NCBI GenBank assembly: GCA_052168235.1
Contig: JBQLZK010000003.1
Coordinates: forward strand, 64,001-128,000
Direction of reading: 5' to 3'
Origin: Thainema sp.
Lineage (GTDB): Bacteria > Cyanobacteriota > Cyanobacteriia > Phormidesmidales > Phormidesmidaceae
Length of the DNA stretch: 64,000 nt
Part shown: positions 1 to 64,000 of the stretch, piece after piece
How the letters are laid out: every line of letters begins with the position of its first letter
Numbering within the stretch: the stretch's first letter is position 1
Position numbers and translations under genes: made by a program
Notes under the pieces: generated by a model
The model's database searches: none
Told to the model about the DNA's origin: nothing
Seen by the model: only the letters and a program-made list of their open reading frames with translations

Positions 1-2
1 GC

Positions 3-2111
3 GAGTTCTTTGGTCAGCACACGCTGGCCACGCCTAGCTACGTGCGAAAGCGGCGGCGGGCGGCCTCCAAGCAGGTTGATCCGAATAAGCTGCGGCCTGG
101 TGATTTTGTCGTGCATCGCAACCACGGCATTGGCCAGTTCATCAAGCTGGAAAGCCTGACGATCAACAACGAAACGCGGGAGTACCTGGTTCTCAAGTAC
201 GAAGATGGTCTGCTGCGGGTGGCAGCGGATCAGGTGGGTTCGCTCTCCCGCTTCCGCAGTACGGGCGGTGAGCGACCGACGCTGAACAAGATGTCCGGCA
301 AAGCCTGGGAGCGCACTAAGAGCAAAGTCCGCAAGGCCATTAAGAAAGTGGCGGTGGATCTGCTCCAGCTCTACGCGCAGCGGGCGCAGAATACGGGCTA
401 TTCCTACCCAGAAGACATGCCTTGGCAGGAGGAACTGGAGGATTCGTTCCCCTATCAGCCGACGCCGGATCAGCTCAAGTCGGTGCAGGACGTGAAGCGG
501 GACATGGAAAGCGAGCGGCCAATGGATCGGCTAGTCTGTGGCGATGTAGGCTTTGGTAAAACGGAAGTCGCGATTCGGGCCATTTTCAAAGCCATTACCG
601 CCGGAAAGCAAGTGGCGCTACTGGCTCCCACCACGATTTTGACCCAGCAGCACTACCACACGCTGAAGGAGCGGTTTGCGCCCTATCCCATCCAGGTTGG
701 TCTGCTCAACCGTTTCCGGACAGCTAGTGAACGCAAGGACATTCAGCAGCGGCTGGCGACGGGTGAGCTAGATGTGGTGGTGGGGACGCACCAGCTTCTA
801 GGCAAAGCGGTTCAGTTCAAAGACTTGGGCCTGCTGGTGGTGGACGAAGAACAGCGGTTCGGCGTTAACCAGAAAGAAAAAATCAAGGCGATGAAAACCC
901 AGGTGGACGTACTCACCCTCAGCGCTACGCCGATTCCTCGGACGCTCTACATGGCGCTGTCAGGGGTGCGGGAAATGAGCCTGATTACTACGCCACCGCC
1001 GTCTCGTCGGCCTATTAAGACCCATCTTTCACCCTACGATCCGGAAACGGTGCGCTCAGCCATTCGCCAAGAACTGGATCGGGGTGGCCAGGTGTTTTAC
1101 GTGGTGCCCCGCGTCGAGGGCATCGAAGAAATTTCCGCTCGCCTGCGGGAAATGGTGCCCAGCGCTCGTTTGGCAGTAGCACATGGCCAAATGCCAGAGG
1201 GTGAACTGGAAGCAACGATGCTGGCCTTCAGCACGGGCGAGGCCGACATTCTGGTCTGTACGACGATTATCGAATCGGGACTGGATATTCCCCGCGTCAA
1301 CACGATTCTGATTGAAGATGCTCAGCGGTTTGGTTTGGCTCAGCTCTACCAACTGCGGGGTCGCGTCGGGCGGGCGGGTATTCAAGCCCATGCCTGGCTG
1401 CTGTATCCCAAGCAAAGTTCCTTGACCGATAAGGCCCGGAAGCGGCTGCGAGCCATTCAGGAATTTACCCAGCTCGGTTCCGGCTATCAGCTAGCGATGC
1501 GCGACATGGAAATTCGCGGTGTGGGTAATTTGCTCGGTGCCGAACAGTCCGGCCAAATGGAGGCGATTGGTTTCGACCTCTATATGGAAATGCTAGAAGA
1601 GTCGCTGGCCGAAATTCGCGGTCAGGAAATTCCGCAGGTGGACGAGACTCAAATCGACCTCAACTTCACGGCCTTTATCCCTGCCGATTACATCCCCGAT
1701 CTGGATCAGAAGATGAGCGCTTATCGTGCGATCGCATCTGCCCAGTCGAAGAAAGAACTCACCGAAATTGCTGCCGACTGGAACGATCGCTATGGCCCAA
1801 TCCCAACAGCAGCCAGTCAGCTCATCCGAATTATGGAGCTGAAGCAGGTAGCACGCAAGCTGGGTTTCTCACGGATTGCGCCCGAAGGCAAGCAGCACGT
1901 GGCCCTGGAAACGCCAATGGAAGAACCCGCATGGAACCTGCTGAAGGAAAATCTGCCCGCTCACCTGCATTCTCGGTTTGTCTATTCTCCGGGCAAGGTA
2001 ACGGTGCGCGGCTTGGGTTCGCTCAAACCTGATCAGCAGCTTGATAACCTGGTGGATTGGCTGAGCCGCATGCAGGGTGCGCTGCCGGAACCTGCCCTGG
2101 CTGAGAAATGA
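3..2111 (+). CDS. mfd: Transcription-repair coupling factor (5' end outside window)
   Basis: CarD-like RID ([12 protein letters not shown]), SF2 motifs [34 protein letters not shown] motif, C-terminal TRCF domain; frame open from the window edge. Confidence 0.97.
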
Positions 2112-2416
2112 ACCCATTCATGCCCAGGTTACAACACCGTTTCTGCAAGTTGTCTTGATATCGCTGCAGTCAACTCTGTTAGGGACACGGACATTTTGTG
2201 GCACGGCAAAGCCGTGCCACAAAATGTCATAACCAATATGACTATCGCTAAGCTTGAGGTGATCTGTTCCTGATCTTTGATGTGATCTGTGTCAGTTTTC
2301 GGTGGTTTGGGCACCCTGATTTTATATTCCCTTAAGATCTGCCTTCGACCTGCCTTGGAATGTCTAAGGGTAGGGAGACTCTACTCCCCCAATCCAAAGC
2401 AAGAAAAACTACTGAC

Positions 2417-3379
2417 ATGGAAGCACCCAAACATCCAGAACAAGAAGTCGAACGCCTCGATACACTCAAGGCGCTACATTTACTGGATACTGATCCAGAA
2501 GAACGTTTTGATCGGCTCACTCGTATAGCCAAACGTTTGTTTGGTGTCCCCATTGCTTTGGTCAGCCTTATTGACTTTAATCGGCAATGGTTCAAATCCA
2601 ATCAGGGATTATCCGCTCAAGAAACCCCAAGGGATATCTCGTTCTGTGGTCACGCCATTTTGGGCAACGATGTCTTTGTCGTACCTGACACGCTATTAGA
2701 CAAACGGTTTCATGATAATCCGTTAGTTGTCAATGATCCGAAAATTCGCTTCTATGCAGGTGTGCCGCTACAAGTGCCAAACGGCAGCAAGCTCGGTACG
2801 CTGTGTTTAATTGATCGCGATCCACGATCAATGAACCAAGATGATTTGGACTTACTCCGCGATTTGGGACACATGGCCGAGCGCGAACTAGCCGCCGTTC
2901 AGCTTGCAACGCTAGATGATTTAACGCTGATCTCCAATCGGCGTGGGCTGATGGCGCTCGGTTCACATACGCTGAATCTCTGTACGCGTCTCCAGAAAAA
3001 GGCTATTTTACTGCTGTTTGATCTGAATCGCTTTAAAGCAATTAACGACCGATATGGTCATGCCGAAGGCGATCGCGCACTCGTTGCGTTTGCCCAACTT
3101 CTCAAAGATACATTTCGCGAGTCCGATGTGATTGCCAGACTCGGTGGAGACGAATTTGTGGTGTTGCTCAGCCAGGCTGACGTGACTGAAGCGGAACAGA
3201 TTTTAAAGCGCCTCACGCAAGCCTGCGATGACCACAATCGTCAAGCGTCTCGCGGTTACCAGTTGTTATACAGTGTGGGTCTAGCTGAGTTTGATTGTGA
3301 GCGATCGCAGTCTATCGATGACCTATTACAATTAGCTGATCAGCGCATGTATGTAAACAAGAAAAGCCGCTGTTCCTAA
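2417..3379 (+). CDS. GAF-GGDEF diguanylate cyclase
   Basis: GAF (RDISFCGHAI...IRFYAGVPL) plus GGDEF domain (FKAINDRYGHAEGD, ARLGGDEF) with RESD I-site; ATG 2417 preferred over 2360. Confidence 0.92.
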   Translation: MEAPKHPEQEVERLDTLKALHLLDTDPEERFDRLTRIAKRLFGVPIALVSLIDFNRQWFKSNQGLSAQETPRDISFCGHAILGNDVFVVPDTLLDKRFHDNPLVVNDPKIRFYAGVPLQVPNGSKLGTLCLIDRDPRSMNQDDLDLLRDLGHMAERELAAVQLATLDDLTLISNRRGLMALGSHTLNLCTRLQKKAILLLFDLNRFKAINDRYGHAEGDRALVAFAQLLKDTFRESDVIARLGGDEFVVLLSQADVTEAEQILKRLTQACDDHNRQASRGYQLLYSVGLAEFDCERSQSIDDLLQLADQRMYVNKKSRCS

Positions 3380-3421
3380 TGCGATCGCACTCTGCCTTGA
3401 TTCTCTATTACCGTTACGTAT

Positions 3422-3793
3422 ATGAGTAAAAGCGGTTGGAATATCTGGACGATATTGGGTATTCTCACGATCCTGACGACTGTTTTATTTTTGGCCGGAG
3501 TGCCGGAGCGCCTAGCAGTTTTGCCACCGGATCAGCATCCCAAACTCATTATTGGTGTTGCTATTTTCACCTGTCTGTTGATTGCGATCGCACTTGCCTG
3601 TTTAGTGCCGAGGAGTCGTCCATTTACGTTGCGAATTTTGGGCGCAATTGGGCTAGCAGGAAGCATTTTTATTCTGATAGATGGTTTTCAACAGCGCAAT
3701 TTTTCCCAGTTTCCAATCACGCTGGTGTTTTGGTTGCCGGGTTCGATCTATTTAATGCTCAAGGGCAAGATGAACAGCGGATCTTCTGAATAA
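3422..3793 (+). CDS. Hypothetical membrane protein (about 4 TM)
   Basis: ATG-started 123-aa ORF with four hydrophobic segments. Confidence 0.7.
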   Translation: MSKSGWNIWTILGILTILTTVLFLAGVPERLAVLPPDQHPKLIIGVAIFTCLLIAIALACLVPRSRPFTLRILGAIGLAGSIFILIDGFQQRNFSQFPITLVFWLPGSIYLMLKGKMNSGSSE

Positions 3794-3906
3794 GTAAATG
3801 TGGATCTTCTGAACAAGTGGAAGTGCGATCGCCATCCACAAATCGCAGTTGCGTATTATTCTTCCTGAGCTAGGATGGAGCAAATTTTAGCGTTTCAGGC
3901 AAGAGG

Positions 3907-6146
3907 ATGACTGGATTTGAGCCGCTGATTGGCTGGGGAGTGGGGCTAATCTCCAGCATTGCCACCGACATTTTTAAAGAGCGAGCCAAAAAGCTAGCAG
4001 ATAAATGGGATTTTGACCTCCTAGATCGCGAATTGCGCCGAGCATCAGAGCAGTATATCAAGAACTACGAAAAGCGACATGGTCAACTAAAAATCGTTTG
4101 TGCCGGGATGGATGCTCCGGTCAAGCTGGATGAGGTGTATACAGCGGTTGAGTTTTTGGACTCTTCAACGCGACGATACTTTCGCGATGCGGATTCCCTA
4201 GAAGACTGGTTTCGCAAAAGTGGCAAGCGTAGCTTCTCCTATTCTCATTCAACGAAACAAAAAGGGATTAAGGTTGCGAATCGAGAGCAATACTTGCTGG
4301 TGTTGGGTGGGCCAGGAGTGGGGAAATCGACTTTTTTGCGAAAGGTAGGTTTAGAAGCGCTGAAGGGAAAGCAAGGTGAATATGAGCATCGCTGTATTCC
4401 GGTGATGCTGGAACTGCGGCTGTTGACGAAAGAGATTACGGTTGAACAGGCGATTGCTAAAGAGTTTGCCACCTGTGGATTTCCAGAAGCAGCAGAATTT
4501 ACGACGGGAGCATTGGAAAATGGCAAGCTGCTGGTGCTGCTGGATGGCTTGGATGAAGTCCCCAGCGATCATCTGAATATTGCGATTCAGCAGATTCAAG
4601 ATTTAGTGGATCGCTATGGCGATAATCGCTTTATTGCTTCTTGTCGAACGGTGGCCTATCACGGTGGGTTTCCGCACTTCAAAGATGTAATGATGGCGGC
4701 CTTTGAGGATGAACAGATTGAGCAGTTTATTCGAGCTTGGTTTCGTTCCGAGAAGGATCGGGAATTAGGAACGGCGCAGAAATGTTGGGAGTTGTTGAAC
4801 AGTAAGGACTATGCGGCGGCGAAGGAACTGGCGCAAACGCCGCTGTTGCTGACGCTGCTGTGTGTGGTGTATGACCAACTGCAAGATTTTCCAAAGAAAC
4901 GAGCACCGCTGTATGGCGAAGCATTGGATGTGCTGCTGAGTAAATGGGCAGCGGAAAAACGACTGGAACGTGACCCAATCTATCGAGAATTAAGTCCAGA
5001 ATTAGAGCGAATTTTGCTGTCTGAAATTGCCTATGATAGCTTTGCTGAAGATCAGCTTTTCTTCTCGCAGCAAACAGTTACAGATCAAATCAAAGAGTTT
5101 TTGATTAGTAATCTGAATGCACCCAAACATTTGAATAGCGAAGCGGTTTTAGATGCAATTGAGCTTCAGCAAGGCATTTTAGTGGAACGAGCGCGAGATA
5201 CCTATTCGTTTTCGCATCTGACGCTGCAAGAATATTTGACAGCAAAATACATCGTTGATAATCAGCAGGTTGATTGGCTAGTTGAAAATCACCTAACTGA
5301 TGAACGCTGGCGAGAGGTGTTTTTGCTGGTAGCGGGGTTTATGCCTGGACGGACTGGAGCAGATACACTACTGGAAAAAATGGAGCAGCAAGCACAGATT
5401 TACGCCGTCAAACCGAAGCTACAAGCACTGCTGCAATGGGCAAATGAAGCTACAGCAGGATCAGAAAGCGCTATCAAACCCGCTGCGAAACGCACAGCCG
5501 CAGTATTTCTAGCCATCACCTGTGCCATCGCCCGCGCCCGCGCCCTCAATCTCGACCTCACCTGCCCCCCGCTCTTGACCGCATCATTGCTCTTGCTCGC
5601 GCCATCGACCGCAACCGTGTCCTCGATCTGGCCATCGCTCGTGCCCACACCCGTTCTAGCTCCATCGCCGTCGACATCAACCGTGCCCGCGACATCGACC
5701 ACACTCGCGCCATTACACTTACTCGCGCCAGTAACTATCACGACCGCGACTATGCCCGTAAGCTTGCTCATGCCCGCGACCATATCCTTGACAACAACCG
5801 CGACCGCGACTATGCCATTGCCTCAGAATTCGAAAAAGTAAAAGTCTTTAAACTCTTTGATGCTAATGTTCTTAGATCTACTTTGTATGATGTGCAGTGG
5901 ACATTATTAAGTAATGATGATACTCGATCCGTTTTTGATACATTTATTGAGAAAACATGGCAAGCCTGGTTCGATACACTAGGGCTTGATGCTGATACTG
6001 CAACTTTCTCTAAAGAAGAAGTGGATGCTCTAAATAACTATTTCTACGCCAACGAACTAATGGTTCGCTGTAAAAAAGCCGCTGTAAGAGTTTCACCCGA
6101 CACGTGGGCAGGCATTGAAGACCGTATGCTGCGCGTCATAGACTGA
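3907..6146 (+). pseudogene. NACHT-domain (STAND) NTPase with a one-base frameshift near the C6 tract at 5565-5570
   Basis: Walker A GGPGVGKST, Walker B LLDGLDEV, TPLLL, FSHLTLQEY, WREVFLL; from 5571 the alternative frame reads ALDRIIALARAIDR... without a stop into the 5883-6146 ORF (YFYANELMVRCKKAAVRVSPDTWAGIEDRML). Confidence 0.85.
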
Positions 6147-6192
6147 GGGTTTTAGTCTACAGTACATAGAACAACGCATCAGGGACAAATTA

Positions 6193-6414
6193 ATGGCAGA
6201 TTCATTTGAGCAAAAGTATCCCAACATAACTCGATTTGTTGAAGGAGGTGGCTCGATTGAACTTGGCGACCATGAGATGATCCCATCTTTCGCCAGAGCC
6301 TACGATATGGGCGGCACAGTTTACGAGGGCGAATCATCTTATCCCAGCCTGGACGACGCTTTTCAGGATTTGGAAGACCATATTAAAGACTGGCTCGAAG
6401 AAATAGGAATCTAG
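6193..6414 (+). CDS. Small acidic hypothetical protein
   Basis: ATG after AGGGA, 73 aa, natural protein composition; 4-bp overlap with the convergent HTH gene. Confidence 0.75.
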   Translation: MADSFEQKYPNITRFVEGGGSIELGDHEMIPSFARAYDMGGTVYEGESSYPSLDDAFQDLEDHIKDWLEEIGI

Positions 6415-6647
6415 CTAATTGGCCCCAAATCATCTGGTAAATCTTCAATTGTCCAATGCAAAATTCGACAGAGCGCTTTAACCTGCGGCAGCGTTAGCTT
6501 CGCTTCTTTGTAGCGCCCCGTTTCCCAATTGCTCACCGTCCGCACCGACACATTTGCCGCCGTTGCAACATCTCGCTGCGTCAAACCCAGCTCCTCGCGG
6601 CGCTGCTTCAATACTGATTCAGATGCGGACGGGTTCTCTATCATCAA
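6411..6647 (-). CDS. XRE/Cro-like HTH regulator
   Basis: RREELGLTQRDVATAANVSVRTVSNWETG. Confidence 0.9.
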   Translation of the reverse strand: MMIENPSASESVLKQRREELGLTQRDVATAANVSVRTVSNWETGRYKEAKLTLPQVKALCRILHWTIEDLPDDLGPIS

Positions 6648-6652
6648 AACGC

Positions 6653-6877
6653 CTACTGCGATTTCTCAGTTGCCTGCACCAACTCTTCCATTGAGCAATT
6701 CAGCAACTCAATCAGCTTTTGCACCTGGGCTACCGTCATCTTCGGCGTCTTCGGACTCGTTTCCCACACATAAATTGTTTTTTCCGTAACCCCTAGCGCC
6801 GCCGCCACTTCACGGCGCGTCAAATCCGCCCGATTACGCAAATCCATCAGAGAGACTTGATCGCTCTGGTTCGTCAT
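6653..6877 (-). CDS. XRE/Cro-like HTH regulator
   Basis: LRNRADLTRREVAAALGVTEKTIYVWET. Confidence 0.9.
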   Translation of the reverse strand: MTNQSDQVSLMDLRNRADLTRREVAAALGVTEKTIYVWETSPKTPKMTVAQVQKLIELLNCSMEELVQATEKSQ

Positions 6878-6895
6878 ACTATACTGCTTGGTAAT

Positions 6896-6924
6896 TACCG
6901 TTCGGTATAGAAGGAACGGTATAG
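6896..6924. promoter_or_regulatory. Candidate operator TACCGTTC-N10-GAACGGTA
   Basis: 8-bp inverted repeat plus direct repeat CGGTATAG x2 in the divergent promoter between the HTH pair and the 7053 gene. Confidence 0.45.
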
Positions 6925-7052
6925 TTAACTAATCTTCAACTGGCAAGTCGTCCCAAAAGCCGGGGCTTCGAGCCGATTGCCTTATTTAGTTTCTCATCAA
7001 GTGGTGAGCCTGTCGCCCATCGCTGCAAATTCGTGTGTCTGGAAATACCCTT

Positions 7053-7313
7053 ATGAACTACCGCGATCAACTCCATCCCTGGTGCATCATCCGCCTGCTG
7101 CCCAAAGCTCAGCGCATCACCATCGCCCGCTTCCGCCAGCGCAATGCCGCCGAAGAACATCTCAAAGTCCTGCGTCGCCTCATGCCCAGCGCCATCTTCG
7201 TCATTCTCTTCGAGTCTCCCCAGCCTTCGTCTAAACCGTTCAGTTCTTCTGAGATAGACCCGCAAAACCCGTGCCGCTCTCAGCTTAAGATGGATAATCA
7301 ACCAGAACGTTAA
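7053..7313 (+). CDS. Small cyanobacterial hypothetical protein
   Basis: MNYRDQLHPWCIIRLLP...ARFRQRNAAEEHLKVLRRLMP resembles a recurrent cyanobacterial small-protein family. Confidence 0.7.
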   Translation: MNYRDQLHPWCIIRLLPKAQRITIARFRQRNAAEEHLKVLRRLMPSAIFVILFESPQPSSKPFSSSEIDPQNPCRSQLKMDNQPER

Positions 7314-7335
7314 CGGATGATCGGAGGAGAATGGT

Positions 7336-7512
7336 ATGAGTGATGCGATCGCATGGACAGAAGAAGCAAAAGCACGACTAAAAGAAATTCCCTTTTTTGT
7401 GCGTCCGGCTGCCCGCAAGAAAATTGAAAAGTTTGCTCAAGAAATGGGAGCCACGCAAATTACCGAAGAAGTCTATGAACAAGCCAAGCAAAAATTTGGC
7501 TCAAATGAGTGA
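7336..7512 (+). CDS. Stand-alone PCP_red-domain protein (58 aa, not in ORF track)
   Basis: Hand translation MSDAIAWTEEAKARLKEIPFFVRPAARKKIEKFAQEMGATQITEEVYEQAKQKFGSNE*; GGAGGAG upstream; WTxEA...IPFFVR signature. Confidence 0.88.
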   Translation: MSDAIAWTEEAKARLKEIPFFVRPAARKKIEKFAQEMGATQITEEVYEQAKQKFGSNE

Positions 7513-8093
7513 CAATCAAACAAAATAAGGTTGAAAGATTCAAGAATTGGGCTCAATTTAATGAAGAGTTTTTGAGCGGAAGACTTGAATTGGGATCATT
7601 TAAAATCCCGCATTTAAAAGCGCAACAGCATCCGATTCAATCAACCTAAACATTTCCTTCCATTCATTAATACTATCTAGAGCTGAATCTCAAGCCTTGG
7701 CCAGTTAAGCGCTGTGTCGTTCGATTGAAATAGCCTTGGCGAGATGCAGTACTCTCTAAGTGATGAAATAGGAAACGTTGGCGATTCGTTTGGATGCTGT
7801 TGCGAGTTGACTATCCAGTGAATCTAATTCGGAGTTTATACGAACCTCCTATTACGCTGTGGACTGGACTTTGAAAGTAGAAGCTTTTTGCTTCTGTCTG
7901 TAAGTAGAAGCTGTTCGCTTCTGTTATTAGAATACTGCGTTTTTTTCTAAGATTGGGTGAATGAGAACAAAGTTTACGATAGCGAGAGTAAGCCTCTCAT
8001 TTCCCTGTTTGATTCACTGATCGCACCAAAACCTAAAGCTTTATCTCCTTGTCACACGATTGACATAGGAGGTTCATAACCACTGCTTATATT

Positions 8094-8254
8094 AAGGATG
8101 TCAGCCCAAGAAGCACCACAATTGCTTCTCACACCACGCTCCTTCACGTTGACGACTTGGGCTGACCTTCATCTTTTAGAGTTCACACCTCACACCCACA
8201 GCTCAGAGGAGTTCTTCGCCAGCCATGTGTCGGCAACAGAACTCCTCTATTTTT
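8094..8254 (+). ncRNA. Candidate small RNA with two Yfr1-like CUCACAC motifs
   Basis: 5' stem GTCAGCCCAAG (8100-8110)/CTTGGGCTGAC (8156-8166), motifs CTTCTCACACCAC and ACCTCACACCCAC, 3' hairpin AGAGGAGTTC/GAACTCCTCT followed by ATTTTT; TATATT just upstream. Confidence 0.4.
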
Positions 8255-8337
8255 GTTCTTGGGTGCAAAACGGGTGTCTATGCCATATAGTCGTAATACC
8301 AGCCAAACTGGTACAAACAGACCAGCAGGATAGACAA

Positions 8338-8898
8338 ATGGGCAACCGCTGTGCATGGGTCGGCGATGACCCGCTGATGATTGAATATCATGACCAGGAA
8401 TGGGGTGTCCCGGTGCATGATGATCGACACTTCTTTGAAAAGATCATCCTCGACGGAGCGCAGGCTGGCTTAAGCTGGCGCACCATTCTGCACAAGCGCG
8501 AGAACTACCGCAACGCCTTTGACAACTTCGACCCGCAAAAAGTCGCCCAGTACGACGATGCCAAGTACCAAGCCCTGCTCCAAAATCCCGGTATCGTCCG
8601 CAATCGCCTCAAAGTCGCCTCCGCCATTACCAATGCCCAAGCCTTTCTAGCCGTCCAGTCCGAATTTGGCAGCTTTGACCGCTACATTTGGCAGTTTGTT
8701 GGCAACGAAACCATCCAAAATACCTGGCAAACCCCAGAGCAAGTTCCCGCCACCTCTCCAGAGTCCGACGCCCTCAGCAAAGATCTGAAAAAACGCGGCT
8801 TCAAGTTTGTCGGCTCCACCATCTGCTACGCCTTCATGCAGGCAGCCGGACTAGTGAATGACCATACGGTTGACTGCTTTCGGCACAGTGAATTGTAA
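8338..8898 (+). CDS. tag: DNA-3-methyladenine glycosylase I
   Basis: RCAW...YHDQEWGVP, QAGLSWRTIL, KKRGFKFVGSTICYAFMQAAGLVNDH; homology starts at ATG 8338. Confidence 0.95.
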   Translation: MGNRCAWVGDDPLMIEYHDQEWGVPVHDDRHFFEKIILDGAQAGLSWRTILHKRENYRNAFDNFDPQKVAQYDDAKYQALLQNPGIVRNRLKVASAITNAQAFLAVQSEFGSFDRYIWQFVGNETIQNTWQTPEQVPATSPESDALSKDLKKRGFKFVGSTICYAFMQAAGLVNDHTVDCFRHSEL

Positions 8899-8909
8899 AT
8901 CTAAAAAGT

Positions 8910-8946
8910 AAGGATTTTGCCGCCGTGTTACGGCGGCAAAATCCTT
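8910..8946. terminator. 17-bp perfect hairpin between convergent tag and menE
   Basis: AAGGATTTTGCCGCCGT-GTT-ACGGCGGCAAAATCCTT. Confidence 0.7.
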
Positions 8947-8948
8947 CT

Positions 8949-10496
8949 CTAAACTAAATTACTTAGTGGTAGCTGCGATCGCACAATTTTTCCCTGAGCA
9001 TTACGCGGTAACTGCTCCACCATTAGCCAGCATTTGGGATGTTTATACTTGCTGAGCTGAGTTGCGATCGCGCTTCGTAACTTCTGCTCAATTCTCTCCC
9101 GATCGGTATCAACTCCCGGCACCCAAATCGCCGTCACAGCTTGCCCCCACTCAGCATCCGGTACACCCACCACGCAGACATCAGCAACCAAACCTGTCGC
9201 TCGAATCACCGCTTCCACTTCTTCCGGAAACACGTTTTCGCCACCTGTGATGATCTTGGTGCTGTTGCGGCCCACGATGTGGAGATTGCCATCAGCGTCG
9301 AGATAGCCTTGGTCGTCGGGTTGGAAGGAGTGGATGGGTGGGAGGGTGGATGGGTGGATGGGTGGATGGGTGATGGGGAGAAAGTTGGTTGTGGGTTGGA
9401 GCGATAAATAGCCGAGAGCTAAAGATTGCGCCTGAATCCTGATTTGTCCAGGCTGTCCGGGCGGCAATATGGCTCCAGTTTCATCATGAATCGCGATCTC
9501 AGCATGGGGAAGCACCCGACCGCAGCTTTCGTTTCCAGCTAGGAAATCTTGAGGTTGCAGCGTGGCAACCTGGGATGCGGTTTCAGTCATGCCGTAGGTG
9601 GGAGCCAAGGGCAAACCCAACTGACGCGCCTGACTGAACAACTGCGGCCAAGCCGCTCCACCGCCAAGGAGTATGGCTTTCAGTGTAGCGAGCCAGGGGA
9701 GGAGGGGCAAGGGTGAATGGGGTGAGGAGTGAGGAGTGAGGAGTGAGGGAGTAGATGGGTGGATGGGTGGATGGGTAGATGAATTTTGAGCTTTGAGTTT
9801 TGAGTTTTGAGTGAGTAGGAGGCGTTGGAGTTGAGTGGGGACGAGGGAGAGGAACCAGTTAGAGTCTGCTGTCTCGAAGAGAGTTATGCGTTGTCCCTGC
9901 TGGAGTTCGCGAAAGGGTTGGATGATCAGTTGGCCACCGGAAATTAGCGATCGCAGTACCTGCATCAAGCCGCTCACGTGATACAGCGGCAGCGTACAGT
10001 AGCATGACACCGCATCCACTTGAAAATGTTGCTGAAAGCCTCGCATAGAAGCGGTTAGCGTGTCCCAGGTATGAATTGCAAACTTGATGTCTCCGGATGA
10101 TCCGCCTGTGGGGATGAGAATGGCGTTGCGGGGGAGGGTTGATGGTGAGTTGGTTAATAGTGAATGGTGAATGATTGGTGATTGGAAAATGGAGAGGGGA
10201 GTGTCTGACCAGATGATGTCCGGTTTGATGAGTTGGGCCACCTGCTGCCATTCGCGATCGCGCCAGCCCGGATTCGCCAGAACCAGCACACAATCCCGAC
10301 TTCCCGCCGCTAGCAATCCCGCTAGAAACCGCACAGGCTCCGCCTCCGCCAACAGCACAACAGGTTGAGCATTCCGTGATTTAACCTGATCTAGCTCCCG
10401 CCACTTCGCCTCAATCAAGCGCTGCAAAGCATCCAGATCACCATTAATCCACCAGTTCTTCAGCCAACACCCCTCCAAATACGAAGCCCAGTCCAT
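8949..10496 (-). CDS. menE: o-succinylbenzoate-CoA ligase
   Basis: AMP-binding motifs IPTGGSSGDIK, YGMTETASQ, KIITGGENVFPEEVE; downstream of menA-menC. Confidence 0.92.
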   Translation of the reverse strand: MDWASYLEGCWLKNWWINGDLDALQRLIEAKWRELDQVKSRNAQPVVLLAEAEPVRFLAGLLAAGSRDCVLVLANPGWRDREWQQVAQLIKPDIIWSDTPLSIFQSPIIHHSLLTNSPSTLPRNAILIPTGGSSGDIKFAIHTWDTLTASMRGFQQHFQVDAVSCYCTLPLYHVSGLMQVLRSLISGGQLIIQPFRELQQGQRITLFETADSNWFLSLVPTQLQRLLLTQNSKLKAQNSSTHPPIHPSTPSLLTPHSSPHSPLPLLPWLATLKAILLGGGAAWPQLFSQARQLGLPLAPTYGMTETASQVATLQPQDFLAGNESCGRVLPHAEIAIHDETGAILPPGQPGQIRIQAQSLALGYLSLQPTTNFLPITHPPIHPSTLPPIHSFQPDDQGYLDADGNLHIVGRNSTKIITGGENVFPEEVEAVIRATGLVADVCVVGVPDAEWGQAVTAIWVPGVDTDRERIEQKLRSAIATQLSKYKHPKCWLMVEQLPRNAQGKIVRSQLPLSNLV

Positions 10497-10522
10497 CTAC
10501 ACCTAAACCCCAATTCTTTACA

Positions 10523-10557
10523 ACCCATCCACCCATCTACCCATCCACCCATCTACC
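10523..10557. repeat. 8-nt tandem repeat ACCCATCC/ACCCATCT (STRR-like)
   Basis: Read directly; same unit at about 9330-9372, 9752-9780 and 12702-12740. Confidence 0.85.
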
Positions 10558-11536
10558 CTCCCACTCTCTCCCACAATTCCTCCGCCTCCAACCCATCCCA
10601 ATCATCCCCAAACCAATGCCCTACGCCAAAGCCAACCGCCAGATCTGGGGAGTTTAAATCCACAGCTAAGCTCAATGCCGCCTGTCTACCAATAACTGTT
10701 TCAAAAACGGTCGAAAATACCAAACGAATCGGATGCTGCTGACAGAACTGGTGCAGTTTCCGGGGTGAACCTGCGATCGCAGATTTAACCACAAAAATTC
10801 CTCGCCAGCCTTTCTGATAACAATCCTGTAACTGCGTCAGCGTCGCCACCGATTCATCTAGTGCCAGCGGCGTTTGATACTGCTCCGCCAGGGTTTGCAT
10901 GGATATAAATTGATCAACAGATAACGGTTGTTCTAGGAACTCGATAAGGTTGCGATCGCACCATTCCAACCATCGATGCGCGTCTTCTACAGTCAGTCCA
11001 CCATTGGCATCAAGCCGCAGTTTTGTATCGGGTGAAAAACGCTGAATTAACTCATTGAGCCACGCTTGTTCCATAACCCGATCCGCCACGCCGATTTTGA
11101 CTTTGAACGTGTGATAGCCCTGCTGATACAGCGATGAATAGGTAGTTAACGCCGCTTTTCCAGTGGGCAAAAGCCCACAGAATTCAAGCGAATTAGAGAA
11201 AAGAAAAGAATGAGTCAGAGGTGCAATTCTCTTTGAGGCAGCAGAATTAAACGCCGATTCAAAACCCATCTGAGTCGCAGGCAGCGTATCCGGAATCTGA
11301 TTAACACAATCAGGCGTCAGCGTCTGAGGCAGTTGCTCACAAAAGGCCAGCGCATCTGCAAGGGATTCGGAGCCAAACCACTCTAACGGCGCAATCTCAC
11401 CAAAACCGACTTCCCCTTGCTCATCCGTAACCTTGAGCAAAATTCCTTCCCGCGCTGTCCAAGCACCATGATGCGATCGCAAAGGCTGCCGAAATGAACG
11501 ACGATAGGGCAAATACTCAACCGCCACCTGACCCAT
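10553..11536 (-). CDS. menC: o-succinylbenzoate synthase
   Basis: Enolase-superfamily motifs GFGEIAPL, FKVKIG, LRLDANGG, FLEQPL, ALDES; start could be 11566. Confidence 0.93.
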   Translation of the reverse strand: MGQVAVEYLPYRRSFRQPLRSHHGAWTAREGILLKVTDEQGEVGFGEIAPLEWFGSESLADALAFCEQLPQTLTPDCVNQIPDTLPATQMGFESAFNSAASKRIAPLTHSFLFSNSLEFCGLLPTGKAALTTYSSLYQQGYHTFKVKIGVADRVMEQAWLNELIQRFSPDTKLRLDANGGLTVEDAHRWLEWCDRNLIEFLEQPLSVDQFISMQTLAEQYQTPLALDESVATLTQLQDCYQKGWRGIFVVKSAIAGSPRKLHQFCQQHPIRLVFSTVFETVIGRQAALSLAVDLNSPDLAVGFGVGHWFGDDWDGLEAEELWERVGG

Positions 11537-11600
11537 CTCAACCAAGCAATCACCATCAACCATCAACTATTACTATTAACCATTAACTACTCACCATCAC

Positions 11601-12563
11601 CTACCCCAAAACAAACCCCAAACACAATAAAACACCGCTAACAAAGTGAAAATGAATTGCATAAAATTTGCAGTTACTGACTCGCTCTGGCTGATCGTGG
11701 TTCTGTGACACATGGCGATAGAGCCGAACAGCTAGCGGAAAACTCAATACGGTAATCAGTGTCCAAACAGGAAATAAACCTGCCAAAACACAACCAATAA
11801 CGTAAACAAAAACACTGCCACAAATCCACGTTAAAAGTTCCGAGCCTCGTAACGTTCCCAAACGGACAATGGGTGATGTTTTTCCAGCTTGAATATCGTC
11901 TTCTACCTGATGGAAATGGGAGCAGAATAAGACTAAGCTTGTTGTGATTCCTAATGGGATTGATGCAGCTAAACTGTTCCAAGACCAAGATTGAGCTTGG
12001 CTATAGTAAACGGCTGCAAGCCCCACTGGGCCAAAGGCAAAGAAGCATAGAATTTCGCCTAATCCTTGATATCCCAAGCGAAACGGTGGCCCCTGATAGG
12101 CATAGCCCAAGAAGCAACACAGCAAAATCAAACCTAAAACAGTAAAGTCTTTCTGCCAAATTGAAATGCTAATAATCCCGGCAATACCTAACGCCAAAAG
12201 CAAATTACCGACAGCAAAAACAAGATTCTTTCTTTGCGTTAAATTCACCAGCGAGTGATGCTTATTCTGATCAATTCCAGTTTCAGAATCAAATACATCA
12301 TTACTAATATTTTCCCAGGCTAAGATTAGGATAGCCGCAATACAAAAAACACTAAAGATTGCCCCATTGAATAGGCCCGTTGTGTAGTAAGCAACTGCCG
12401 TTCCGAGACAAATCGGCATAATCGCTACACTATACATTGGCGGTTTGATGGCAGCCATCCAGAGCTTACGTCGAGAGGGCAGCGGCGCAACGTGAACGGA
12501 ATCATTTAGTACGTCATCGAATACGTCAGGTGCTGGAGTTGTCTTTAGGGATGGGTTGGTCAT
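11601..12563 (-). CDS. menA: 1,4-dihydroxy-2-naphthoate phytyltransferase
   Basis: LWMAAIKPPMYSVA, NISNDVFDSETGID, YQGPPFRLGYQGLGE; UbiA-type membrane protein. Confidence 0.95.
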   Translation of the reverse strand: MTNPSLKTTPAPDVFDDVLNDSVHVAPLPSRRKLWMAAIKPPMYSVAIMPICLGTAVAYYTTGLFNGAIFSVFCIAAILILAWENISNDVFDSETGIDQNKHHSLVNLTQRKNLVFAVGNLLLALGIAGIISISIWQKDFTVLGLILLCCFLGYAYQGPPFRLGYQGLGEILCFFAFGPVGLAAVYYSQAQSWSWNSLAASIPLGITTSLVLFCSHFHQVEDDIQAGKTSPIVRLGTLRGSELLTWICGSVFVYVIGCVLAGLFPVWTLITVLSFPLAVRLYRHVSQNHDQPERVSNCKFYAIHFHFVSGVLLCLGFVLG

Positions 12564-12941
12564 AGCAGGTGATTTGGACGGGTATAAAAGCTGATGGGCG
12601 GTGCCACCCTGCATTGGAAAGATGATTGTGGCGTTGATTCACTCAATCAGCATCTCCCGTTGCTTCCCATTTCATTGCGAATTTTCAAAAAAGTTTATAG
12701 GGGGTGGATGGGTAGGAGGGTGGATGGGTAGATGGGTAGGAGAGGATGAGGGTGTAAAGGGCTGTAGAGGCTGTAGAGGGAGTTGAAAAGACCAAGTTGT
12801 AAAACTTGTGGGGCTTGCAGGATGTAGGAGGAAGCGCGATAGGATTGCGGCAGAAGATAAGGATAATTGCACAGAATTACAGCGATCGCACTTTTTCAAA
12901 TCACATGAATCATTGCGATCGCACATTGAACGGTGAGATCT

Positions 12942-13748
12942 ATGAACATTGCAGACCTAATTCAGCAGTTTGAAGCTTGGGCCAATCCGGCTTGGCAGGA
13001 GGACTGGGATAACTGTGGCTGGCAGGTGCAGCCCGGCATCTTAGACCAGGAAGCGCGAGTGTTGGTGTGTCTGACGCCGACGCTGGCGGTCATGCAAGAT
13101 GCGATCGCACGTTGCCAGTCGGGAACGCCTGTGAACCTGATCTTTGCCCATCATCCACTGATTTTCAGTCCCGTTAAGTCGCTGCAACCGGGAAATCCCG
13201 TCGCCGACATGGTGGCGCTGGCCTACGAGCACCGGATCGGCGTATATACGGCTCATACCAACTTTGACCAGGTAGCAGACGGAACGGCGGACGTGCTGGC
13301 CCAGTTGTTGAACTTACAGGACTCGCAACCCGTAGTGCCGACTCAAGACGGCCTGGGTTACGGTCGCGTTGGCAACCTCTCTCCGGCCCTGTCGCTGGGC
13401 GAACTGCTCAGCCAAATTCAGCAAACGCTCAATCCGCCGGACTTAATCTACTCACCAGCCGCCGATCTGGATCAGCCCATCAATCGCTTAGCCGTCCTGG
13501 GCGGTTCAGGAGCCAGCTTTCTCTCCGCCGTCGCCAAAACCGGAGCGCAAGCCTATCTCACCTCCGACTGCAAGTTTCACCAATTTCAAGAAGCCCGCGA
13601 TCGCAACCTTATCCTCATCGATGCTGGACATTACGCTACCGAGCGACCAGCCTGTGCAAGATTAGTCAAACGTCTAGAAGCAATCGGTGTAAACTGGGCA
13701 CAGCTTAGCGATCAGGACGAAGATTTTCGCCAGTTTTTCCAATCATGA
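12942..13748 (+). CDS. Nif3-like dinuclear metal centre protein
   Basis: WDNCGWQV, AHHPLIF, AHTNFD, IDAGHYATE. Confidence 0.93.
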   Translation: MNIADLIQQFEAWANPAWQEDWDNCGWQVQPGILDQEARVLVCLTPTLAVMQDAIARCQSGTPVNLIFAHHPLIFSPVKSLQPGNPVADMVALAYEHRIGVYTAHTNFDQVADGTADVLAQLLNLQDSQPVVPTQDGLGYGRVGNLSPALSLGELLSQIQQTLNPPDLIYSPAADLDQPINRLAVLGGSGASFLSAVAKTGAQAYLTSDCKFHQFQEARDRNLILIDAGHYATERPACARLVKRLEAIGVNWAQLSDQDEDFRQFFQS

Positions 13749-14875
13749 CTGAATTGAACCCAACCCCGGCTGAAACCACCACGCTGCTCCAAACGCCGCT
13801 CCATCAAGAAGCTCAGAAGCTCAAAGCCCGGATGGTCGATTTTTCGGGTTGGGAAATGGCCGTCCAGTACAGCGGCATTCGCCAAGAGCATGAAGCGGTG
13901 CGGCAAAATGCAGGCGTGTTTGACATTTCCCATATGGGCAAATTCACCCTGGTCGGCAACAATCTGATCGAACATCTGCAAGCACTGGTGCCCACCGATT
14001 TAAGCAAGCTCAAACCCGGTCGCGCCCAGTACACCGTCCTGCTTAATGAAAACGCAGGCATCATCGACGACCTGATTATTTACTATCAAGCGACGGACGA
14101 CGAAAAGCGCGATCGCATTTTCCTGATCGTCAACGCTGCCACCACCACCAAAGACAAGTACTGGCTACTCGATCACCTGCCCCAAGGACAAGTCGCCTTC
14201 ACCGATCTCTCACGGGACAACGCCCTATTTGCCGTCCAGGGGCCAAAAGCGATTGAAAAGCTGCAAACCATCGCTGAAGCGGATTTATCCAAAGTCAAAC
14301 GCTTCGCCCACATCGAGACTCGGCTCGCAGGCTACGACGCCTTCATGGCCCGCACGGGCTACACAGGCGAAGACGGCTTCGAAATCATGGTAGACAACAG
14401 CGACGCCACGAAACTGTGGCGGATACTCCTCGATTTGGACATCACGCCTTGCGGCCTGGGCGCACGGGACACTCTCCGTCTCGAAGCCGCACTGGCGCTC
14501 TACGGTCAAGATATTGACGACACCACCACTCCCCTAGAAGCGGGTCTAGGCTGGCTCGTACACCTCGATCGCAAAGGCGATTTTATTGGACGCTCCGTTC
14601 TGGAAAAGCAGCAAGAAAACGGCGTGGAACGCTGCCTCGTTGGTCTACAAATGCAGGGCCGCAATATCGCCCGTCATAACTACTTCGTCCTACACGAGGG
14701 CACATCCGTCGGTATCGTCACCAGCGGCACCCTCGCACCCACAGTCGGTCAGCCAATCGCGCTGGCCTACGTCCCCACAGAACTCAGTAAGGTCGGCCAA
14801 GAGCTTGAGGTCGAAATTCGCGGTAAAACCTATCCTGCCAAGGTCGTGAAGCGCCCATTCTATCGAGCCGATTAG
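13745..14875 (+). CDS. gcvT: Glycine cleavage system aminomethyltransferase T
   Basis: TPLH, GVFDISHMG, ARTGYTGEDGFE, GLGARDTLRLEA, VVKRPFY; ATGA overlap with the nif3 gene. Confidence 0.97.
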   Translation: MTELNPTPAETTTLLQTPLHQEAQKLKARMVDFSGWEMAVQYSGIRQEHEAVRQNAGVFDISHMGKFTLVGNNLIEHLQALVPTDLSKLKPGRAQYTVLLNENAGIIDDLIIYYQATDDEKRDRIFLIVNAATTTKDKYWLLDHLPQGQVAFTDLSRDNALFAVQGPKAIEKLQTIAEADLSKVKRFAHIETRLAGYDAFMARTGYTGEDGFEIMVDNSDATKLWRILLDLDITPCGLGARDTLRLEAALALYGQDIDDTTTPLEAGLGWLVHLDRKGDFIGRSVLEKQQENGVERCLVGLQMQGRNIARHNYFVLHEGTSVGIVTSGTLAPTVGQPIALAYVPTELSKVGQELEVEIRGKTYPAKVVKRPFYRAD

Positions 14876-14909
14876 ATAAAGTGCGATCGCACTTTGACCT
14901 CATTGATCC

Positions 14910-16058
14910 TTAAACTTTGATTGTCTCAAATCGCTTCATCAGCGCGGGGCGATTTTCATAGTTTGACTTCAAACGCTCAAACCGATCGCGAAACTCAGGT
15001 AATTTTCCCTGCTGCTCGGCCACATCGCGTAAATCGTGCAGCAATTGCGTCGCCTCATCATACGGCTTTGCCTGTTTCCGCTGCAGCAGTTCAACGATCT
15101 GATCCCAGGCTTGATCAGCTTTGGGCGCAAAATTTTCCAAATACTTCAGGCGCTTTTTGCGAGCCGCTTCTTGCTCCTTCTGACGCTTTTTCTCAGCCGC
15201 TGCTCGTTCTTTCTTCAGACGCTTATCTCTCAGCTCATCTGCGATCGCACATAGTTCAGATAGTCGTCGCGTACCAGCAGCCACCTGTGGTGCAGCTTGA
15301 TCAGCCCCTGCCAACTCCTTCAGCCGACGGATCAACTGTAAATCAACCCGTGGCTCCTGCCGAATGAGCTTAATTAAAAACTCCTGTCGCTCAGCTTCTG
15401 ACAGTTCAGGTAGCCAGTTTTCCAGCGGTGATTCTGCCCCCGATTTCTGTTTAGGACTCGCCTGAGCAGCAGTGGCAACCAGATCCGGATCGAGTTCGAC
15501 CAGTTCCATGAATGCTTTGAGCGGAGCAGAAAGCTGACCTAAATTGGGCGGCACAGGTGGCTCAACCGGATCATCCTCCAGCTCATAGCCAGCAAACTGA
15601 TCGATCACGCGCAGCCACGCCAAGTAGAGCAACCGCAGATCACCCTTCAGCAAATCGTCCCGCAGCGGGGCAATCTGTGAAAGCCATCCGTCACCCTCTG
15701 CCCAGCCACTCCAACCATCGTCGCTAATCTCAATATTGAGTACAATGTGCTGCTTGGTCTGGGTGCAGGTAATCGCATGGGTCAGACAATATGGCTCAAA
15801 CCACTCCAGATCTGCGATCGCAGATGGCAGTCGAAACATAAACTGCCACGAACCCCAGTTGGCAATGTAGAACATGATGTCGAAATATTTGGCCAAGATC
15901 TGTTCTGCATCGCCCGGAAAGTCACTGTAGTTATAGACAAAAACGGCTCGGCTAGAGCTGATCTGAACCCGACTAGACAGCTTCTGAATAACAGCTTGTT
16001 CTTGCGATGTCAGCGGACGATCAACAGCTAGAAACTCGTAATATTGGTATTCGCTCAT
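14910..16058 (-). CDS. Conserved hypothetical protein
   Basis: 382-aa ORF starting MSEYQYYEFLAVDRPL, C-terminal coiled coil; no function recognised. Confidence 0.8.
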   Translation of the reverse strand: MSEYQYYEFLAVDRPLTSQEQAVIQKLSSRVQISSSRAVFVYNYSDFPGDAEQILAKYFDIMFYIANWGSWQFMFRLPSAIADLEWFEPYCLTHAITCTQTKQHIVLNIEISDDGWSGWAEGDGWLSQIAPLRDDLLKGDLRLLYLAWLRVIDQFAGYELEDDPVEPPVPPNLGQLSAPLKAFMELVELDPDLVATAAQASPKQKSGAESPLENWLPELSEAERQEFLIKLIRQEPRVDLQLIRRLKELAGADQAAPQVAAGTRRLSELCAIADELRDKRLKKERAAAEKKRQKEQEAARKKRLKYLENFAPKADQAWDQIVELLQRKQAKPYDEATQLLHDLRDVAEQQGKLPEFRDRFERLKSNYENRPALMKRFETIKV

Positions 16059-16337
16059 CGGTCTGACCAGTTGGGGCGGGCTACTAATGAGATTAACGGA
16101 TAATACCGTTCCTCGTTAATAGGAATACAGATTCGGGGCTGGTTGACTGACAAAACTCTTGCTCTCCCTGTTCTTTCGGAGGTTGGCTAGAGCGCCAGCG
16201 AAACCCAACAAAACCGGGATTGAGGAGCTTCATTGGTGCTGAGAAATATGTGCTTCATCGCCGATAGCCAATCGGTTAGACTACACTTGAACTGTAAAAA
16301 CACTTAAACTTCGATTGAATACCGCGAGAGTTTCATT

Positions 16338-16517
16338 ATGTTTCCACTGATTGGTATTTTGGCCCTGGGTGGCTATGGCTATGGTGCCTTTCGTTTCTGG
16401 AAAGGCTTCAATCGCACTAACTTCACCCAAAATCGCGCTGTACTGACCCTGCTGTGGCCCCTGTTTTTGACCAATAAAAACTATCGCCAAAATTTCAACA
16501 AAGCATTAAAGGGATAG
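16338..16517 (+). CDS. Small membrane protein (59 aa, not in ORF track)
   Basis: Hand translation MFPLIGILALGGYGYGAFRFWKGFNRTNFTQNRAVLTLLWPLFLTNKNYRQNFNKALKG*; stop 3 nt before the next ATG. Confidence 0.8.
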   Translation: MFPLIGILALGGYGYGAFRFWKGFNRTNFTQNRAVLTLLWPLFLTNKNYRQNFNKALKG

Positions 16518-16520
16518 GGA

Positions 16521-17261
16521 ATGACCAATCGCCCCCAAAACAGTTGGTTCAATAGTTCCGCGTCTCAACATCTCGGTAGCCAAGCCGCGAACTGGCAAAA
16601 GCAAATTACTGCAATCGCACAGCGCTACAACAAAGAATATCAGCGGCAACCGTTCGATCTGCCCGCCGAAGTTGAAGCCATGCCCGTTTTTCACGAATGG
16701 GCCTCCGGAGCGCTAGCCGCCAAAAAATCAACCCCATTTTGGGAACTGGCGAAACCCAAGAAAAATCAGCACTGCCTGGATCTGGGCTGCGGCGTCAGCT
16801 TTCTGATTTATCCCTGGAACGAGTGGCAAGCCTACTTCCACGGTCAGGAAATCAGCAGCGTCGCGCAGGAAACCCTCAATTCCCGCAGCCCCCAGCTCAA
16901 CTCCAAGCTGTTCAAAGGTGCGCGTCTCGCTCCGGCTCATAAGCTGGAGTACGATGCAGATTATTTTGATCTTGCGATCGCAGTTGGCTTTAGCTGCTAC
17001 TACGACTTGGACTACTGGCAAACGGTACTAGAAGAAGTGCAGAAGGTTTTGAAACCCGGTGGCGCATTTGTATTTGACGTGCTGAACCCTGACATTCCCC
17101 TCGCCGAAAACTGGGCCATTCTAGAAACCTACCTCGGCGCAGAAGTCTTTCTCGAATCCATAGCCGACTGGAAAGCCTTAATTAAAAAATCTGGCGCAAA
17201 AGTTACCAAGCAGCGCGAAGGTGAGCTATTCCACGGTTTCTGCGTCAAGTGGCCAACCTAG
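16521..17261 (+). CDS. Class I SAM-dependent methyltransferase
   Basis: CLDLGCGVS, FDLAIA, VLKPGGAFVFD. Confidence 0.9.
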   Translation: MTNRPQNSWFNSSASQHLGSQAANWQKQITAIAQRYNKEYQRQPFDLPAEVEAMPVFHEWASGALAAKKSTPFWELAKPKKNQHCLDLGCGVSFLIYPWNEWQAYFHGQEISSVAQETLNSRSPQLNSKLFKGARLAPAHKLEYDADYFDLAIAVGFSCYYDLDYWQTVLEEVQKVLKPGGAFVFDVLNPDIPLAENWAILETYLGAEVFLESIADWKALIKKSGAKVTKQREGELFHGFCVKWPT

Positions 17262-17282
17262 ATCCGCTTCCCCAAACACCCC

Positions 17283-17578
17283 CTACCGTGTATACACATC
17301 TTGATCACTGCTTCTCAACCCCGAAATGATCCCCCCTTGCCCCCCTTAAAAAGGTAGGGCTGATTCTCTAGCAGAATAATAATTCTGTAACTCCCAATTT
17401 ATGGTTCTTTGCCAAAACGGGTTGAACGAGGAAATAGGACTTACGAGCATTTTCTTTTTTTAGAGAATCAGCCCTACCTTAAAAAGGGGGGAATTGACTC
17501 AAAGTTCCCCCTTTTTAAGGGGGATTTCGGGGGATTTCAGCGTTGAAACGGAGTCTAGGGACTTGTTATACACAGTAG
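17283..17578. mobile_element. MITE (outer) with 12-bp target-site duplication
   Basis: Imperfect TIRs CTACCGTGTATACACA / TGTTATACACAGTAG; CCCAAACACCCC at 17271-17282 and 17579-17590. Confidence 0.8.
17355..17476. mobile_element. MITE (inner, 122 bp) nested in the outer MITE, 11-bp TSD
   Basis: Perfect 16-bp TIR TAGGGCTGATTCTCTA / TAGAGAATCAGCCCTA; CCTTAAAAAGG at 17344-17354 and 17477-17487. Confidence 0.85.
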
Positions 17579-17590
17579 CCCAAACACCCC

Positions 17591-17657
17591 GTAAGGGAGG
17601 GTTTAACCGTTGACTCTAAACTCCCAATCAACATTGGTGAACAAAACCCGCCCTTAC
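17591..17657. repeat. REP/REPIN-like element (GTAGGGGCGGGTTT...AAACCCGCCCCTAC family)
   Basis: GTAAGGGAGGGTTT...AAAACCCGCCCTTAC. Confidence 0.7.
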
Positions 17658-17712
17658 AGATCTCACTCAAAACTAATCAATAAAACCCGCTCTACAACAG
17701 GGTTTATTTTTC

Positions 17713-18483
17713 GTGAAAAGCTCGAAACGAATTTGGTTAATTGGCGGCACTCAGGAAAGCGCTGAGATCGCACATGCCCTCATCCAGCATCAGATTCCCG
17801 CTCTCGTCACCGTCACCACCGAATCCGCCCGCCAGCTTTATCCCCAATCTTCAAGCTTAGATATTTGGGTTGGACGGTTAGCTGATGATGAAATGCCGCA
17901 GTTTATACAGAATCAGGGAATCAGCGCAATTGTAGACGCCTCTCACCCCTATGCCGTGGCAATTTCAAAATCTGCGATCGCAACCGCCCAAGCTCTCTCA
18001 ATTCCCTACCTGCGCTACGAACGACCTGCGATCGCAGCAGACCACCCCAGCCATCCAACATTTCCGTCAATAGAAGATTTAACAGCCAGCGATATCTTGT
18101 CCAATCAGCGGGTCTTGCTGACCATTGGCTACCGCTGGCTACCGCTATTCCAGCCGTGGCACGACCGAGCAACCCTGTTTGTACGGATCTTGCCGTCAAC
18201 CGTTGCCCTCAACGCCGCTTTAGCCGCTGGTTTCACCTCTGACCACATCATCGCCCTCCGTCCCCCTGTCACTCCTGCACTAGAACAAGCCCTATGGCAG
18301 CAGTGGCAAATCTCAATGGTCGTGACAAAAGCATCCGGCACGGCTGGAGGAGAAGACACTAAGCGCCAAGTTGCCGCGCAGCTTGGCATTTTGCTGGTGA
18401 CGATTGAGCGCCCTGCAATCACCTATCCCAATCAAACAAATGATATAGAACAGGCCATTCAATTCTGCATCAATCACCTGTAG
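17713..18483 (+). CDS. cobK: Cobalt-precorrin-6A/precorrin-6x reductase
   Basis: IWLIGGTQES, IVDASHPYA, YLRYERP, VVTKASGTAGG. Confidence 0.93.
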   Translation: MKSSKRIWLIGGTQESAEIAHALIQHQIPALVTVTTESARQLYPQSSSLDIWVGRLADDEMPQFIQNQGISAIVDASHPYAVAISKSAIATAQALSIPYLRYERPAIAADHPSHPTFPSIEDLTASDILSNQRVLLTIGYRWLPLFQPWHDRATLFVRILPSTVALNAALAAGFTSDHIIALRPPVTPALEQALWQQWQISMVVTKASGTAGGEDTKRQVAAQLGILLVTIERPAITYPNQTNDIEQAIQFCINHL

Positions 18484-18555
18484 GGGCGAATGGCATTCGC
18501 CCTGACCTCCAATCGCGTCGAGGGGCTTCGGGCATGGCTTCGCTAACGCCCCTAC
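18480..18555. repeat. REP-like element (GTAGGGGCGAATGGCATTCGCCC family)
   Basis: GTAGGGGCGAATGGCATTCGCCC...ACGCCCCTAC; related copies at 55806 and 58425. Confidence 0.75.
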
Positions 18556-18824
18556 TAGAACGCCTGAATCCACTCTTTGACGAAATACTCTGTCCAGATA
18601 CCGTTTTGCCAATAGGGGTCACCCTCAACTAGCGATCGCACCTCAGCTTCGCTTGCCGCTTCATAAATGCCAAACACCATCGTCGTGTCTGCCGTTGGCC
18701 CCAGCGTGATCAGCTGACCCGCTTCTTTTTGCTTGGCCAATCCGGCCAGATGCGCTTCCCGATAGGGGGCTCGCTTTTCCAGCACGTTCTCGCAATAGCT
18801 GCCCCACATCACATACTTGGGCAT
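18555..18824 (-). CDS. YciI family protein
   Basis: KRAPYREAHL, LGPT, DPYWQNGIW. Confidence 0.9.
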   Translation of the reverse strand: MPKYVMWGSYCENVLEKRAPYREAHLAGLAKQKEAGQLITLGPTADTTMVFGIYEAASEAEVRSLVEGDPYWQNGIWTEYFVKEWIQAF

Positions 18825-19417
18825 TTTTGTAATCCCTCTAACTACAACGATGAAGATTCTACCGAGGAATCTGCCCAACCATGCTACTTTCTGGCAAGAT
18901 CTAGCCTCCGTAATTCCATACTGTAGGTTAGCGTTTTCGATACGTCACCTTGTCTAGTACATCTGGCACACCTACGTAAAACTCCCGATAAACTAATGAA
19001 TATCTTTAAGATTGATGAACTGTCTCCGTAGATCTACGGCAAGGTTGAAGTGCAAAATCGGCTTGATTTCTGCTGCTTTTATGACATGTGACGTACCACA
19101 AACTAGCTTGCATAGGCAGCTTCACAGAATTGACATTTGTATTTTTTGAGTTAAAACAGGAATATCTACCTTTAGGGTAGTTATCGATACAGCATCTATC
19201 ACATACACTTAGATTTAATGTGAAGAGTTGTTGAAGTAAGTTGTGGTTTAGGAAAAGCTGCTTCAAAGCGCTTCACCTTTTTAAGATCCATCAGGGAAAG
19301 TTCGGGCCATATATTGTTGCCAAATCAAGCTGAGATAAAGCGTTGATTGGCTTACTTCACAAAGTTGAGTCCACTTTCAAACATACAGTGCTAAAGAGGT
19401 TATAGGCTGTGGGTGCT

Positions 19418-19771
19418 ATGCAGGAAACGATTCTATTCCAAGAGAACTGCGACTATCTCGAATTTGGTAGCCGTGTTTCGCGCGCGTTCTCACCGAAGCA
19501 ACGATTTTTCAAATCTATTCCGCCGGAGCGGATTGGGTTGAACGGTGAATATGATCATCACGGATTGGCGAAGCGAGTCAAGTTAGAACTGACAGAAGCC
19601 TTTGATGCAGAGACAATCAATAGTTTAAGAATTACGCAAAGAGGTCGAATTGTCATTTTCACGGGCAAGGTCGCTAACCCGCATGTGCTGGCTAGGTTAG
19701 TTAAGTTTACGCTACGGGTCAATGGAGCAGAAGGGATTGAAACTCACGGTGTGAAGTTGCTGTCGGCGTAA
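19418..19771 (+). CDS. BON-like phospholipid-binding protein
   Basis: PPERIGLNGEYDHHGLAKRV...ITQRGRIVIFTGKV. Confidence 0.8.
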   Translation: MQETILFQENCDYLEFGSRVSRAFSPKQRFFKSIPPERIGLNGEYDHHGLAKRVKLELTEAFDAETINSLRITQRGRIVIFTGKVANPHVLARLVKFTLRVNGAEGIETHGVKLLSA

Positions 19772-19915
19772 TTGTCCTGCATAGCTACCAAATTTCAAGT
19801 TGGTTTAGCGCGTATCTTGCGCACCTATAAAGCTGAAATCCAGATGAGGCATGTGTCGCTGTAGTACGGCGAAACGGTATAAAACATGCTTCTTCTGGCT
19901 TTTTTATTGGCAAAA

Positions 19916-21157
19916 TTAATAGTCTTCTAGCTTCGAGTGATCAAACTGGGGTTGGACACTGAGCGCAACGCAGACAGCGGCGGCCAAAAATGCGATCGCA
20001 CTGCCAATACCGCTCGTACTCGTCGGAATACTCTCCAACTGTGCAATCGCCACTCCAAAGAGGCTAGAGGCCAAAGCCCCACCGCTGAAATAGATGCCCG
20101 TTCCTAAACCCGCCTTATCCGGCGGCACCAGCGAAAGAGCAAAAGGAATTGTGCTGTTGGAAACGAGACTAAATGCGGCTCCCAGTGCGATCGCAAGTCC
20201 CGCCGCTGTCACCAGGCCCTGCATCAAGATCATCAGTCCGCAAAAAAACGCCATCGCCGCCAGTCCAATCATCATGCCCAAACGATTGCCCAGCCGAGTC
20301 GTGAGCGTGCCTGCTGGTATGGCAGTAACAGCCAAGGCGATAAAGATTAGCCCCACGACCAGGCTAGGATTGTCAACCGCCTGAGCCTGGACGAGCTGGG
20401 GAAAGCTCAGCATCAGCAACCGAAAGCCCAGTCCCACACCCACACCTGCTCCAAAGATGAGGCCCAGTGCTGGAATCGAAACGGGCGGATGTGAGATCGC
20501 GCGGTTTCCATCGGCTTTGTTGGCGGCTGTATCTAAAGGGTTAATCGTGCGATCCGGATCAAACAGGCGCAACGCTCCAGCCGCAACCAGCAGCACAAAC
20601 GAACCCAAGCCAAACGCCACCACCGGCCCGAGCCCGAGGATAAACTCACTCGCCAGTGGCCCCATCGCGCCCGCTACGCCACCCACAAGCGTTAAAATGC
20701 TGGCCGCTTGGGGTAAATGAGTCGCAAAGGCGTAGCGGCCCAGGAGCGACAGGGCGGGGCTACGAAACACCGTCATTGCCAATGCCCAGCTAACTAAAAT
20801 AATCGGCAAAAGCCAGCGGGCTGCGCCGGAATCCCAACCAAAGACTACAGCAAACGGAATCAAAATAAAGCAAACAGCGGCTAATACCACACCCACGGCA
20901 ATCACCGGAAAGCGGCTGCCCACCCACTGCTGCGCTCGATCGGAAAAATTGCCCATCAGCGGCTCCATCACCATTGCCAGCAGGTTTTCCAGCACGAGCA
21001 GCCCCACCGCCAAGCCTCTAGGGAATCCAACCTGGATCAACAAGTCCGCCAGGTACAGGTTATAAATCACCCACATCAGTGCGATCGCACCTTGCACGGC
21101 GGCCAGTCCCCAAACCTGTAGCCACAATACGCGCCGGGAAGAAACAGAAGCAGTCAT
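19916..21157 (-). CDS. MFS transporter
   Basis: About 12 TM segments, PLMGNFSDR motif. Confidence 0.88.
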   Translation of the reverse strand: MTASVSSRRVLWLQVWGLAAVQGAIALMWVIYNLYLADLLIQVGFPRGLAVGLLVLENLLAMVMEPLMGNFSDRAQQWVGSRFPVIAVGVVLAAVCFILIPFAVVFGWDSGAARWLLPIILVSWALAMTVFRSPALSLLGRYAFATHLPQAASILTLVGGVAGAMGPLASEFILGLGPVVAFGLGSFVLLVAAGALRLFDPDRTINPLDTAANKADGNRAISHPPVSIPALGLIFGAGVGVGLGFRLLMLSFPQLVQAQAVDNPSLVVGLIFIALAVTAIPAGTLTTRLGNRLGMMIGLAAMAFFCGLMILMQGLVTAAGLAIALGAAFSLVSNSTIPFALSLVPPDKAGLGTGIYFSGGALASSLFGVAIAQLESIPTSTSGIGSAIAFLAAAVCVALSVQPQFDHSKLEDY

Positions 21158-21348
21158 AATGCATGTGCCGCTTGACAGTAGGGCTTAGGGGACAATCTTT
21201 ATCCCTCATAGCTGACCTATACCTAACCTGTTTACTTCCACACGAGCAACGCAGCGTAGGAATTTGTCATAGATTTTTTTCATTCAAAGAGGCATATTGC
21301 TGTCGCAATGCGGCAGCAATATGCCTCTTTGGGTTTTTAGGCTTGAGT

Positions 21349-23280
21349 TTAACTCTTGAGGTACTTTTGCAGCGCCTCAGCCATCACCTCAGTCATTGAG
21401 CGATTTTGCCGCATAGCCGCTTCTTTCAGCAGATCGTACAGCTCATCATCCACCGTCACCCGCCGCTTGTGCTTGCGACCCTGCTTAGCCGTGCTGCTCT
21501 TGAGGTGCTGGTCATCCCCCGGCTGATAGCGATCAATGTACTCACGAATCGCATCAAACCCAATCCGCGCACAGAAATCACCAAAGCTTTCTTTGGATTT
21601 GCGCTTTTCGCGGAAAAAGACAAAAATTGGCGTCAGCGTGTCTTCCAGCGTATCAATGTGCATTCGGTCAATAAACGGCTGCGCCAGCCGCGTTTGATTC
21701 GGCGCACCACCCAGCCAGAGCTGATAGGAATCTGGCGCACTGCCCACAAAGCCCAGTTCTGCCATGTAAGGGCGGGCGCAACCATTGGGGCAACCCGTCA
21801 TCCGAATGAAGAACTCTTCTTTCTCTAGGCCAAGCTGGTTCAGCAGCGCCCGCACCCGATCAATCATGCTCGGCAGAATCCGCTCCGACTCCGTGATCGC
21901 CAAACCGCAGGTCGGCAGCGCTGGGCAAGCCATTGAGTAGCGCACCAGCGGATCAATGTCGGTTTCTTTCTTGATACCGTTTTCATCCAGAATGGCCTGG
22001 ATTTTCTTCTTTGCCTTGGGATCAATATCGTAAATAACGATATCGTGATTACCCGTCAGCCGCATCGGCAGATGGAACTGCTGCGTAATCTCACGCAGGG
22101 CCGTCTTCAGCTTCAGATTGGGCCAGTCTGCTACCCGACCGTTCTGGATCGAAATGCCCAAGAACAGCTTGCCGTCACCCTGCTCCTGCCAACCCAGATA
22201 GTCCCGAAATTCGAACTTGGGTAGCTTTTTGAACGGTTCCAGCTCCTTGCCAAAGTACTCTTCCACCTTGGCCCGGAACTTATCAACGCCCCAATCGTGC
22301 AGCAAATACTTCATCCGAGCATGCCGCCGCTGAGCGCGATCGCCATAGTCTCGCTGCGTTGACACGATCGCTTTAATCAGGTCATAAACATCGTCCTTAT
22401 CGACGTAGCCGATTGGATCAGCCAGTCGCGCAAAGGTTTCTTCCTTGTTGTGGGTGCGACCCATGCCGCCACCTGCTAGGACGTTGAAGCCCTTCAGTTT
22501 GCCCTTCTTGCTGGTAATGACAATTAGACCAACGTCTTGGGTATAGACATCAATGGAGTTGTCGCCCGGCACCGTGACCGCGCACTTGAACTTACGGGGC
22601 ATATAGACATCCCCGTAGATTGGCTCCACCGAGTCATGTACAACCGTGCCGTTGCCGTTGCGCTGACGCGCCGCCACGACATCGGGATGCTCCTCAGCGG
22701 TTAAAAACTTCTCGCCATCCAGCCAAATGTCATAATACGCACTGGTTTGAGGCCGCAGTAGGTCGGCAATTCGGTCGGCATAGTCCCGTGCGTAAACATA
22801 CTCCGGCTTGTCCTGAAACGGAGCCGGGGGAGCCATCACGTTGCGGTTCAAATCGCCGCAGGCTCCCAGAGTTGACCCCATGTTTTTAACAATAGTCGCA
22901 ACTGTCTCTTTCAGATTCCGCTTCAGAATGCCGTGAATTTGGAAACCCTGACGCGTAGTGACACGGAGGGTATGGTTGCCAAATCGCTCCGACAGATCAT
23001 CCAGCGCTAAATACAGCTCCGGCGGGATGAATCCGCCCGGATTCCGCGTCCGCAGCATGAACTGGTAGTCCTTCTCCTGCCCCTTGACTCGGTTATCCCG
23101 GTTGTCCTGCTGATATGACCCGTGAAACTTCAGAATTTGGATACCATCGCTCGAAAAGTGGGTGGTATCTTCCAGAATTTCGGTAGCAACGGGTTCGCGC
23201 AAAAAATCGCTGCGCTGCTTGATGCCTTCCATTTTGGAAAGCTTGTCGGGTGCGGACGGTTTCGTTGGAGTGTTAACCAT
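21349..23280 (-). CDS. sir: Ferredoxin-dependent sulfite reductase with C-terminal RHH-like extension
   Basis: [47 protein letters not shown] siroheme/4Fe-4S ligands. Confidence 0.97.
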
Positions 23281-23683
23281 TAGTCTAAGCGGGATGATGG
23301 ACGAGCAAGATTATTAACCTACCATCGCAGGCTGCGATCGCAAGGAAACACTTTAAAAGTCTCAAGCTTTCAAGGTCGCTCAATCTGGTAAGTATGAGAA
23401 ACCCCGGTAAATCGGTCGAGATTGCGGTGTATCCCCTTCATCCTAACATCTCTTCTAGTCGAGGTTGAGGAGGATGAGTCGCCAAAGATTGATATTTCAT
23501 ACCCTGATTTCGCTGAGACAATTCCTTTCGCCGAACATCCCAAACCTTAAACGTTCCTTAGGTTCAGTGCCGAGGTGCGGCTGTGCGATCGCAAACGCAA
23601 TTGACGCGCGATAGACTCAGAAGGAAGCTGGCGCTGCTCATGCAGCCCGCTGGCACTGTCCAATTGTTTGGAGCGACGAAATC

Positions 23684-23941
23684 ATGCCCGATTCACTGAT
23701 GTATCAGGAAGAAATGTTTGTTCTGCTTGAGCCAGGTCAACCGGAGCAGTTTCTCGATGCTGAGGAATTAGAAGCCAAACTGACGGACGTCCTGCGCACC
23801 CATCAAGCCGATTTGCCGCGCAGCCTAGCCCGATATGACCAGATTGACGAGCAGGTGAAGCATTTGATCAACACGTCCTGCGAATTTGAAACCGAACCTG
23901 GTCATTTTCTACAGTGGTACGTTGTTCGATTGGAAAAATAG
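23684..23941 (+). CDS. crr7: Chlororespiratory reduction protein 7 homologue
   Basis: LLEPGQPEQFL...SCEFETEPGHFLQWYVVRLEK. Confidence 0.85.
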   Translation: MPDSLMYQEEMFVLLEPGQPEQFLDAEELEAKLTDVLRTHQADLPRSLARYDQIDEQVKHLINTSCEFETEPGHFLQWYVVRLEK

Positions 23942-23972
23942 GAGAAATAATCTATCACCCATTAACAACGTT

Positions 23973-24038
23973 GTAGGGGCGGGTTTAGCCACCAATTATG
24001 GCTTTAAATCGAAATTGACCAACAAAACCCGCCCTTAC
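23973..24038. repeat. REP/REPIN-like element
   Basis: GTAGGGGCGGGTTT...AAAACCCGCCCTTAC between convergent genes. Confidence 0.75.
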
Positions 24039-24057
24039 AAGAGGGTGTAATCCTCAT

Positions 24058-24630
24058 TTAAACCGCTGCGGGTGTACCTGCTGCCTCGGGACTGGTAATC
24101 AGCGACACCTCAACTTTGCCCTCCGTAGGCTGGGTCAAATCTAATCGGATGCCAGGCCCAAAAAAGCGTTCAATGCGATCGCGTTTTTTCTCCCAGGTTT
24201 CAAACGGCATATTCGGCGAATCAAACTCCAAAATCAGCGTATAAGCACCACCAATTTGCGTTTCGCGCACTCCGGTCAAAGTAGGGCGCTCCTCGTCATT
24301 GCGACTTAACCCCAGTGCTTCTAGAGACGTATCTAAATGAACCTCTTGGCCGTAGCGATAGCGAGTAACGTCCTTGCGGATTTGAGTTTGAGTTTGAGTC
24401 GCCTGGGTTTTCCGCAGCTCGAGCACCTCTGGTGAGGTTGGCTCAGTAAACGGCACAGGCTTCAGTTCAGACGCCTTCAGCGCTAACCCGCCCAGCAAAA
24501 TGGGAATGCCGTAAAAGAAACCCACCAGGTTGAGCGTTGCCTGCTCGGCAAAATAGGCCGCAAAACCAATGACGGTCAGAATGCCTCCAACCGTAAGTCC
24601 AATTGCTCCCAGGGGAAATTGACGCAGCAT
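24058..24630 (-). CDS. DUF2854 family membrane protein
   Basis: GFFYGIPILLGGLALKASELKP, DVTRYRYGQEVHLD, RFFGPG. Confidence 0.88.
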   Translation of the reverse strand: MLRQFPLGAIGLTVGGILTVIGFAAYFAEQATLNLVGFFYGIPILLGGLALKASELKPVPFTEPTSPEVLELRKTQATQTQTQIRKDVTRYRYGQEVHLDTSLEALGLSRNDEERPTLTGVRETQIGGAYTLILEFDSPNMPFETWEKKRDRIERFFGPGIRLDLTQPTEGKVEVSLITSPEAAGTPAAV

Positions 24631-24967
24631 AGTATGAAGAAAAAATAAATATCGTTGATCAGAATCAGTTAATGATGTCCTGATTCCATCATCCCCTTAA
24701 ATCTGCCCTTATGCCTGTTGTGGATCAAATATTTGGTGAGTCCGGGTCAGTCTCTCGTTAATTTAGGGAACGTTCAAACGCTCAACATTCAAACGTGCAA
24801 CGTTCAAACGTTAGATTTCGTAAATGGCTCAACCAAAGTAGCGATGGCTGTAAGACACAATCAAAGATAATCACGGTAAATGTTGTGCAGGATTGGTGCG
24901 AATAGTGCGATCGCAGATTTCCTTTTAAGATAAAAACAAATAGCCTGACCCATTACCTAAGATCACT

Positions 24968-25156
24968 ATGGATTTAACCCAAATTCGCGAACGGATTGAA
25001 ATTATTCAGAGCAAGCGCCAAGCTCTGGTCAAGCTTTTAGAACAGCCTAATCTGGGAACCTTACGAATCGATGTCAATCAAGCACTAGAAGAAATGGACG
25101 ATCTGCTCGACGAGTTCGACCGAACCTTCCCAGAAGCAACGGGCAGTCAAATTTAG
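24968..25156 (+). CDS. Conserved small hypothetical protein
   Basis: LLEQPNLGTLRIDVNQALEEMDDLLDEF; followed by a strong hairpin. Confidence 0.8.
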   Translation: MDLTQIRERIEIIQSKRQALVKLLEQPNLGTLRIDVNQALEEMDDLLDEFDRTFPEATGSQI

Positions 25157-25175
25157 TCAACCGTCTTCAAAAGAG

Positions 25176-25228
25176 GAGGAGGGGCGTTTGATCGCTGTGA
25201 TACAGCGATCAAACGCCCCTCCTCTTTT
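25176..25228 (+). terminator. 23-bp perfect hairpin plus T-run
   Basis: GAGGAGGGGCGTTTGATCGCTGT-GAT-ACAGCGATCAAACGCCCCTCCTC-TTTT. Confidence 0.75.
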
Positions 25229-25390
25229 ATTTCGTCAGCCATTTACAACCCTCCCCCACGATAGATGTTTAACTTTGAGGAGAATTTGAGAATGGAATCG
25301 CGCAAATGACGCGCGAATCAACCGCGTCAATTCGCATCATTTCAGTCACTCAATTTTGTACTTCATCTATAAAACTGTCAGAGGGCAACT

Positions 25391-27226
25391 ATGCGACTAG
25401 GCGCAGCCTGGGTTGGCAATCAAGACTGGGAATTTACCGTTTGGGCACCGCAGCGTCAGCAGGTTGACGTCGAACTACTTACCCCAGAGCCGCGCTGGGT
25501 ACCGATGCAGCCCGCCGAACTAGGACACTGGCAGGTGAAAATTTCAAACTTACCGCCGGATACTCGCTACCGTTATCGCCTCGACGGCACAGACAGCTTT
25601 CCCGATCCGGCTTCTCACTTTCAGCCCGCAGGGCCGCATCAGCCATCCCAAATCGTTTCGCACCATGCATTTGAATGGACAGATCAGGACTGGCAAGGCA
25701 TTCCGCTGGCCGACTACATTATTTACGAACTGCACGTTGGCACATTCACGCCAGAGGGCACATTTGATGCGATTGCAGATCGACTATCCGATCTCAAAGA
25801 GTTAGGCATTAACGCAATTGAAATTATGCCCGTTGCCCAATTTCCGGGCGATCGCAACTGGGGCTATGACGGCACCTACGTCTACGCCGTCCAAAATTCC
25901 TACGGTGGCCCAGAGGGTCTAAAGCGACTGGTCAATGCCTGCCATCAGCAAGGGATCGCTGTCGTCATGGATGTGGTTTACAACCACTTTGGCCCCGAAG
26001 GCAACTATGTCGGCCAGTTTGGGCCATACTTTACCGCCCACTACAAAACCCCTTGGGGCAATGCCGTCAACTTCGACGATGCTGACAGCCCCGGCGTACG
26101 CAACTTTGTGGTTGAAAATGCGCTCTACTGGCTGGAGCAGTATCACATTGACGCCCTGCGCCTGGATGCCGTCCACGCCATTTATGACTACGGAGCTTAT
26201 CACATCCTGGCCGAAATGGCCGATCAGGTGGCGGAGTTGAACCAGCAGAGCCAGTTTCAGCGCTACCTGATTGCTGAGAGCGATTTGAATGACGTAGAGA
26301 TTGTTCGCTCGCGATCGCAGAATGGCCACGGCATGAACGCCCAGTGGAGCGACGACTACCACCACTGCGTTCATACGCTACTGACGGGCGAAAACATCGG
26401 CTATTACCAGGACTTCGGCACCTGCGAGCAACTGGCCAAAGTCTGGCGCAAGAGCTTCGCCTACACCTGGAACTATTCCAACGATCGGCAGCGCTACCAC
26501 GGCAGCGATCCCAGCGAGTGTAATCTCTTTCAGTTCGTCGTCGCCGTCCAGAATCACGACCAGGTCGGCAACCGCATGTTAGGCGAGCGGCTGTCCCATC
26601 TCGTCTCGTTTGAAGCCCAAAAGCTGGCAGCAGCCCTACTCATCCTCGCTCCCGCCATCCCCATGCTGTTCATGGGCGAAGAATATGGAGAAGATGCTCC
26701 CTTCCTCTACTTCATCAGCCACACCGATCTCGATCTCGTCCAAGCCGTCCGCGAAGGCCGCAAACGCGAATTTGAAGCCTTTCACCTCGAAGGCGAACCA
26801 CCCGATGCCGCCAGCCAAGAAGCCTTTCAAACCAGCACGCTGAACTGGGACAAGCGCACCCAAGGTCAACATGGCGTGCTGCTGGAGTTCTATCAAACCC
26901 TGATTCAACTACGGCAAAGTTCACCCGCGCTGAAAAACTGCGATCGCACCTGTCTCGAAGCATCCAGCGATGAAGCTAATCGCGTCCTCGCCCTACGCCG
27001 CTGGCAGGGAGATGAGCAAACGCTCGCTCTCTTCAGCTTCAACGATAATCCCGCCCCCATCCCCACCGACTGGCTAGCCGGACAAACCTGGCAAAAACAG
27101 CTCGATTCCGCCGATTCCCGCTGGAAAGGCAAGGGCTCAACCCTGCCGGAAACATTAACCTCTGATTCTCAGGATTCGCTGACAGTTTCTCCTTGGAGTG
27201 TGGCGGTTTATGGGGGGAAGGGGTAG
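25391..27226 (+). CDS. treZ: Malto-oligosyltrehalose trehalohydrolase (GH13)
   Basis: IYELHVGTFT, RNWGYDG, LRLDAVHAI, LIAESD, QNHDQVGNR, LFMGEEY. Confidence 0.96.
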   Translation: MRLGAAWVGNQDWEFTVWAPQRQQVDVELLTPEPRWVPMQPAELGHWQVKISNLPPDTRYRYRLDGTDSFPDPASHFQPAGPHQPSQIVSHHAFEWTDQDWQGIPLADYIIYELHVGTFTPEGTFDAIADRLSDLKELGINAIEIMPVAQFPGDRNWGYDGTYVYAVQNSYGGPEGLKRLVNACHQQGIAVVMDVVYNHFGPEGNYVGQFGPYFTAHYKTPWGNAVNFDDADSPGVRNFVVENALYWLEQYHIDALRLDAVHAIYDYGAYHILAEMADQVAELNQQSQFQRYLIAESDLNDVEIVRSRSQNGHGMNAQWSDDYHHCVHTLLTGENIGYYQDFGTCEQLAKVWRKSFAYTWNYSNDRQRYHGSDPSECNLFQFVVAVQNHDQVGNRMLGERLSHLVSFEAQKLAAALLILAPAIPMLFMGEEYGEDAPFLYFISHTDLDLVQAVREGRKREFEAFHLEGEPPDAASQEAFQTSTLNWDKRTQGQHGVLLEFYQTLIQLRQSSPALKNCDRTCLEASSDEANRVLALRRWQGDEQTLALFSFNDNPAPIPTDWLAGQTWQKQLDSADSRWKGKGSTLPETLTSDSQDSLTVSPWSVAVYGGKG

Positions 27227-27488
27227 ATATGGAGGCATGTAAAGGGCAGGAAAGCAGGGAGAGAGTCTTTGTAGGGTGTGTTGAGCAAAGCGAAACGCAC
27301 CGACAACAATTAACCTGAACTCTTACCACCTACCAATCAACTAAGCTTCCCACTATCAATCCTGAACCTTAATCATCACTATTAACCACTAACCATCACC
27401 CCAATCACCATTAATTATCAACTTTCCATCAACCATCAACTTTTAGAAATCCAACTATCTAGCAACTACTAGGAGTCAGCCAGAGCTT

Positions 27489-30290
27489 ATGCGAATTCCT
27501 GTTGCGACTTATCGAATTCAGTTCAATCTCGACTTTACCTTCAAGGATGCTCATGCGATCGCAACTTACTTGAAGGAACTGGGCATTTCCGATTTATATG
27601 CCTCACCGATTTTTAAGGCTCGTGAGGGCAGTACGCATGGATATGACGTAGTCGATCCGCGTCAGTTCAATCCGGAACTGGGTGGAGAAGAAGCATTTGA
27701 AGCCTTGGTGCAGACGCTGCGGGATCAGGGCATGGGCTGGCTTCAGGACATTGTGCCCAATCACATGGCCTATGATACCCAGAATGAGTTTCTGATGGAC
27801 GTATTGGAAAATGGGCCAGATTCCGAATATTTCAGCTTTTTTGATATTCAGTGGGAGCATCCCTATCCCGATTTGCAGGGCAAGATTCTGACACCGCTGC
27901 TGGGAGACTTCTACGGCAGGTGCTTGGAGCGGGGTGAACTCCAGCTCAGCTATGACGAAGCGGGCTTAGCCGTCAACTACTACAACAACCGATTCCCCCT
28001 GCGCGTCGAGTCCTACTCTGACTTGATTACCTACGATATGGGCCGACTGGCGCGATCGCTAGGACGACAGCATCCCGACTTTATTAAGCTGCTGGGCGTA
28101 CTCTACATGCTGCGGCATTCAATCGCCGATACCACGGGGCAGCAGCGCCGCGATCAGGTTGCCTTTGTCAAAGGCATGCTGTGGGAACTGTATCAGTCCA
28201 ATGAAGAGATTCAGCAGTTTATTGACCATAATCTGGCCTATTTTAACGGCGATGCCAACGATCCCAGCAGCTTTGATCCCCTTGATCGGCTACTGTCTAA
28301 CCAGTTTTTCCGGCTGTCCTTCTGGAAAGTGGGAGCCGAAGAACTTAACTATCGCCGCTTTTTCACGGTCAATGAGCTGATTAGCGTCAATGTGCAAAAG
28401 CAAAATGTCTTTCGCACCACCCATAAACTAATTTGCGAAGCGATTAATCAGGAACAGTTTACGGGTATTCGCATTGACCATATTGACGGGCTATACGATC
28501 CAGAACGCTATCTGCACCAGTTGCGCGATAGTTTAGGCGACGACACCTACATCGTTGTAGAAAAAATTCTGGAACCAGGCGAAACGTTGCCCAACGACTG
28601 GCCGATTCAGGGCACATCCGGTTACGACTTTTTGAACACCGTCAACCGTCTGTTCTGCCAATCGGAAAGCGAAGATGCCCTCACCCGGCTCTACTACCGA
28701 TTTACCGGACTCTACGAGCCTTATAAAGAGCTGGCACTGGAGAAAAAGCAGCTGATTGCCGAGACAAATCTGGCGGGCGATATTGAAAATTTAGCCAATC
28801 AGCTCAAGAGCATTGCCGGACGCTATCGCTACGCCAGTGACTTTACGCTCAACGGTCTGCGGCGCGCAGTGATGGAAGTGCTGGTGCTGTTCCCCATCTA
28901 TCGCACCTACATTACCAATGAGGGCATTGACGAACGCGATCGCACTTACGTTCAGCGCGTGATCCGTCAGGCCAAAGCTCGCCGCCCGCAGCTCACCAAA
29001 GAATTAGACTTCATTCAAAAGCTGTTACTGCTGGAGCATGAAGACTGGCTGACCAAAGAAGAGCGCGATCGCTGGACGCACTTTGTTATGTGGCTCCAGC
29101 AGTTCACTGGGCCGCTGATGGCCAAAGGCATTGAAGACACGCTGCTGTATGTTTACTACCGCTTTACGTCACTCAATGAAGTGGGCGGGTCGCCTGATGA
29201 ATTTGCCATTTCGCTACCCGAATTTCACGCCTTCCACAAATATCAGCGAGAGCATTGGCCCCACGCCCTCAATGCCACCTCAACCCACGACACCAAGCGC
29301 AGCGAGGACATCCGGGCACGGCTCAACGTGCTGTCGGAAATCCCCGACGAATGGGATGTCGAAGTGGAAACCTGGCGCATGTTGAACCATGTCCACAAGC
29401 AAACGGGTGAGGATCGGCTGATTCCCGATGCCAACGACGAGTATTTCCTCTACCAGACCCTGGTCGGCGCACTGCCCTTTGCTCCCTACGACCATGAGAA
29501 TTTCCAAGATCGCATCAAAGACTACGCCGTCAAAGCCGTACGAGAAGCCAAAGTCCACACTGCCTGGCTGCGACCCGATACCGAATATGAAGAAGGATTT
29601 GTCGCCTTCATTGATGGGCTAATGGAACAGCGAGACGACAACGAATTTCTCCAGCGACTTCATGCCTTTAACGAGAAGGTTGCCGCCTACGGCATTTTCA
29701 ACTCCCTCTCCCAACTGCTGATTAAAATTACCGCACCTGGCGTACCCGACATTTACCAGGGCACCGAATTCTGGGACTTGAGCCTGGTCGATCCGGATAA
29801 CCGCCGCCCCGTCGATTACGAACTGCGAGCCAAAGCTCTGCAAAACCTGCGAGATCGCACCGCTGCCGATATGCCTGGATTATTGAAAGAGTTGCGATCG
29901 CAGGCTGCCGACGGTCGCATCAAGCTGTTTTTAATCATGCAGGCACTGGCTGCTCGTACCAAATATGTCGGTATTTTTCAGCAGGGTAGCTATTTACCGA
30001 TCAAGGTCATGGGCGACTATCAGGATCACGTCGTCGCCTTTACTCGCCAGTCTGGCAATCAAGTGGCGCTCACGGTAGTCCCCCGCTTTCTAGTAAAGCT
30101 AGTTCATCCCTCCGAGTTTCCCCTGGGTGATGCTGTTTGGGGCAACACCGCCATCGAGATTCCCAACGGCAACCAAGTCAACTGGATCAACATCATCACG
30201 AATGAATCCCTCTCTGGGCAATCGGTCTTACCCATCTCCCAAATCCTTAACCAATTTCCAGTTGCGTTATTAGTAAGTACACCAAGCTAA
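27489..30290 (+). CDS. treY: Malto-oligosyltrehalose synthase (GH13)
   Basis: PVATYRIQF, GSTHGYDVVD, DIVPNHM, RIDHIDGL, STHDTKRSED, SLVDPDNRRPVDY. Confidence 0.97.
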   Translation: MRIPVATYRIQFNLDFTFKDAHAIATYLKELGISDLYASPIFKAREGSTHGYDVVDPRQFNPELGGEEAFEALVQTLRDQGMGWLQDIVPNHMAYDTQNEFLMDVLENGPDSEYFSFFDIQWEHPYPDLQGKILTPLLGDFYGRCLERGELQLSYDEAGLAVNYYNNRFPLRVESYSDLITYDMGRLARSLGRQHPDFIKLLGVLYMLRHSIADTTGQQRRDQVAFVKGMLWELYQSNEEIQQFIDHNLAYFNGDANDPSSFDPLDRLLSNQFFRLSFWKVGAEELNYRRFFTVNELISVNVQKQNVFRTTHKLICEAINQEQFTGIRIDHIDGLYDPERYLHQLRDSLGDDTYIVVEKILEPGETLPNDWPIQGTSGYDFLNTVNRLFCQSESEDALTRLYYRFTGLYEPYKELALEKKQLIAETNLAGDIENLANQLKSIAGRYRYASDFTLNGLRRAVMEVLVLFPIYRTYITNEGIDERDRTYVQRVIRQAKARRPQLTKELDFIQKLLLLEHEDWLTKEERDRWTHFVMWLQQFTGPLMAKGIEDTLLYVYYRFTSLNEVGGSPDEFAISLPEFHAFHKYQREHWPHALNATSTHDTKRSEDIRARLNVLSEIPDEWDVEVETWRMLNHVHKQTGEDRLIPDANDEYFLYQTLVGALPFAPYDHENFQDRIKDYAVKAVREAKVHTAWLRPDTEYEEGFVAFIDGLMEQRDDNEFLQRLHAFNEKVAAYGIFNSLSQLLIKITAPGVPDIYQGTEFWDLSLVDPDNRRPVDYELRAKALQNLRDRTAADMPGLLKELRSQAADGRIKLFLIMQALAARTKYVGIFQQGSYLPIKVMGDYQDHVVAFTRQSGNQVALTVVPRFLVKLVHPSEFPLGDAVWGNTAIEIPNGNQVNWINIITNESLSGQSVLPISQILNQFPVALLVSTPS

Positions 30291-30325
30291 TTTGGTTGCG
30301 TTGTGATAAACAAGTTCGATATTGG

Positions 30326-30391
30326 GTAGGGGTAGGTTTAGCAGATCAATCTGCACCGTGTCATAAACTTGACGACGAAACCCATCCCTAC
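30326..30391. repeat. REPIN-like element, near copy of 59722-59787
   Basis: Shares spacer CAATCTGCACCG.GTCATA..TTGAC and flank TACAGTTTGCG with the 59.7-kb copy. Confidence 0.8.
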
Positions 30392-30867
30392 AGTTTGCGG
30401 CTCTATCCAATTCACGCTTTTTGGAGAATTCTCCAATAGCATCAGCAACACGAAAAATAGAAAGGGCTTTACTGCGTGCAGTAAAACCCTTTCTTCGTTA
30501 TAGCCCCAAATTATTCTGACAACGCTGTAGCCAATTCGATCTTACTCCACGCCATAAAACTGTAAGAAATGATACGGATACAGGCTCATATCAACTGATA
30601 CCAAGAAAAATCGAACTAAAGCCATAGTTTTTTGAACATTTCTTGAACCGTCAGCGTTTTCCCTTTTCATTATTTGAATCCTGTGTGAGCTTGGACAAGT
30701 ACATATCAAGTTTGTTTTAAGGGAAATCTCGCAAGGGTTTCTACCGACTGCATAAGTTGCCTTGGCAACAGCATCAACGATGCAAATCGTTCTTTAAAGC
30801 CATTTCTAAATTACAGCTACACAAAGGCTTCGTTGCTCCCACTTGGGGAAAGCCGCTTCGCATCTAC

Positions 30868-30960
30868 TAGTCTGTCAGCTTTGTTTTGATAGTTCCCAGG
30901 GTTGAGGAGTCGCGCAAGGCGCGACTCCTCAACCCTCAATCCAAACCTGACACAGCACTA
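30868..30960. mobile_element. Putative 93-bp MITE with central 18-bp hairpin
   Basis: Ends TAGTCTGTCAGCTTTG / CAAACCTGACACAGCACTA (imperfect TIR); core AGGGTTGAGGAGTCGCGC-AAG-GCGCGACTCCTCAACCCT. Confidence 0.55.
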
Positions 30961-31146
30961 CGCTTCGTTGTCTTGAGTGCTCTATTCGGCTTGTTCTTGG
31001 GGTTTCCTCCAAAGCAAACTGAATAGAGCACAAGTTCTGCATCGGCTGTAGCGACGTCGCTCAAATGGTGTCAAGTCCCAAAAGATGTTAATCTCCAAAA
31101 AACAAACTTAAGAAAAAGTAAAGTTTGCTGAATTCCCCTTAATTCT

Positions 31147-32742
31147 GTGATACCAACTTCCACCTCAATCTCTACTTCCACCTCCCTACTGCCTCCATCT
31201 GAAGATATTGAAGCAGTCCGCGACTACATTAAGCGCACCTGGAAAACCTTGACCCGCTCAACTGAACATATCCTGGCTGCGGCTAAAGATTCAAAAGTGG
31301 ATCATGAGCGAAACACTCGCTGGCCCGTCTATATTTCCATCAAAGAAGATATTGAGCGCGTGCGCAACCACCTCAAACAGGTATTGCCGCCCAGCGAATT
31401 CAGCCGCATTGATCTGCGGGTACTACCAGCCGAAATCGACCAAATTGAAGAACACGGTCTGCTCTATCTGCCCCATGATTACGTGGTGCCCGGAGGTCGC
31501 TTCAACGAAATGTACGGCTGGGACAGCTACTTTATTCAGCTTGGCTTACTGCGCGATGGCGAGGTCGATCTGGCCCAAAGCCTCGTCGATCAGATGATTT
31601 ACGAGGTGGAGCATTATGGCACGGTGCTGAACGCGAATCGCACCTACATGCTGACGCGATCGCAACCGCCTGTGCTCACGCTGATGATCCTGGCTCAGTA
31701 TCAGTACAACGTTGATCGGGAGTGGTTGCTGTCTACGCTACCTGCGGTTGAGAGTTACTACTATTTCTGGACGGTGCCGCCCCATCTCAATCAGTCCACC
31801 GGACTATCCCACTACTACGATCTCGGCGAAGGCCCTGCCCCAGAAGTAGTCGTATCGGAACGGGATGAGTATGGTCGCACTCACTACGATCGCATCTGCG
31901 ACTACTACCAAAATCACGTGGTCGAAGATTACGACGTCAACCTGTATTACGACCGTGATCGCAACCAGCTAACCAATCTCTTCTTCAAAGGCGACCGAGC
32001 CATGCGAGAGTCAGGCCTCGACCCCACCAACCGCTTTGGCCCTTTCAGCGTTGATATTATTCACTATGCCCCCGTTTGTCTCAACGTGCTGCTTTACCAA
32101 ATGGAGCGGGACATCGCTGAAATTAACGACATCCTGGACCACAAGGATGCCTGGATTTCCTGGCGCGATCGCGCCATCAAGCGGCGAGCATTAATCAATC
32201 AATTTCTCTGGGATGAGGAGCAGGGGCAGTACTACGACTACAACTTCCGTACGGGTCAGCATCGCTACTACGACTACATCACCACGTTCTATCCCCTCTG
32301 GGTCGGCATCGCCAACCCACAGCAGGCCAAGCGCGTTGTAGAAAACCTTCACAAGTTTGAATGCCCAGGCGGATTGCGCACCAGCACCACCGTCACGGGC
32401 AACCAGTGGGACGCCCCCTTCGGCTGGGCACCACTAAACTGGATTGCGATTGAAGGACTGCGTCGCTATGGCTATGAAGAAGAAGCAAAGCGAATTGCAG
32501 GCAAGTTTATCAGTCTACTCGTGAAAGAGTTCAAGCGCACAGGCACACTGCTCGAAAAATATGACGTGGAAGCCTGTACTGGAGATGTGTCTTCCGAAAT
32601 TCACTTTGGCTACAGCAGCAACGAAATCGGCTTTGGCTGGACAAATGGGGTACTGCTAGAACTGTTGGAAACAATCAACTTTGAAAATTGCCTGCTTTCA
32701 ACCCGTCCCGCGAAAGAAGCCGATTTGATCAATCAGTTTTGA
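31147..32742 (+). CDS. Alpha,alpha-trehalase (GH37)
   Basis: VVPGGRFNEMYGWDSYF, NANRTYMLTRSQPP, RESGLD, QWDAPFGWAP, GFGWTNG. Confidence 0.94.
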   Translation: MIPTSTSISTSTSLLPPSEDIEAVRDYIKRTWKTLTRSTEHILAAAKDSKVDHERNTRWPVYISIKEDIERVRNHLKQVLPPSEFSRIDLRVLPAEIDQIEEHGLLYLPHDYVVPGGRFNEMYGWDSYFIQLGLLRDGEVDLAQSLVDQMIYEVEHYGTVLNANRTYMLTRSQPPVLTLMILAQYQYNVDREWLLSTLPAVESYYYFWTVPPHLNQSTGLSHYYDLGEGPAPEVVVSERDEYGRTHYDRICDYYQNHVVEDYDVNLYYDRDRNQLTNLFFKGDRAMRESGLDPTNRFGPFSVDIIHYAPVCLNVLLYQMERDIAEINDILDHKDAWISWRDRAIKRRALINQFLWDEEQGQYYDYNFRTGQHRYYDYITTFYPLWVGIANPQQAKRVVENLHKFECPGGLRTSTTVTGNQWDAPFGWAPLNWIAIEGLRRYGYEEEAKRIAGKFISLLVKEFKRTGTLLEKYDVEACTGDVSSEIHFGYSSNEIGFGWTNGVLLELLETINFENCLLSTRPAKEADLINQF

Positions 32743-34010
32743 CTTTGGCTGCAAAATCCGGTGACTCAAGCCCCTGTCATCATGCGTTGTAGGAGAATTA
32801 ATATCCCAAATATCCCAAAGCGGGTATTCTGCACCGTCATGCGGCAGCAGAATACCCGCTTTGGGTTTAGACCTCAAGAAATCATGACCTGATTCACCAA
32901 TTTTCTTTTTCGGGTGCAAGTTTTACTGAACTAACGGTGAATACTAAGGATCTCATAAAATTCTCTGCAAAATCTCAGGTTTTGGGGTGATGATAGGGTA
33001 ATGGAACATTCGTTCCGTTATTTTCGTTATACAGATAGCGTCAAGCCTAGCTAAAACCCTACCGCTATTTCTGGTCACGCTTGCACCGCAGGCGCTTCTC
33101 TAGAAAGAGTCGGGTCTATTCACATGAGGCTTGGTATAAAAACTGGCAGGTCACTTTACCGATTTTTTACCTACATGAACCAAACTAAGTGGCTAAAAGA
33201 CAGAGCAGTCTTTAACAAAGCCGTCTTCAAGCGTGGGGGTGAGGGTTACTCAAACTTGCCAATGCTAATGATAAATGCCATGTAATTCATGATCGATGAG
33301 GTGAATTTAGTATGCTTCCGCCACCCGATCTACCGGGACTACATACGTAGGGCTAACGCGATCTATTCTGGTTGGGTTATCCGTATTTCCCTCGCTAAAT
33401 GGTTCAGGCATAATTTACATAACTCGCCAGTAATAAACTCAATCGTCCCCTAGTCCCCAAACAGATTCTATCAACAGGATGAGTTATTTCAATCAATTCA
33501 TTTCTAGGCTAGATATTGAAGCGTGATAAACTAAACTCATAATGATTCCGAATTAGCATCTGTAGTCGTTTTGAAGCCGCTTGGCACTTGAGCCGTTATT
33601 GAGCTGTTAGAATTGGTGGCTGAGCCGTTTAAATCTGTGAGTTGAACTTTCCCAACAGTTAATTATGCTCCTGATTTCGCTCCATCAGCAAATGGGTTTA
33701 TGAATTCGACTGATTAAAGTCTTGACCCTATCTCTGTAGCTGTTACATCCCTCAAGCTTCTGTAATGTTCATCACCTCAACCCGCCACACCAAAGCGCAG
33801 GCTGGTTCTGAGTTTCAACGCTGCCCTTTCAATTTCGTTATAGCTCTTCTTTAAGATTGACCGTTTTGGTTTCATTCACCTGTCTACTTTCATTCTAGAA
33901 CCCAGAGCAATATTCGTAGGCTCTGTCCTCTAGGTTCTCTAACTTTTTACTTCTACTATCCTTGTTCTTCCCTGTTGCCGAATTTATTTCGATCGGAGTT
34001 GTTTAACCCC

Positions 34011-34991
34011 ATGCCCAACGCAAAAATCCAGAAGAATACTAAACCCACCTTCTCAGCGGATATGGTACGAACCTATCTGCATGAGATTGGTCGAGTTCCC
34101 TTGTTGACCCATGAGCAGGAAATTGTGTTGGGTAAGCAAGTTCAGCAGCTAATGGAACTGCTCGACATCCAGGCGAATTTGACCGAAACGCTAGAGCGCG
34201 AGCCGACTCAGCAAGAGTGGGCTGATAAAGCTGATATGACTGTAGATGAGCTAGAGCAGCATCTGCGGGTCGGACAGCGTGCGAAACAAAAAATGATTGA
34301 GGCGAATTTGCGCCTAGTCGTTGCGATCGCAAAGAAATACCAAAAGCGGAATCTAGAGTTTCTTGACTTAATCCAAGAGGGAACGCTGGGCCTAGAGCGT
34401 GGTGTAGAGAAGTTTGACCCCACTAAGGGCTACAAATTCTCAACCTACGCCTACTGGTGGATTCGTCAGGCTATCACACGTGCGATTGCACAGCAGGCTC
34501 GTACGATCCGCTTGCCGATTCACATTACTGAGAAACTGAACAAAATCAAGAAAGTTCAGCGCGAACTATCCCAAACGTTAGGTCGTAGCCCCAACGCCGT
34601 CGAGATTGCGGAAGCGCTGGAGCTGGAACCGAAACAGGTACGTGAATATCTGCTGATGGCTCGTCAGCCCGTTTCCTTAGATCTGCGGATTGGTGACAAT
34701 CAAGATACCGAGCTGCAAGACCTATTAGAAGACGAAGATGCATCGCCGGAAGATTATACGGTGCAGGAGTCGTTGCGGTCTGACATCCAGGGGATGCTCT
34801 CAGAGCTAACCCCTCAGCAGCGAGAAGTGCTGACGCTGCGGTTTGGCCTCAATGATGGTCATGAGCTATCTTTGGCTAAAGTTGGTCAGCGGATGAGCAT
34901 TAGCCGTGAGCGGGTACGCCAGCTTGAACGGCAGGCACTTGATCATCTGCGTCGGAAGAAAGCCAATATTCGAGGCTATCTAGCCAGCTAG
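34011..34991 (+). CDS. sigB: Group 2 RpoD-like sigma factor (SigB-like)
   Basis: DMVRTYLHEIGRVPLLTHEQEI, ANLRLVV, DLIQEG, KFSTYAYWWIRQAITRAIA, SRERVRQLE; no region 1.1; paralogue assignment tentative. Confidence 0.8.
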   Translation: MPNAKIQKNTKPTFSADMVRTYLHEIGRVPLLTHEQEIVLGKQVQQLMELLDIQANLTETLEREPTQQEWADKADMTVDELEQHLRVGQRAKQKMIEANLRLVVAIAKKYQKRNLEFLDLIQEGTLGLERGVEKFDPTKGYKFSTYAYWWIRQAITRAIAQQARTIRLPIHITEKLNKIKKVQRELSQTLGRSPNAVEIAEALELEPKQVREYLLMARQPVSLDLRIGDNQDTELQDLLEDEDASPEDYTVQESLRSDIQGMLSELTPQQREVLTLRFGLNDGHELSLAKVGQRMSISRERVRQLERQALDHLRRKKANIRGYLAS

Positions 34992-35004
34992 GTTCTGTAT
35001 TACA

Positions 35005-35053
35005 CCACATATAGCAAAGCGGGGCACAATGTGCCCCGCTTTGCTATATGTGG
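35005..35053. terminator. 23-bp perfect hairpin between convergent genes
   Basis: CCACATATAGCAAAGCGGGGCAC-AAT-GTGCCCCGCTTTGCTATATGTGG. Confidence 0.7.
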
Positions 35054-35059
35054 CTGAAT

Positions 35060-35374
35060 CTACTTTTCGCGCACTAAAAACTCGATATTTGAAGTCAAGG
35101 GGTCTTTGACTAACCCAACCCCGATAAAGCCCCAGCGCTCCAGTAATTTGCCTAGTTGAGTCCCCGGTACCGATTCGACGGCAAACCGATCTGCGACATC
35201 GGGAGCGTGCGTATTCAGATAGCTCAATGCCTCATACTGCTCCTGGAACAGCAGCAAAAAACCAGCCTGCGGTGCCGCCGCTTCTTCTGTATCGGTTGTG
35301 CGTCGTGGATGAGCCACCAAATACTGGCCATCCATGCGCGATCGCAATAAATAATGAATCTGTGAAACCACCAT
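35060..35374 (-). CDS. Conserved cyanobacterial hypothetical protein
   Basis: YLLRSRMDGQYL...EALSYLNTHA...LLERWGFIGVGLVKDPL. Confidence 0.8.
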   Translation of the reverse strand: MVVSQIHYLLRSRMDGQYLVAHPRRTTDTEEAAAPQAGFLLLFQEQYEALSYLNTHAPDVADRFAVESVPGTQLGKLLERWGFIGVGLVKDPLTSNIEFLVREK

Positions 35375-35425
35375 AGGCTTATGGAACGGTACAACTTAGT
35401 ACAACTTGGGACGGTTTGATCAGTA

Positions 35426-36511
35426 CTACTTGATATCGGTAAAGCTAATCCGCGGATCGGCTGCCCTCAACATCAGATCAGCTAGCAAGTTACCAACAAT
35501 CAGCATCGTTGCACCAATCATCAAGCTCGCCATAATCAAGTATTCATCCTGAAAGATCACCGCTTGCAGGGTTAGGCGACCCAGACCCGGCCAGTTAAAA
35601 AACGTCTCGGTAATAAACGCTCCGCCCAGCAAACCTGCAAACTCAAAGCCCAGCAGAGTGATCAGCGGGTTGATGGCGTTGCGCAATGCATGAACATAGA
35701 TCACGCGATTCTCGGGTAATCCCTTGGCTCTTGCTGTCTTGATATAGTCCTGCCGCAGCACGTCCAGCAGTTGACCCCGCATAATTCGCTGTAGTCCGGC
35801 AAAGCTAGTAATGCTCAGCGCCAAGGTTGGCAAAATCATATGCCAGCCGATATCTAACACCTTACCAATCGGATTGAGATCCGCATGGTTAATACTGGTC
35901 ATGCCGCCCACGGGAAAAATTGGGGATGTGGCCTGGGCAAACATCAAGAAGAGTAGGCCCGTGACAATGCTCGGCATTCCCTGTCCCAGGTACGACAAAA
36001 CTCGCAAACCCCGATCAGCAAACTGATTTTGCCGCACTGCGCCAACGATGCCCAAGGGAATCGCAACTGCCCAGGTTAATAAGAACGAAGAAATAGACAG
36101 CAGCAGCGTGTTAAACGCCCGCTCCCACAGCAGTTCCACCACGGGCCGTTGATAGGTCAAACTGTTACCAAAGTCCTGATTAAACACCACTTGTCTGAGC
36201 CAGAGCCAGTAGCGCTCCCAAGCCGGCTTATCCAAGCCAAATCGCTCTGTGAGCTGTTGCAGCGTTTCGGCGGAAACTGATGGGTCTTGGCGAAACTTAT
36301 CAACGTAGTCGCCCGGAGCAAGTTGAATCACGAAAAAAGCCAGAATGGAGGCCAGAAACAGCGTAAATATAGCCTGCAACACGCGCTTGACGATGAACAA
36401 GAACGTATCGCTGGTCAGAAAATCAACTATGCGATCGCGGATCGACGACATGCGATTGTCACGCTTGGGCGACTTGGGAGCATCAGACGGTGAATCAGGG
36501 ATGAAGGTCAT
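35426..36511 (-). CDS. Peptide/nickel ABC transporter permease (OppB/DppB-like)
   Basis: FGLDKP, DYIKTARAKGL, HALRNA, ETFFNWPGLG. Confidence 0.92.
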   Translation of the reverse strand: MTFIPDSPSDAPKSPKRDNRMSSIRDRIVDFLTSDTFLFIVKRVLQAIFTLFLASILAFFVIQLAPGDYVDKFRQDPSVSAETLQQLTERFGLDKPAWERYWLWLRQVVFNQDFGNSLTYQRPVVELLWERAFNTLLLSISSFLLTWAVAIPLGIVGAVRQNQFADRGLRVLSYLGQGMPSIVTGLLFLMFAQATSPIFPVGGMTSINHADLNPIGKVLDIGWHMILPTLALSITSFAGLQRIMRGQLLDVLRQDYIKTARAKGLPENRVIYVHALRNAINPLITLLGFEFAGLLGGAFITETFFNWPGLGRLTLQAVIFQDEYLIMASLMIGATMLIVGNLLADLMLRAADPRISFTDIK

Positions 36512-36531
36512 AAAAGGCTAAATCCTGAACC

Positions 36532-37044
36532 TTAATATTCCACTAGGGTAACAACTGGAACCTGAGGTAGCTTCTGACGACCCGCTAGCGCCAGCAGTTC
36601 GACAATAAAGCCAAAGCCGATCACCTCGGCTCCGGTTTGTTCAACAAGCTGTGCCGTGGCGGCGGCTGTGCCACCCGTGGCGATTAAATCGTCTACGATC
36701 AGCACCTTTGCACCCTCATGCAGGGCATCCTGGTGCATTTCTAGACTATCGGTTCCGTATTCAAGTTCATACTCGACGGCGTGGACAGCGGCTGGCAGCT
36801 TACCCGGTTTCCGCACGGGTACAAATCCCGTGCCCAGCTTATAAGCCAGCGGTGGCCCAAAGATGAAACCACGGGACTCCATACCCAAGATGTAGTCCGG
36901 CTGGAGACTGGCACACTTTTCAGCCATTAGATCAATGGTGTAGCGCAATCCGTCGGGATTTTGCAGCAGGGTTGTAATGTCACGAAACAAAATACCGGGT
37001 TTAGGAAAGTCAGGAATATCGCGAATCAGCGCTTTGAGATCCAT
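36532..37044 (-). CDS. apt: Adenine phosphoribosyltransferase
   Basis: [37 protein letters not shown]. Confidence 0.97.
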
Positions 37045-37230
37045 GAGTTAATTCGGGTAAGTAAATGGCGGACGATTAAACGGACAATTGGATCGTGTAG
37101 ATCGTAGAAATCCTACCATTTTCACCTGTCACAGATTGGTATCACAAATTGGTTCACGGATTCGGATTACAGATTGAGTCACGAATTGGGCTCGTCTGGA
37201 ACGTTTGGGAGGTGGGGCTGTAGAGGCTTA

Positions 37231-37323
37231 TATAGCGGTTCTAGATAAGAATGAGAGAGGAGAGTGCCTCATCCTGAGGCACTCTCCTCTCTCGTTTTCT
37301 CACTCTTAACTGGAATCACTATA
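37231..37323. mobile_element. 93-bp MITE with central 19-bp hairpin
   Basis: TIRs TATAGCGGTTCTAGATAAGAATGAGA vs reverse complement TATAGTGATTCCAGTTAAGAGTGAGA; core GAGAGAGGAGAGTGCCTCA-TCC-TGAGGCACTCTCCTCTCTC; TA ends. Confidence 0.7.
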
Positions 37324-37364
37324 GAAGCTGTGAAAGGCTGTAAAGGCATTAGGCTGCTCACCCC

Positions 37365-38564
37365 TTACCGTCGAATGGTTGTAAAGTTCTCGAACCAGCC
37401 TCGTCGCCAGAAAAAGGCAATTAGGCTGGCGCTAATTGTGATCATGATGGCCCAGGCAAATGGATAGCCCAAGTACCAGTCCAGCTCCGGCATATTGAGC
37501 GGCGAGGCTTCCGGGTTGAAGTTCATGCCGTAGAGTCCGGTGACAAAGGTGAGGGGAATAAAGATGGTCGAAATGACGGTCAGTAGCTTCATCACTTCGT
37601 TCATCCGGTTGCTGACTGAGGAGAGATAGACATCCATCAAACTGGATACCAGTTCGCGATAGGTTTCTACGATGTCGAGTACCTGAATGATGTGGTCATA
37701 GCAGTCTCGCAGATAGACCTGCACTTCTGGGCTAATAAACTCGGTACTGTCGCGAATTAGGGTGTTAATGGCGCTGCGGAGAGGCCAGATGGAGCGACGC
37801 AGAGAAAATAACTCTCGGCGCAGGTCGTGAATTCGTTCTAGGGTTTGGCGAGTGGGATTACTGACCACCTCTTCTTCTAAATTTTCGATATGTTCTCCAT
37901 AAACTTCCAGAACTGGAAAAAAACCATCAATAATCGAGTCCAGCAGCGCATAGGCTAAATAGTCCACGCCTTGCCGTCGAATCAATCCCTTATTACGCCG
38001 AATGCGATCGCGGACTGGATCGAAGGAATCCTGTTCCGGTTCTTCCTGTACCGTCAGTAAATAGTGCTGGCCCAGGATTAAACTCACCTGCTCGCTGTAG
38101 AAGCCCTGGCCGGATTCTTTAGGAGCTACCATACGGGCAATGATCAGCAGGTGCTCGTCGTAGCGCTCCACCTTGGGTCGCTGCGGCACGTTGACCACGT
38201 CTTCCAATACCAGCGGATGCAGGTGAAACACGCTACCCATACGGCGCAGGACGTTTTCGCTGCCCAGCCCCTGCACATCCACCCAGGAAACGCTGTCGGT
38301 ATCGAGATAAGGAGCGCAGGCTTCAGGCGCGTCTAACTGAACAATGTGAGCATGGCGAGGCTGATAATCAATCAGCATGATAACGGGTGGGTGGGCGTCC
38401 TCCTCAATGGTTAAGGTGCCAGGAGAACTGCCCGGTGCATCAAAGTGATAGTCAAAGTAAGGTTCTTCTTCCTCTTCCTCTATTTCTTCGTTCTCCGGTT
38501 CTCGCTCCAGGCGTCGTAGTTCAGTTTCGGTGAGTCCTGACGACCGCAGTGGTGAATTTGACAT
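37365..38564 (-). CDS. corA: Magnesium/cobalt transporter CorA
   Basis: LHPLVLEDV, YLRDCYDH, MNEVMKLLT, GLYGMNF. Confidence 0.96.
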   Translation of the reverse strand: MSNSPLRSSGLTETELRRLEREPENEEIEEEEEEPYFDYHFDAPGSSPGTLTIEEDAHPPVIMLIDYQPRHAHIVQLDAPEACAPYLDTDSVSWVDVQGLGSENVLRRMGSVFHLHPLVLEDVVNVPQRPKVERYDEHLLIIARMVAPKESGQGFYSEQVSLILGQHYLLTVQEEPEQDSFDPVRDRIRRNKGLIRRQGVDYLAYALLDSIIDGFFPVLEVYGEHIENLEEEVVSNPTRQTLERIHDLRRELFSLRRSIWPLRSAINTLIRDSTEFISPEVQVYLRDCYDHIIQVLDIVETYRELVSSLMDVYLSSVSNRMNEVMKLLTVISTIFIPLTFVTGLYGMNFNPEASPLNMPELDWYLGYPFAWAIMITISASLIAFFWRRGWFENFTTIRR

Positions 38565-38841
38565 GGATTTTCCTTTGTGTTGAACCTTATTGAACTCTGT
38601 TGACTCGAACCTTACATGGAAATTTGGTCAACAGGTGACAGTCCGATCAGCGACAGCGTTGGCGATTTAGGCTAAAACAGATTCAGTCTGAATGATTGAT
38701 GGCTACCGTCATCGCCAGCGCATGTTTAGACGGCTCTATTTTAGGTTGAGTTGATTTGTACCAGCCTGTTTTGTCTATCTCCGTCATGATGCCGTTTACC
38801 CATGTTTGGATTAGCATCAAACCATGTCGTGATTGCCAACC

Positions 38842-41040
38842 ATGATCGAACAGCACCCCCATCTTGATTTTGCCCATTTGCCGCTGGTTCTAGCAGGACC
38901 AGTTCTGCGCCGGACTGAACCAGACGCGGTAACGGTTTGGCTAGCGCTACAGCAGCCTTGTCAGATTACGCTGACGGTATACGACACGACGAGGGCTGGT
39001 GCGGCAGTGGGGCAAGCGCTGCTATCAAGCGTGGCGGAAACGGTGGCTATTGGTCGCCGTTTACATCTGTTGGCGATTACCGCTCGTCCAGTTACGGGCC
39101 AGGTTTTAGAGAGCGATCGCATTTACGCGTACGATTTGCAGTTTGCGATCGCAAATTCAGCAGATTCACTCCAGTCACCCCTTTCACTCAGCGAGGCAAT
39201 TGGCGACAGCGTTGAAGGCTTGAGCTATTTCGACCACGGCCTACCAACGTTTATCCTGCCGCCGACCGATTGGCATGACTTGAAGCTGGCGCATGGTTCC
39301 TGCCGCAAGCCCCACGGCACAGGCCACGATGCGCTGCCGCTACTGGATAAGTTACTGACACACACAGCAGCAGATCCGAAACAGCGACCGCATCAGATCT
39401 ACTTCACGGGCGACCAGATCTACGGCGATGACGTAGCGGAGCCGATGCTGTGGCTGGTGCACTATTTGGGGCCGGATCTGCTGGGTTGGGAAGAATTACT
39501 GCCCACGGGCGATCCGACTAAGTCGCTGAAGCCTGGACAAAGACGCGCAGCGGCTGAAGACTATGGTGGCCTGACGGCGGCCTTAGGCAAAAAAGATGCC
39601 AGCAAGGTCAGTAGCCATTTGCTGAGCTTGGGCGAATATTTGGCCGCTTATCTGCTGAATCACTCTCCTACCTGCTGGCCGCAGCGGTTTCCAACGGCCA
39701 ATGAGGCGGGACAGGGCAAAAACTGGACGAAACAGGTTGAAAATCTGCAACTGTTTGCTCAGCCGCTGGGGCGGGTGCGCCGCGCTTTGGCCAATATCCC
39801 GGTCTACGCCATTTTCGATGACCATGATGTGAGTGACGATTGGAACCTGAACCAAACCTGGTGCTTGCGCGTGTACGGTCGGCCAATGGGCTACCGGGTG
39901 GTGCAGAATGCGCTGCTGGCCTATGCGCTGGTGCAAGCGTGGGGCAATACGCCCTGGCAGTTTGCTGCTGATCAACCCGGTAGCTCCTTACTCAATTCGG
40001 TGCAGCGCTGGTCAGCGTCGGCTGGGGGAGATGCTGAGAGCGGAATTGCGATCGCACATTACCTGGGTTTACCGCCAGTTGATTCTCACACCGGATTGCC
40101 CAAATTTGACCAAGAAGCAGACTGTTTTGTTCTGAGTCGCGAAGCCGGATCATTGACCTGGCACTACACGGTAGGAAGCTCTTGCCATCAGGTGATTGCC
40201 CTGGATACGCGAACGCATCGGGGCTATCCTATGAATGACCACGCTTTAGCTCCCCCCAAGCTGCTCACCCCGTTCGGATTGGAGACTCAACTGACCCAAA
40301 ACCTCCAACCTGAAACTGATCAGCAGTTGACGTTAGTAATTGCGCCAACCAATGTGTTCAGCATCAAGCTGATTGATGTCATTCACCAGTATTTCCTGCG
40401 CCAAAAAAAGGTCTTTGGCTCGGATGTTGGTGATGCCTGGAACCTGCCAACTGAGGCGCTGGCCAGTTTAATTACGACGTTATTCCAGCAGCGCAAACGG
40501 GTAATTGTCCTGTCCGGTGATATTCACTTCAGCTTTGCCGTCCGCCTAGAACTAACCAGCCAAGATCCAAGCGTTAATTCGGGCGTGTTGGTGCAGCTTA
40601 CGGCCAGCTCGATTGACAATGAAGAAACCCTGACCCGAATTATTCACACGCGCTTGAAGGACATACTTTGGCCCGAACGCACCCGCCACCTACAGGGCTG
40701 GATCAATCCACCACAGTTGGCGGAAACCAAAACTCCCCGCTTTCATCACCCCACGAAGCCCGATTGGTTTGGCAAACTTACTTGGGTTCCCCGCCAGCCG
40801 ACCCAATCGCCCGCATTCAGCCCCATTGCTGAGTGGGTGCCCGTCAAGCGGCGTGGACGCTGGTTGCGATCGCTAAAGTTTTGGAAAAGCCGCTGGGTTC
40901 AGGAGGGGCGTGAACTGGTCGGACGCAATAACTTATCCGTCGTCCATTTTAGTCAAGATAAGGTTCAGCAAGACAGCTACTGGTATGCACCCTGGTCAGA
41001 AGGTGAAATTGTTCGCAGCCGCTTTGAAAGTGAGTTGTAA
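38842..41040 (+). CDS. PhoD-like metallophosphatase
   Basis: HGSCRKPHG, TGDQIYGDDVA, IFDDHDVSDDWN, LSGDIH. Confidence 0.85.
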   Translation: MIEQHPHLDFAHLPLVLAGPVLRRTEPDAVTVWLALQQPCQITLTVYDTTRAGAAVGQALLSSVAETVAIGRRLHLLAITARPVTGQVLESDRIYAYDLQFAIANSADSLQSPLSLSEAIGDSVEGLSYFDHGLPTFILPPTDWHDLKLAHGSCRKPHGTGHDALPLLDKLLTHTAADPKQRPHQIYFTGDQIYGDDVAEPMLWLVHYLGPDLLGWEELLPTGDPTKSLKPGQRRAAAEDYGGLTAALGKKDASKVSSHLLSLGEYLAAYLLNHSPTCWPQRFPTANEAGQGKNWTKQVENLQLFAQPLGRVRRALANIPVYAIFDDHDVSDDWNLNQTWCLRVYGRPMGYRVVQNALLAYALVQAWGNTPWQFAADQPGSSLLNSVQRWSASAGGDAESGIAIAHYLGLPPVDSHTGLPKFDQEADCFVLSREAGSLTWHYTVGSSCHQVIALDTRTHRGYPMNDHALAPPKLLTPFGLETQLTQNLQPETDQQLTLVIAPTNVFSIKLIDVIHQYFLRQKKVFGSDVGDAWNLPTEALASLITTLFQQRKRVIVLSGDIHFSFAVRLELTSQDPSVNSGVLVQLTASSIDNEETLTRIIHTRLKDILWPERTRHLQGWINPPQLAETKTPRFHHPTKPDWFGKLTWVPRQPTQSPAFSPIAEWVPVKRRGRWLRSLKFWKSRWVQEGRELVGRNNLSVVHFSQDKVQQDSYWYAPWSEGEIVRSRFESEL

Positions 41041-41067
41041 GTCGGCAACTGGGCATGCTGAGGATAC

Positions 41068-41156
41068 TAGGCTTTATTGGGAATAAGGTTTTGGGGTCGG
41101 AAATTGTTTTGTAGCGCGGCTGAGCCGCGCTACAAAACAATTTCCGATAAAGTCTA
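41068..41156. mobile_element. Putative MITE containing a 24-bp perfect hairpin
   Basis: Ends TAGGCTTTATTGG / CCGATAAAGTCTA; hairpin 41097-41147 with TGA loop. Confidence 0.5.
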
Positions 41157-41175
41157 CTGATGTGGGGATCACAGC

Positions 41176-42222
41176 ATGGATGTGAAGTGGCTGTTACAGA
41201 TAAGTGGAGGGCTGACCGCTGCGGCGGCAGGCGCGATCGCAGTTTTCTTTCTCTGGGCTACTTCTGGCGTCTATCCTATTGATCGGTACACCGAGATTCG
41301 CTCGTCTGAGGACGGTGCTGAGGACAGTACTGATAACGGTGCGACTGCTGATCCGCTCTCCAATCTAGGGGGCACGACTGACACGCTAACCGTTGTCACC
41401 TATAACATCGGCTATTTATCTGGACTCACAAATAATCAAGCTGTTGAGCGCGATCGCAGCTTGTTTGACACCAACCAGCAAACTGCGATCGCAGCTCTCA
41501 ACTCTGCCGATGCCGATTTTATTGCCTTTCAGGAAATTGATTTCGACGCCAAGCGGTCATTTTTTGTCGATCAGGTGGCCGCGATTGCTCAGGGTTTGGG
41601 ATTTCCTCAAGCTGCGATCGCAATTAACTGGAATAAGCGCTACGTACCGTTTCCCTATTGGCCACCTGCGGCCCATTTCGGCCAAGTGGTCTCCGGTCAG
41701 GCAGTACTGAGTCGTTATCCCATTACCGAAAACGAGCGGGTTGTGCTGCAAAAAGTGGCGGACAAACCGTTCTATTACAACGCGCTATACCTGGATCGAC
41801 TGGCGCAGGTCACACAAGTTGACGTTGATGGGCAGCCGCTGGTGCTGATCAACGTGCATTTGGAAGCGTTTGACGAACCGACACGACGCCAGCAAACGGC
41901 AACCGTTCTGGAGCTGTACAACCAATACGCCGCCGACTATCCGGTTATCCTGCTGGGCGACTTCAACAGTTCAATTCCCGGCAGTGAAGAAGCCGACCCA
42001 ACGATTAATCAACTGCTCCAAGCTGAAGGAATTGCTGTCGCCACACCACCCGCCGACTTCGCCAATCAGCTCACCTTTCCCTCAGACACCCCCACCGTCA
42101 AGCTCGACTACATCTTCTACGATCCAGCAGACATCGAACCACTCAACGCCAGCGTGATGACCAACGCCGCCCAAGCCTCCGATCACCTACCCGTGCGGAT
42201 GGATTTTCGTTTACGCGATTAA
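41176..42222 (+). CDS. Endonuclease/exonuclease/phosphatase family protein with N-terminal membrane anchor
   Basis: VVTYNIGY, FQEID, NVHL, LLGDFN, LDYIF, SDHLPV. Confidence 0.9.
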   Translation: MDVKWLLQISGGLTAAAAGAIAVFFLWATSGVYPIDRYTEIRSSEDGAEDSTDNGATADPLSNLGGTTDTLTVVTYNIGYLSGLTNNQAVERDRSLFDTNQQTAIAALNSADADFIAFQEIDFDAKRSFFVDQVAAIAQGLGFPQAAIAINWNKRYVPFPYWPPAAHFGQVVSGQAVLSRYPITENERVVLQKVADKPFYYNALYLDRLAQVTQVDVDGQPLVLINVHLEAFDEPTRRQQTATVLELYNQYAADYPVILLGDFNSSIPGSEEADPTINQLLQAEGIAVATPPADFANQLTFPSDTPTVKLDYIFYDPADIEPLNASVMTNAAQASDHLPVRMDFRLRD

Positions 42223-42263
42223 GATTTTGGCTACTAAAAAATCCTGAAAAATGATGCGCGGCT

Positions 42264-42331
42264 GTAGGGGCAGGTTTAGCCGCCAAATGGTTTATCTCAG
42301 TCCAGCTTGACTATCAAAACCTGCCCCCTAC
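42264..42331. repeat. REP/REPIN-like element
   Basis: GTAGGGGCAGGTTT...AAAACCTGCCCCCTAC. Confidence 0.75.
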
Positions 42332-42368
42332 GGGATGTTTCGGTATTTTAAGGTTAAATTTGTCGATT

Positions 42369-42899
42369 ATGTCATCTGCATCTTCTTCGCCACAAAACGA
42401 CCTCGGCCAGTGGGGAGAAGATTTTGTTGCCAAGTGGCTAGAGAAACAGGGCTGGATAATATTGCAGCGTCGCTGGCACTGTCGCTGGGGTGAGCTGGAT
42501 TTAGTGGCGCAGTTTCCGTTACAGAGACAAGTGCGATCGCACTTCAACCAACCTGTCCAATCTTGTGAATCAGATCAGAGCACAACAGGCATCGCCTTTG
42601 TCGAAGTCAAAACCCGCAGCCAGGGCAGTTGGGACGCCAATGGCTTGCAGTCGATCACTCCCGCCAAGCAGCAAAAACTCTGGCAGGCAGCTCACCTATT
42701 TTTAGCGGACTATCCAGACTTAGCCACATTACCCTGTCGGTTTGACGTGGCGCTTGTATATCACCAGCGCTTCCAATCATCTCAATCTCGCCCAGTACCC
42801 ACCCCGAAATGGGTCGCACCCTCGCCGCAGATTGGCTACACGCTCGTACTACAAGATTACATTCCCTCTGCCTTTGAACTGAGTGAGGGAAACGCCTGA
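42369..42899 (+). CDS. YraN family PD-(D/E)xK nuclease-like protein
   Basis: LGQWGE, WGELDLVA, FVEVKTRS, CRFDVA. Confidence 0.9.
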   Translation: MSSASSSPQNDLGQWGEDFVAKWLEKQGWIILQRRWHCRWGELDLVAQFPLQRQVRSHFNQPVQSCESDQSTTGIAFVEVKTRSQGSWDANGLQSITPAKQQKLWQAAHLFLADYPDLATLPCRFDVALVYHQRFQSSQSRPVPTPKWVAPSPQIGYTLVLQDYIPSAFELSEGNA

Positions 42900-42901
42900 C
42901 A

Positions 42902-44239
42902 TTACAGCGTATAAGTAAATCCATCGACGATGATGCCGGGAACCCTGATGCCGCCTAAGCTGCGGCTGCCGTAGGTGCCGACATCGGGGACGAATTCCTG
43001 GAAATCGGTCAGCGCCACGAGCTGATCGCCAAAACAGCGATAGAGGCTTTCGTCAAAGCGCAGATTTTCAATCGGGGCAACAATTTCGCCGTTTTCCACC
43101 CAGAAACAGGCGTAGCGGGTCATGCCAGTAATTCGTCCGCTGGGCTGGTCGCTCCAGTTGAGATAGTGCAGATTCGACAGGTAAAGTCCTCTATCCAGCG
43201 TTTTAAGAATATCGTCAGCCGCGAGTGAACCGGGACACACTTCGGGCGATCGCAAATATTCACCGCTAGCTGCACCGTTAGCAGTTTTGCCATATTCTTT
43301 GGCGGTGCGGGAACTGATCAGCGTGTTCTTAAGCTGACCGTTTTCAATAATTGACAGCTCTTTCGGGGCAACTTCCCCCAAATCGTTGAACCGAGGCACG
43401 GCACCATACTGAAAGTTTTCCCGCAGCGTAAACTGAGACGAGAGCTGCTTTTCGCCCCGCTGGAGTGCGCCTAGAGCGCTGCCGCCCCGCTGCAGAGAGG
43501 CTTCACTAACGGCTCCCCAAGAAAACATAGAAATCAGTTCAGCCAGAGCTTCTGGAGCGAGATAGGTGCGATATTGCCCTCGTGCGATCGCTTTTGGTGG
43601 ATTGGCCATCAGCTGCTCCAGCTGGTTCTTGGAGGTGTGAATTTTGTCGGCGTAGGTGTCGGTATGCCAATCGCTGCCAGCAAAGATGCCTTTGACAGCC
43701 TGATTGTCGGGCGTAAACAGGGAATAGTCGAGGGAAAATGTTTCCGTCGCGAACCAGTGGCGCTGTCCGGCAGAATCGGCATAGGCGCGCACAATCCAGC
43801 CGCCAGCATAGAGTCCCACAAAGTCTAAGTTTTCAACTTGGGACAGGACGGTTGAAACCACCTTTTCCGGTTCCAGAAGATGCCCGGTGTAAACATCATG
43901 ACTTTGGGCATCTCCAGTTGGAATCACAAGATAAGGATCTTCGGGCAGTTGGGCGACTTCGTCTCGCAGATCGGCCAGCGCCATCTGTACCATTGCACCG
44001 TCAGTTTCCGCATTGCCCGTGAACGGCACTTCACAGGACGCTGTCCGCTGATTGTGTATCAGGGTCAGCTCGATGTTGCCGTCAATCACGGAACCCGTTT
44101 GACGCACTTTGGCGTGATTGAATCGGGTAAACTGGCTCTCTTCGGCAGATAGCGTGATGACTAAATGTTCGCTGGCTTGCACCTGTTCGAGGAGCTGGTG
44201 GACAAGCTGATTAAAGGCCGTTTCCAGATGATTCAACAT
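42902..44239 (-). CDS. TldD/PmbA family protein (TldE-like partner)
   Basis: TRFNHAKVRQ, YLAPEA, LYLSNLHYLNWSD, TGMTRYACFWVENG; no HExxH seen. Confidence 0.88.
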   Translation of the reverse strand: MLNHLETAFNQLVHQLLEQVQASEHLVITLSAEESQFTRFNHAKVRQTGSVIDGNIELTLIHNQRTASCEVPFTGNAETDGAMVQMALADLRDEVAQLPEDPYLVIPTGDAQSHDVYTGHLLEPEKVVSTVLSQVENLDFVGLYAGGWIVRAYADSAGQRHWFATETFSLDYSLFTPDNQAVKGIFAGSDWHTDTYADKIHTSKNQLEQLMANPPKAIARGQYRTYLAPEALAELISMFSWGAVSEASLQRGGSALGALQRGEKQLSSQFTLRENFQYGAVPRFNDLGEVAPKELSIIENGQLKNTLISSRTAKEYGKTANGAASGEYLRSPEVCPGSLAADDILKTLDRGLYLSNLHYLNWSDQPSGRITGMTRYACFWVENGEIVAPIENLRFDESLYRCFGDQLVALTDFQEFVPDVGTYGSRSLGGIRVPGIIVDGFTYTL

Positions 44240-44315
44240 GACCAAAGTTCAACACAAATAGGGGACAAAGGTTGCGAGATGCAGTTCTCCTTAGCCTATC
44301 TTATGTCTGTGTCAC

Positions 44316-44696
44316 TTATCGGCCTGCGTAGTAGGTTTCAATCCAGCTCCGTAGCTCATTATCGGATTCGGCGTAGATGGCTCGGCCTGTGATCGGGTCA
44401 TAGCCATACCACCAGTGCTGGCCTTGGGAATCCGTAAATTCGCTCACCTTCAAATCTGACCAATGCATCACGATATTCATGACTTGGTTCCAAATTCTGC
44501 GGATAGGATGTGCAGGAACAGAACTGGCGGTTGCAGTGGAATTAACCAGTTGGCGCTCTTCTTGCCGAAGCTGAGCCATCAGTGCCGCATCGTGGCGGGC
44601 TTCTGCGGCCTGAAAACGACGGACTAGCAATCTTGCCATATTGGCTCGATGCCGGGCGGTTAAAGCAGACAAACGTTTGAGTGAAGCAGTAGTCAT
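44316..44696 (-). CDS. Hypothetical protein: PirA-like N-terminus plus W-rich C-terminal domain
   Basis: HRANMARLLVRRFQAAEARHDAALMAQLRQEERQL, then WWYGYDPITG...ELRSWIETYY. Confidence 0.7.
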   Translation of the reverse strand: MTTASLKRLSALTARHRANMARLLVRRFQAAEARHDAALMAQLRQEERQLVNSTATASSVPAHPIRRIWNQVMNIVMHWSDLKVSEFTDSQGQHWWYGYDPITGRAIYAESDNELRSWIETYYAGR

Positions 44697-44760
44697 AACA
44701 TTGACACCTAGAAAATAAAGTATTTGGAGAATTTTCAGATCTTAATTTTAAAATTATTTC

Positions 44761-44776
44761 TGTAAATCTAGCTACA
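44761..44776. promoter_or_regulatory. NtcA-binding consensus (TGTA-N8-TACA)
   Basis: TGTAAATCTAGCTACA, 64 bp upstream of the 44696 start codon. Confidence 0.6.
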
Positions 44777-44890
44777 GAATTGTCTTGTTTTCATGAAAAT
44801 ACATCGCTCGCAAGAAAAACGGATAGAGAATGGCGTTGTGCGGTTCTCTATCCGTTCTGATCAGTTTTTTAATATGAGCGCTTTTAAGCC

Positions 44891-45484
44891 TTAAGCTCGT
44901 CCTCGAACAAACTGGAGCGTAATTTCTGCCACGCGTTTGCCATAGGCTTCTGCCGTAGCAAGATCACCTGGAGACGGCGCACCCGGTGGATCAACCTGGA
45001 AGCTGGTTGCCATTGCGCCTGCAAACGAGCCGACGCGATTCATTACATCAGGACCAGGACCAGCCAAACTATTCATTGAATCAGGATCAGATGCCGCTGG
45101 CATCATACCTGTACCGACGTAGATCATGCCGTGCTGCATAGCATTAATCATCAGGCCAACCAGCGTGTTGAGTTTGTCACCCGAAAAAGAGCTGGAGTTC
45201 GTAAAGGCTCCGGCAATTTTGTTACTCCAGGCTTGAGTGAACCATTTTTTAGCGGCGACCTCAATAAACTCCTTCATCTTGGCGGAAATGTTGCCCATGT
45301 ACGTTGGACAACCAAAGATCATGGCATCGGCACTATCAAGATCGTCCAAACGCGCGATCGCATCTTCGGTAGTGATCAGTTCTGCGTCAATTCCGTCTAC
45401 ACCCGCAGCACCTTTATAAACGGCCTCGGCCTGCTGCTTGGTATGACCGTAACCACTGTGATAAATGACAAAGAGCTTGTTCAT
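44891..45484 (-). CDS. Flavodoxin-like/WrbA family protein
   Basis: YHSGYGHT, FGCPTYMG, SGDKLNTL. Confidence 0.9.
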   Translation of the reverse strand: MNKLFVIYHSGYGHTKQQAEAVYKGAAGVDGIDAELITTEDAIARLDDLDSADAMIFGCPTYMGNISAKMKEFIEVAAKKWFTQAWSNKIAGAFTNSSSFSGDKLNTLVGLMINAMQHGMIYVGTGMMPAASDPDSMNSLAGPGPDVMNRVGSFAGAMATSFQVDPPGAPSPGDLATAEAYGKRVAEITLQFVRGRA

Positions 45485-45942
45485 GATGGTTGTTGCAAGA
45501 CCTGTGTGATTGAGAAATTACATGCGTAGCGTCAGCACAATAGCAATTCGGAGAATGGGCTGGAAGTCGTATGAAGCACAGTTTTCAGAAAGCAAACTTC
45601 AACCTCAAACCAAGCCATCTGCTGTATCGATCATGAATTAACTTCTCAAGGAAGACAATACGCCATATCAAATACACACTGTCCCTATTTAGATGACAAT
45701 AAGTGTGACTATTTTTGCGATCGCAATATTTGCGCTTGCAACAAAGTGAAAGTGGTAGAAGTAGATGGATTGGCTGGTGGTGGTGAGAAATTCATGCTTC
45801 TCGCTTACGGTAATAAGCTGGCGATTAATCTGGAAATGGATGGTGTGGGCAAGTCTGCACCTGCGATCGCAAGTTCATCGCCAGTTCAGAAGGCTACTGG
45901 TCGAAAAGCTTTAGAGAACGGGAAGCTATGGAGAAATAGGGC

Positions 45943-46464
45943 ATGTTGGGAACGAGGTGGGAACGGGTTGAATATACGACACACTGTCGCTGGATGGAGC
46001 GGGCGATGGAGTTGGCGGCGGCAGCAGGTGCGGCGGGGGATGTGCCAGTTGGGGCGGTGATTGTCGATGAGCAGGGGCAGTTAGTTGCGGAAGCGGAGAA
46101 TCGCAAGGAGCGCGATCTCGATCCGACGGGTCATGCAGAAATCTTAGCGCTGCGGCAGGCCGGCCAAATACTTAACAACTGGCACCTCAATACCTGCACG
46201 CTGTATGTAACGCTGGAACCCTGCCCAATGTGTGCGGGGGCCATTGTGCAAGCGCGGGTGGGACTGCTGGTTTACGGAGTGGATGATCCTAAAACGGGTG
46301 CTGTGCGTACAGCTATGAATATTCCCGATAGTGCCTGTTCCAATCATCGGCTGACGGTGCTGGGTGGAATTCAAGCAGAACGTTGTCGGGAGCAGCTTCA
46401 GAAGTGGTTTCAGCGGCGGCGGGAGGTAAGGAGTGAGAAAGTGAGGAGTAAGGGAAGAAAGTAA
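45943..46464 (+). CDS. tadA: tRNA adenosine(34) deaminase
   Basis: DVPVGAV, HAEILAL, LYVTLEPCPMCAGA, DPKTGA; start uncertain. Confidence 0.92.
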   Translation: MLGTRWERVEYTTHCRWMERAMELAAAAGAAGDVPVGAVIVDEQGQLVAEAENRKERDLDPTGHAEILALRQAGQILNNWHLNTCTLYVTLEPCPMCAGAIVQARVGLLVYGVDDPKTGAVRTAMNIPDSACSNHRLTVLGGIQAERCREQLQKWFQRRREVRSEKVRSKGRK

Positions 46465-46877
46465 AAGCGTGGGAGAGTAGGAGCGTAGGAGTGTGGCTTG
46501 GGGTTAAGTGTGGGATGGAGAGTGGGAGTGAAGTTTTGGGTTAAAGAAATTTGAGTGGTTTCTATCGGGAGTTGGACGGAAAATTCGGCCAAAATCAGTC
46601 GATTGAACGTGACACCAGGGAAAGTGTCTAAGAGAGGATCAAGAAGTGTGGCATCACCCTTTAGGGTTTAGGAAGGTTAATCGAGCAGCATCAAATGCGT
46701 TAGCTTCGTTAATCTCATCAGTTGTTTACCTATCCAGCCTATTGGAGCGCCAGGTCGAAGTTTATTTGATTGAAAATCCATTTTGCTAAGGGATTCGATA
46801 TCAGTATCAGTTTCGATCGGGCTGCTTGGGGTGCAATCCATTGCAACCTTGTATCCTGAACCGCGATAGATCCTTAC

Positions 46878-47678
46878 ATGGCTTCAAATCATCCAGCTCA
46901 ATCGTCATCTCAATCATCTAATCAACCATCCGGCGCGATCGCAACGTCTGCATCTTGTCAGCCAACAACCTCTCGATTTTCGCCGTGGCTGACTCCGACA
47001 GCCTACTGGTTGGGAAACAAGATTGTTTTCCCGGCCTATTTTGGCGACATTCGGGTGACAGGGCAGCACTATCTGCCGCGTCACGGCCCAGTGATTCTGG
47101 CTCCGCTGCATAAGTCCCGCTGGGATGCCCTGATGGTTCCCTATGCGGCGGGTCGAGCGGTGACGGGGCGCGATTTGCACTTTATGGTGACCGCCAATGA
47201 AGTTAAAGGACTACAGGGCTGGTTTATCCGCCGTCTGGGAGGATTTCCCATTGACCCGAACCGACCGGGAATCAGCAGTTTGCGTCACGGGATCGAACTG
47301 CTGGGCCAGGGTGAAATGATGGTAATTTTTCCGGAAGGCGGTATCTTCCGCGATCGCGAAGTTCACCCGTTAAAGCCAGGATTAGCGCGTCTAGCCCTCC
47401 AGGCTCAGTCTATCCAGACGGATCAAGACGTGCGGATTGTTCCCATTTCGATTGCTTACGATCCGCTAAATCCGCGCTGGGGCTGTGATGTCGAGGTCAA
47501 TATTGGCAAACCGCTGAACGTGCGGCACTACCAAACCGCTCCAACCAAGCAGGCCGCGCAGCAGTTGACTACCGACCTCAATCGCTCATTGTCCTATCTG
47601 CTGACGGGGAAACGCCAAATTGAGGCAGCAGACGACTCGCGGCGCGAATTGTTGCTCACGTCTTCTGGACATCGTTAG
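46878..47678 (+). CDS. Lysophospholipid acyltransferase (PlsC-like)
   Basis: HKSRWD (HxxxxD), GGFPID, IFPEG, KPGLA. Confidence 0.9.
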   Translation: MASNHPAQSSSQSSNQPSGAIATSASCQPTTSRFSPWLTPTAYWLGNKIVFPAYFGDIRVTGQHYLPRHGPVILAPLHKSRWDALMVPYAAGRAVTGRDLHFMVTANEVKGLQGWFIRRLGGFPIDPNRPGISSLRHGIELLGQGEMMVIFPEGGIFRDREVHPLKPGLARLALQAQSIQTDQDVRIVPISIAYDPLNPRWGCDVEVNIGKPLNVRHYQTAPTKQAAQQLTTDLNRSLSYLLTGKRQIEAADDSRRELLLTSSGHR

Positions 47679-47694
47679 GAACTCACCCAAGACC

Positions 47695-47732
47695 CAAAAA
47701 AGAGCCACCCCGTGCGAGGTGGCTCTTTTTTG
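47695..47732. terminator. Bidirectional intrinsic terminator
   Basis: CAAAAAAGAGCCACC...GGTGGCTCTTTTTTG between convergent genes. Confidence 0.8.
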
Positions 47733-47744
47733 TCTGGCTGTAAT

Positions 47745-48950
47745 TCAGCTTGTGCCAGCGTGGGAGGCGTGACGCGTTAAGCAGATGAAACCAACTGCGA
47801 TCGCAACTGCTGATCCAACAAAAAAGACGGCGATGCCGTAGTACTTCCAAACTGGGCCAAGCAGCAGCGGCGACAAAAACTGTCCCAGCGACGATGCACC
47901 TGTGCCAATCGCCAGCACGCCAGCCCGCTGACCTTCGGGCGCAAACTTAGCCAAGATGTCGTACAGATTGGGCATCACGACGCCAAAGCCCAAACCAAAG
48001 CCCAGAGCCGCAAGTAAAATTGACCCTGGTTGATCCAGATAGGGCACGGTGGCGAGTGCCATCGCCATGCCCAAAAAGCCCACCATAATGGCACCATTGA
48101 TCCCCAATCGTCTGGCAATGCGGCTGGCTCCCACTGCCGAGATCACCGACGCACCAATTGCCCGTGAAGCCAGAATCGCCCCGTTCAGGAGCGTACTCGC
48201 ATCAATCGTCTGCTTGTAGTAGAGCGGTGCATAGACAATCACGATGTAGAAAACAGCAGAGGCCATCGCTAGGGCTAGAAAAGCGAGCAGCACACCGGGT
48301 TTGACCAACACGCGCAGCAGTTCGTCTTTGTGGCTGAGATCAACCGTAGACGCGGATTGAGTGACGGGTTTGCGTAGAACAAATATTGCCAGCAGCATAA
48401 TTGGAATCGCCATCACATATAGCCCAAAGGCATAGCGCCAGTTGTATGATCCCAGCCAGCCTCCCAGCAGCGGAAAGAAGATGCTGGAGGAGGCCAGAGC
48501 ACTGGTGGCATAGCCCATTGCCCGCGATCGCGCATCACCATCAAACATGCTGGCCAGGAAGCCAATCCCTCCAGCCGCAATGCCTCCAGCCGCTACTCCG
48601 ACCAGAGCGCGGCTCACCATCATAAATGCAAAACTTTGGGCAAACGCACCCATCATGCCAAAGATGCTGTAGAGCAGCAGCGACGGGATCAGGACTTTGA
48701 ACTTGCCAATCCGGTCGGCCAGGATACCGCAGATGGGACTGGCTAGAGCAATTGTCAGCGTGTGCATGCCCACCATGACGCCCGCCCACTGGGGATCAAT
48801 ATTGAACTGTTCCACCACCTCCGGAAAAACGGGGGCCACAACGCCACCCACCACGCTGGTGAGCGCACCTGCCGACATGAGTACGAGCAACAGTGGCAAA
48901 TTGCGACGGGTAAACACTCTGGAAGATTTAGACGAATCGGCAGATGACAT
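47745..48950 (-). CDS. MFS transporter
   Basis: GILADRIGK motif A, about 12 TM segments. Confidence 0.9.
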   Translation of the reverse strand: MSSADSSKSSRVFTRRNLPLLLVLMSAGALTSVVGGVVAPVFPEVVEQFNIDPQWAGVMVGMHTLTIALASPICGILADRIGKFKVLIPSLLLYSIFGMMGAFAQSFAFMMVSRALVGVAAGGIAAGGIGFLASMFDGDARSRAMGYATSALASSSIFFPLLGGWLGSYNWRYAFGLYVMAIPIMLLAIFVLRKPVTQSASTVDLSHKDELLRVLVKPGVLLAFLALAMASAVFYIVIVYAPLYYKQTIDASTLLNGAILASRAIGASVISAVGASRIARRLGINGAIMVGFLGMAMALATVPYLDQPGSILLAALGFGLGFGVVMPNLYDILAKFAPEGQRAGVLAIGTGASSLGQFLSPLLLGPVWKYYGIAVFFVGSAVAIAVGFICLTRHASHAGTS

Positions 48951-49328
48951 AAATATTGTGGTTAAGTACGACGGAAACAGGCAGAACGCTTTATGGCAGA
49001 TAGACTCCTATCTTGCACCAAAACCTAGCAGGAGACTATTGTCATCGTGCGGTGACAGCAAATTAGGCAGCAACAAAAGACGGTTGGGGTTGTTGTACCA
49101 AATTTCGGGACACCAAATTTCATCCAGAGTTGTGCCAACTGGATGAGCTGTCATTGAGCCAATCCACACCGAACCCCAAATCAGGTATGTGTAGAGTCAG
49201 GTCTGCTCCAGCTCATTTGAATCTGTGACGACTCAAATAGTTCCAATGATCTTCTCCCCCACCTGAAGCCGTTAGGCTGAGCTGGATTAACGAGTATCGT
49301 AGTATCACCTTCTGATCAGGCATCATTC

Positions 49329-50480
49329 ATGGATATCGAAACAACTCTCAAAAGCCAAATTGTGCAGAATCGCGTGCGGGAAGTAGGGATCAATCCCAAC
49401 CACTGGTATCCCGTGGAGTGGGCCAATCAGCTTAAGCCCGGTAACGTCATGCCCGTCAAAATCTGGCAGCGTGCGATCGCAGTTTATCGTGACGACCAGG
49501 GTCAGCTTCATGCCCTCGAAGATGCCTGTCCCCATCGTGGCGTGGCGCTGAGCGAAGGCAAAGTCCAGGGTCAGCATCTGGCCTGTGCCTATCACGGCTG
49601 GCAGTTCAGCGGCGAAACGGGCGACTGTGTGCATATTCCCTATCTGCCCCAAGGCCAAAAGCTGCCCTGCGCCCAGGCCCATAGCTTTCCTATTCAAGAA
49701 AAATACGGCCTGATTTGGATTTTTCCTGGCGATCCAGAATTGGCTAATGTGCGATCGCTACCCGATATCAAAGAATTTGATCAACCGGGCTGGCTGATGA
49801 TTCCGATTACGGGGCAGTTTAATGCCCACTTCTCCATCTGCAACGAAAACACGATGGATGTCTTCCACGGCTTTTTGCATGAGGAATTGCAGGGCTGGTT
49901 TGATCCTGTTCTCATCGACCTGAGCGCCACTGACTCCTCCGTCACAGCCAAGTACAACGTGTCCTACAAAGGCCAAATGGCCAAGTTCCTGGGGCTGGCT
50001 GAAAGTGCTGACGAAGTGACCACACTGCCCATCACCATTGACTACCAGTATCCCCACTACCAAAGCACGCTCCAGGGCGTGTCGTCCCTCTATCTGCATC
50101 GGCTCCCGGTGGATCAAACCCACAGTCGATCCTTTGCGTTCTTCTTTTTCCGCGTGCGCCTGCCTCAGTGGATGATTAACTCAATGGCTCCCGTTCTCAG
50201 TCCGGTGCTGCGGCGCTTTGTGCTAGAGCGCTTCCTGGCTCAAGACATTGGCATGATCGAAAGCGAACAGCAAACGTACCTGCAAAATCCTCAGCGACGC
50301 TATGTTGAAATCAACCCCGCCATCATCGCTATTCAGCGGGTGACGGTGCGCCAGTACGATGCCTTTCTCCAGCAGCAGGATCAGTCCGAAGTGCGATCGC
50401 ACTCTGCCCCAGTCACTGGAGAGAACGCACCTTCTGGCACAACGAATCACCTATCCTCAACGGCAACAGAGAGTCGCTAG
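49329..50480 (+). CDS. Rieske non-heme iron oxygenase alpha subunit
   Basis: CPHRG...CAYHGW Rieske ligands; NENTMDVFHGFLH mononuclear iron motif. Confidence 0.92.
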   Translation: MDIETTLKSQIVQNRVREVGINPNHWYPVEWANQLKPGNVMPVKIWQRAIAVYRDDQGQLHALEDACPHRGVALSEGKVQGQHLACAYHGWQFSGETGDCVHIPYLPQGQKLPCAQAHSFPIQEKYGLIWIFPGDPELANVRSLPDIKEFDQPGWLMIPITGQFNAHFSICNENTMDVFHGFLHEELQGWFDPVLIDLSATDSSVTAKYNVSYKGQMAKFLGLAESADEVTTLPITIDYQYPHYQSTLQGVSSLYLHRLPVDQTHSRSFAFFFFRVRLPQWMINSMAPVLSPVLRRFVLERFLAQDIGMIESEQQTYLQNPQRRYVEINPAIIAIQRVTVRQYDAFLQQQDQSEVRSHSAPVTGENAPSGTTNHLSSTATESR

Positions 50481-50716
50481 ATTGAATGCGTAATTGAACA
50501 GGCATTATGCCAAGGCTAAACGACCTGTTGACTCACAAATTTTACTGAAACCAGAAGAGGCTACTGTGCTGCCGCATCGCGGCAGCACAGTAGCCTCTTC
50601 TGGTTCTTGATTTGTCAGGGCAAAGTGAAGTCATCCAAAATCGTGGTTTGTTCGTACTTACAACAGACCGTCGCTATCCAATGGAATCTTCGGTCATGAT
50701 GCTCAAAAATTAAATC

Positions 50717-51439
50717 ATGAATAATCTTGGCACAATCTCGTTCCTCAGCACGATTCTGCTTGGGCTGTTTGCCTCCTCGGCCCAAGCTGCCAGCTTTCAA
50801 GTCGATTTAGATGAGTTGAATGATTCTGGCGTGACCGGAACAGTCATGCTTGATCTGTCTGACGACATGGAATCGCTCACGGTAACGCTGGATGCGATGG
50901 GCTTTGAGCCAAATGTTGATCACGTGGGGCACATCCACGGAGCTTTCGACATGATGGGAGCAGTCGTTGACTCTCAGACTCCAACCCTAGCTCAAGATAC
51001 TGACGAAGACGGCTTTGTTGAACTGGGTGAAGGTGCTCCTGTCTATGGCCCAATCGTGCTGCCCATTGAAACGGTTAATACTCCAGATGGCAGCGCCAGC
51101 TACACCATGACCTACGATCTAACCGATAGCAGCATTTTTGGTAGCAACGTGCTTACATCCGACGATATGGATACCTTCACGGCATCCGACCTTTTTCCTC
51201 TGGACTTTCGCGAGATTGTTTATCACGGTTTGACGGTTGAGCCAGGAGTCGGTACTGGAACGCCAGGTGAGGTTGATGGCACAGGTGGATATCTCGCCGT
51301 TTTGCCTGCCACCGCTGGCGAAATTGTCGCTATCGATGAAGATATGGCTTCTACGCCTGAACCTGCGGCAACAGCAGCACTTGCGATCGCGGGTGTGGGT
51401 AGCATTTTCGGCCTGCGCCGCCGCCAACGCAGGGCATAA
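50717..51439 (+). CDS. Secreted acidic PEP-CTERM protein
   Basis: Signal peptide ending AQA, HVGHIHG, DTDEDGFVELGE loop, TPEP + TM + RRRQRR. Confidence 0.88.
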   Translation: MNNLGTISFLSTILLGLFASSAQAASFQVDLDELNDSGVTGTVMLDLSDDMESLTVTLDAMGFEPNVDHVGHIHGAFDMMGAVVDSQTPTLAQDTDEDGFVELGEGAPVYGPIVLPIETVNTPDGSASYTMTYDLTDSSIFGSNVLTSDDMDTFTASDLFPLDFREIVYHGLTVEPGVGTGTPGEVDGTGGYLAVLPATAGEIVAIDEDMASTPEPAATAALAIAGVGSIFGLRRRQRRA

Positions 51440-51828
51440 CTGAACGGCATAACTGATTAGTTCTTCATTTCAGTTGTGTCGTCCTTATTTCAATCAGGGT
51501 GAGCATCTAGGACAAAATCTAATGTGAAATTACTCCTGTTTTGCACAAAAACCAACGAGGCACTGCGCTGATCTTTTATAAAAATGCAGTGCCTCTTTAG
51601 TTTTGAATGTGGCAATCGCGCTGAGAGCAGTACTCTGGCAGCCAAATTTTATCGATTTGCCCCTTTTCGAGCGCGACCGAAATTCGATAAGATTAGAGAC
51701 TTATTGAACGTAGCAACGCTAATAGTTGGCGACAGCTGAAATTCAGCTGATATTCGGCTGTTCTCCATTAGCGTATTTGAGAACTTTGAGAAGCAGCTCC
51801 TAGCAACCGGGGCACAGAAGGCAGCCAA

Positions 51829-52347
51829 ATGAAACACACCCTCTCCGTATTAGTTGAAGACGAAGCAGGCGTTCTGACGCGCATCGCTGGGCTGTTTGCT
51901 CGGCGGGGTTTCAATATTGAAAGTCTAGCCGTTGGCCCAGCCGAGCAGATGGGCATTTCTCGGATCACGATGGTGGTGCCCGGTGACGATAGCGCGATTG
52001 AACAGCTAACCAAGCAGCTTTATAAGCTGATTAATGTGATCAAGGTGCAGGACATCACGGAAACCCCCTGCGTGGAACGTGAGCTGATGCTGCTGAAGGT
52101 GAGCGCTAATAGCAACACGCGATCGGAGATTGTCGAGCTGGCCCAAATCTTCCGGGCACGCGTGGTAGACGTAGCCGAAGATTCACTCACGATTGAGGTG
52201 GTTGGCGATCCCGGCAAAATGGTGGCAATTGTCCAGGTACTTAACCGCTTCGGCCTAAAGGAAGTCGCCCGGACAGGCAAGATTGCGCTGACTCGCGAGT
52301 CCGGCGTTAACACGGAATACCTCAAGTCGCTAGAAGCCAAACTGTAA
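51829..52347 (+). CDS. ilvN: Acetolactate synthase small subunit
   Basis: [36 protein letters not shown]. Confidence 0.97.
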
Positions 52348-52742
52348 AAACTGCTGGGTTTAAGTCATGAGTTCAAGATACGAGGGCATTGCTCCTAGAT
52401 CTTGAACTCGTTGCTGTATTTGCTCCTACTCAACACTCAATTCTCAGCACTCACTCCACCTAATCCACTTCACCCAATCGTCATTCATCCTCAAGACAGA
52501 TTGATGCTCGAATTAGCTCCTCCTCAAGATAGAATCGCTGTTGCGAGTGTCCTAATCAGACTGGCAGACCGCTAACATGAAGTCAGTTTGACTTTTTTTA
52601 CCCAATTTGAACACAATAGAAGAGAAACAGATCCCCTCAGGGGGGATAGTTTGAATTGGGTCTATTCTGCCTCAGAAGTAACTTGCAAAGTGCTTCTAGT
52701 CCTAGAATTGAGTTCAGTTGTAGAAATAGAAATTTTGCCATT

Positions 52743-53198
52743 ATGTTAAAGAGATTCGCGTCTACAGTTAAAGCCCTGTTCCCAGCAGCAGAGGTTCATG
52801 CTCACTGTGATGGGCCTTGTGGTGTATATGACCCTGCTTCTGCTCGGATTGCGGCTGAGGCTGTTGTCTCCATGACCAAGAAGCTGCTTGATATGGGCAC
52901 GCCCGACACCGTTGAGAAGGCCAACACCTTCTCTCGTTACGTTGCCATCAAGGAAGAGCAGGCTCAAATCGCTAAAGAGGAACTACTAATCCTCTGGACT
53001 GATTACTTCAAGCCTGTTCATCTCGATAAGTATCCTGATCTGCACGACACCTTCTGGAAGGCAGCTAAGCTCTGCTCCGCTTGTAAGGTTGAAGTCAGCG
53101 CTCAGCATGCCGATGAACTGATGGAAGCTATCCACAAGATCCACGACATGTTCTGGGCAACCAAAGAAAAAGATGTGAACTGGTACAAAGCTAGCTAG
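52743..53198 (+). CDS. sodN: Nickel superoxide dismutase precursor
   Basis: Pro-peptide followed by nickel hook HCDGPCGVYDPA; ILWTDYFK. Confidence 0.97.
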   Translation: MLKRFASTVKALFPAAEVHAHCDGPCGVYDPASARIAAEAVVSMTKKLLDMGTPDTVEKANTFSRYVAIKEEQAQIAKEELLILWTDYFKPVHLDKYPDLHDTFWKAAKLCSACKVEVSAQHADELMEAIHKIHDMFWATKEKDVNWYKAS

Positions 53199-53219
53199 TC
53201 ACAGCAAGTTGTATAAAAA

Positions 53220-53269
53220 CTGAAAGTGGTCATTTTGTTGCCGTCTGGTGACAAAATGACCACTTTCAG
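53220..53269 (+). terminator. Long hairpin between sodN and sodX
   Basis: CTGAAAGTGGTCATTTTGT...ACAAAATGACCACTTTCAG. Confidence 0.6.
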
Positions 53270-53294
53270 CTTGTGAATGCGTGAGAATAATAGA

Positions 53295-53648
53295 ATGCAT
53301 CAGCCATTGCGGGACAGTCGAACCATTGATTTGATACTGTGGCTTTTGCGGCGGCGGCGGCGGTTTCGCGTGACGGGAGAATCGATGCTGCCGACCTTGC
53401 AACCGGGGGATGAAGTTCTGGTCAATCCCTATGCTTATCAACAGCAACTGCCAAACCCCGGTGAATTAGTGATTGCTCAACATCCACTCAAACCTGAACT
53501 GCGGCTGATTAAACGCTTGGTCACGGTACGAGCAAATGGCGATTGCTTGCTGATGGGCGATAATCCTGCCGAAAGTACCGATAGCCGATCATTTGGAGCA
53601 GTGCCGCATCAGCTAATCCTGGGTCAGGTGGTCTGTCGATTTCCCTAA
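53295..53648 (+). CDS. sodX: NiSOD maturation protease (S26)
   Basis: VTGESMLPTL, LIKR, GDNPAESTDSRSFG; adjacent to sodN. Confidence 0.94.
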   Translation: MHQPLRDSRTIDLILWLLRRRRRFRVTGESMLPTLQPGDEVLVNPYAYQQQLPNPGELVIAQHPLKPELRLIKRLVTVRANGDCLLMGDNPAESTDSRSFGAVPHQLILGQVVCRFP

Positions 53649-53651
53649 CAA

Positions 53652-54293
53652 TTAAAGTTTATATGGCTGCAATCGCTTCTGCGCTTGGCTGAGGCTGATT
53701 TCAGCTAGTAATGCGAGTAGCGCGACGGGAATTGCGCCAACTAGCAAAATACTCGTGTCGTAAGTAGCAAATCCCAACACGATGAATTGACCCAAGCCGC
53801 CGCTGCCAATAAAAGCAGCCAGCGTAGCGCTGGCAATCACCTCTACCGTAGCTGTTTTAATTCCCGCGATGATTACAGGCAGGGCCAGTGGAATTTCAAC
53901 TTGGCGCAGTTGCTGACTAGCAGCCATGCCCATGCCCTGAGCTGCTTCCAAAACCGCAGGTTCAATACTGCGAAACGCCACGTCTGTACTCACCAAAACG
54001 GGCGGTAGGGCTAGAAGCGTAAGCGCGATCGCAGCCGATTGGAAACTCAGACCGAAATAGGGAATCGCTAAAAACAAAATCGCCAAACTGGGAATGACGC
54101 GCAGCGCATTGAACGTATTGATCAGTACCGTCGAGGCCAATTGAGATCGCGCACTCCACAGTCCCGCTGGCAGGCCAATCAAAAGTGCGATCGCTAACGG
54201 CACTGCAACTAACAGCAGGTGCTCACCCAGGGCGGCCCAGACCTGATCAGCATGATCAGCCGCGTAGCGATAAGCCTGAATGAGGACATCCAT
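53652..54293 (-). CDS. Osmoprotectant ABC transporter permease (OpuBB/ProW-like)
   Basis: IPSLAIL, EAAQGMGM, VEIPLALPVIIAGIK, ATLAAFIGSGGLG. Confidence 0.9.
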   Translation of the reverse strand: MDVLIQAYRYAADHADQVWAALGEHLLLVAVPLAIALLIGLPAGLWSARSQLASTVLINTFNALRVIPSLAILFLAIPYFGLSFQSAAIALTLLALPPVLVSTDVAFRSIEPAVLEAAQGMGMAASQQLRQVEIPLALPVIIAGIKTATVEVIASATLAAFIGSGGLGQFIVLGFATYDTSILLVGAIPVALLALLAEISLSQAQKRLQPYKL

Positions 54294-54762
54294 TCGTATT
54301 TACCCGATTGGTTAGTGGTGCGCTTGTTGTTTAGGTTAGAACATTTGGAGGAGGATTAGGAGTAAGGGAGAGGGAGTAAAGGAGTAAGGGAGAGGGGGAG
54401 CAGGGGAGCCAGGGAGATGTTTGGAACTCTGTGTTTTGAAGATTGAGGCAACTTTAGGAGGCGTGGCGGTAGATTTTGGATTTTGGGAGCATAATAATTT
54501 TGATTTACGTCATTAGGATTTAGCGATTCAAAGTCTGAAATTGGAAATCGATAGCAGTAACTGCATCGGTTAGGACGTTGAGAAATTCTGAAAACGTCTC
54601 ACGCTGGAACATCGAACTTTATCAACATCTCACCCAACTTGGCGACAACTATTCGATTTCCATGACAGATAACGGACATTGAAGTTAACCTTCTGCTCCA
54701 GTTGGCATCTCGACTTACGTTTAGGGAAGTTTAAACCCAAAGCCCTTTCTTTACGGAACCTT

Positions 54763-55800
54763 ATGCACCAAACGCAGACCTTTCACTGTCCAGACTGTGT
54801 GCTGAATGTGCCCTACGGAGAATCTCAGCCGCAGAAAATCCGACGACTGCGGTTAGCCTTTGTGCTGCTGCTGCTGTTTGCTGCGGGTGAGTGCTGGGCG
54901 GGGTGGCTGAGCCATAGCCTAGCGCTTCAGGCGGAAGCGGGACACATGGTGGCGGACTGTGGCGCGATCGCACTGGCGTTGTTTGCGGCTTGGTTAGCCC
55001 AGCGTTCCCATCAGCGGCTAATCGGCGGCTACCGAATCGAAGTGCTGGCGGCACTGGTGAACGGCATCGGTTTGCTGGTAGTGGGCGGACTGATTGGTTG
55101 GGAAGCGATTGAGCAGTTTCAAACTCCGCCCAGTGAGATTTTGAGTACTCCCATGCTAATCACAGCCAGCGTTGGCCTGGTGATTAACACCCTCAACGCC
55201 CTGCTGCTGCACCAGCATAGCCATGCTGATCTCAATCTGCGCGGCGCGTTTCTGCACATGGTGGCCGATATTATCAGCTCGATTGGCGTAATTATTGCCG
55301 CGATCGCAGTTTGGCAGTTCCACTGGGTCTGGATGGATAGCGCCATAAGTTTTGTCGTAGCAGGGCTAATCCTGGTAGGCGCTGCGCCGCTGATTCGTCA
55401 AAGTTTAACTGCGCTACTGGCTCAGTCACCATTGGGGGTCACGCCGGATGCGATCGCAACTCAAATTCAGCAAATTGACGGCATCAATCAGGTGCTTTAT
55501 CTCCAGTTTCGGTCGAGCCAAGCAGCCTCTACATCTATATCAGATACGAATATAGATACGAAACCTACAAATACGAAACCTACAAATACGAAACCTACAG
55601 GCACATATTCCGCTGTCCATCTCATCCTGGATGCTACCGTTCCCTCCGGTCAGTCGCGCGAACACCTGATTCACACGGTACACACCTTGCTTCAGGCTGA
55701 GTTTGGCATTGAAACCGTCACGATTCAATTTGCCCAGCCACAGACGCTCTTACCAATGTTGACCACAACGAAACTAACGGATCTCATTCAGCTCAATTAA
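54763..55800 (+). CDS. Cation diffusion facilitator (CzcD/ZitB-like)
   Basis: SLALQAEAGHMVAD, RIEVLAALVN, NLRGAFLHMVAD. Confidence 0.9.
   Translation: MHQTQTFHCPDCVLNVPYGESQPQKIRRLRLAFVLLLLFAAGECWAGWLSHSLALQAEAGHMVADCGAIALALFAAWLAQRSHQRLIGGYRIEVLAALVNGIGLLVVGGLIGWEAIEQFQTPPSEILSTPMLITASVGLVINTLNALLLHQHSHADLNLRGAFLHMVADIISSIGVIIAAIAVWQFHWVWMDSAISFVVAGLILVGAAPLIRQSLTALLAQSPLGVTPDAIATQIQQIDGINQVLYLQFRSSQAASTSISDTNIDTKPTNTKPTNTKPTGTYSAVHLILDATVPSGQSREHLIHTVHTLLQAEFGIETVTIQFAQPQTLLPMLTTTKLTDLIQLN
55556..55599 (+). repeat. In-frame 15-nt tandem repeat x3 (TKPTN)
   Basis: ATACGAAACCTACAA repeated inside the CDF gene. Confidence 0.85.
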
Positions 55801-55933
55801 CGCGAGTAGGGGCGAATGGCCATCCGACCTTACCAGGTTTTCAAATCCCCAAAATTATTCGAAGTCCCTTTGCCCCTTGTGGGCCAAAGGATTTAGGAAT
55901 GAGGGGAAAACGATTATCAGTCAACTAGGAGCA

Positions 55934-57637
55934 TCAAGACCAATCAATCGCAAACTGGAGCTGTAGCGGACTCAAACCCAGGGTGGTGGGTTCAACCAAA
56001 TTCACTTCGTAAATCGCCATCAGGTCGCGTAGTTGAGGATTACCGCGATTTTTGCCCGTAACCCCTTTTGCGATCGCAATGCCACAGCGGCCCTTAAGCT
56101 TTTTACATACGGCTTCCCACTGCTGCCGTTGTTTCCGGTAGCGAGGATTATCGCGCAGATATTCCGCCATCAGATGAAACAGACCATCCTGAGTTTGCAC
56201 CAGCGCCAGATCATACTCTTCGGCATTAAACGGATCTTCTCCCAAGTTGAAGCAGAAGTGCCGCACTCCGCCTGCGGATTGAATCCTGCTCATCATGTCG
56301 CTGCCCTTGGGCTGTGAAGTATGGATCATGATGACGGGTAAACCCTTGCCCGTTTCGGAAACGGATGGCTTGAGCGGGTTGTAAACCAGACGGCGCGCCT
56401 CTTTAGCATATTCAACCCATTCCCAAGACAAAACGCTGAACTGGATGATGGACTTCTCCGGCACCAAATCATCTTGCAATACGGGGGCCGGTGGCTGCAT
56501 CTCATCCAGCGACATCGGCAATGACAGCGACATCGGGCTGTCATCGGCCATTTGAATCAGCTCCTCTGCAATCTCAGGTAGCGTCTGTACCTTAATGGAG
56601 ATGGTTTTCGGAGATGCGCCTGGTTCCGGATTCGGAATTCGATAGCGTTCCTTCAAATCTGGTAAGTCATCCTGACTCAGGTCATCGGCATAGCGCCGCA
56701 AAAACCGCTGAAAGGCCGTCAGAATTGCGATGCAGGCAAAGGCTTCTTCCTGGACTAGCTGAGTTCTCAAGCCTTCTAGCGGATGAATCACGCCGTAGGA
56801 GGGTTCGCGTTCCGTATCCGAGACAAACGCTTCAATCCAGTTCTGAATATTGAGATCCTGCGGCAGCGCTAAATCCGGCGTGTCTGATTCATCCTCTAGC
56901 GGATCAAAAGTCAAGAAGATGCAGTCTTGCTCTAGAAACGCCTGCTGCATTTGGTTAGATGACTGGTCAGTGCGCAGAACCCGCTGCCGGAACTGCTTCA
57001 GCGACTCCAGTGAGCGGTACATCAACACACCAAACTCCATGCCCATCATGCCCAGAACGGAGAGGTAAACCGTGTCAATATCCCAGCGATTTAGCTCGAC
57101 CGCGATAATTTGCTGTTCATCCAGGATTGTCCAAGGCGCAATATCCCACAGCGCATCGGCCTGCTGACGTAGCGCCTCAACACAATCCTCCGGTAAAGGC
57201 GGCAGGTGGCTGTCTTCAATCTGCTGCTGTAACCCCTGAAAAACCTCGTCAATCAGCGGCAGTTCCGGCACGTACTCAATCACGATGTCGAGATTCTGTA
57301 AGGCACCGCGCAGGAAAAACTGAATTTCGCGATCGCGCACCACAATTTTGCCCGGACGAGACGGCGGCACTGAGCCGTGGGGATGCTCCATCGCCTGCAA
57401 CAGCGTCCGCACCACGGCTTCATGGCCCGTATCTGACGGCACAACATCCACACCGCGCACAAATCCCTCACTACCATCTACCCAAAGAATGCAGTCCCCT
57501 TTCATATCCGCACTCGGTTCCAGCCCCAGCGACGGAGCTAAGTGCTGAGTGAGTAGGCGACGGTCGCCCTCCCAAACTGACTGGGTCTTGGGGAGCTGCT
57601 GTAGGCGACGACAGGATATCGGACTAAGAATGGTCAT
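55934..57637 (-). CDS. Conserved cyanobacterial hypothetical protein
   Basis: 567-aa ORF: VWEGDRR, CILWVDGSEG, RDREIQFFLRG, SVLGMMGMEFG. Confidence 0.82.
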   Translation of the reverse strand: MTILSPISCRRLQQLPKTQSVWEGDRRLLTQHLAPSLGLEPSADMKGDCILWVDGSEGFVRGVDVVPSDTGHEAVVRTLLQAMEHPHGSVPPSRPGKIVVRDREIQFFLRGALQNLDIVIEYVPELPLIDEVFQGLQQQIEDSHLPPLPEDCVEALRQQADALWDIAPWTILDEQQIIAVELNRWDIDTVYLSVLGMMGMEFGVLMYRSLESLKQFRQRVLRTDQSSNQMQQAFLEQDCIFLTFDPLEDESDTPDLALPQDLNIQNWIEAFVSDTEREPSYGVIHPLEGLRTQLVQEEAFACIAILTAFQRFLRRYADDLSQDDLPDLKERYRIPNPEPGASPKTISIKVQTLPEIAEELIQMADDSPMSLSLPMSLDEMQPPAPVLQDDLVPEKSIIQFSVLSWEWVEYAKEARRLVYNPLKPSVSETGKGLPVIMIHTSQPKGSDMMSRIQSAGGVRHFCFNLGEDPFNAEEYDLALVQTQDGLFHLMAEYLRDNPRYRKQRQQWEAVCKKLKGRCGIAIAKGVTGKNRGNPQLRDLMAIYEVNLVEPTTLGLSPLQLQFAIDWS

Positions 57638-58049
57638 AGAGAGGCCAGCGGACTAGGTAACCAATGAACACAGTAGCAAATAGCTTAAATGACTCACCGA
57701 AATAATTCAGTACAGCAGAATGAATCTAGGAAATCTATGGATCAGGTAGATCAGGTAAGAATCAGGTCAACGGGTGGGTCATGTTAATGCGTTTGGGGGC
57801 ATTGCTAAGGGCACTGCTGCAATCTTATGTTTCATCTTAAGCATAGAAGCCGAGATCGAAAGCGGTTCTTATTAAGTCAGGGGGTTAGAGTTTATGAAAC
57901 GTCACATTTAGATCCTTTCAGGTCAATCATTACAGACGGATTCAGTATGAGTTGAATAGATTCGATAGAATGGTGACAGATCACAGGCTATTCTCGTTTA
58001 CTGGTTAGATTAGCTGACCATTTTGTTGCAGAAGGAGTCCAGCAGACTA

Positions 58050-58412
58050 ATGACACAAACCACTCAGCAAACGGCCCAACAGGGCATTCAGATGACGGAC
58101 GCGGCGCTGAAGCATGTTCTGGCTCTGAAGGAAAAGCAGGGTAACGATCAGCTTTGTTTGCGGGTTGGTGTCCGCCAAGGCGGTTGCTCTGGTATGTCCT
58201 ACATGATGGATTTTGAGGACATTAGCAATGCCCGTGATGATGATGAAGTTTACGATTATGAAGGCTTCAAGGTGATCTGCGATCGCAAAAGCCTGCTCTA
58301 CCTCTACGGCCTAGTTCTGGACTACAGCGACGCCCTGATCGGCGGTGGCTTCCAGTTCACCAACCCCAACGCCAACCAAACCTGCGGCTGCGGCAAGTCC
58401 TTCGGCGCTTAA
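58050..58412 (+). CDS. iscA: A-type Fe-S carrier (IscA/SufA/HesB)
   Basis: [28 protein letters not shown]. Confidence 0.93.
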
Positions 58413-58424
58413 CGCCAAATCTTG

Positions 58425-58493
58425 GTAGGGGCGAATGGCCATTCGCCCTGAACCCATTAACATTACGTAAGGGCGAATGCCATTCGCCCCTAC
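58425..58493. repeat. REP doublet
   Basis: GTAGGGGCGAATGGCCATTCGCCC ... GGGCGAATGCCATTCGCCCCTAC. Confidence 0.8.
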
Positions 58494-58511
58494 AGGTGTT
58501 TATTTTTGGCC

Positions 58512-58949
58512 TCAAATAATTCCGTCTAGGTCGATGCCAAAATCGGTTTCAGACTGTTGCTGCTGATTCATTAACATCAGCAAAATGTGGTTTAGGTAGC
58601 CATCAACGCCGCGCAGTTTCTCTTCTAAAATCTGCAGCCCACCGTTGGCATATTCCTGAAACAGATTGGCCCGCATCTGCTCATGGTCTTCGTCGTGCAT
58701 CAGGACTTTGGCATCTTGCTCATGAGCCACGGCAATCAGATCAATAATTTGAGCATTCTTGAACTGATTTAACGGAATCGGATCCGGTTCTTTTCGGGAT
58801 GTCTCGCCCAGCGGTAGACGCCGTTGATAATGAAACCCCACGACCGCCGCGAACGTAATCGCCTCAGCGTAGGTCTGAAAAACCTCGTTTCTGAGCCGTC
58901 TGACTAACTCAGCTTTTTCCGTGGCAACTTTAATTCGAATTGCAACCAT
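58512..58949 (-). CDS. DNA phosphorothioation (dnd)-associated protein 4-like
   Basis: RIKVATEKAELV...FQTYAEAITFAAVVG...EPDPI...FQEYANGGLQIL; family recognised from memory; co-oriented with the DndD-like ATPase. Confidence 0.75.
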   Translation of the reverse strand: MVAIRIKVATEKAELVRRLRNEVFQTYAEAITFAAVVGFHYQRRLPLGETSRKEPDPIPLNQFKNAQIIDLIAVAHEQDAKVLMHDEDHEQMRANLFQEYANGGLQILEEKLRGVDGYLNHILLMLMNQQQQSETDFGIDLDGII

Positions 58950-59009
58950 GAGCAACAGGTAGTGTTTTGGTTGGGGGGCGAGGGAACAGAGAAGCTATTG
59001 AGTAAACGA

Positions 59010-59660
59010 CTATTGACTGAACAATCCAATTAGCCAGCGGTTAATCGCGCCATCATCTTCGGTCTGTCCCCGTTTGAGCGCTTCTTCTACCGTGATTAAT
59101 TCTAATCCTGGTAGGACTTGTGAAGACTGAATTTCACCACTGCGTCCATCTGCGACTTCAAATGCGATCGCGCTGCCGCTCGTGACATCAACCACCCAGT
59201 ATTCGCACACACCGAACCGCTCGTAGAGCAAACGCTTGCGGCCTAAGTCATCGCTGAGCGTAGTTGACGCAATCTCCACCACCAACTGGGGCACGCCATA
59301 GCGATCCACATCTAAGGGTTCTGATTCGCGCGGCGGCAACTGAAATGTTGATCCAATATAAAACGCAATATCGGGCTGTCCATCTCGCATTCCCGACTTG
59401 CGCAGGGTGGGATTGGTGAGTTCTACGATGCGGATATCTTTCAGCGTGGCAAACAGGCTGATTACATTGGACAAAATTGAATTTTCGCGCGCGTGCAGTG
59501 GCCCTAGTGCTGCCATTTCAATCCTCATCCAGCCATTGTCGTAATAGCATCGTCCAGGCTCATAGGCTGGATGGTCGGCCAAGCTCGCATACTGCTGCCA
59601 AGTCGCTTGTACCCAAGTATCTGTTTCAATTCTGGGTGATGACGGTACCGCTCGAACCAT
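59010..59660 (-). CDS. Uma2 family PD-(D/E)xK endonuclease
   Basis: QPDIAFYIG, PQLVVEIASTTLSDDLGRKRLLYERFGVCEYWVVD. Confidence 0.93.
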   Translation of the reverse strand: MVRAVPSSPRIETDTWVQATWQQYASLADHPAYEPGRCYYDNGWMRIEMAALGPLHARENSILSNVISLFATLKDIRIVELTNPTLRKSGMRDGQPDIAFYIGSTFQLPPRESEPLDVDRYGVPQLVVEIASTTLSDDLGRKRLLYERFGVCEYWVVDVTSGSAIAFEVADGRSGEIQSSQVLPGLELITVEEALKRGQTEDDGAINRWLIGLFSQ

Positions 59661-59721
59661 CTTGATGTCCTCAGCCTTAACTTAAATGTCGCTCAACTTG
59701 AGTTAAATACATTCGACATTG

Positions 59722-59787
59722 GTAGGGGCGGGTTTAGTAGGCCAATCTGCACCGAGTCATAGATTTGACAGCAAAACCCGCCCCTAC
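59722..59787. repeat. REPIN-like element between queE and uma2
   Basis: GTAGGGGCGGGTTT...AAAACCCGCCCCTAC. Confidence 0.8.
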
Positions 59788-59821
59788 AGTTTGCGAATTT
59801 ATCAAATCCATGATCCTTATC

Positions 59822-60478
59822 CTATTGCACACCCAAGAACTTATGCGTTTGCAGACTCACGCGCCACTGTGGATGTTTGAGAACGTAGTTAAACACAATG
59901 TCTTGGCTGTTGAGCGACTGCCATTCCGGTTGCAGCAGCTTGACTATAGCATCTGGAACATGAGCTGCCTGCTGTTCGGCCCACTCCAGATCTGATTCGT
60001 CGGCAATTACCACTTTCAGTTCATTGGCATGGGCATAGATGCTGGGATGGGGAGCCTTAGATCGCTTGGGCGAAAACGTCACCCAGTCAAACTTGCCGCT
60101 AAAGGGATGAGCGCCGGAGGTTTCTAAATTTACTTGTAGGTTAGCTGCCTTAAGCTGCCGAGTCAGTTCCGTTAAATCGTGCATCAGCGGTTCTCCGCCC
60201 GTGATGACGACAATTTGGGGATTGGCGGCACGGGCAGCGGTGACCAGAGCGGCGATCTCCTGACGGGGATGGCGCTTGGGATTCCAGGAGTGTTTGGTGT
60301 CGCACCAGGGACAGCCAACATCACAGCCCGCCAGTCGGATAAAAAAGGCATTGGTGCCAGCCCAAAAGCCCTCGCCTTGAATCGAATGAAAGGTTTCGAC
60401 AATCGGCAGATCCGTTGCGCTCACCTGACTGACTGGTCGATGAATTGTGTTTGGATTGATCATTTCAGCGTTAGTCAT
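59822..60478 (-). CDS. queE: 7-carboxy-7-deazaguanine synthase (radical SAM)
   Basis: ETFHSIQGEG, FIRLAGCDVGCPWCDT, ITGGEP, LETSG, SLQTHK. Confidence 0.94.
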   Translation of the reverse strand: MTNAEMINPNTIHRPVSQVSATDLPIVETFHSIQGEGFWAGTNAFFIRLAGCDVGCPWCDTKHSWNPKRHPRQEIAALVTAARAANPQIVVITGGEPLMHDLTELTRQLKAANLQVNLETSGAHPFSGKFDWVTFSPKRSKAPHPSIYAHANELKVVIADESDLEWAEQQAAHVPDAIVKLLQPEWQSLNSQDIVFNYVLKHPQWRVSLQTHKFLGVQ

Positions 60479-60860
60479 CTTCGTATTCCACCCAGGAGTT
60501 CGGCGTTTCGGAGACGCAAACCTTCAGCTTCACGCCTTCTGGGACTTCTTTCTTGGTGCGATCGTAAATGTATTGAGCAATCATTTCCGCCGTGGTTTCA
60601 TAGCCCTCCGGCAGCACTTCATTCAGCACGCAGTGATCGAGGCCGCCCTTGAGCATATCCCGCTTGGCCCAGCGCAGCGTCCGAAAATCGCAGACCATCA
60701 CCTCATGGGGACAGTATGCCGACGAATGCAGCCGATGCGATTCAGCTTCGATGCGGACTCGGTAGGTGTGACCGTGCATCCGCCCACAAGGCCCGTCGTA
60801 GTCGCGAATTGAATGGGCAGCATCAAACGTAAATTCAGTTGAGAGTTTCCACTTTGGCAT
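60471..60860 (-). CDS. queD: 6-carboxy-5,6,7,8-tetrahydropterin synthase
   Basis: FDAAH, CGRMHGHTY, LDH..LNE, TAEMIA, VSETP; 8-bp overlap with queE. Confidence 0.92.
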   Translation of the reverse strand: MPKWKLSTEFTFDAAHSIRDYDGPCGRMHGHTYRVRIEAESHRLHSSAYCPHEVMVCDFRTLRWAKRDMLKGGLDHCVLNEVLPEGYETTAEMIAQYIYDRTKKEVPEGVKLKVCVSETPNSWVEYEDD

Positions 60861-60875
60861 AAATTCCAGCCTATC

Positions 60876-62948
60876 CTATTCCCGATCAACCCTTAATACT
60901 TCTGTCCAGGTATGCTCATTGGCGCTTGGCTTCACCAGCGGATAGGTGCGCCCGTGCAGATGAATGTCATCCAGCTCGGCATCAGGTTTGGCCGTATAGT
61001 AAACCAGCACATATTCAGCTGCGATCGCACTATCCATTTCAGTTTCCACTTCACCGCGCCACTGGGTTTTGCTGACCAGGACGATCAGTTGATCGGCCAG
61101 TTGGGTGATTGCCTGGGCAATATTGCGCCGATTCAGTTCGTCCAAGCTGCCAAAGGGCGAATCCATCACCACTGGGAAGCCGCCGCTGTCTAATCCTAGC
61201 GCTGAATGCTTCTGACTCCAGTAGCGCACCCGCTCAATCACGCTGCCGATAAAGGCCAAGCTGAGGATTTGATTCTGCCCCGTAGAGGCGGCAACGGGCA
61301 CTCCTTCCGCCTGGGCCGGATCGACCAGCATCAGCTCGTAGTCCTCCGTCAGCTTCGGCAGGTAGGAGGTAAACGAAATCGACCGCCAAATTTCCCGCAC
61401 TTTCTCCTCCAGCTTGGCCCGAAAGGCCAAATCCACCCGCCGCGTCACTTCTTCCAGCCGCTCCACGGCATCTTGGGCGGCGGCAATTTGGCGCTTGACC
61501 CGAGCCTGCTCCTTATCTTTGGCCTTGTGCTCTTTAATTTGCTTATTCGCCGCCAGAATATCGCCATCTAGTCGCTGAATCGCTTCATCTACGCGGCTGT
61601 CCTCCCGATGCAGATCAATAATCCGCAGTTCAATATTTTCCAGCCGCTGCTCCATGCCCTGCACATTGACATCTTCATTGCCCTTGAGCTGCTCTCGAAT
61701 CGCCGCCAGCTTATCCTCGGTTGCGCCAATCTGCCGCCGCAGGTTGTCAATACTGGCCTGCTCCTGCTCAATCTCGGCCCAAAACTCCGGCACCTGCCGC
61801 TCCCAGGTTCTCACATCGCCATTGAGCGCCAGCACCGATTCTTCCACATCCTGTAGTCCCGCCCGATTCAGCCAGGTTTCCACCTGATGACGATGCTCGC
61901 TCTCCGGCGTCAGCGGCGCACCGCAGATACAGCGCTGATCATCCAGCAAATCCTGGACAAACTGCTGCTTAATCCCGGCGGGCAGTTCCCCCCGCTGGCG
62001 CAGGTCGTTGGCTAGGTTGCGAAACTGCGCGATCGCACTATCCAGAAACACCACATAGCCCCGCGCCGAAATCGTTCGCCGCAGCCGATCTTCACTGCGC
62101 TCCAGCTGGCGGGTCAGCTCATTCTGCTGACGGTCGAGGTCATCCCGTCGCCCCTGAATTTCGCCCACGCTGGCCAAATCGCGCAACTGGGCGCTGATGC
62201 GCTCCTTCAGTTCCTGCTGATTGTCCAGCTCAACCGCGATTTCCTCTTTGCGCTTCACCTGCTGATCGCGCTGCTCCTCCAGCAGGGCCTTGTCGGCCAG
62301 TAACCGCTGCGTTTCCGAATCGCCAATATCCCGCAGCTCCCGCTCCAGTGCCCGCCGCGCATCGTCCAAATGCCGCACCGAGCGCTCCAGCACTTCCACG
62401 CTCAGCAGCGTTTTAATCGCCCGCGCCATGTCGGCCTTGTTTTCCGACTTGACGATCCGCTCAATCCGCTCACCGTCAAAGAAAAAGTAGCGATGCAAAC
62501 TCTGCGGCAGCACCAAGCCAATCGCCGCTTCCACCTCATCTTCCGGCTGAGGCTTGCCGTTGATTGTCAGCTGTAGCGCACTTTCCGTCTCGGAAACTTC
62601 CCCATCCGCAGGTTTGCTTTTGGTCGATTTGGGCTTAACCTGCGATCGCAGTCTCTTGGCCTGGTACAGCTTGCCATTATGCTCAAACGCCACTTCCACC
62701 CAGCAGTCTACCGACTTGCCAGCCTTAGCCTCCGCCACAGCACGACTGTTTACCATTGGCCCCGGCGCAAAAGCGGCACTGGTTTCGCCATACAGCACCC
62801 AGGTAAACGCATTCAGCAGCGTCGTTTTGCCTGCCCCATTGTTACCGTGAATCACCGTCGTGCGGCGCTCCCCCTGATAGGCCAGTTCCAGTTCCACCTC
62901 TCCCCAAAACTGCCGAAAATTAAAGAGCTTGAGCGACATCAGCTTCAT
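60876..62948 (-). CDS. DndD-like SMC/Rad50-type ABC ATPase with central CxC
   Basis: NFRQF, Walker A GNNGAGKTT, YFFFDGERI, long coiled coils with RCICG, signature ASTGQNQ, Walker B VMDSPFGSLD. Confidence 0.88.
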   Translation of the reverse strand: MKLMSLKLFNFRQFWGEVELELAYQGERRTTVIHGNNGAGKTTLLNAFTWVLYGETSAAFAPGPMVNSRAVAEAKAGKSVDCWVEVAFEHNGKLYQAKRLRSQVKPKSTKSKPADGEVSETESALQLTINGKPQPEDEVEAAIGLVLPQSLHRYFFFDGERIERIVKSENKADMARAIKTLLSVEVLERSVRHLDDARRALERELRDIGDSETQRLLADKALLEEQRDQQVKRKEEIAVELDNQQELKERISAQLRDLASVGEIQGRRDDLDRQQNELTRQLERSEDRLRRTISARGYVVFLDSAIAQFRNLANDLRQRGELPAGIKQQFVQDLLDDQRCICGAPLTPESEHRHQVETWLNRAGLQDVEESVLALNGDVRTWERQVPEFWAEIEQEQASIDNLRRQIGATEDKLAAIREQLKGNEDVNVQGMEQRLENIELRIIDLHREDSRVDEAIQRLDGDILAANKQIKEHKAKDKEQARVKRQIAAAQDAVERLEEVTRRVDLAFRAKLEEKVREIWRSISFTSYLPKLTEDYELMLVDPAQAEGVPVAASTGQNQILSLAFIGSVIERVRYWSQKHSALGLDSGGFPVVMDSPFGSLDELNRRNIAQAITQLADQLIVLVSKTQWRGEVETEMDSAIAAEYVLVYYTAKPDAELDDIHLHGRTYPLVKPSANEHTWTEVLRVDRE

Positions 62949-63115
62949 CGAACCGTTTCCTTAATAATCCGCAGCACGTCGGCCTTGATGCGCGGTCGAT
63001 CAATCGCCAGATGCGCCTTCTCAAGCTGAATCACATCCCGAATGATTTTCTCCACCTTCGGCGGCGCAGTTTTGATCGGTTCTTCGATTTCGCTTTGGGG
63101 ATTCTTGGCAGACAT
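62945..63115 (-). CDS. Small protein (56 aa) translationally coupled to the ATPase
   Basis: MSAKNPQSEIEEPIKTAPPKVEKIIRDVIQLEKAHLAIDRPRIKADVLRIIKETVR*; ATGA overlap with the ATPase start. Confidence 0.75.
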   Translation of the reverse strand: MSAKNPQSEIEEPIKTAPPKVEKIIRDVIQLEKAHLAIDRPRIKADVLRIIKETVR

Positions 63116-63419
63116 GGAGTGAGGAGTAGTAGATGAGCAGTTTCGGTTGAGCAAACCATGAAACCCAGCACCAGCATAGGTTCCATTATTGTTAGCTTAT
63201 CCTACACACTCTAATTCAGTTTTACTAGTGCGATCGCACTTCCTAACTAGATACAAAGCGCGATCGCACCCACTCATCAACACAAAACCGATCACCTTCA
63301 ACTTACCTTCGACGAGGTCCAGGACGGTCGTTCGTCCTGGTCGAAGGGGTCTGGGGGCAATCGAAATGCCCCCAGTAGCCAGGTTCTACAACCCCTCAAC
63401 TATCATCAAACGCATCCCA

Positions 63420-63653
63420 TTACGGCATCGTTCGCTTCCGACTCATCACGCTGATGTACTCCCCACTGCGACCCGTCGGCAGCGGCTTACTCCAGGCAAT
63501 GCGATCGCAATAGCCCAGCGCATCCAAACGATGAATGGCATCGGTCAGTGCAGAGTAGTCGCCGAGCAGAATATGGCGAACGGTTTCCTGATTGAAGGTT
63601 GGCAAGCTGAAGGCGGGAGAGACAGTAGCCTCTCCGGTGGGTGATTGAAACAT
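63420..63653 (-). CDS. Small cyanobacterial hypothetical protein (77 aa)
   Basis: ATG 63653 preceded by GGAGA; VRHILLG...AIHRLDALGYCDRIAWSKPLPT...GEYISVM resembles a recurrent cyanobacterial family. Confidence 0.72.
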   Translation of the reverse strand: MFQSPTGEATVSPAFSLPTFNQETVRHILLGDYSALTDAIHRLDALGYCDRIAWSKPLPTGRSGEYISVMSRKRTMP

Positions 63654-64000
63654 ACGGGTGTCTCCGTTTTCAACTAAAGGAAAACGGGGAACTATCCAGA
63701 TCCCTATTTGATGCGGTAAAGGCAAGATAGCAGGACTAAAATGATCCCAGTCATCTCGACTTACCTAGGTTAAGTTGGGATGATCAGGAGATTTGGGAGG
63801 TGGCACCCTCTCAGATCTCCGCCTAGAATCATTCCCCGCAAGACTAAAAGTATCAAGAAGCAGCTAGGCAGTTCAACCGTATTTATCTGTTTGTAAGGAT
63901 TAGGTTTGGAACTGCTGACTTGAAGCGGTTTTGTTTGGGTACATGGGAGTGCGATCGCACTTCCCCAAACTAAAACCGCGATCGCACCTTTCCAATCCAA

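Follow-up and report, generated by a model that had tools for sequence, protein, structure and literature searches.

A predicted Pbe (CxC ABC ATPase-DndE) defence locus of a cyanobacterium with queD and queE genes between pbeC and uma2

In preQ0/queuosine synthesis, QueD catalyzes the second step (H2NTP to CPH4) and QueE the third (CPH4 to CDG). Genes of the preQ0 pathway also accompany DpdA/B/C in the Dpd system of 7-deazaguanine DNA modification. A defence system against phages, PbeABCD, has already been named and is also called the CxC ABC ATPase-DndE system (Xiong et al., 2019; PMC6459918; Rakesh et al., 2024; PMC10853773). Here, we analyzed a 64-kb stretch of cyanobacterial DNA (the window) in which genes of a predicted Pbe locus enclose queD and queE. 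Most probably, this locus is a known Pbe module in which housekeeping queD-queE genes, along with a REPIN-like repeat, were acquired in the interval from pbeC to uma2.

Six co-oriented genes, all on the minus strand, occupy positions 58512-63115 (Table 1), and the arrangement of the genes, their overlaps, and the repeat that an earlier, sequence-only reading had reported there were all recovered. The TGA stop codon of pbeB and the ATG of pbeC overlap as ATGA, the pbeC stop is followed after a 15-nt gap by the queD ATG, and queD and queE overlap by 8 nt. Each of the genes pbeB, pbeC, uma2, and pbeD is full length and keeps its conserved motifs. A simple scan of 58300-63500, too crude for cyanobacterial promoters, found 1 promoter-like site (2.7 expected) and 2 terminator-like sites (5.6 expected), with neither kind of site in the pbeC-queE interval. 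Given the short gap, the overlap, and the lack of such sites, the que genes are probably expressed together with the pbe operon, and this co-expression could be functional.

Table 1. Positions of the genes and the repeat of the Pbe locus in the window
Feature	Coordinates	Strand	Remarks
orf101	63420..63725	-	101 aa counted from first start codon; upstream of pbeB
pbeB	62945..63115	-	56 aa from ATG; 69 aa if the upstream TTG is used
pbeC (CxC-type ABC ATPase)	60876..62948	-	690 aa; PADLOC PbeC match
queD (predicted 6-carboxytetrahydropterin synthase)	60471..60860	-	129 aa; Pfam PTPS match
queE (predicted 7-carboxy-7-deazaguanine synthase, radical SAM)	59822..60478	-	218 aa; similarity to solved QueE
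REPIN-like inverted pair of dispersed repeat	59707..59802		between queE and uma2
uma2 (restriction-endonuclease-fold nuclease)	59010..59660	-	216 aa; Pfam PF05685
pbeD (DndE cognate, dnd_assoc_4)	58512..58955	-	147 aa; TIGR04062

The ATPase matched the PADLOC PbeC family (PDLC02753) at full length with an E-value of 4.9e-244, the profile match extending over residues 1-650. Both C340-I-C342 and the P-loop were invariant in an alignment of 12 sequences (A1), and a full-length PbeC from another sample (P0001) was 96% identical. The score against the DndD equivalog model TIGR03185 was 139.7 bits, under the cutoff of 245.85. Judged by its sequence, the ATPase is the PbeC of the published Pbe (CxC ABC ATPase-DndE) defence system. 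The product previously termed "dnd-associated protein 4" scored 121.1 bits against TIGR04062, above the cutoff of 74.25. Its AF2 model (pLDDT 86.7) was compared with the PDB by Foldseek, and the listed matches through rank 14 were all DndE chains (4lrv, 5wtu, 7x4e) with probabilities of 0.91-0.99 and TM-scores by target of 0.53-0.65, at E-values of only 0.06-0.24; the PbeD sequence profile had no matches to PDB sequences at E<=10. These profile and fold matches identify the predicted protein as PbeD, the DndE cognate, and together with the PbeC match they support the earlier claim of a defence-type locus in which a DndD-like CxC ATPase is accompanied by a DndE-like protein. No PADLOC or Pfam family was matched by PbeB or PbeD.

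Related cyanobacterial loci were inspected as the best 80 of 557 found in a collection of genome contigs (the best 80). The 56-aa ORF is PbeB, the small partner of PbeC: small homologous ORFs occur in 67 of the best 80 loci, the 4-nt overlap with the pbeC start recurs in 59 of 68 pbeB-like ORFs, and 12 columns are invariant in an alignment of 26 PbeB sequences (A3). Prediction of a PbeB-PbeC complex gave a score of 0.57 versus 0.00 for the best of 3 controls; of 157 solved complexes, 116 reached the mark for this score, as did 2 of 215 mismatched pairs, but only 18 of the 157 did so at <=0.60, along with both passing mismatched pairs, and these calibration counts hold only roughly because the prediction used its own alignments. 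The prediction runs agreed in at least 96% of contacts with a partner pLDDT of at least 74, which hints that PbeB and PbeC may form a complex. Uma2 matched Pfam PF05685 (E 2.1e-25; 89.6 bits versus a gathering threshold of 27), and its orthologues (47-61% identity) are present in 28 of the best 80 loci. In 71 of these 80 loci at least 1.5 kb of sequence follows pbeC, and in 26 of the 71 uma2 is the first ORF after it.

QueD matched Pfam PTPS (E 2.6e-30; 105.3 bits, cutoff 22.4) and aligned with E. coli QueD (4ntm; E 2.4e-11), including the C-x3-HGH motif; against the NCBIfam equivalog TIGR03367 it scored 75.3, below the cutoff of 89.25. QueE matched TIGR04322 with an E-value of 9.7e-41 at a score under the cutoff, and all five NCBIfam QueE models scored below their cutoffs (best 139.6 versus 200). 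Its similarity to solved QueE proteins (6nhl, E 1.7e-30; 4njg, E 8.3e-22) comprises the C-x3-C-x2-C motif. In the lists of homologues (the best 120 per protein), identities were 75-91% for QueD (75-84% for those named QueD) and 63-90% for QueE (69-78% for those named QueE); the listed homologues are mostly unnamed, and the named ones are cyanobacterial QueD or QueE. By these comparisons, both proteins appear to be ordinary members of highly conserved cyanobacterial families. Base composition was considered as a mark of foreign origin and rejected: GC and GC3 of queD and queE are ordinary and fall among the values of the other window genes, and those of pbeC, about 1.7 sd above 32 other window genes, are not decisive. 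The REPIN noted in the earlier reading is real, with arms at 59707-59748 and 59761-59802 (42 nt each, 74% complementary, 12 nt apart) and a 14-nt core present in 9 window copies at up to 2 mismatches (0.44 expected), mostly as inverted pairs.

The recurring cassette in the best 80 of 557 loci consists of the PbeA helicase, PbeB, PbeC, often Uma2, and then PbeD, and it often adjoins dndB, dndC, and dndD. PbeA (PADLOC E 3.9e-156) was found in 63, pbeD downstream of pbeC in 56, DndB in 29, and DndC in 26 of the best 80 loci. The PbeA of the Pbe system is an SF2 helicase that usually carries a fused HKD nuclease, whereas the PbeA-like ORF of the related cyanobacterial loci is helicase-only (478 aa, matching positions 241-681 of the 682-position PbeA profile). 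In the cyanobacterial Pbe cassette, a well-conserved PbeB recurrently occurs together with a helicase-only PbeA-like ORF and the Uma2 nuclease, and the PbeB-PbeC-Uma2-PbeD module is a form common in filamentous cyanobacteria. No queD was detected in any of the best 80 loci, even at E<=1, and queE was present in a single one, L042, from a second, distant genome; rarer cassettes with que genes may exist beyond these 80. In L042, queE forms a transcription unit of its own no more than about 550 bp downstream of pbeC, with a minus-strand ribosomal protein S21 gene in between, era after queE, and no queD. A rough post-hoc estimate puts the chance of this proximity at about 0.05, beyond casual expectation. 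In the closest named relative (L001), the 155 nt after pbeC encode a Uma2-like N-terminus and not QueD. Across loci, the pbeC-pbeD interval accepts varied cargo. The IscA/HesB, DUF6930, and CDF genes that flank the locus had no counterparts in any of the 80 loci, so the cassette context differs in each genome; when 51 window ORFs were compared by blastp with every ORF of the loci, the only shared neighbour was the orf101 family.

Upstream of pbeB, 845 bp remain before the window end at 64000 and PbeA is not among them; a tblastn search of the window with the PbeA-like ORF of a relative gave chance-level matches only. In the relatives, the PbeA helicase is upstream of PbeB in 60 of 73 loci with sufficient upstream sequence, which favours the earlier suggestion of a helicase beyond the window end. 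As only 845 bp are available on this side, PbeA may lie beyond 64000, and dnd genes may be found there as well. Of the 56 window ORFs with at least 80 aa, 55 were compared with one or more family libraries and the remaining frame, 63189-63644 on the plus strand, with PADLOC only; none of dndB, dndC, dndD, iscS, queC, folE, tgt, or dpdA was found. These scans bear out the absence of dndC, dndB, iscS, queC, and dpdA/tgt from the window noted by the sequence-only reading and, with the DndD equivalog score below cutoff, its view that the locus corresponds to neither canonical dnd nor canonical dpd. The orf101 product matched no Pfam, NCBIfam, or PADLOC family. Its homologues in four related loci (L006, L002, L009, and L012; 27-37% identity; common motif WS.P.PT...GEY(I/V)SV) have a divergent HTH gene on one side and dndC on the other, and orf101 may belong to the locus.

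The lack of PbeA in the 845 upstream bp and of any dnd gene in the window means that the module may be incomplete, and we considered whether it is a decaying remnant without PbeA and dnd partners that no longer defends, its promoter and frames persisting mainly for queD-queE expression. Such a remnant would fit the distances in the relatives, where PbeA ends no more than 1.1 kb from pbeC in 49 of 73 loci, the lack of dndB, dndC, and dndD in the window, and the position of orf101, which leads into pbeB here versus dndC in the relatives, as expected after a past deletion or rearrangement; moreover, the archaeal system required all four pbe genes and PT marks according to PMC6459918. However, pbeB, pbeC, uma2, and pbeD are intact, and the nearly identical PbeC from another sample is also full length. 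PbeA is likewise absent within 6 kb in 13 of 73 related loci, inserts separate pbeA from pbeB in several, and the gene may simply be located past the window end, and the same paper counts 320 of 553 PbeAC pairs without nearby dndCD (Xiong et al., 2019). We regard the remnant as unlikely.

The sequence-only reading had instead proposed a CxC complex repurposed for 7-deazaguanine, with the CxC ATPase-DndE pair installing or sensing 7-deazaguanine DNA marks made from the CDG or preQ0 of QueD/QueE, and the transglycosylase or nuclease encoded elsewhere. If true, this idea would connect the scanning machinery of the Dnd family with a second kind of DNA chemistry. It draws on the close spacing of pbeC, queD, and queE, as in an operon, on the adjacency of queE and pbeC in L042, and on the suggestion in PMC10853773 (Rakesh et al., 2024) that some DndD/CxC systems without DndC possibly mediate non-phosphorothioate modifications. 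Tight packing in a single genome, however, is no evidence for a functional link. That reading named a que linkage not conserved elsewhere as refuting the idea; in the best 80 of 557 relatives the linkage is not conserved, and the idea fails its own test. In addition, the single queE of the relatives stands among the housekeeping neighbours S21 and era, QueD and QueE resemble ordinary orthologues from cyanobacteria, the 64-kb window contains no tgt/dpdA, queC, or folE, and in the relatives this ATPase is accompanied by dndB, dndC, and dndD. Among the papers searched, none unites QueE, QueD, and Pbe; QueD, QueE, queuosine, and deazaguanine are absent from the main text of PMC10853773 and from the embedded-defence preprint (10.1101/2024.01.29.577857), and PMC6459918 mentions no que genes in its main text and, among the supplement passages listed, QueE only within whole-genome gene lists. 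The installation or sensing of 7-deazaguanine marks by this pair is accordingly very improbable. We give just as little credence to a functional embedding, by which queD-queE would be expressed only with pbeBC and CDG/preQ0 would yield a 7-deazaguanine mark or signal that the CxC ATPase-DndE pair would install or read instead of phosphorothioate, again with a transglycosylase elsewhere.

Under the favoured explanation of a Pbe module with acquired que genes, PbeC and the DndE-like DNA-binding protein PbeD would pair up and scan DNA, as in the published family, and PbeB, made in step with PbeC, would probably sit on it. The effector activity would come from a nuclease, presumably Uma2, plus the PbeA helicase if one is present beyond the window. 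Self-recognition would normally use phosphorothioate marks from dnd genes, of which the window has none. In this lineage, queD-queE and the REPIN-like repeat would have been placed between pbeC and uma2, and the two genes would probably be read through from the pbe promoter as passengers rather than as defence parts. A known Pbe cluster in which, among the loci inspected, ordinary que genes landed in this lineage only offers no indication that a novel kind of DNA modification is at work.

Compared with the Dpd system, the locus likewise has two preQ0-pathway genes within a defence-type locus, but the window contains no DpdA/TGT-like transglycosylase, DpdB, or DpdC, and the preQ0 set (folE, queD, queE, queC) is represented by queD and queE only, a linkage that is not conserved in the inspected relatives of this locus. 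With canonical DndBCDE, the locus shares PbeC as a sister of DndD and the DndE-like predicted fold of PbeD; it differs by the DndD equivalog score under the cutoff and by a window without DndC, DndA, or DndB. As in housekeeping QueD and QueE, the motifs are those of the solved proteins and the similarity is significant, although the genes are located here inside a defence cassette and seem to lack their own promoter. From the Pbe system as described, the locus departs by a window without PbeA, by a Uma2 nuclease gene that is a recurrent extra member in related cyanobacterial loci, by a PbeB that is well conserved and not fast-evolving, and by the embedded queD-queE, seen in none of the other inspected loci (best 80 of 557). 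It shares with that system the CxC ABC ATPase PbeC with its coiled-coil insert and CxC zinc hook, the small PbeB immediately upstream, the DndE-cognate PbeD downstream, and a cassette that in cyanobacterial relatives adjoins dndB, dndC, and dndD.

The six co-oriented minus-strand genes described in the sequence-only reading are all present, exactly where it placed them, and they form a member of the known Pbe (CxC ABC ATPase-DndE) kind without a PbeA inside the window. By its sequence, the ATPase is assigned as PbeC: it matched the PADLOC model PDLC02753 over its full length (E 4.9e-244) and scored 139.7 bits against the DndD equivalog (cutoff 245.85). Alignment with 11 homologues revealed an invariant P-loop and, midway along the coiled-coil insert, an invariant C-I-C triplet (residues 340-342). 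The triplet is the CxC zinc hook that defines the CxC ABC ATPase, equated with PbeC, in excerpts of Rakesh et al. (PMC10853773).

The last gene of the locus encodes PbeD, termed a DndE cognate in the same excerpts, with 121.1 bits against TIGR04062 (dnd_assoc_4; cutoff 74.25). Its sequence profile found no match among PDB chains. For its AlphaFold2 model (34 sequences, mean pLDDT 86.7), the Foldseek matches listed from the PDB to rank 14 were all DndE chains (4lrv, 5wtu, 7x4e), at probabilities of 0.91-0.99, TM-scores by target of 0.53-0.65, and weak E-values of 0.06-0.24. The small ORF at the head of the locus is PbeB, the protein encoded directly upstream of PbeC. Complex prediction for PbeB and PbeC gave a score of 0.57, compared to 0.00 for the best of three controls, with at least 96% of contacts agreeing between runs and a partner pLDDT of at least 74. 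Solved complexes passed the mark used in 116 of 157 cases and mismatched pairs in 2 of 215; at scores of 0.60 or below, only 18 of the 157 solved complexes passed, along with both of these mismatched pairs. The counts are only rough given the use of our own alignments. The prediction lends weak support to formation of a PbeB-PbeC complex.

Coordinates of features in the window and in related pbeC loci (L numbers)
Feature	Sequence	Position	Strand	Remark
NACHT protein gene	window	3907-5841	+	644 aa
REPIN-like core sites	window	17591-17657; 23973-24038; 30326-30391; 42264-42277		intergenic
15-nt inverted repeat	window	58425-58493		perfect; 39 nt apart
pbeD	window	58512-58955	-	147 aa; after uma2
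uma2	window	59010-59660	-	after spacer
queE-uma2 spacer	window			161 bp; holds inverted repeat
Inverted repeat, 42-nt arms	window	59707-59748 + 59761-59802		inside queE-uma2 spacer
queE	window	59822-60478	-	8-nt overlap with queD
queD	window	60471-60860	-	starts 15 nt past ATPase stop
pbeC	window	60876-62948	-	690-aa ATPase
pbeB	window	62945-63115	-	56 aa; TGA stop overlaps ATG of ATPase gene
orf101	window	63420-63725	-	directly upstream of pbeB
orf101 homologue	L006	15408-15701
orf101 homologue	L002	16637-16891
orf101 homologue	L009	16067-16318
orf101 homologue	L012	16441-16689
rpsU	L042	3467-3643	-	ribosomal protein S21
queE	L042	3873-4487	+
era-like GTPase gene	L042	4870-5850	-
Pbe modules	L054	9687-13584; about 16871-19610		second copy
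Cluster 13 uma2	L072	7476-8051		example
PbeA-like ORF, cluster 2	L073	4315-5751		example; 478 aa

QueD and QueE make CPH4 and CDG, respectively, en route to preQ0 and queuosine. Both gene calls probably hold. E. coli QueD 4ntm aligns to the window QueD at E 2.4e-11 with the C-x3-HGH motif in place, and the solved QueE structures 6nhl (E 1.7e-30) and 4njg align to the window QueE, which carries the C-x3-C-x2-C cluster motif. Both scored under the NCBIfam equivalog cutoffs. Identities to the best 120 homologues listed were 75-91% for QueD and 63-90% for QueE (7999 matches at E<=1e-10), and the named entries among them, a minority, were cyanobacterial QueD/QueE. Such values, above those of PbeC, are in keeping with conserved core genes. 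The GC and GC3 of queD and queE lie inside the range of 32 other window genes; those of PbeC are ~1.7 sd above them. Two QueD-like proteins (P0254 and P0258; 130 and 129 aa) share 83-84% identity with the window QueD; both are assigned to the chromosome of Geitlerinema sp. PCC 7407 and could be two gene copies or a double annotation of one gene.

PbeC had 1311 homologues at E<=1e-20 among 8000 candidates scored. Among the best 120, every named protein was cyanobacterial (48-67% identity), and one protein was 96% identical to the window PbeC. Scanning genome contigs with the PbeC alignment yielded 557 encoded relatives, of which the best 80 loci were kept; all organisms named in the titles were cyanobacteria, and a minority of the loci were titled only "uncultured bacterium". 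In each locus, ORFs were called from 6 kb before pbeC to 8 kb after it, clustered, and named by Pfam and PADLOC. A PbeB-like small ORF was found in 67 of the 80 loci, and 59 of 68 such ORFs share a 4-nt overlap with the pbeC start. PbeD is encoded downstream of pbeC in 56 loci, and a PbeA-like ORF is present in 63 (PADLOC PbeA, E 3.9e-156). Since the latter matches only positions 241-681 of the 682-position PADLOC profile, it comprises the helicase but lacks the nuclease part. A further uma2 (cluster 13) is found just upstream of the PbeA-like ORF in 14 loci, at the place expected for the HKD nuclease domain, and its product may stand in for the missing nuclease. The neighborhoods further include DndB-like (34/80), DndB (29/80), DndC (26/80), EEP-family nuclease (20/80), and HNH nuclease (15/80) genes, and several carry a second DndD-like ATPase. 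L054 has a second copy of the PbeA/B/C/D module, and L053, L009, and L016 likewise have a second module copy or a second DndD-like ATPase after dndC; such duplications fit those described in excerpts of PMC10853773. Dnd-Pbe neighborhoods of this type already appear in parts of Xiong et al. (PMC6459918), whose tables list cyanobacterial PbeAC, and in those of Rakesh et al. (PMC10853773).

An ortholog of the window Uma2 (47-61% identity) was found in 28 of the 80 loci and is encoded by the first ORF past pbeC in 26 of the 71 loci whose sequence continues for at least 1.5 kb beyond this gene. In L005, L007, and L010, pbeC is directly followed by uma2 and then pbeD, and in L001, the closest named relative with sequence after pbeC (67% identity), the remaining 155 nt encode a Uma2-like N-terminus. 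A review passage cites Tong et al. 2018 for Uma2-family nucleases near solitary dndBCDE clusters (PMC6435447), and thus the Uma2 link is not new. The pbeC-pbeD interval is variable in general: among the 56 loci with both genes, it measures <300 bp in 5, 300-1500 bp in 33, 1500-3000 bp in 9, and >3 kb in 9. Its cargo across genomes comprises a TumE-like toxin pair, a DUF4332 protein, an opposite-strand methyltransferase, and ORFs of no known type, and the spacer seems to be a favored site for embedded genes. Cargo loci include L014, L020, L025, and L063 (clusters 28 and 29) and L022, L024, L028-L030, L037, and L069 (clusters 20 and 21).

The sequence-only reading proposed that a Dnd-like complex had been repurposed for 7-deazaguanine marks through the embedded queD-queE pair. 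Given the tight junctions, queD-queE and pbeBC probably share a transcript in this genome. However, the proposal fails the test of conserved linkage: queD was absent from all 80 related loci, even at E<=1, queE occurred in one (L042, a Symploca genome; 43% identity), and no transglycosylase was found in the window. In L042, an opposite-strand rpsU (Pfam E 6.5e-21) separates pbeC from queE, an era-like GTPase gene follows, and neither queD nor PbeD was found in the contig; this queE is a housekeeping neighbor at the edge of a truncated module. As a second case of queE adjoining pbeC, L042 is a mild coincidence without explanation. No paper in the searched literature, which for PMC10853773 covered the main text, makes a que-Pbe link. 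We consider the deazaguanine reading highly improbable and concluded that queD-queE is most likely an incidental passenger pair in a known system. Comparison of gene orders points most likely to an ancestor with the order pbeB-pbeC-uma2-pbeD, in which a 1.2-kb piece with queD-queE, and a REPIN-like repeat at its far end, would have come between pbeC and uma2 in this lineage.

The earlier "REPIN" label is fair: at <=2 mismatches, the window contains 9 copies of the inverted-repeat core, most of them in inverted pairs, against an expectation of 0.44 from shuffling. Three of the four further intergenic core sites are inverted pairs ~40 nt apart. The 15-nt inverted repeat between pbeD and a convergent IscA/HesB-type gene shares the core GTAGGGGCG with the REPIN-like element. 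Outside the locus, the window has the usual gene content of a cyanobacterial chromosome (mfd, men genes, sulfite reductase, treYZ, a group-2 sigma factor, and Ni-SOD); it also carries 87 copies of GCGATCGC. The NACHT NTPase-domain protein (Pfam E 5.7e-12; weak PADLOC PDC-S60 match) may represent another defense-type gene far from the Pbe locus.

PbeA was not found in the 845 bp from pbeB upstream to the window end; of 73 loci in relatives, 49 have it ending <=1.1 kb from pbeC, and 60 have it within 6 kb. The small ORF orf101 belongs to a small-protein family without a Pfam match, whose members have the motif WS.P.PT...GEY(I/V)SV in common. In four Leptolyngbya-like relatives, the family member has a divergent HTH gene on one side and dndC on the other; its position before pbeB here hints at a rearrangement or deletion. 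The module is possibly incomplete; alternatively, PbeA and the dnd genes may be located past position 64000. By analogy with the family, PbeC and PbeD would scan DNA with PbeB seated on PbeC, and Uma2 would act as the nuclease, along with PbeA if present.

Family-library scans of the window ORFs found no dndB, dndC, iscS, queC, folE, tgt, or dpdA. In contrast to canonical Dnd systems, the locus combines an ATPase under the DndD equivalog cutoff with a lack of dndB and dndC in the window, and it differs from Dpd in having no dpdA/tgt, queC, or folE there. We agree with the sequence-only reading that it is neither canonical dnd nor canonical dpd; the locus is of the Pbe kind.
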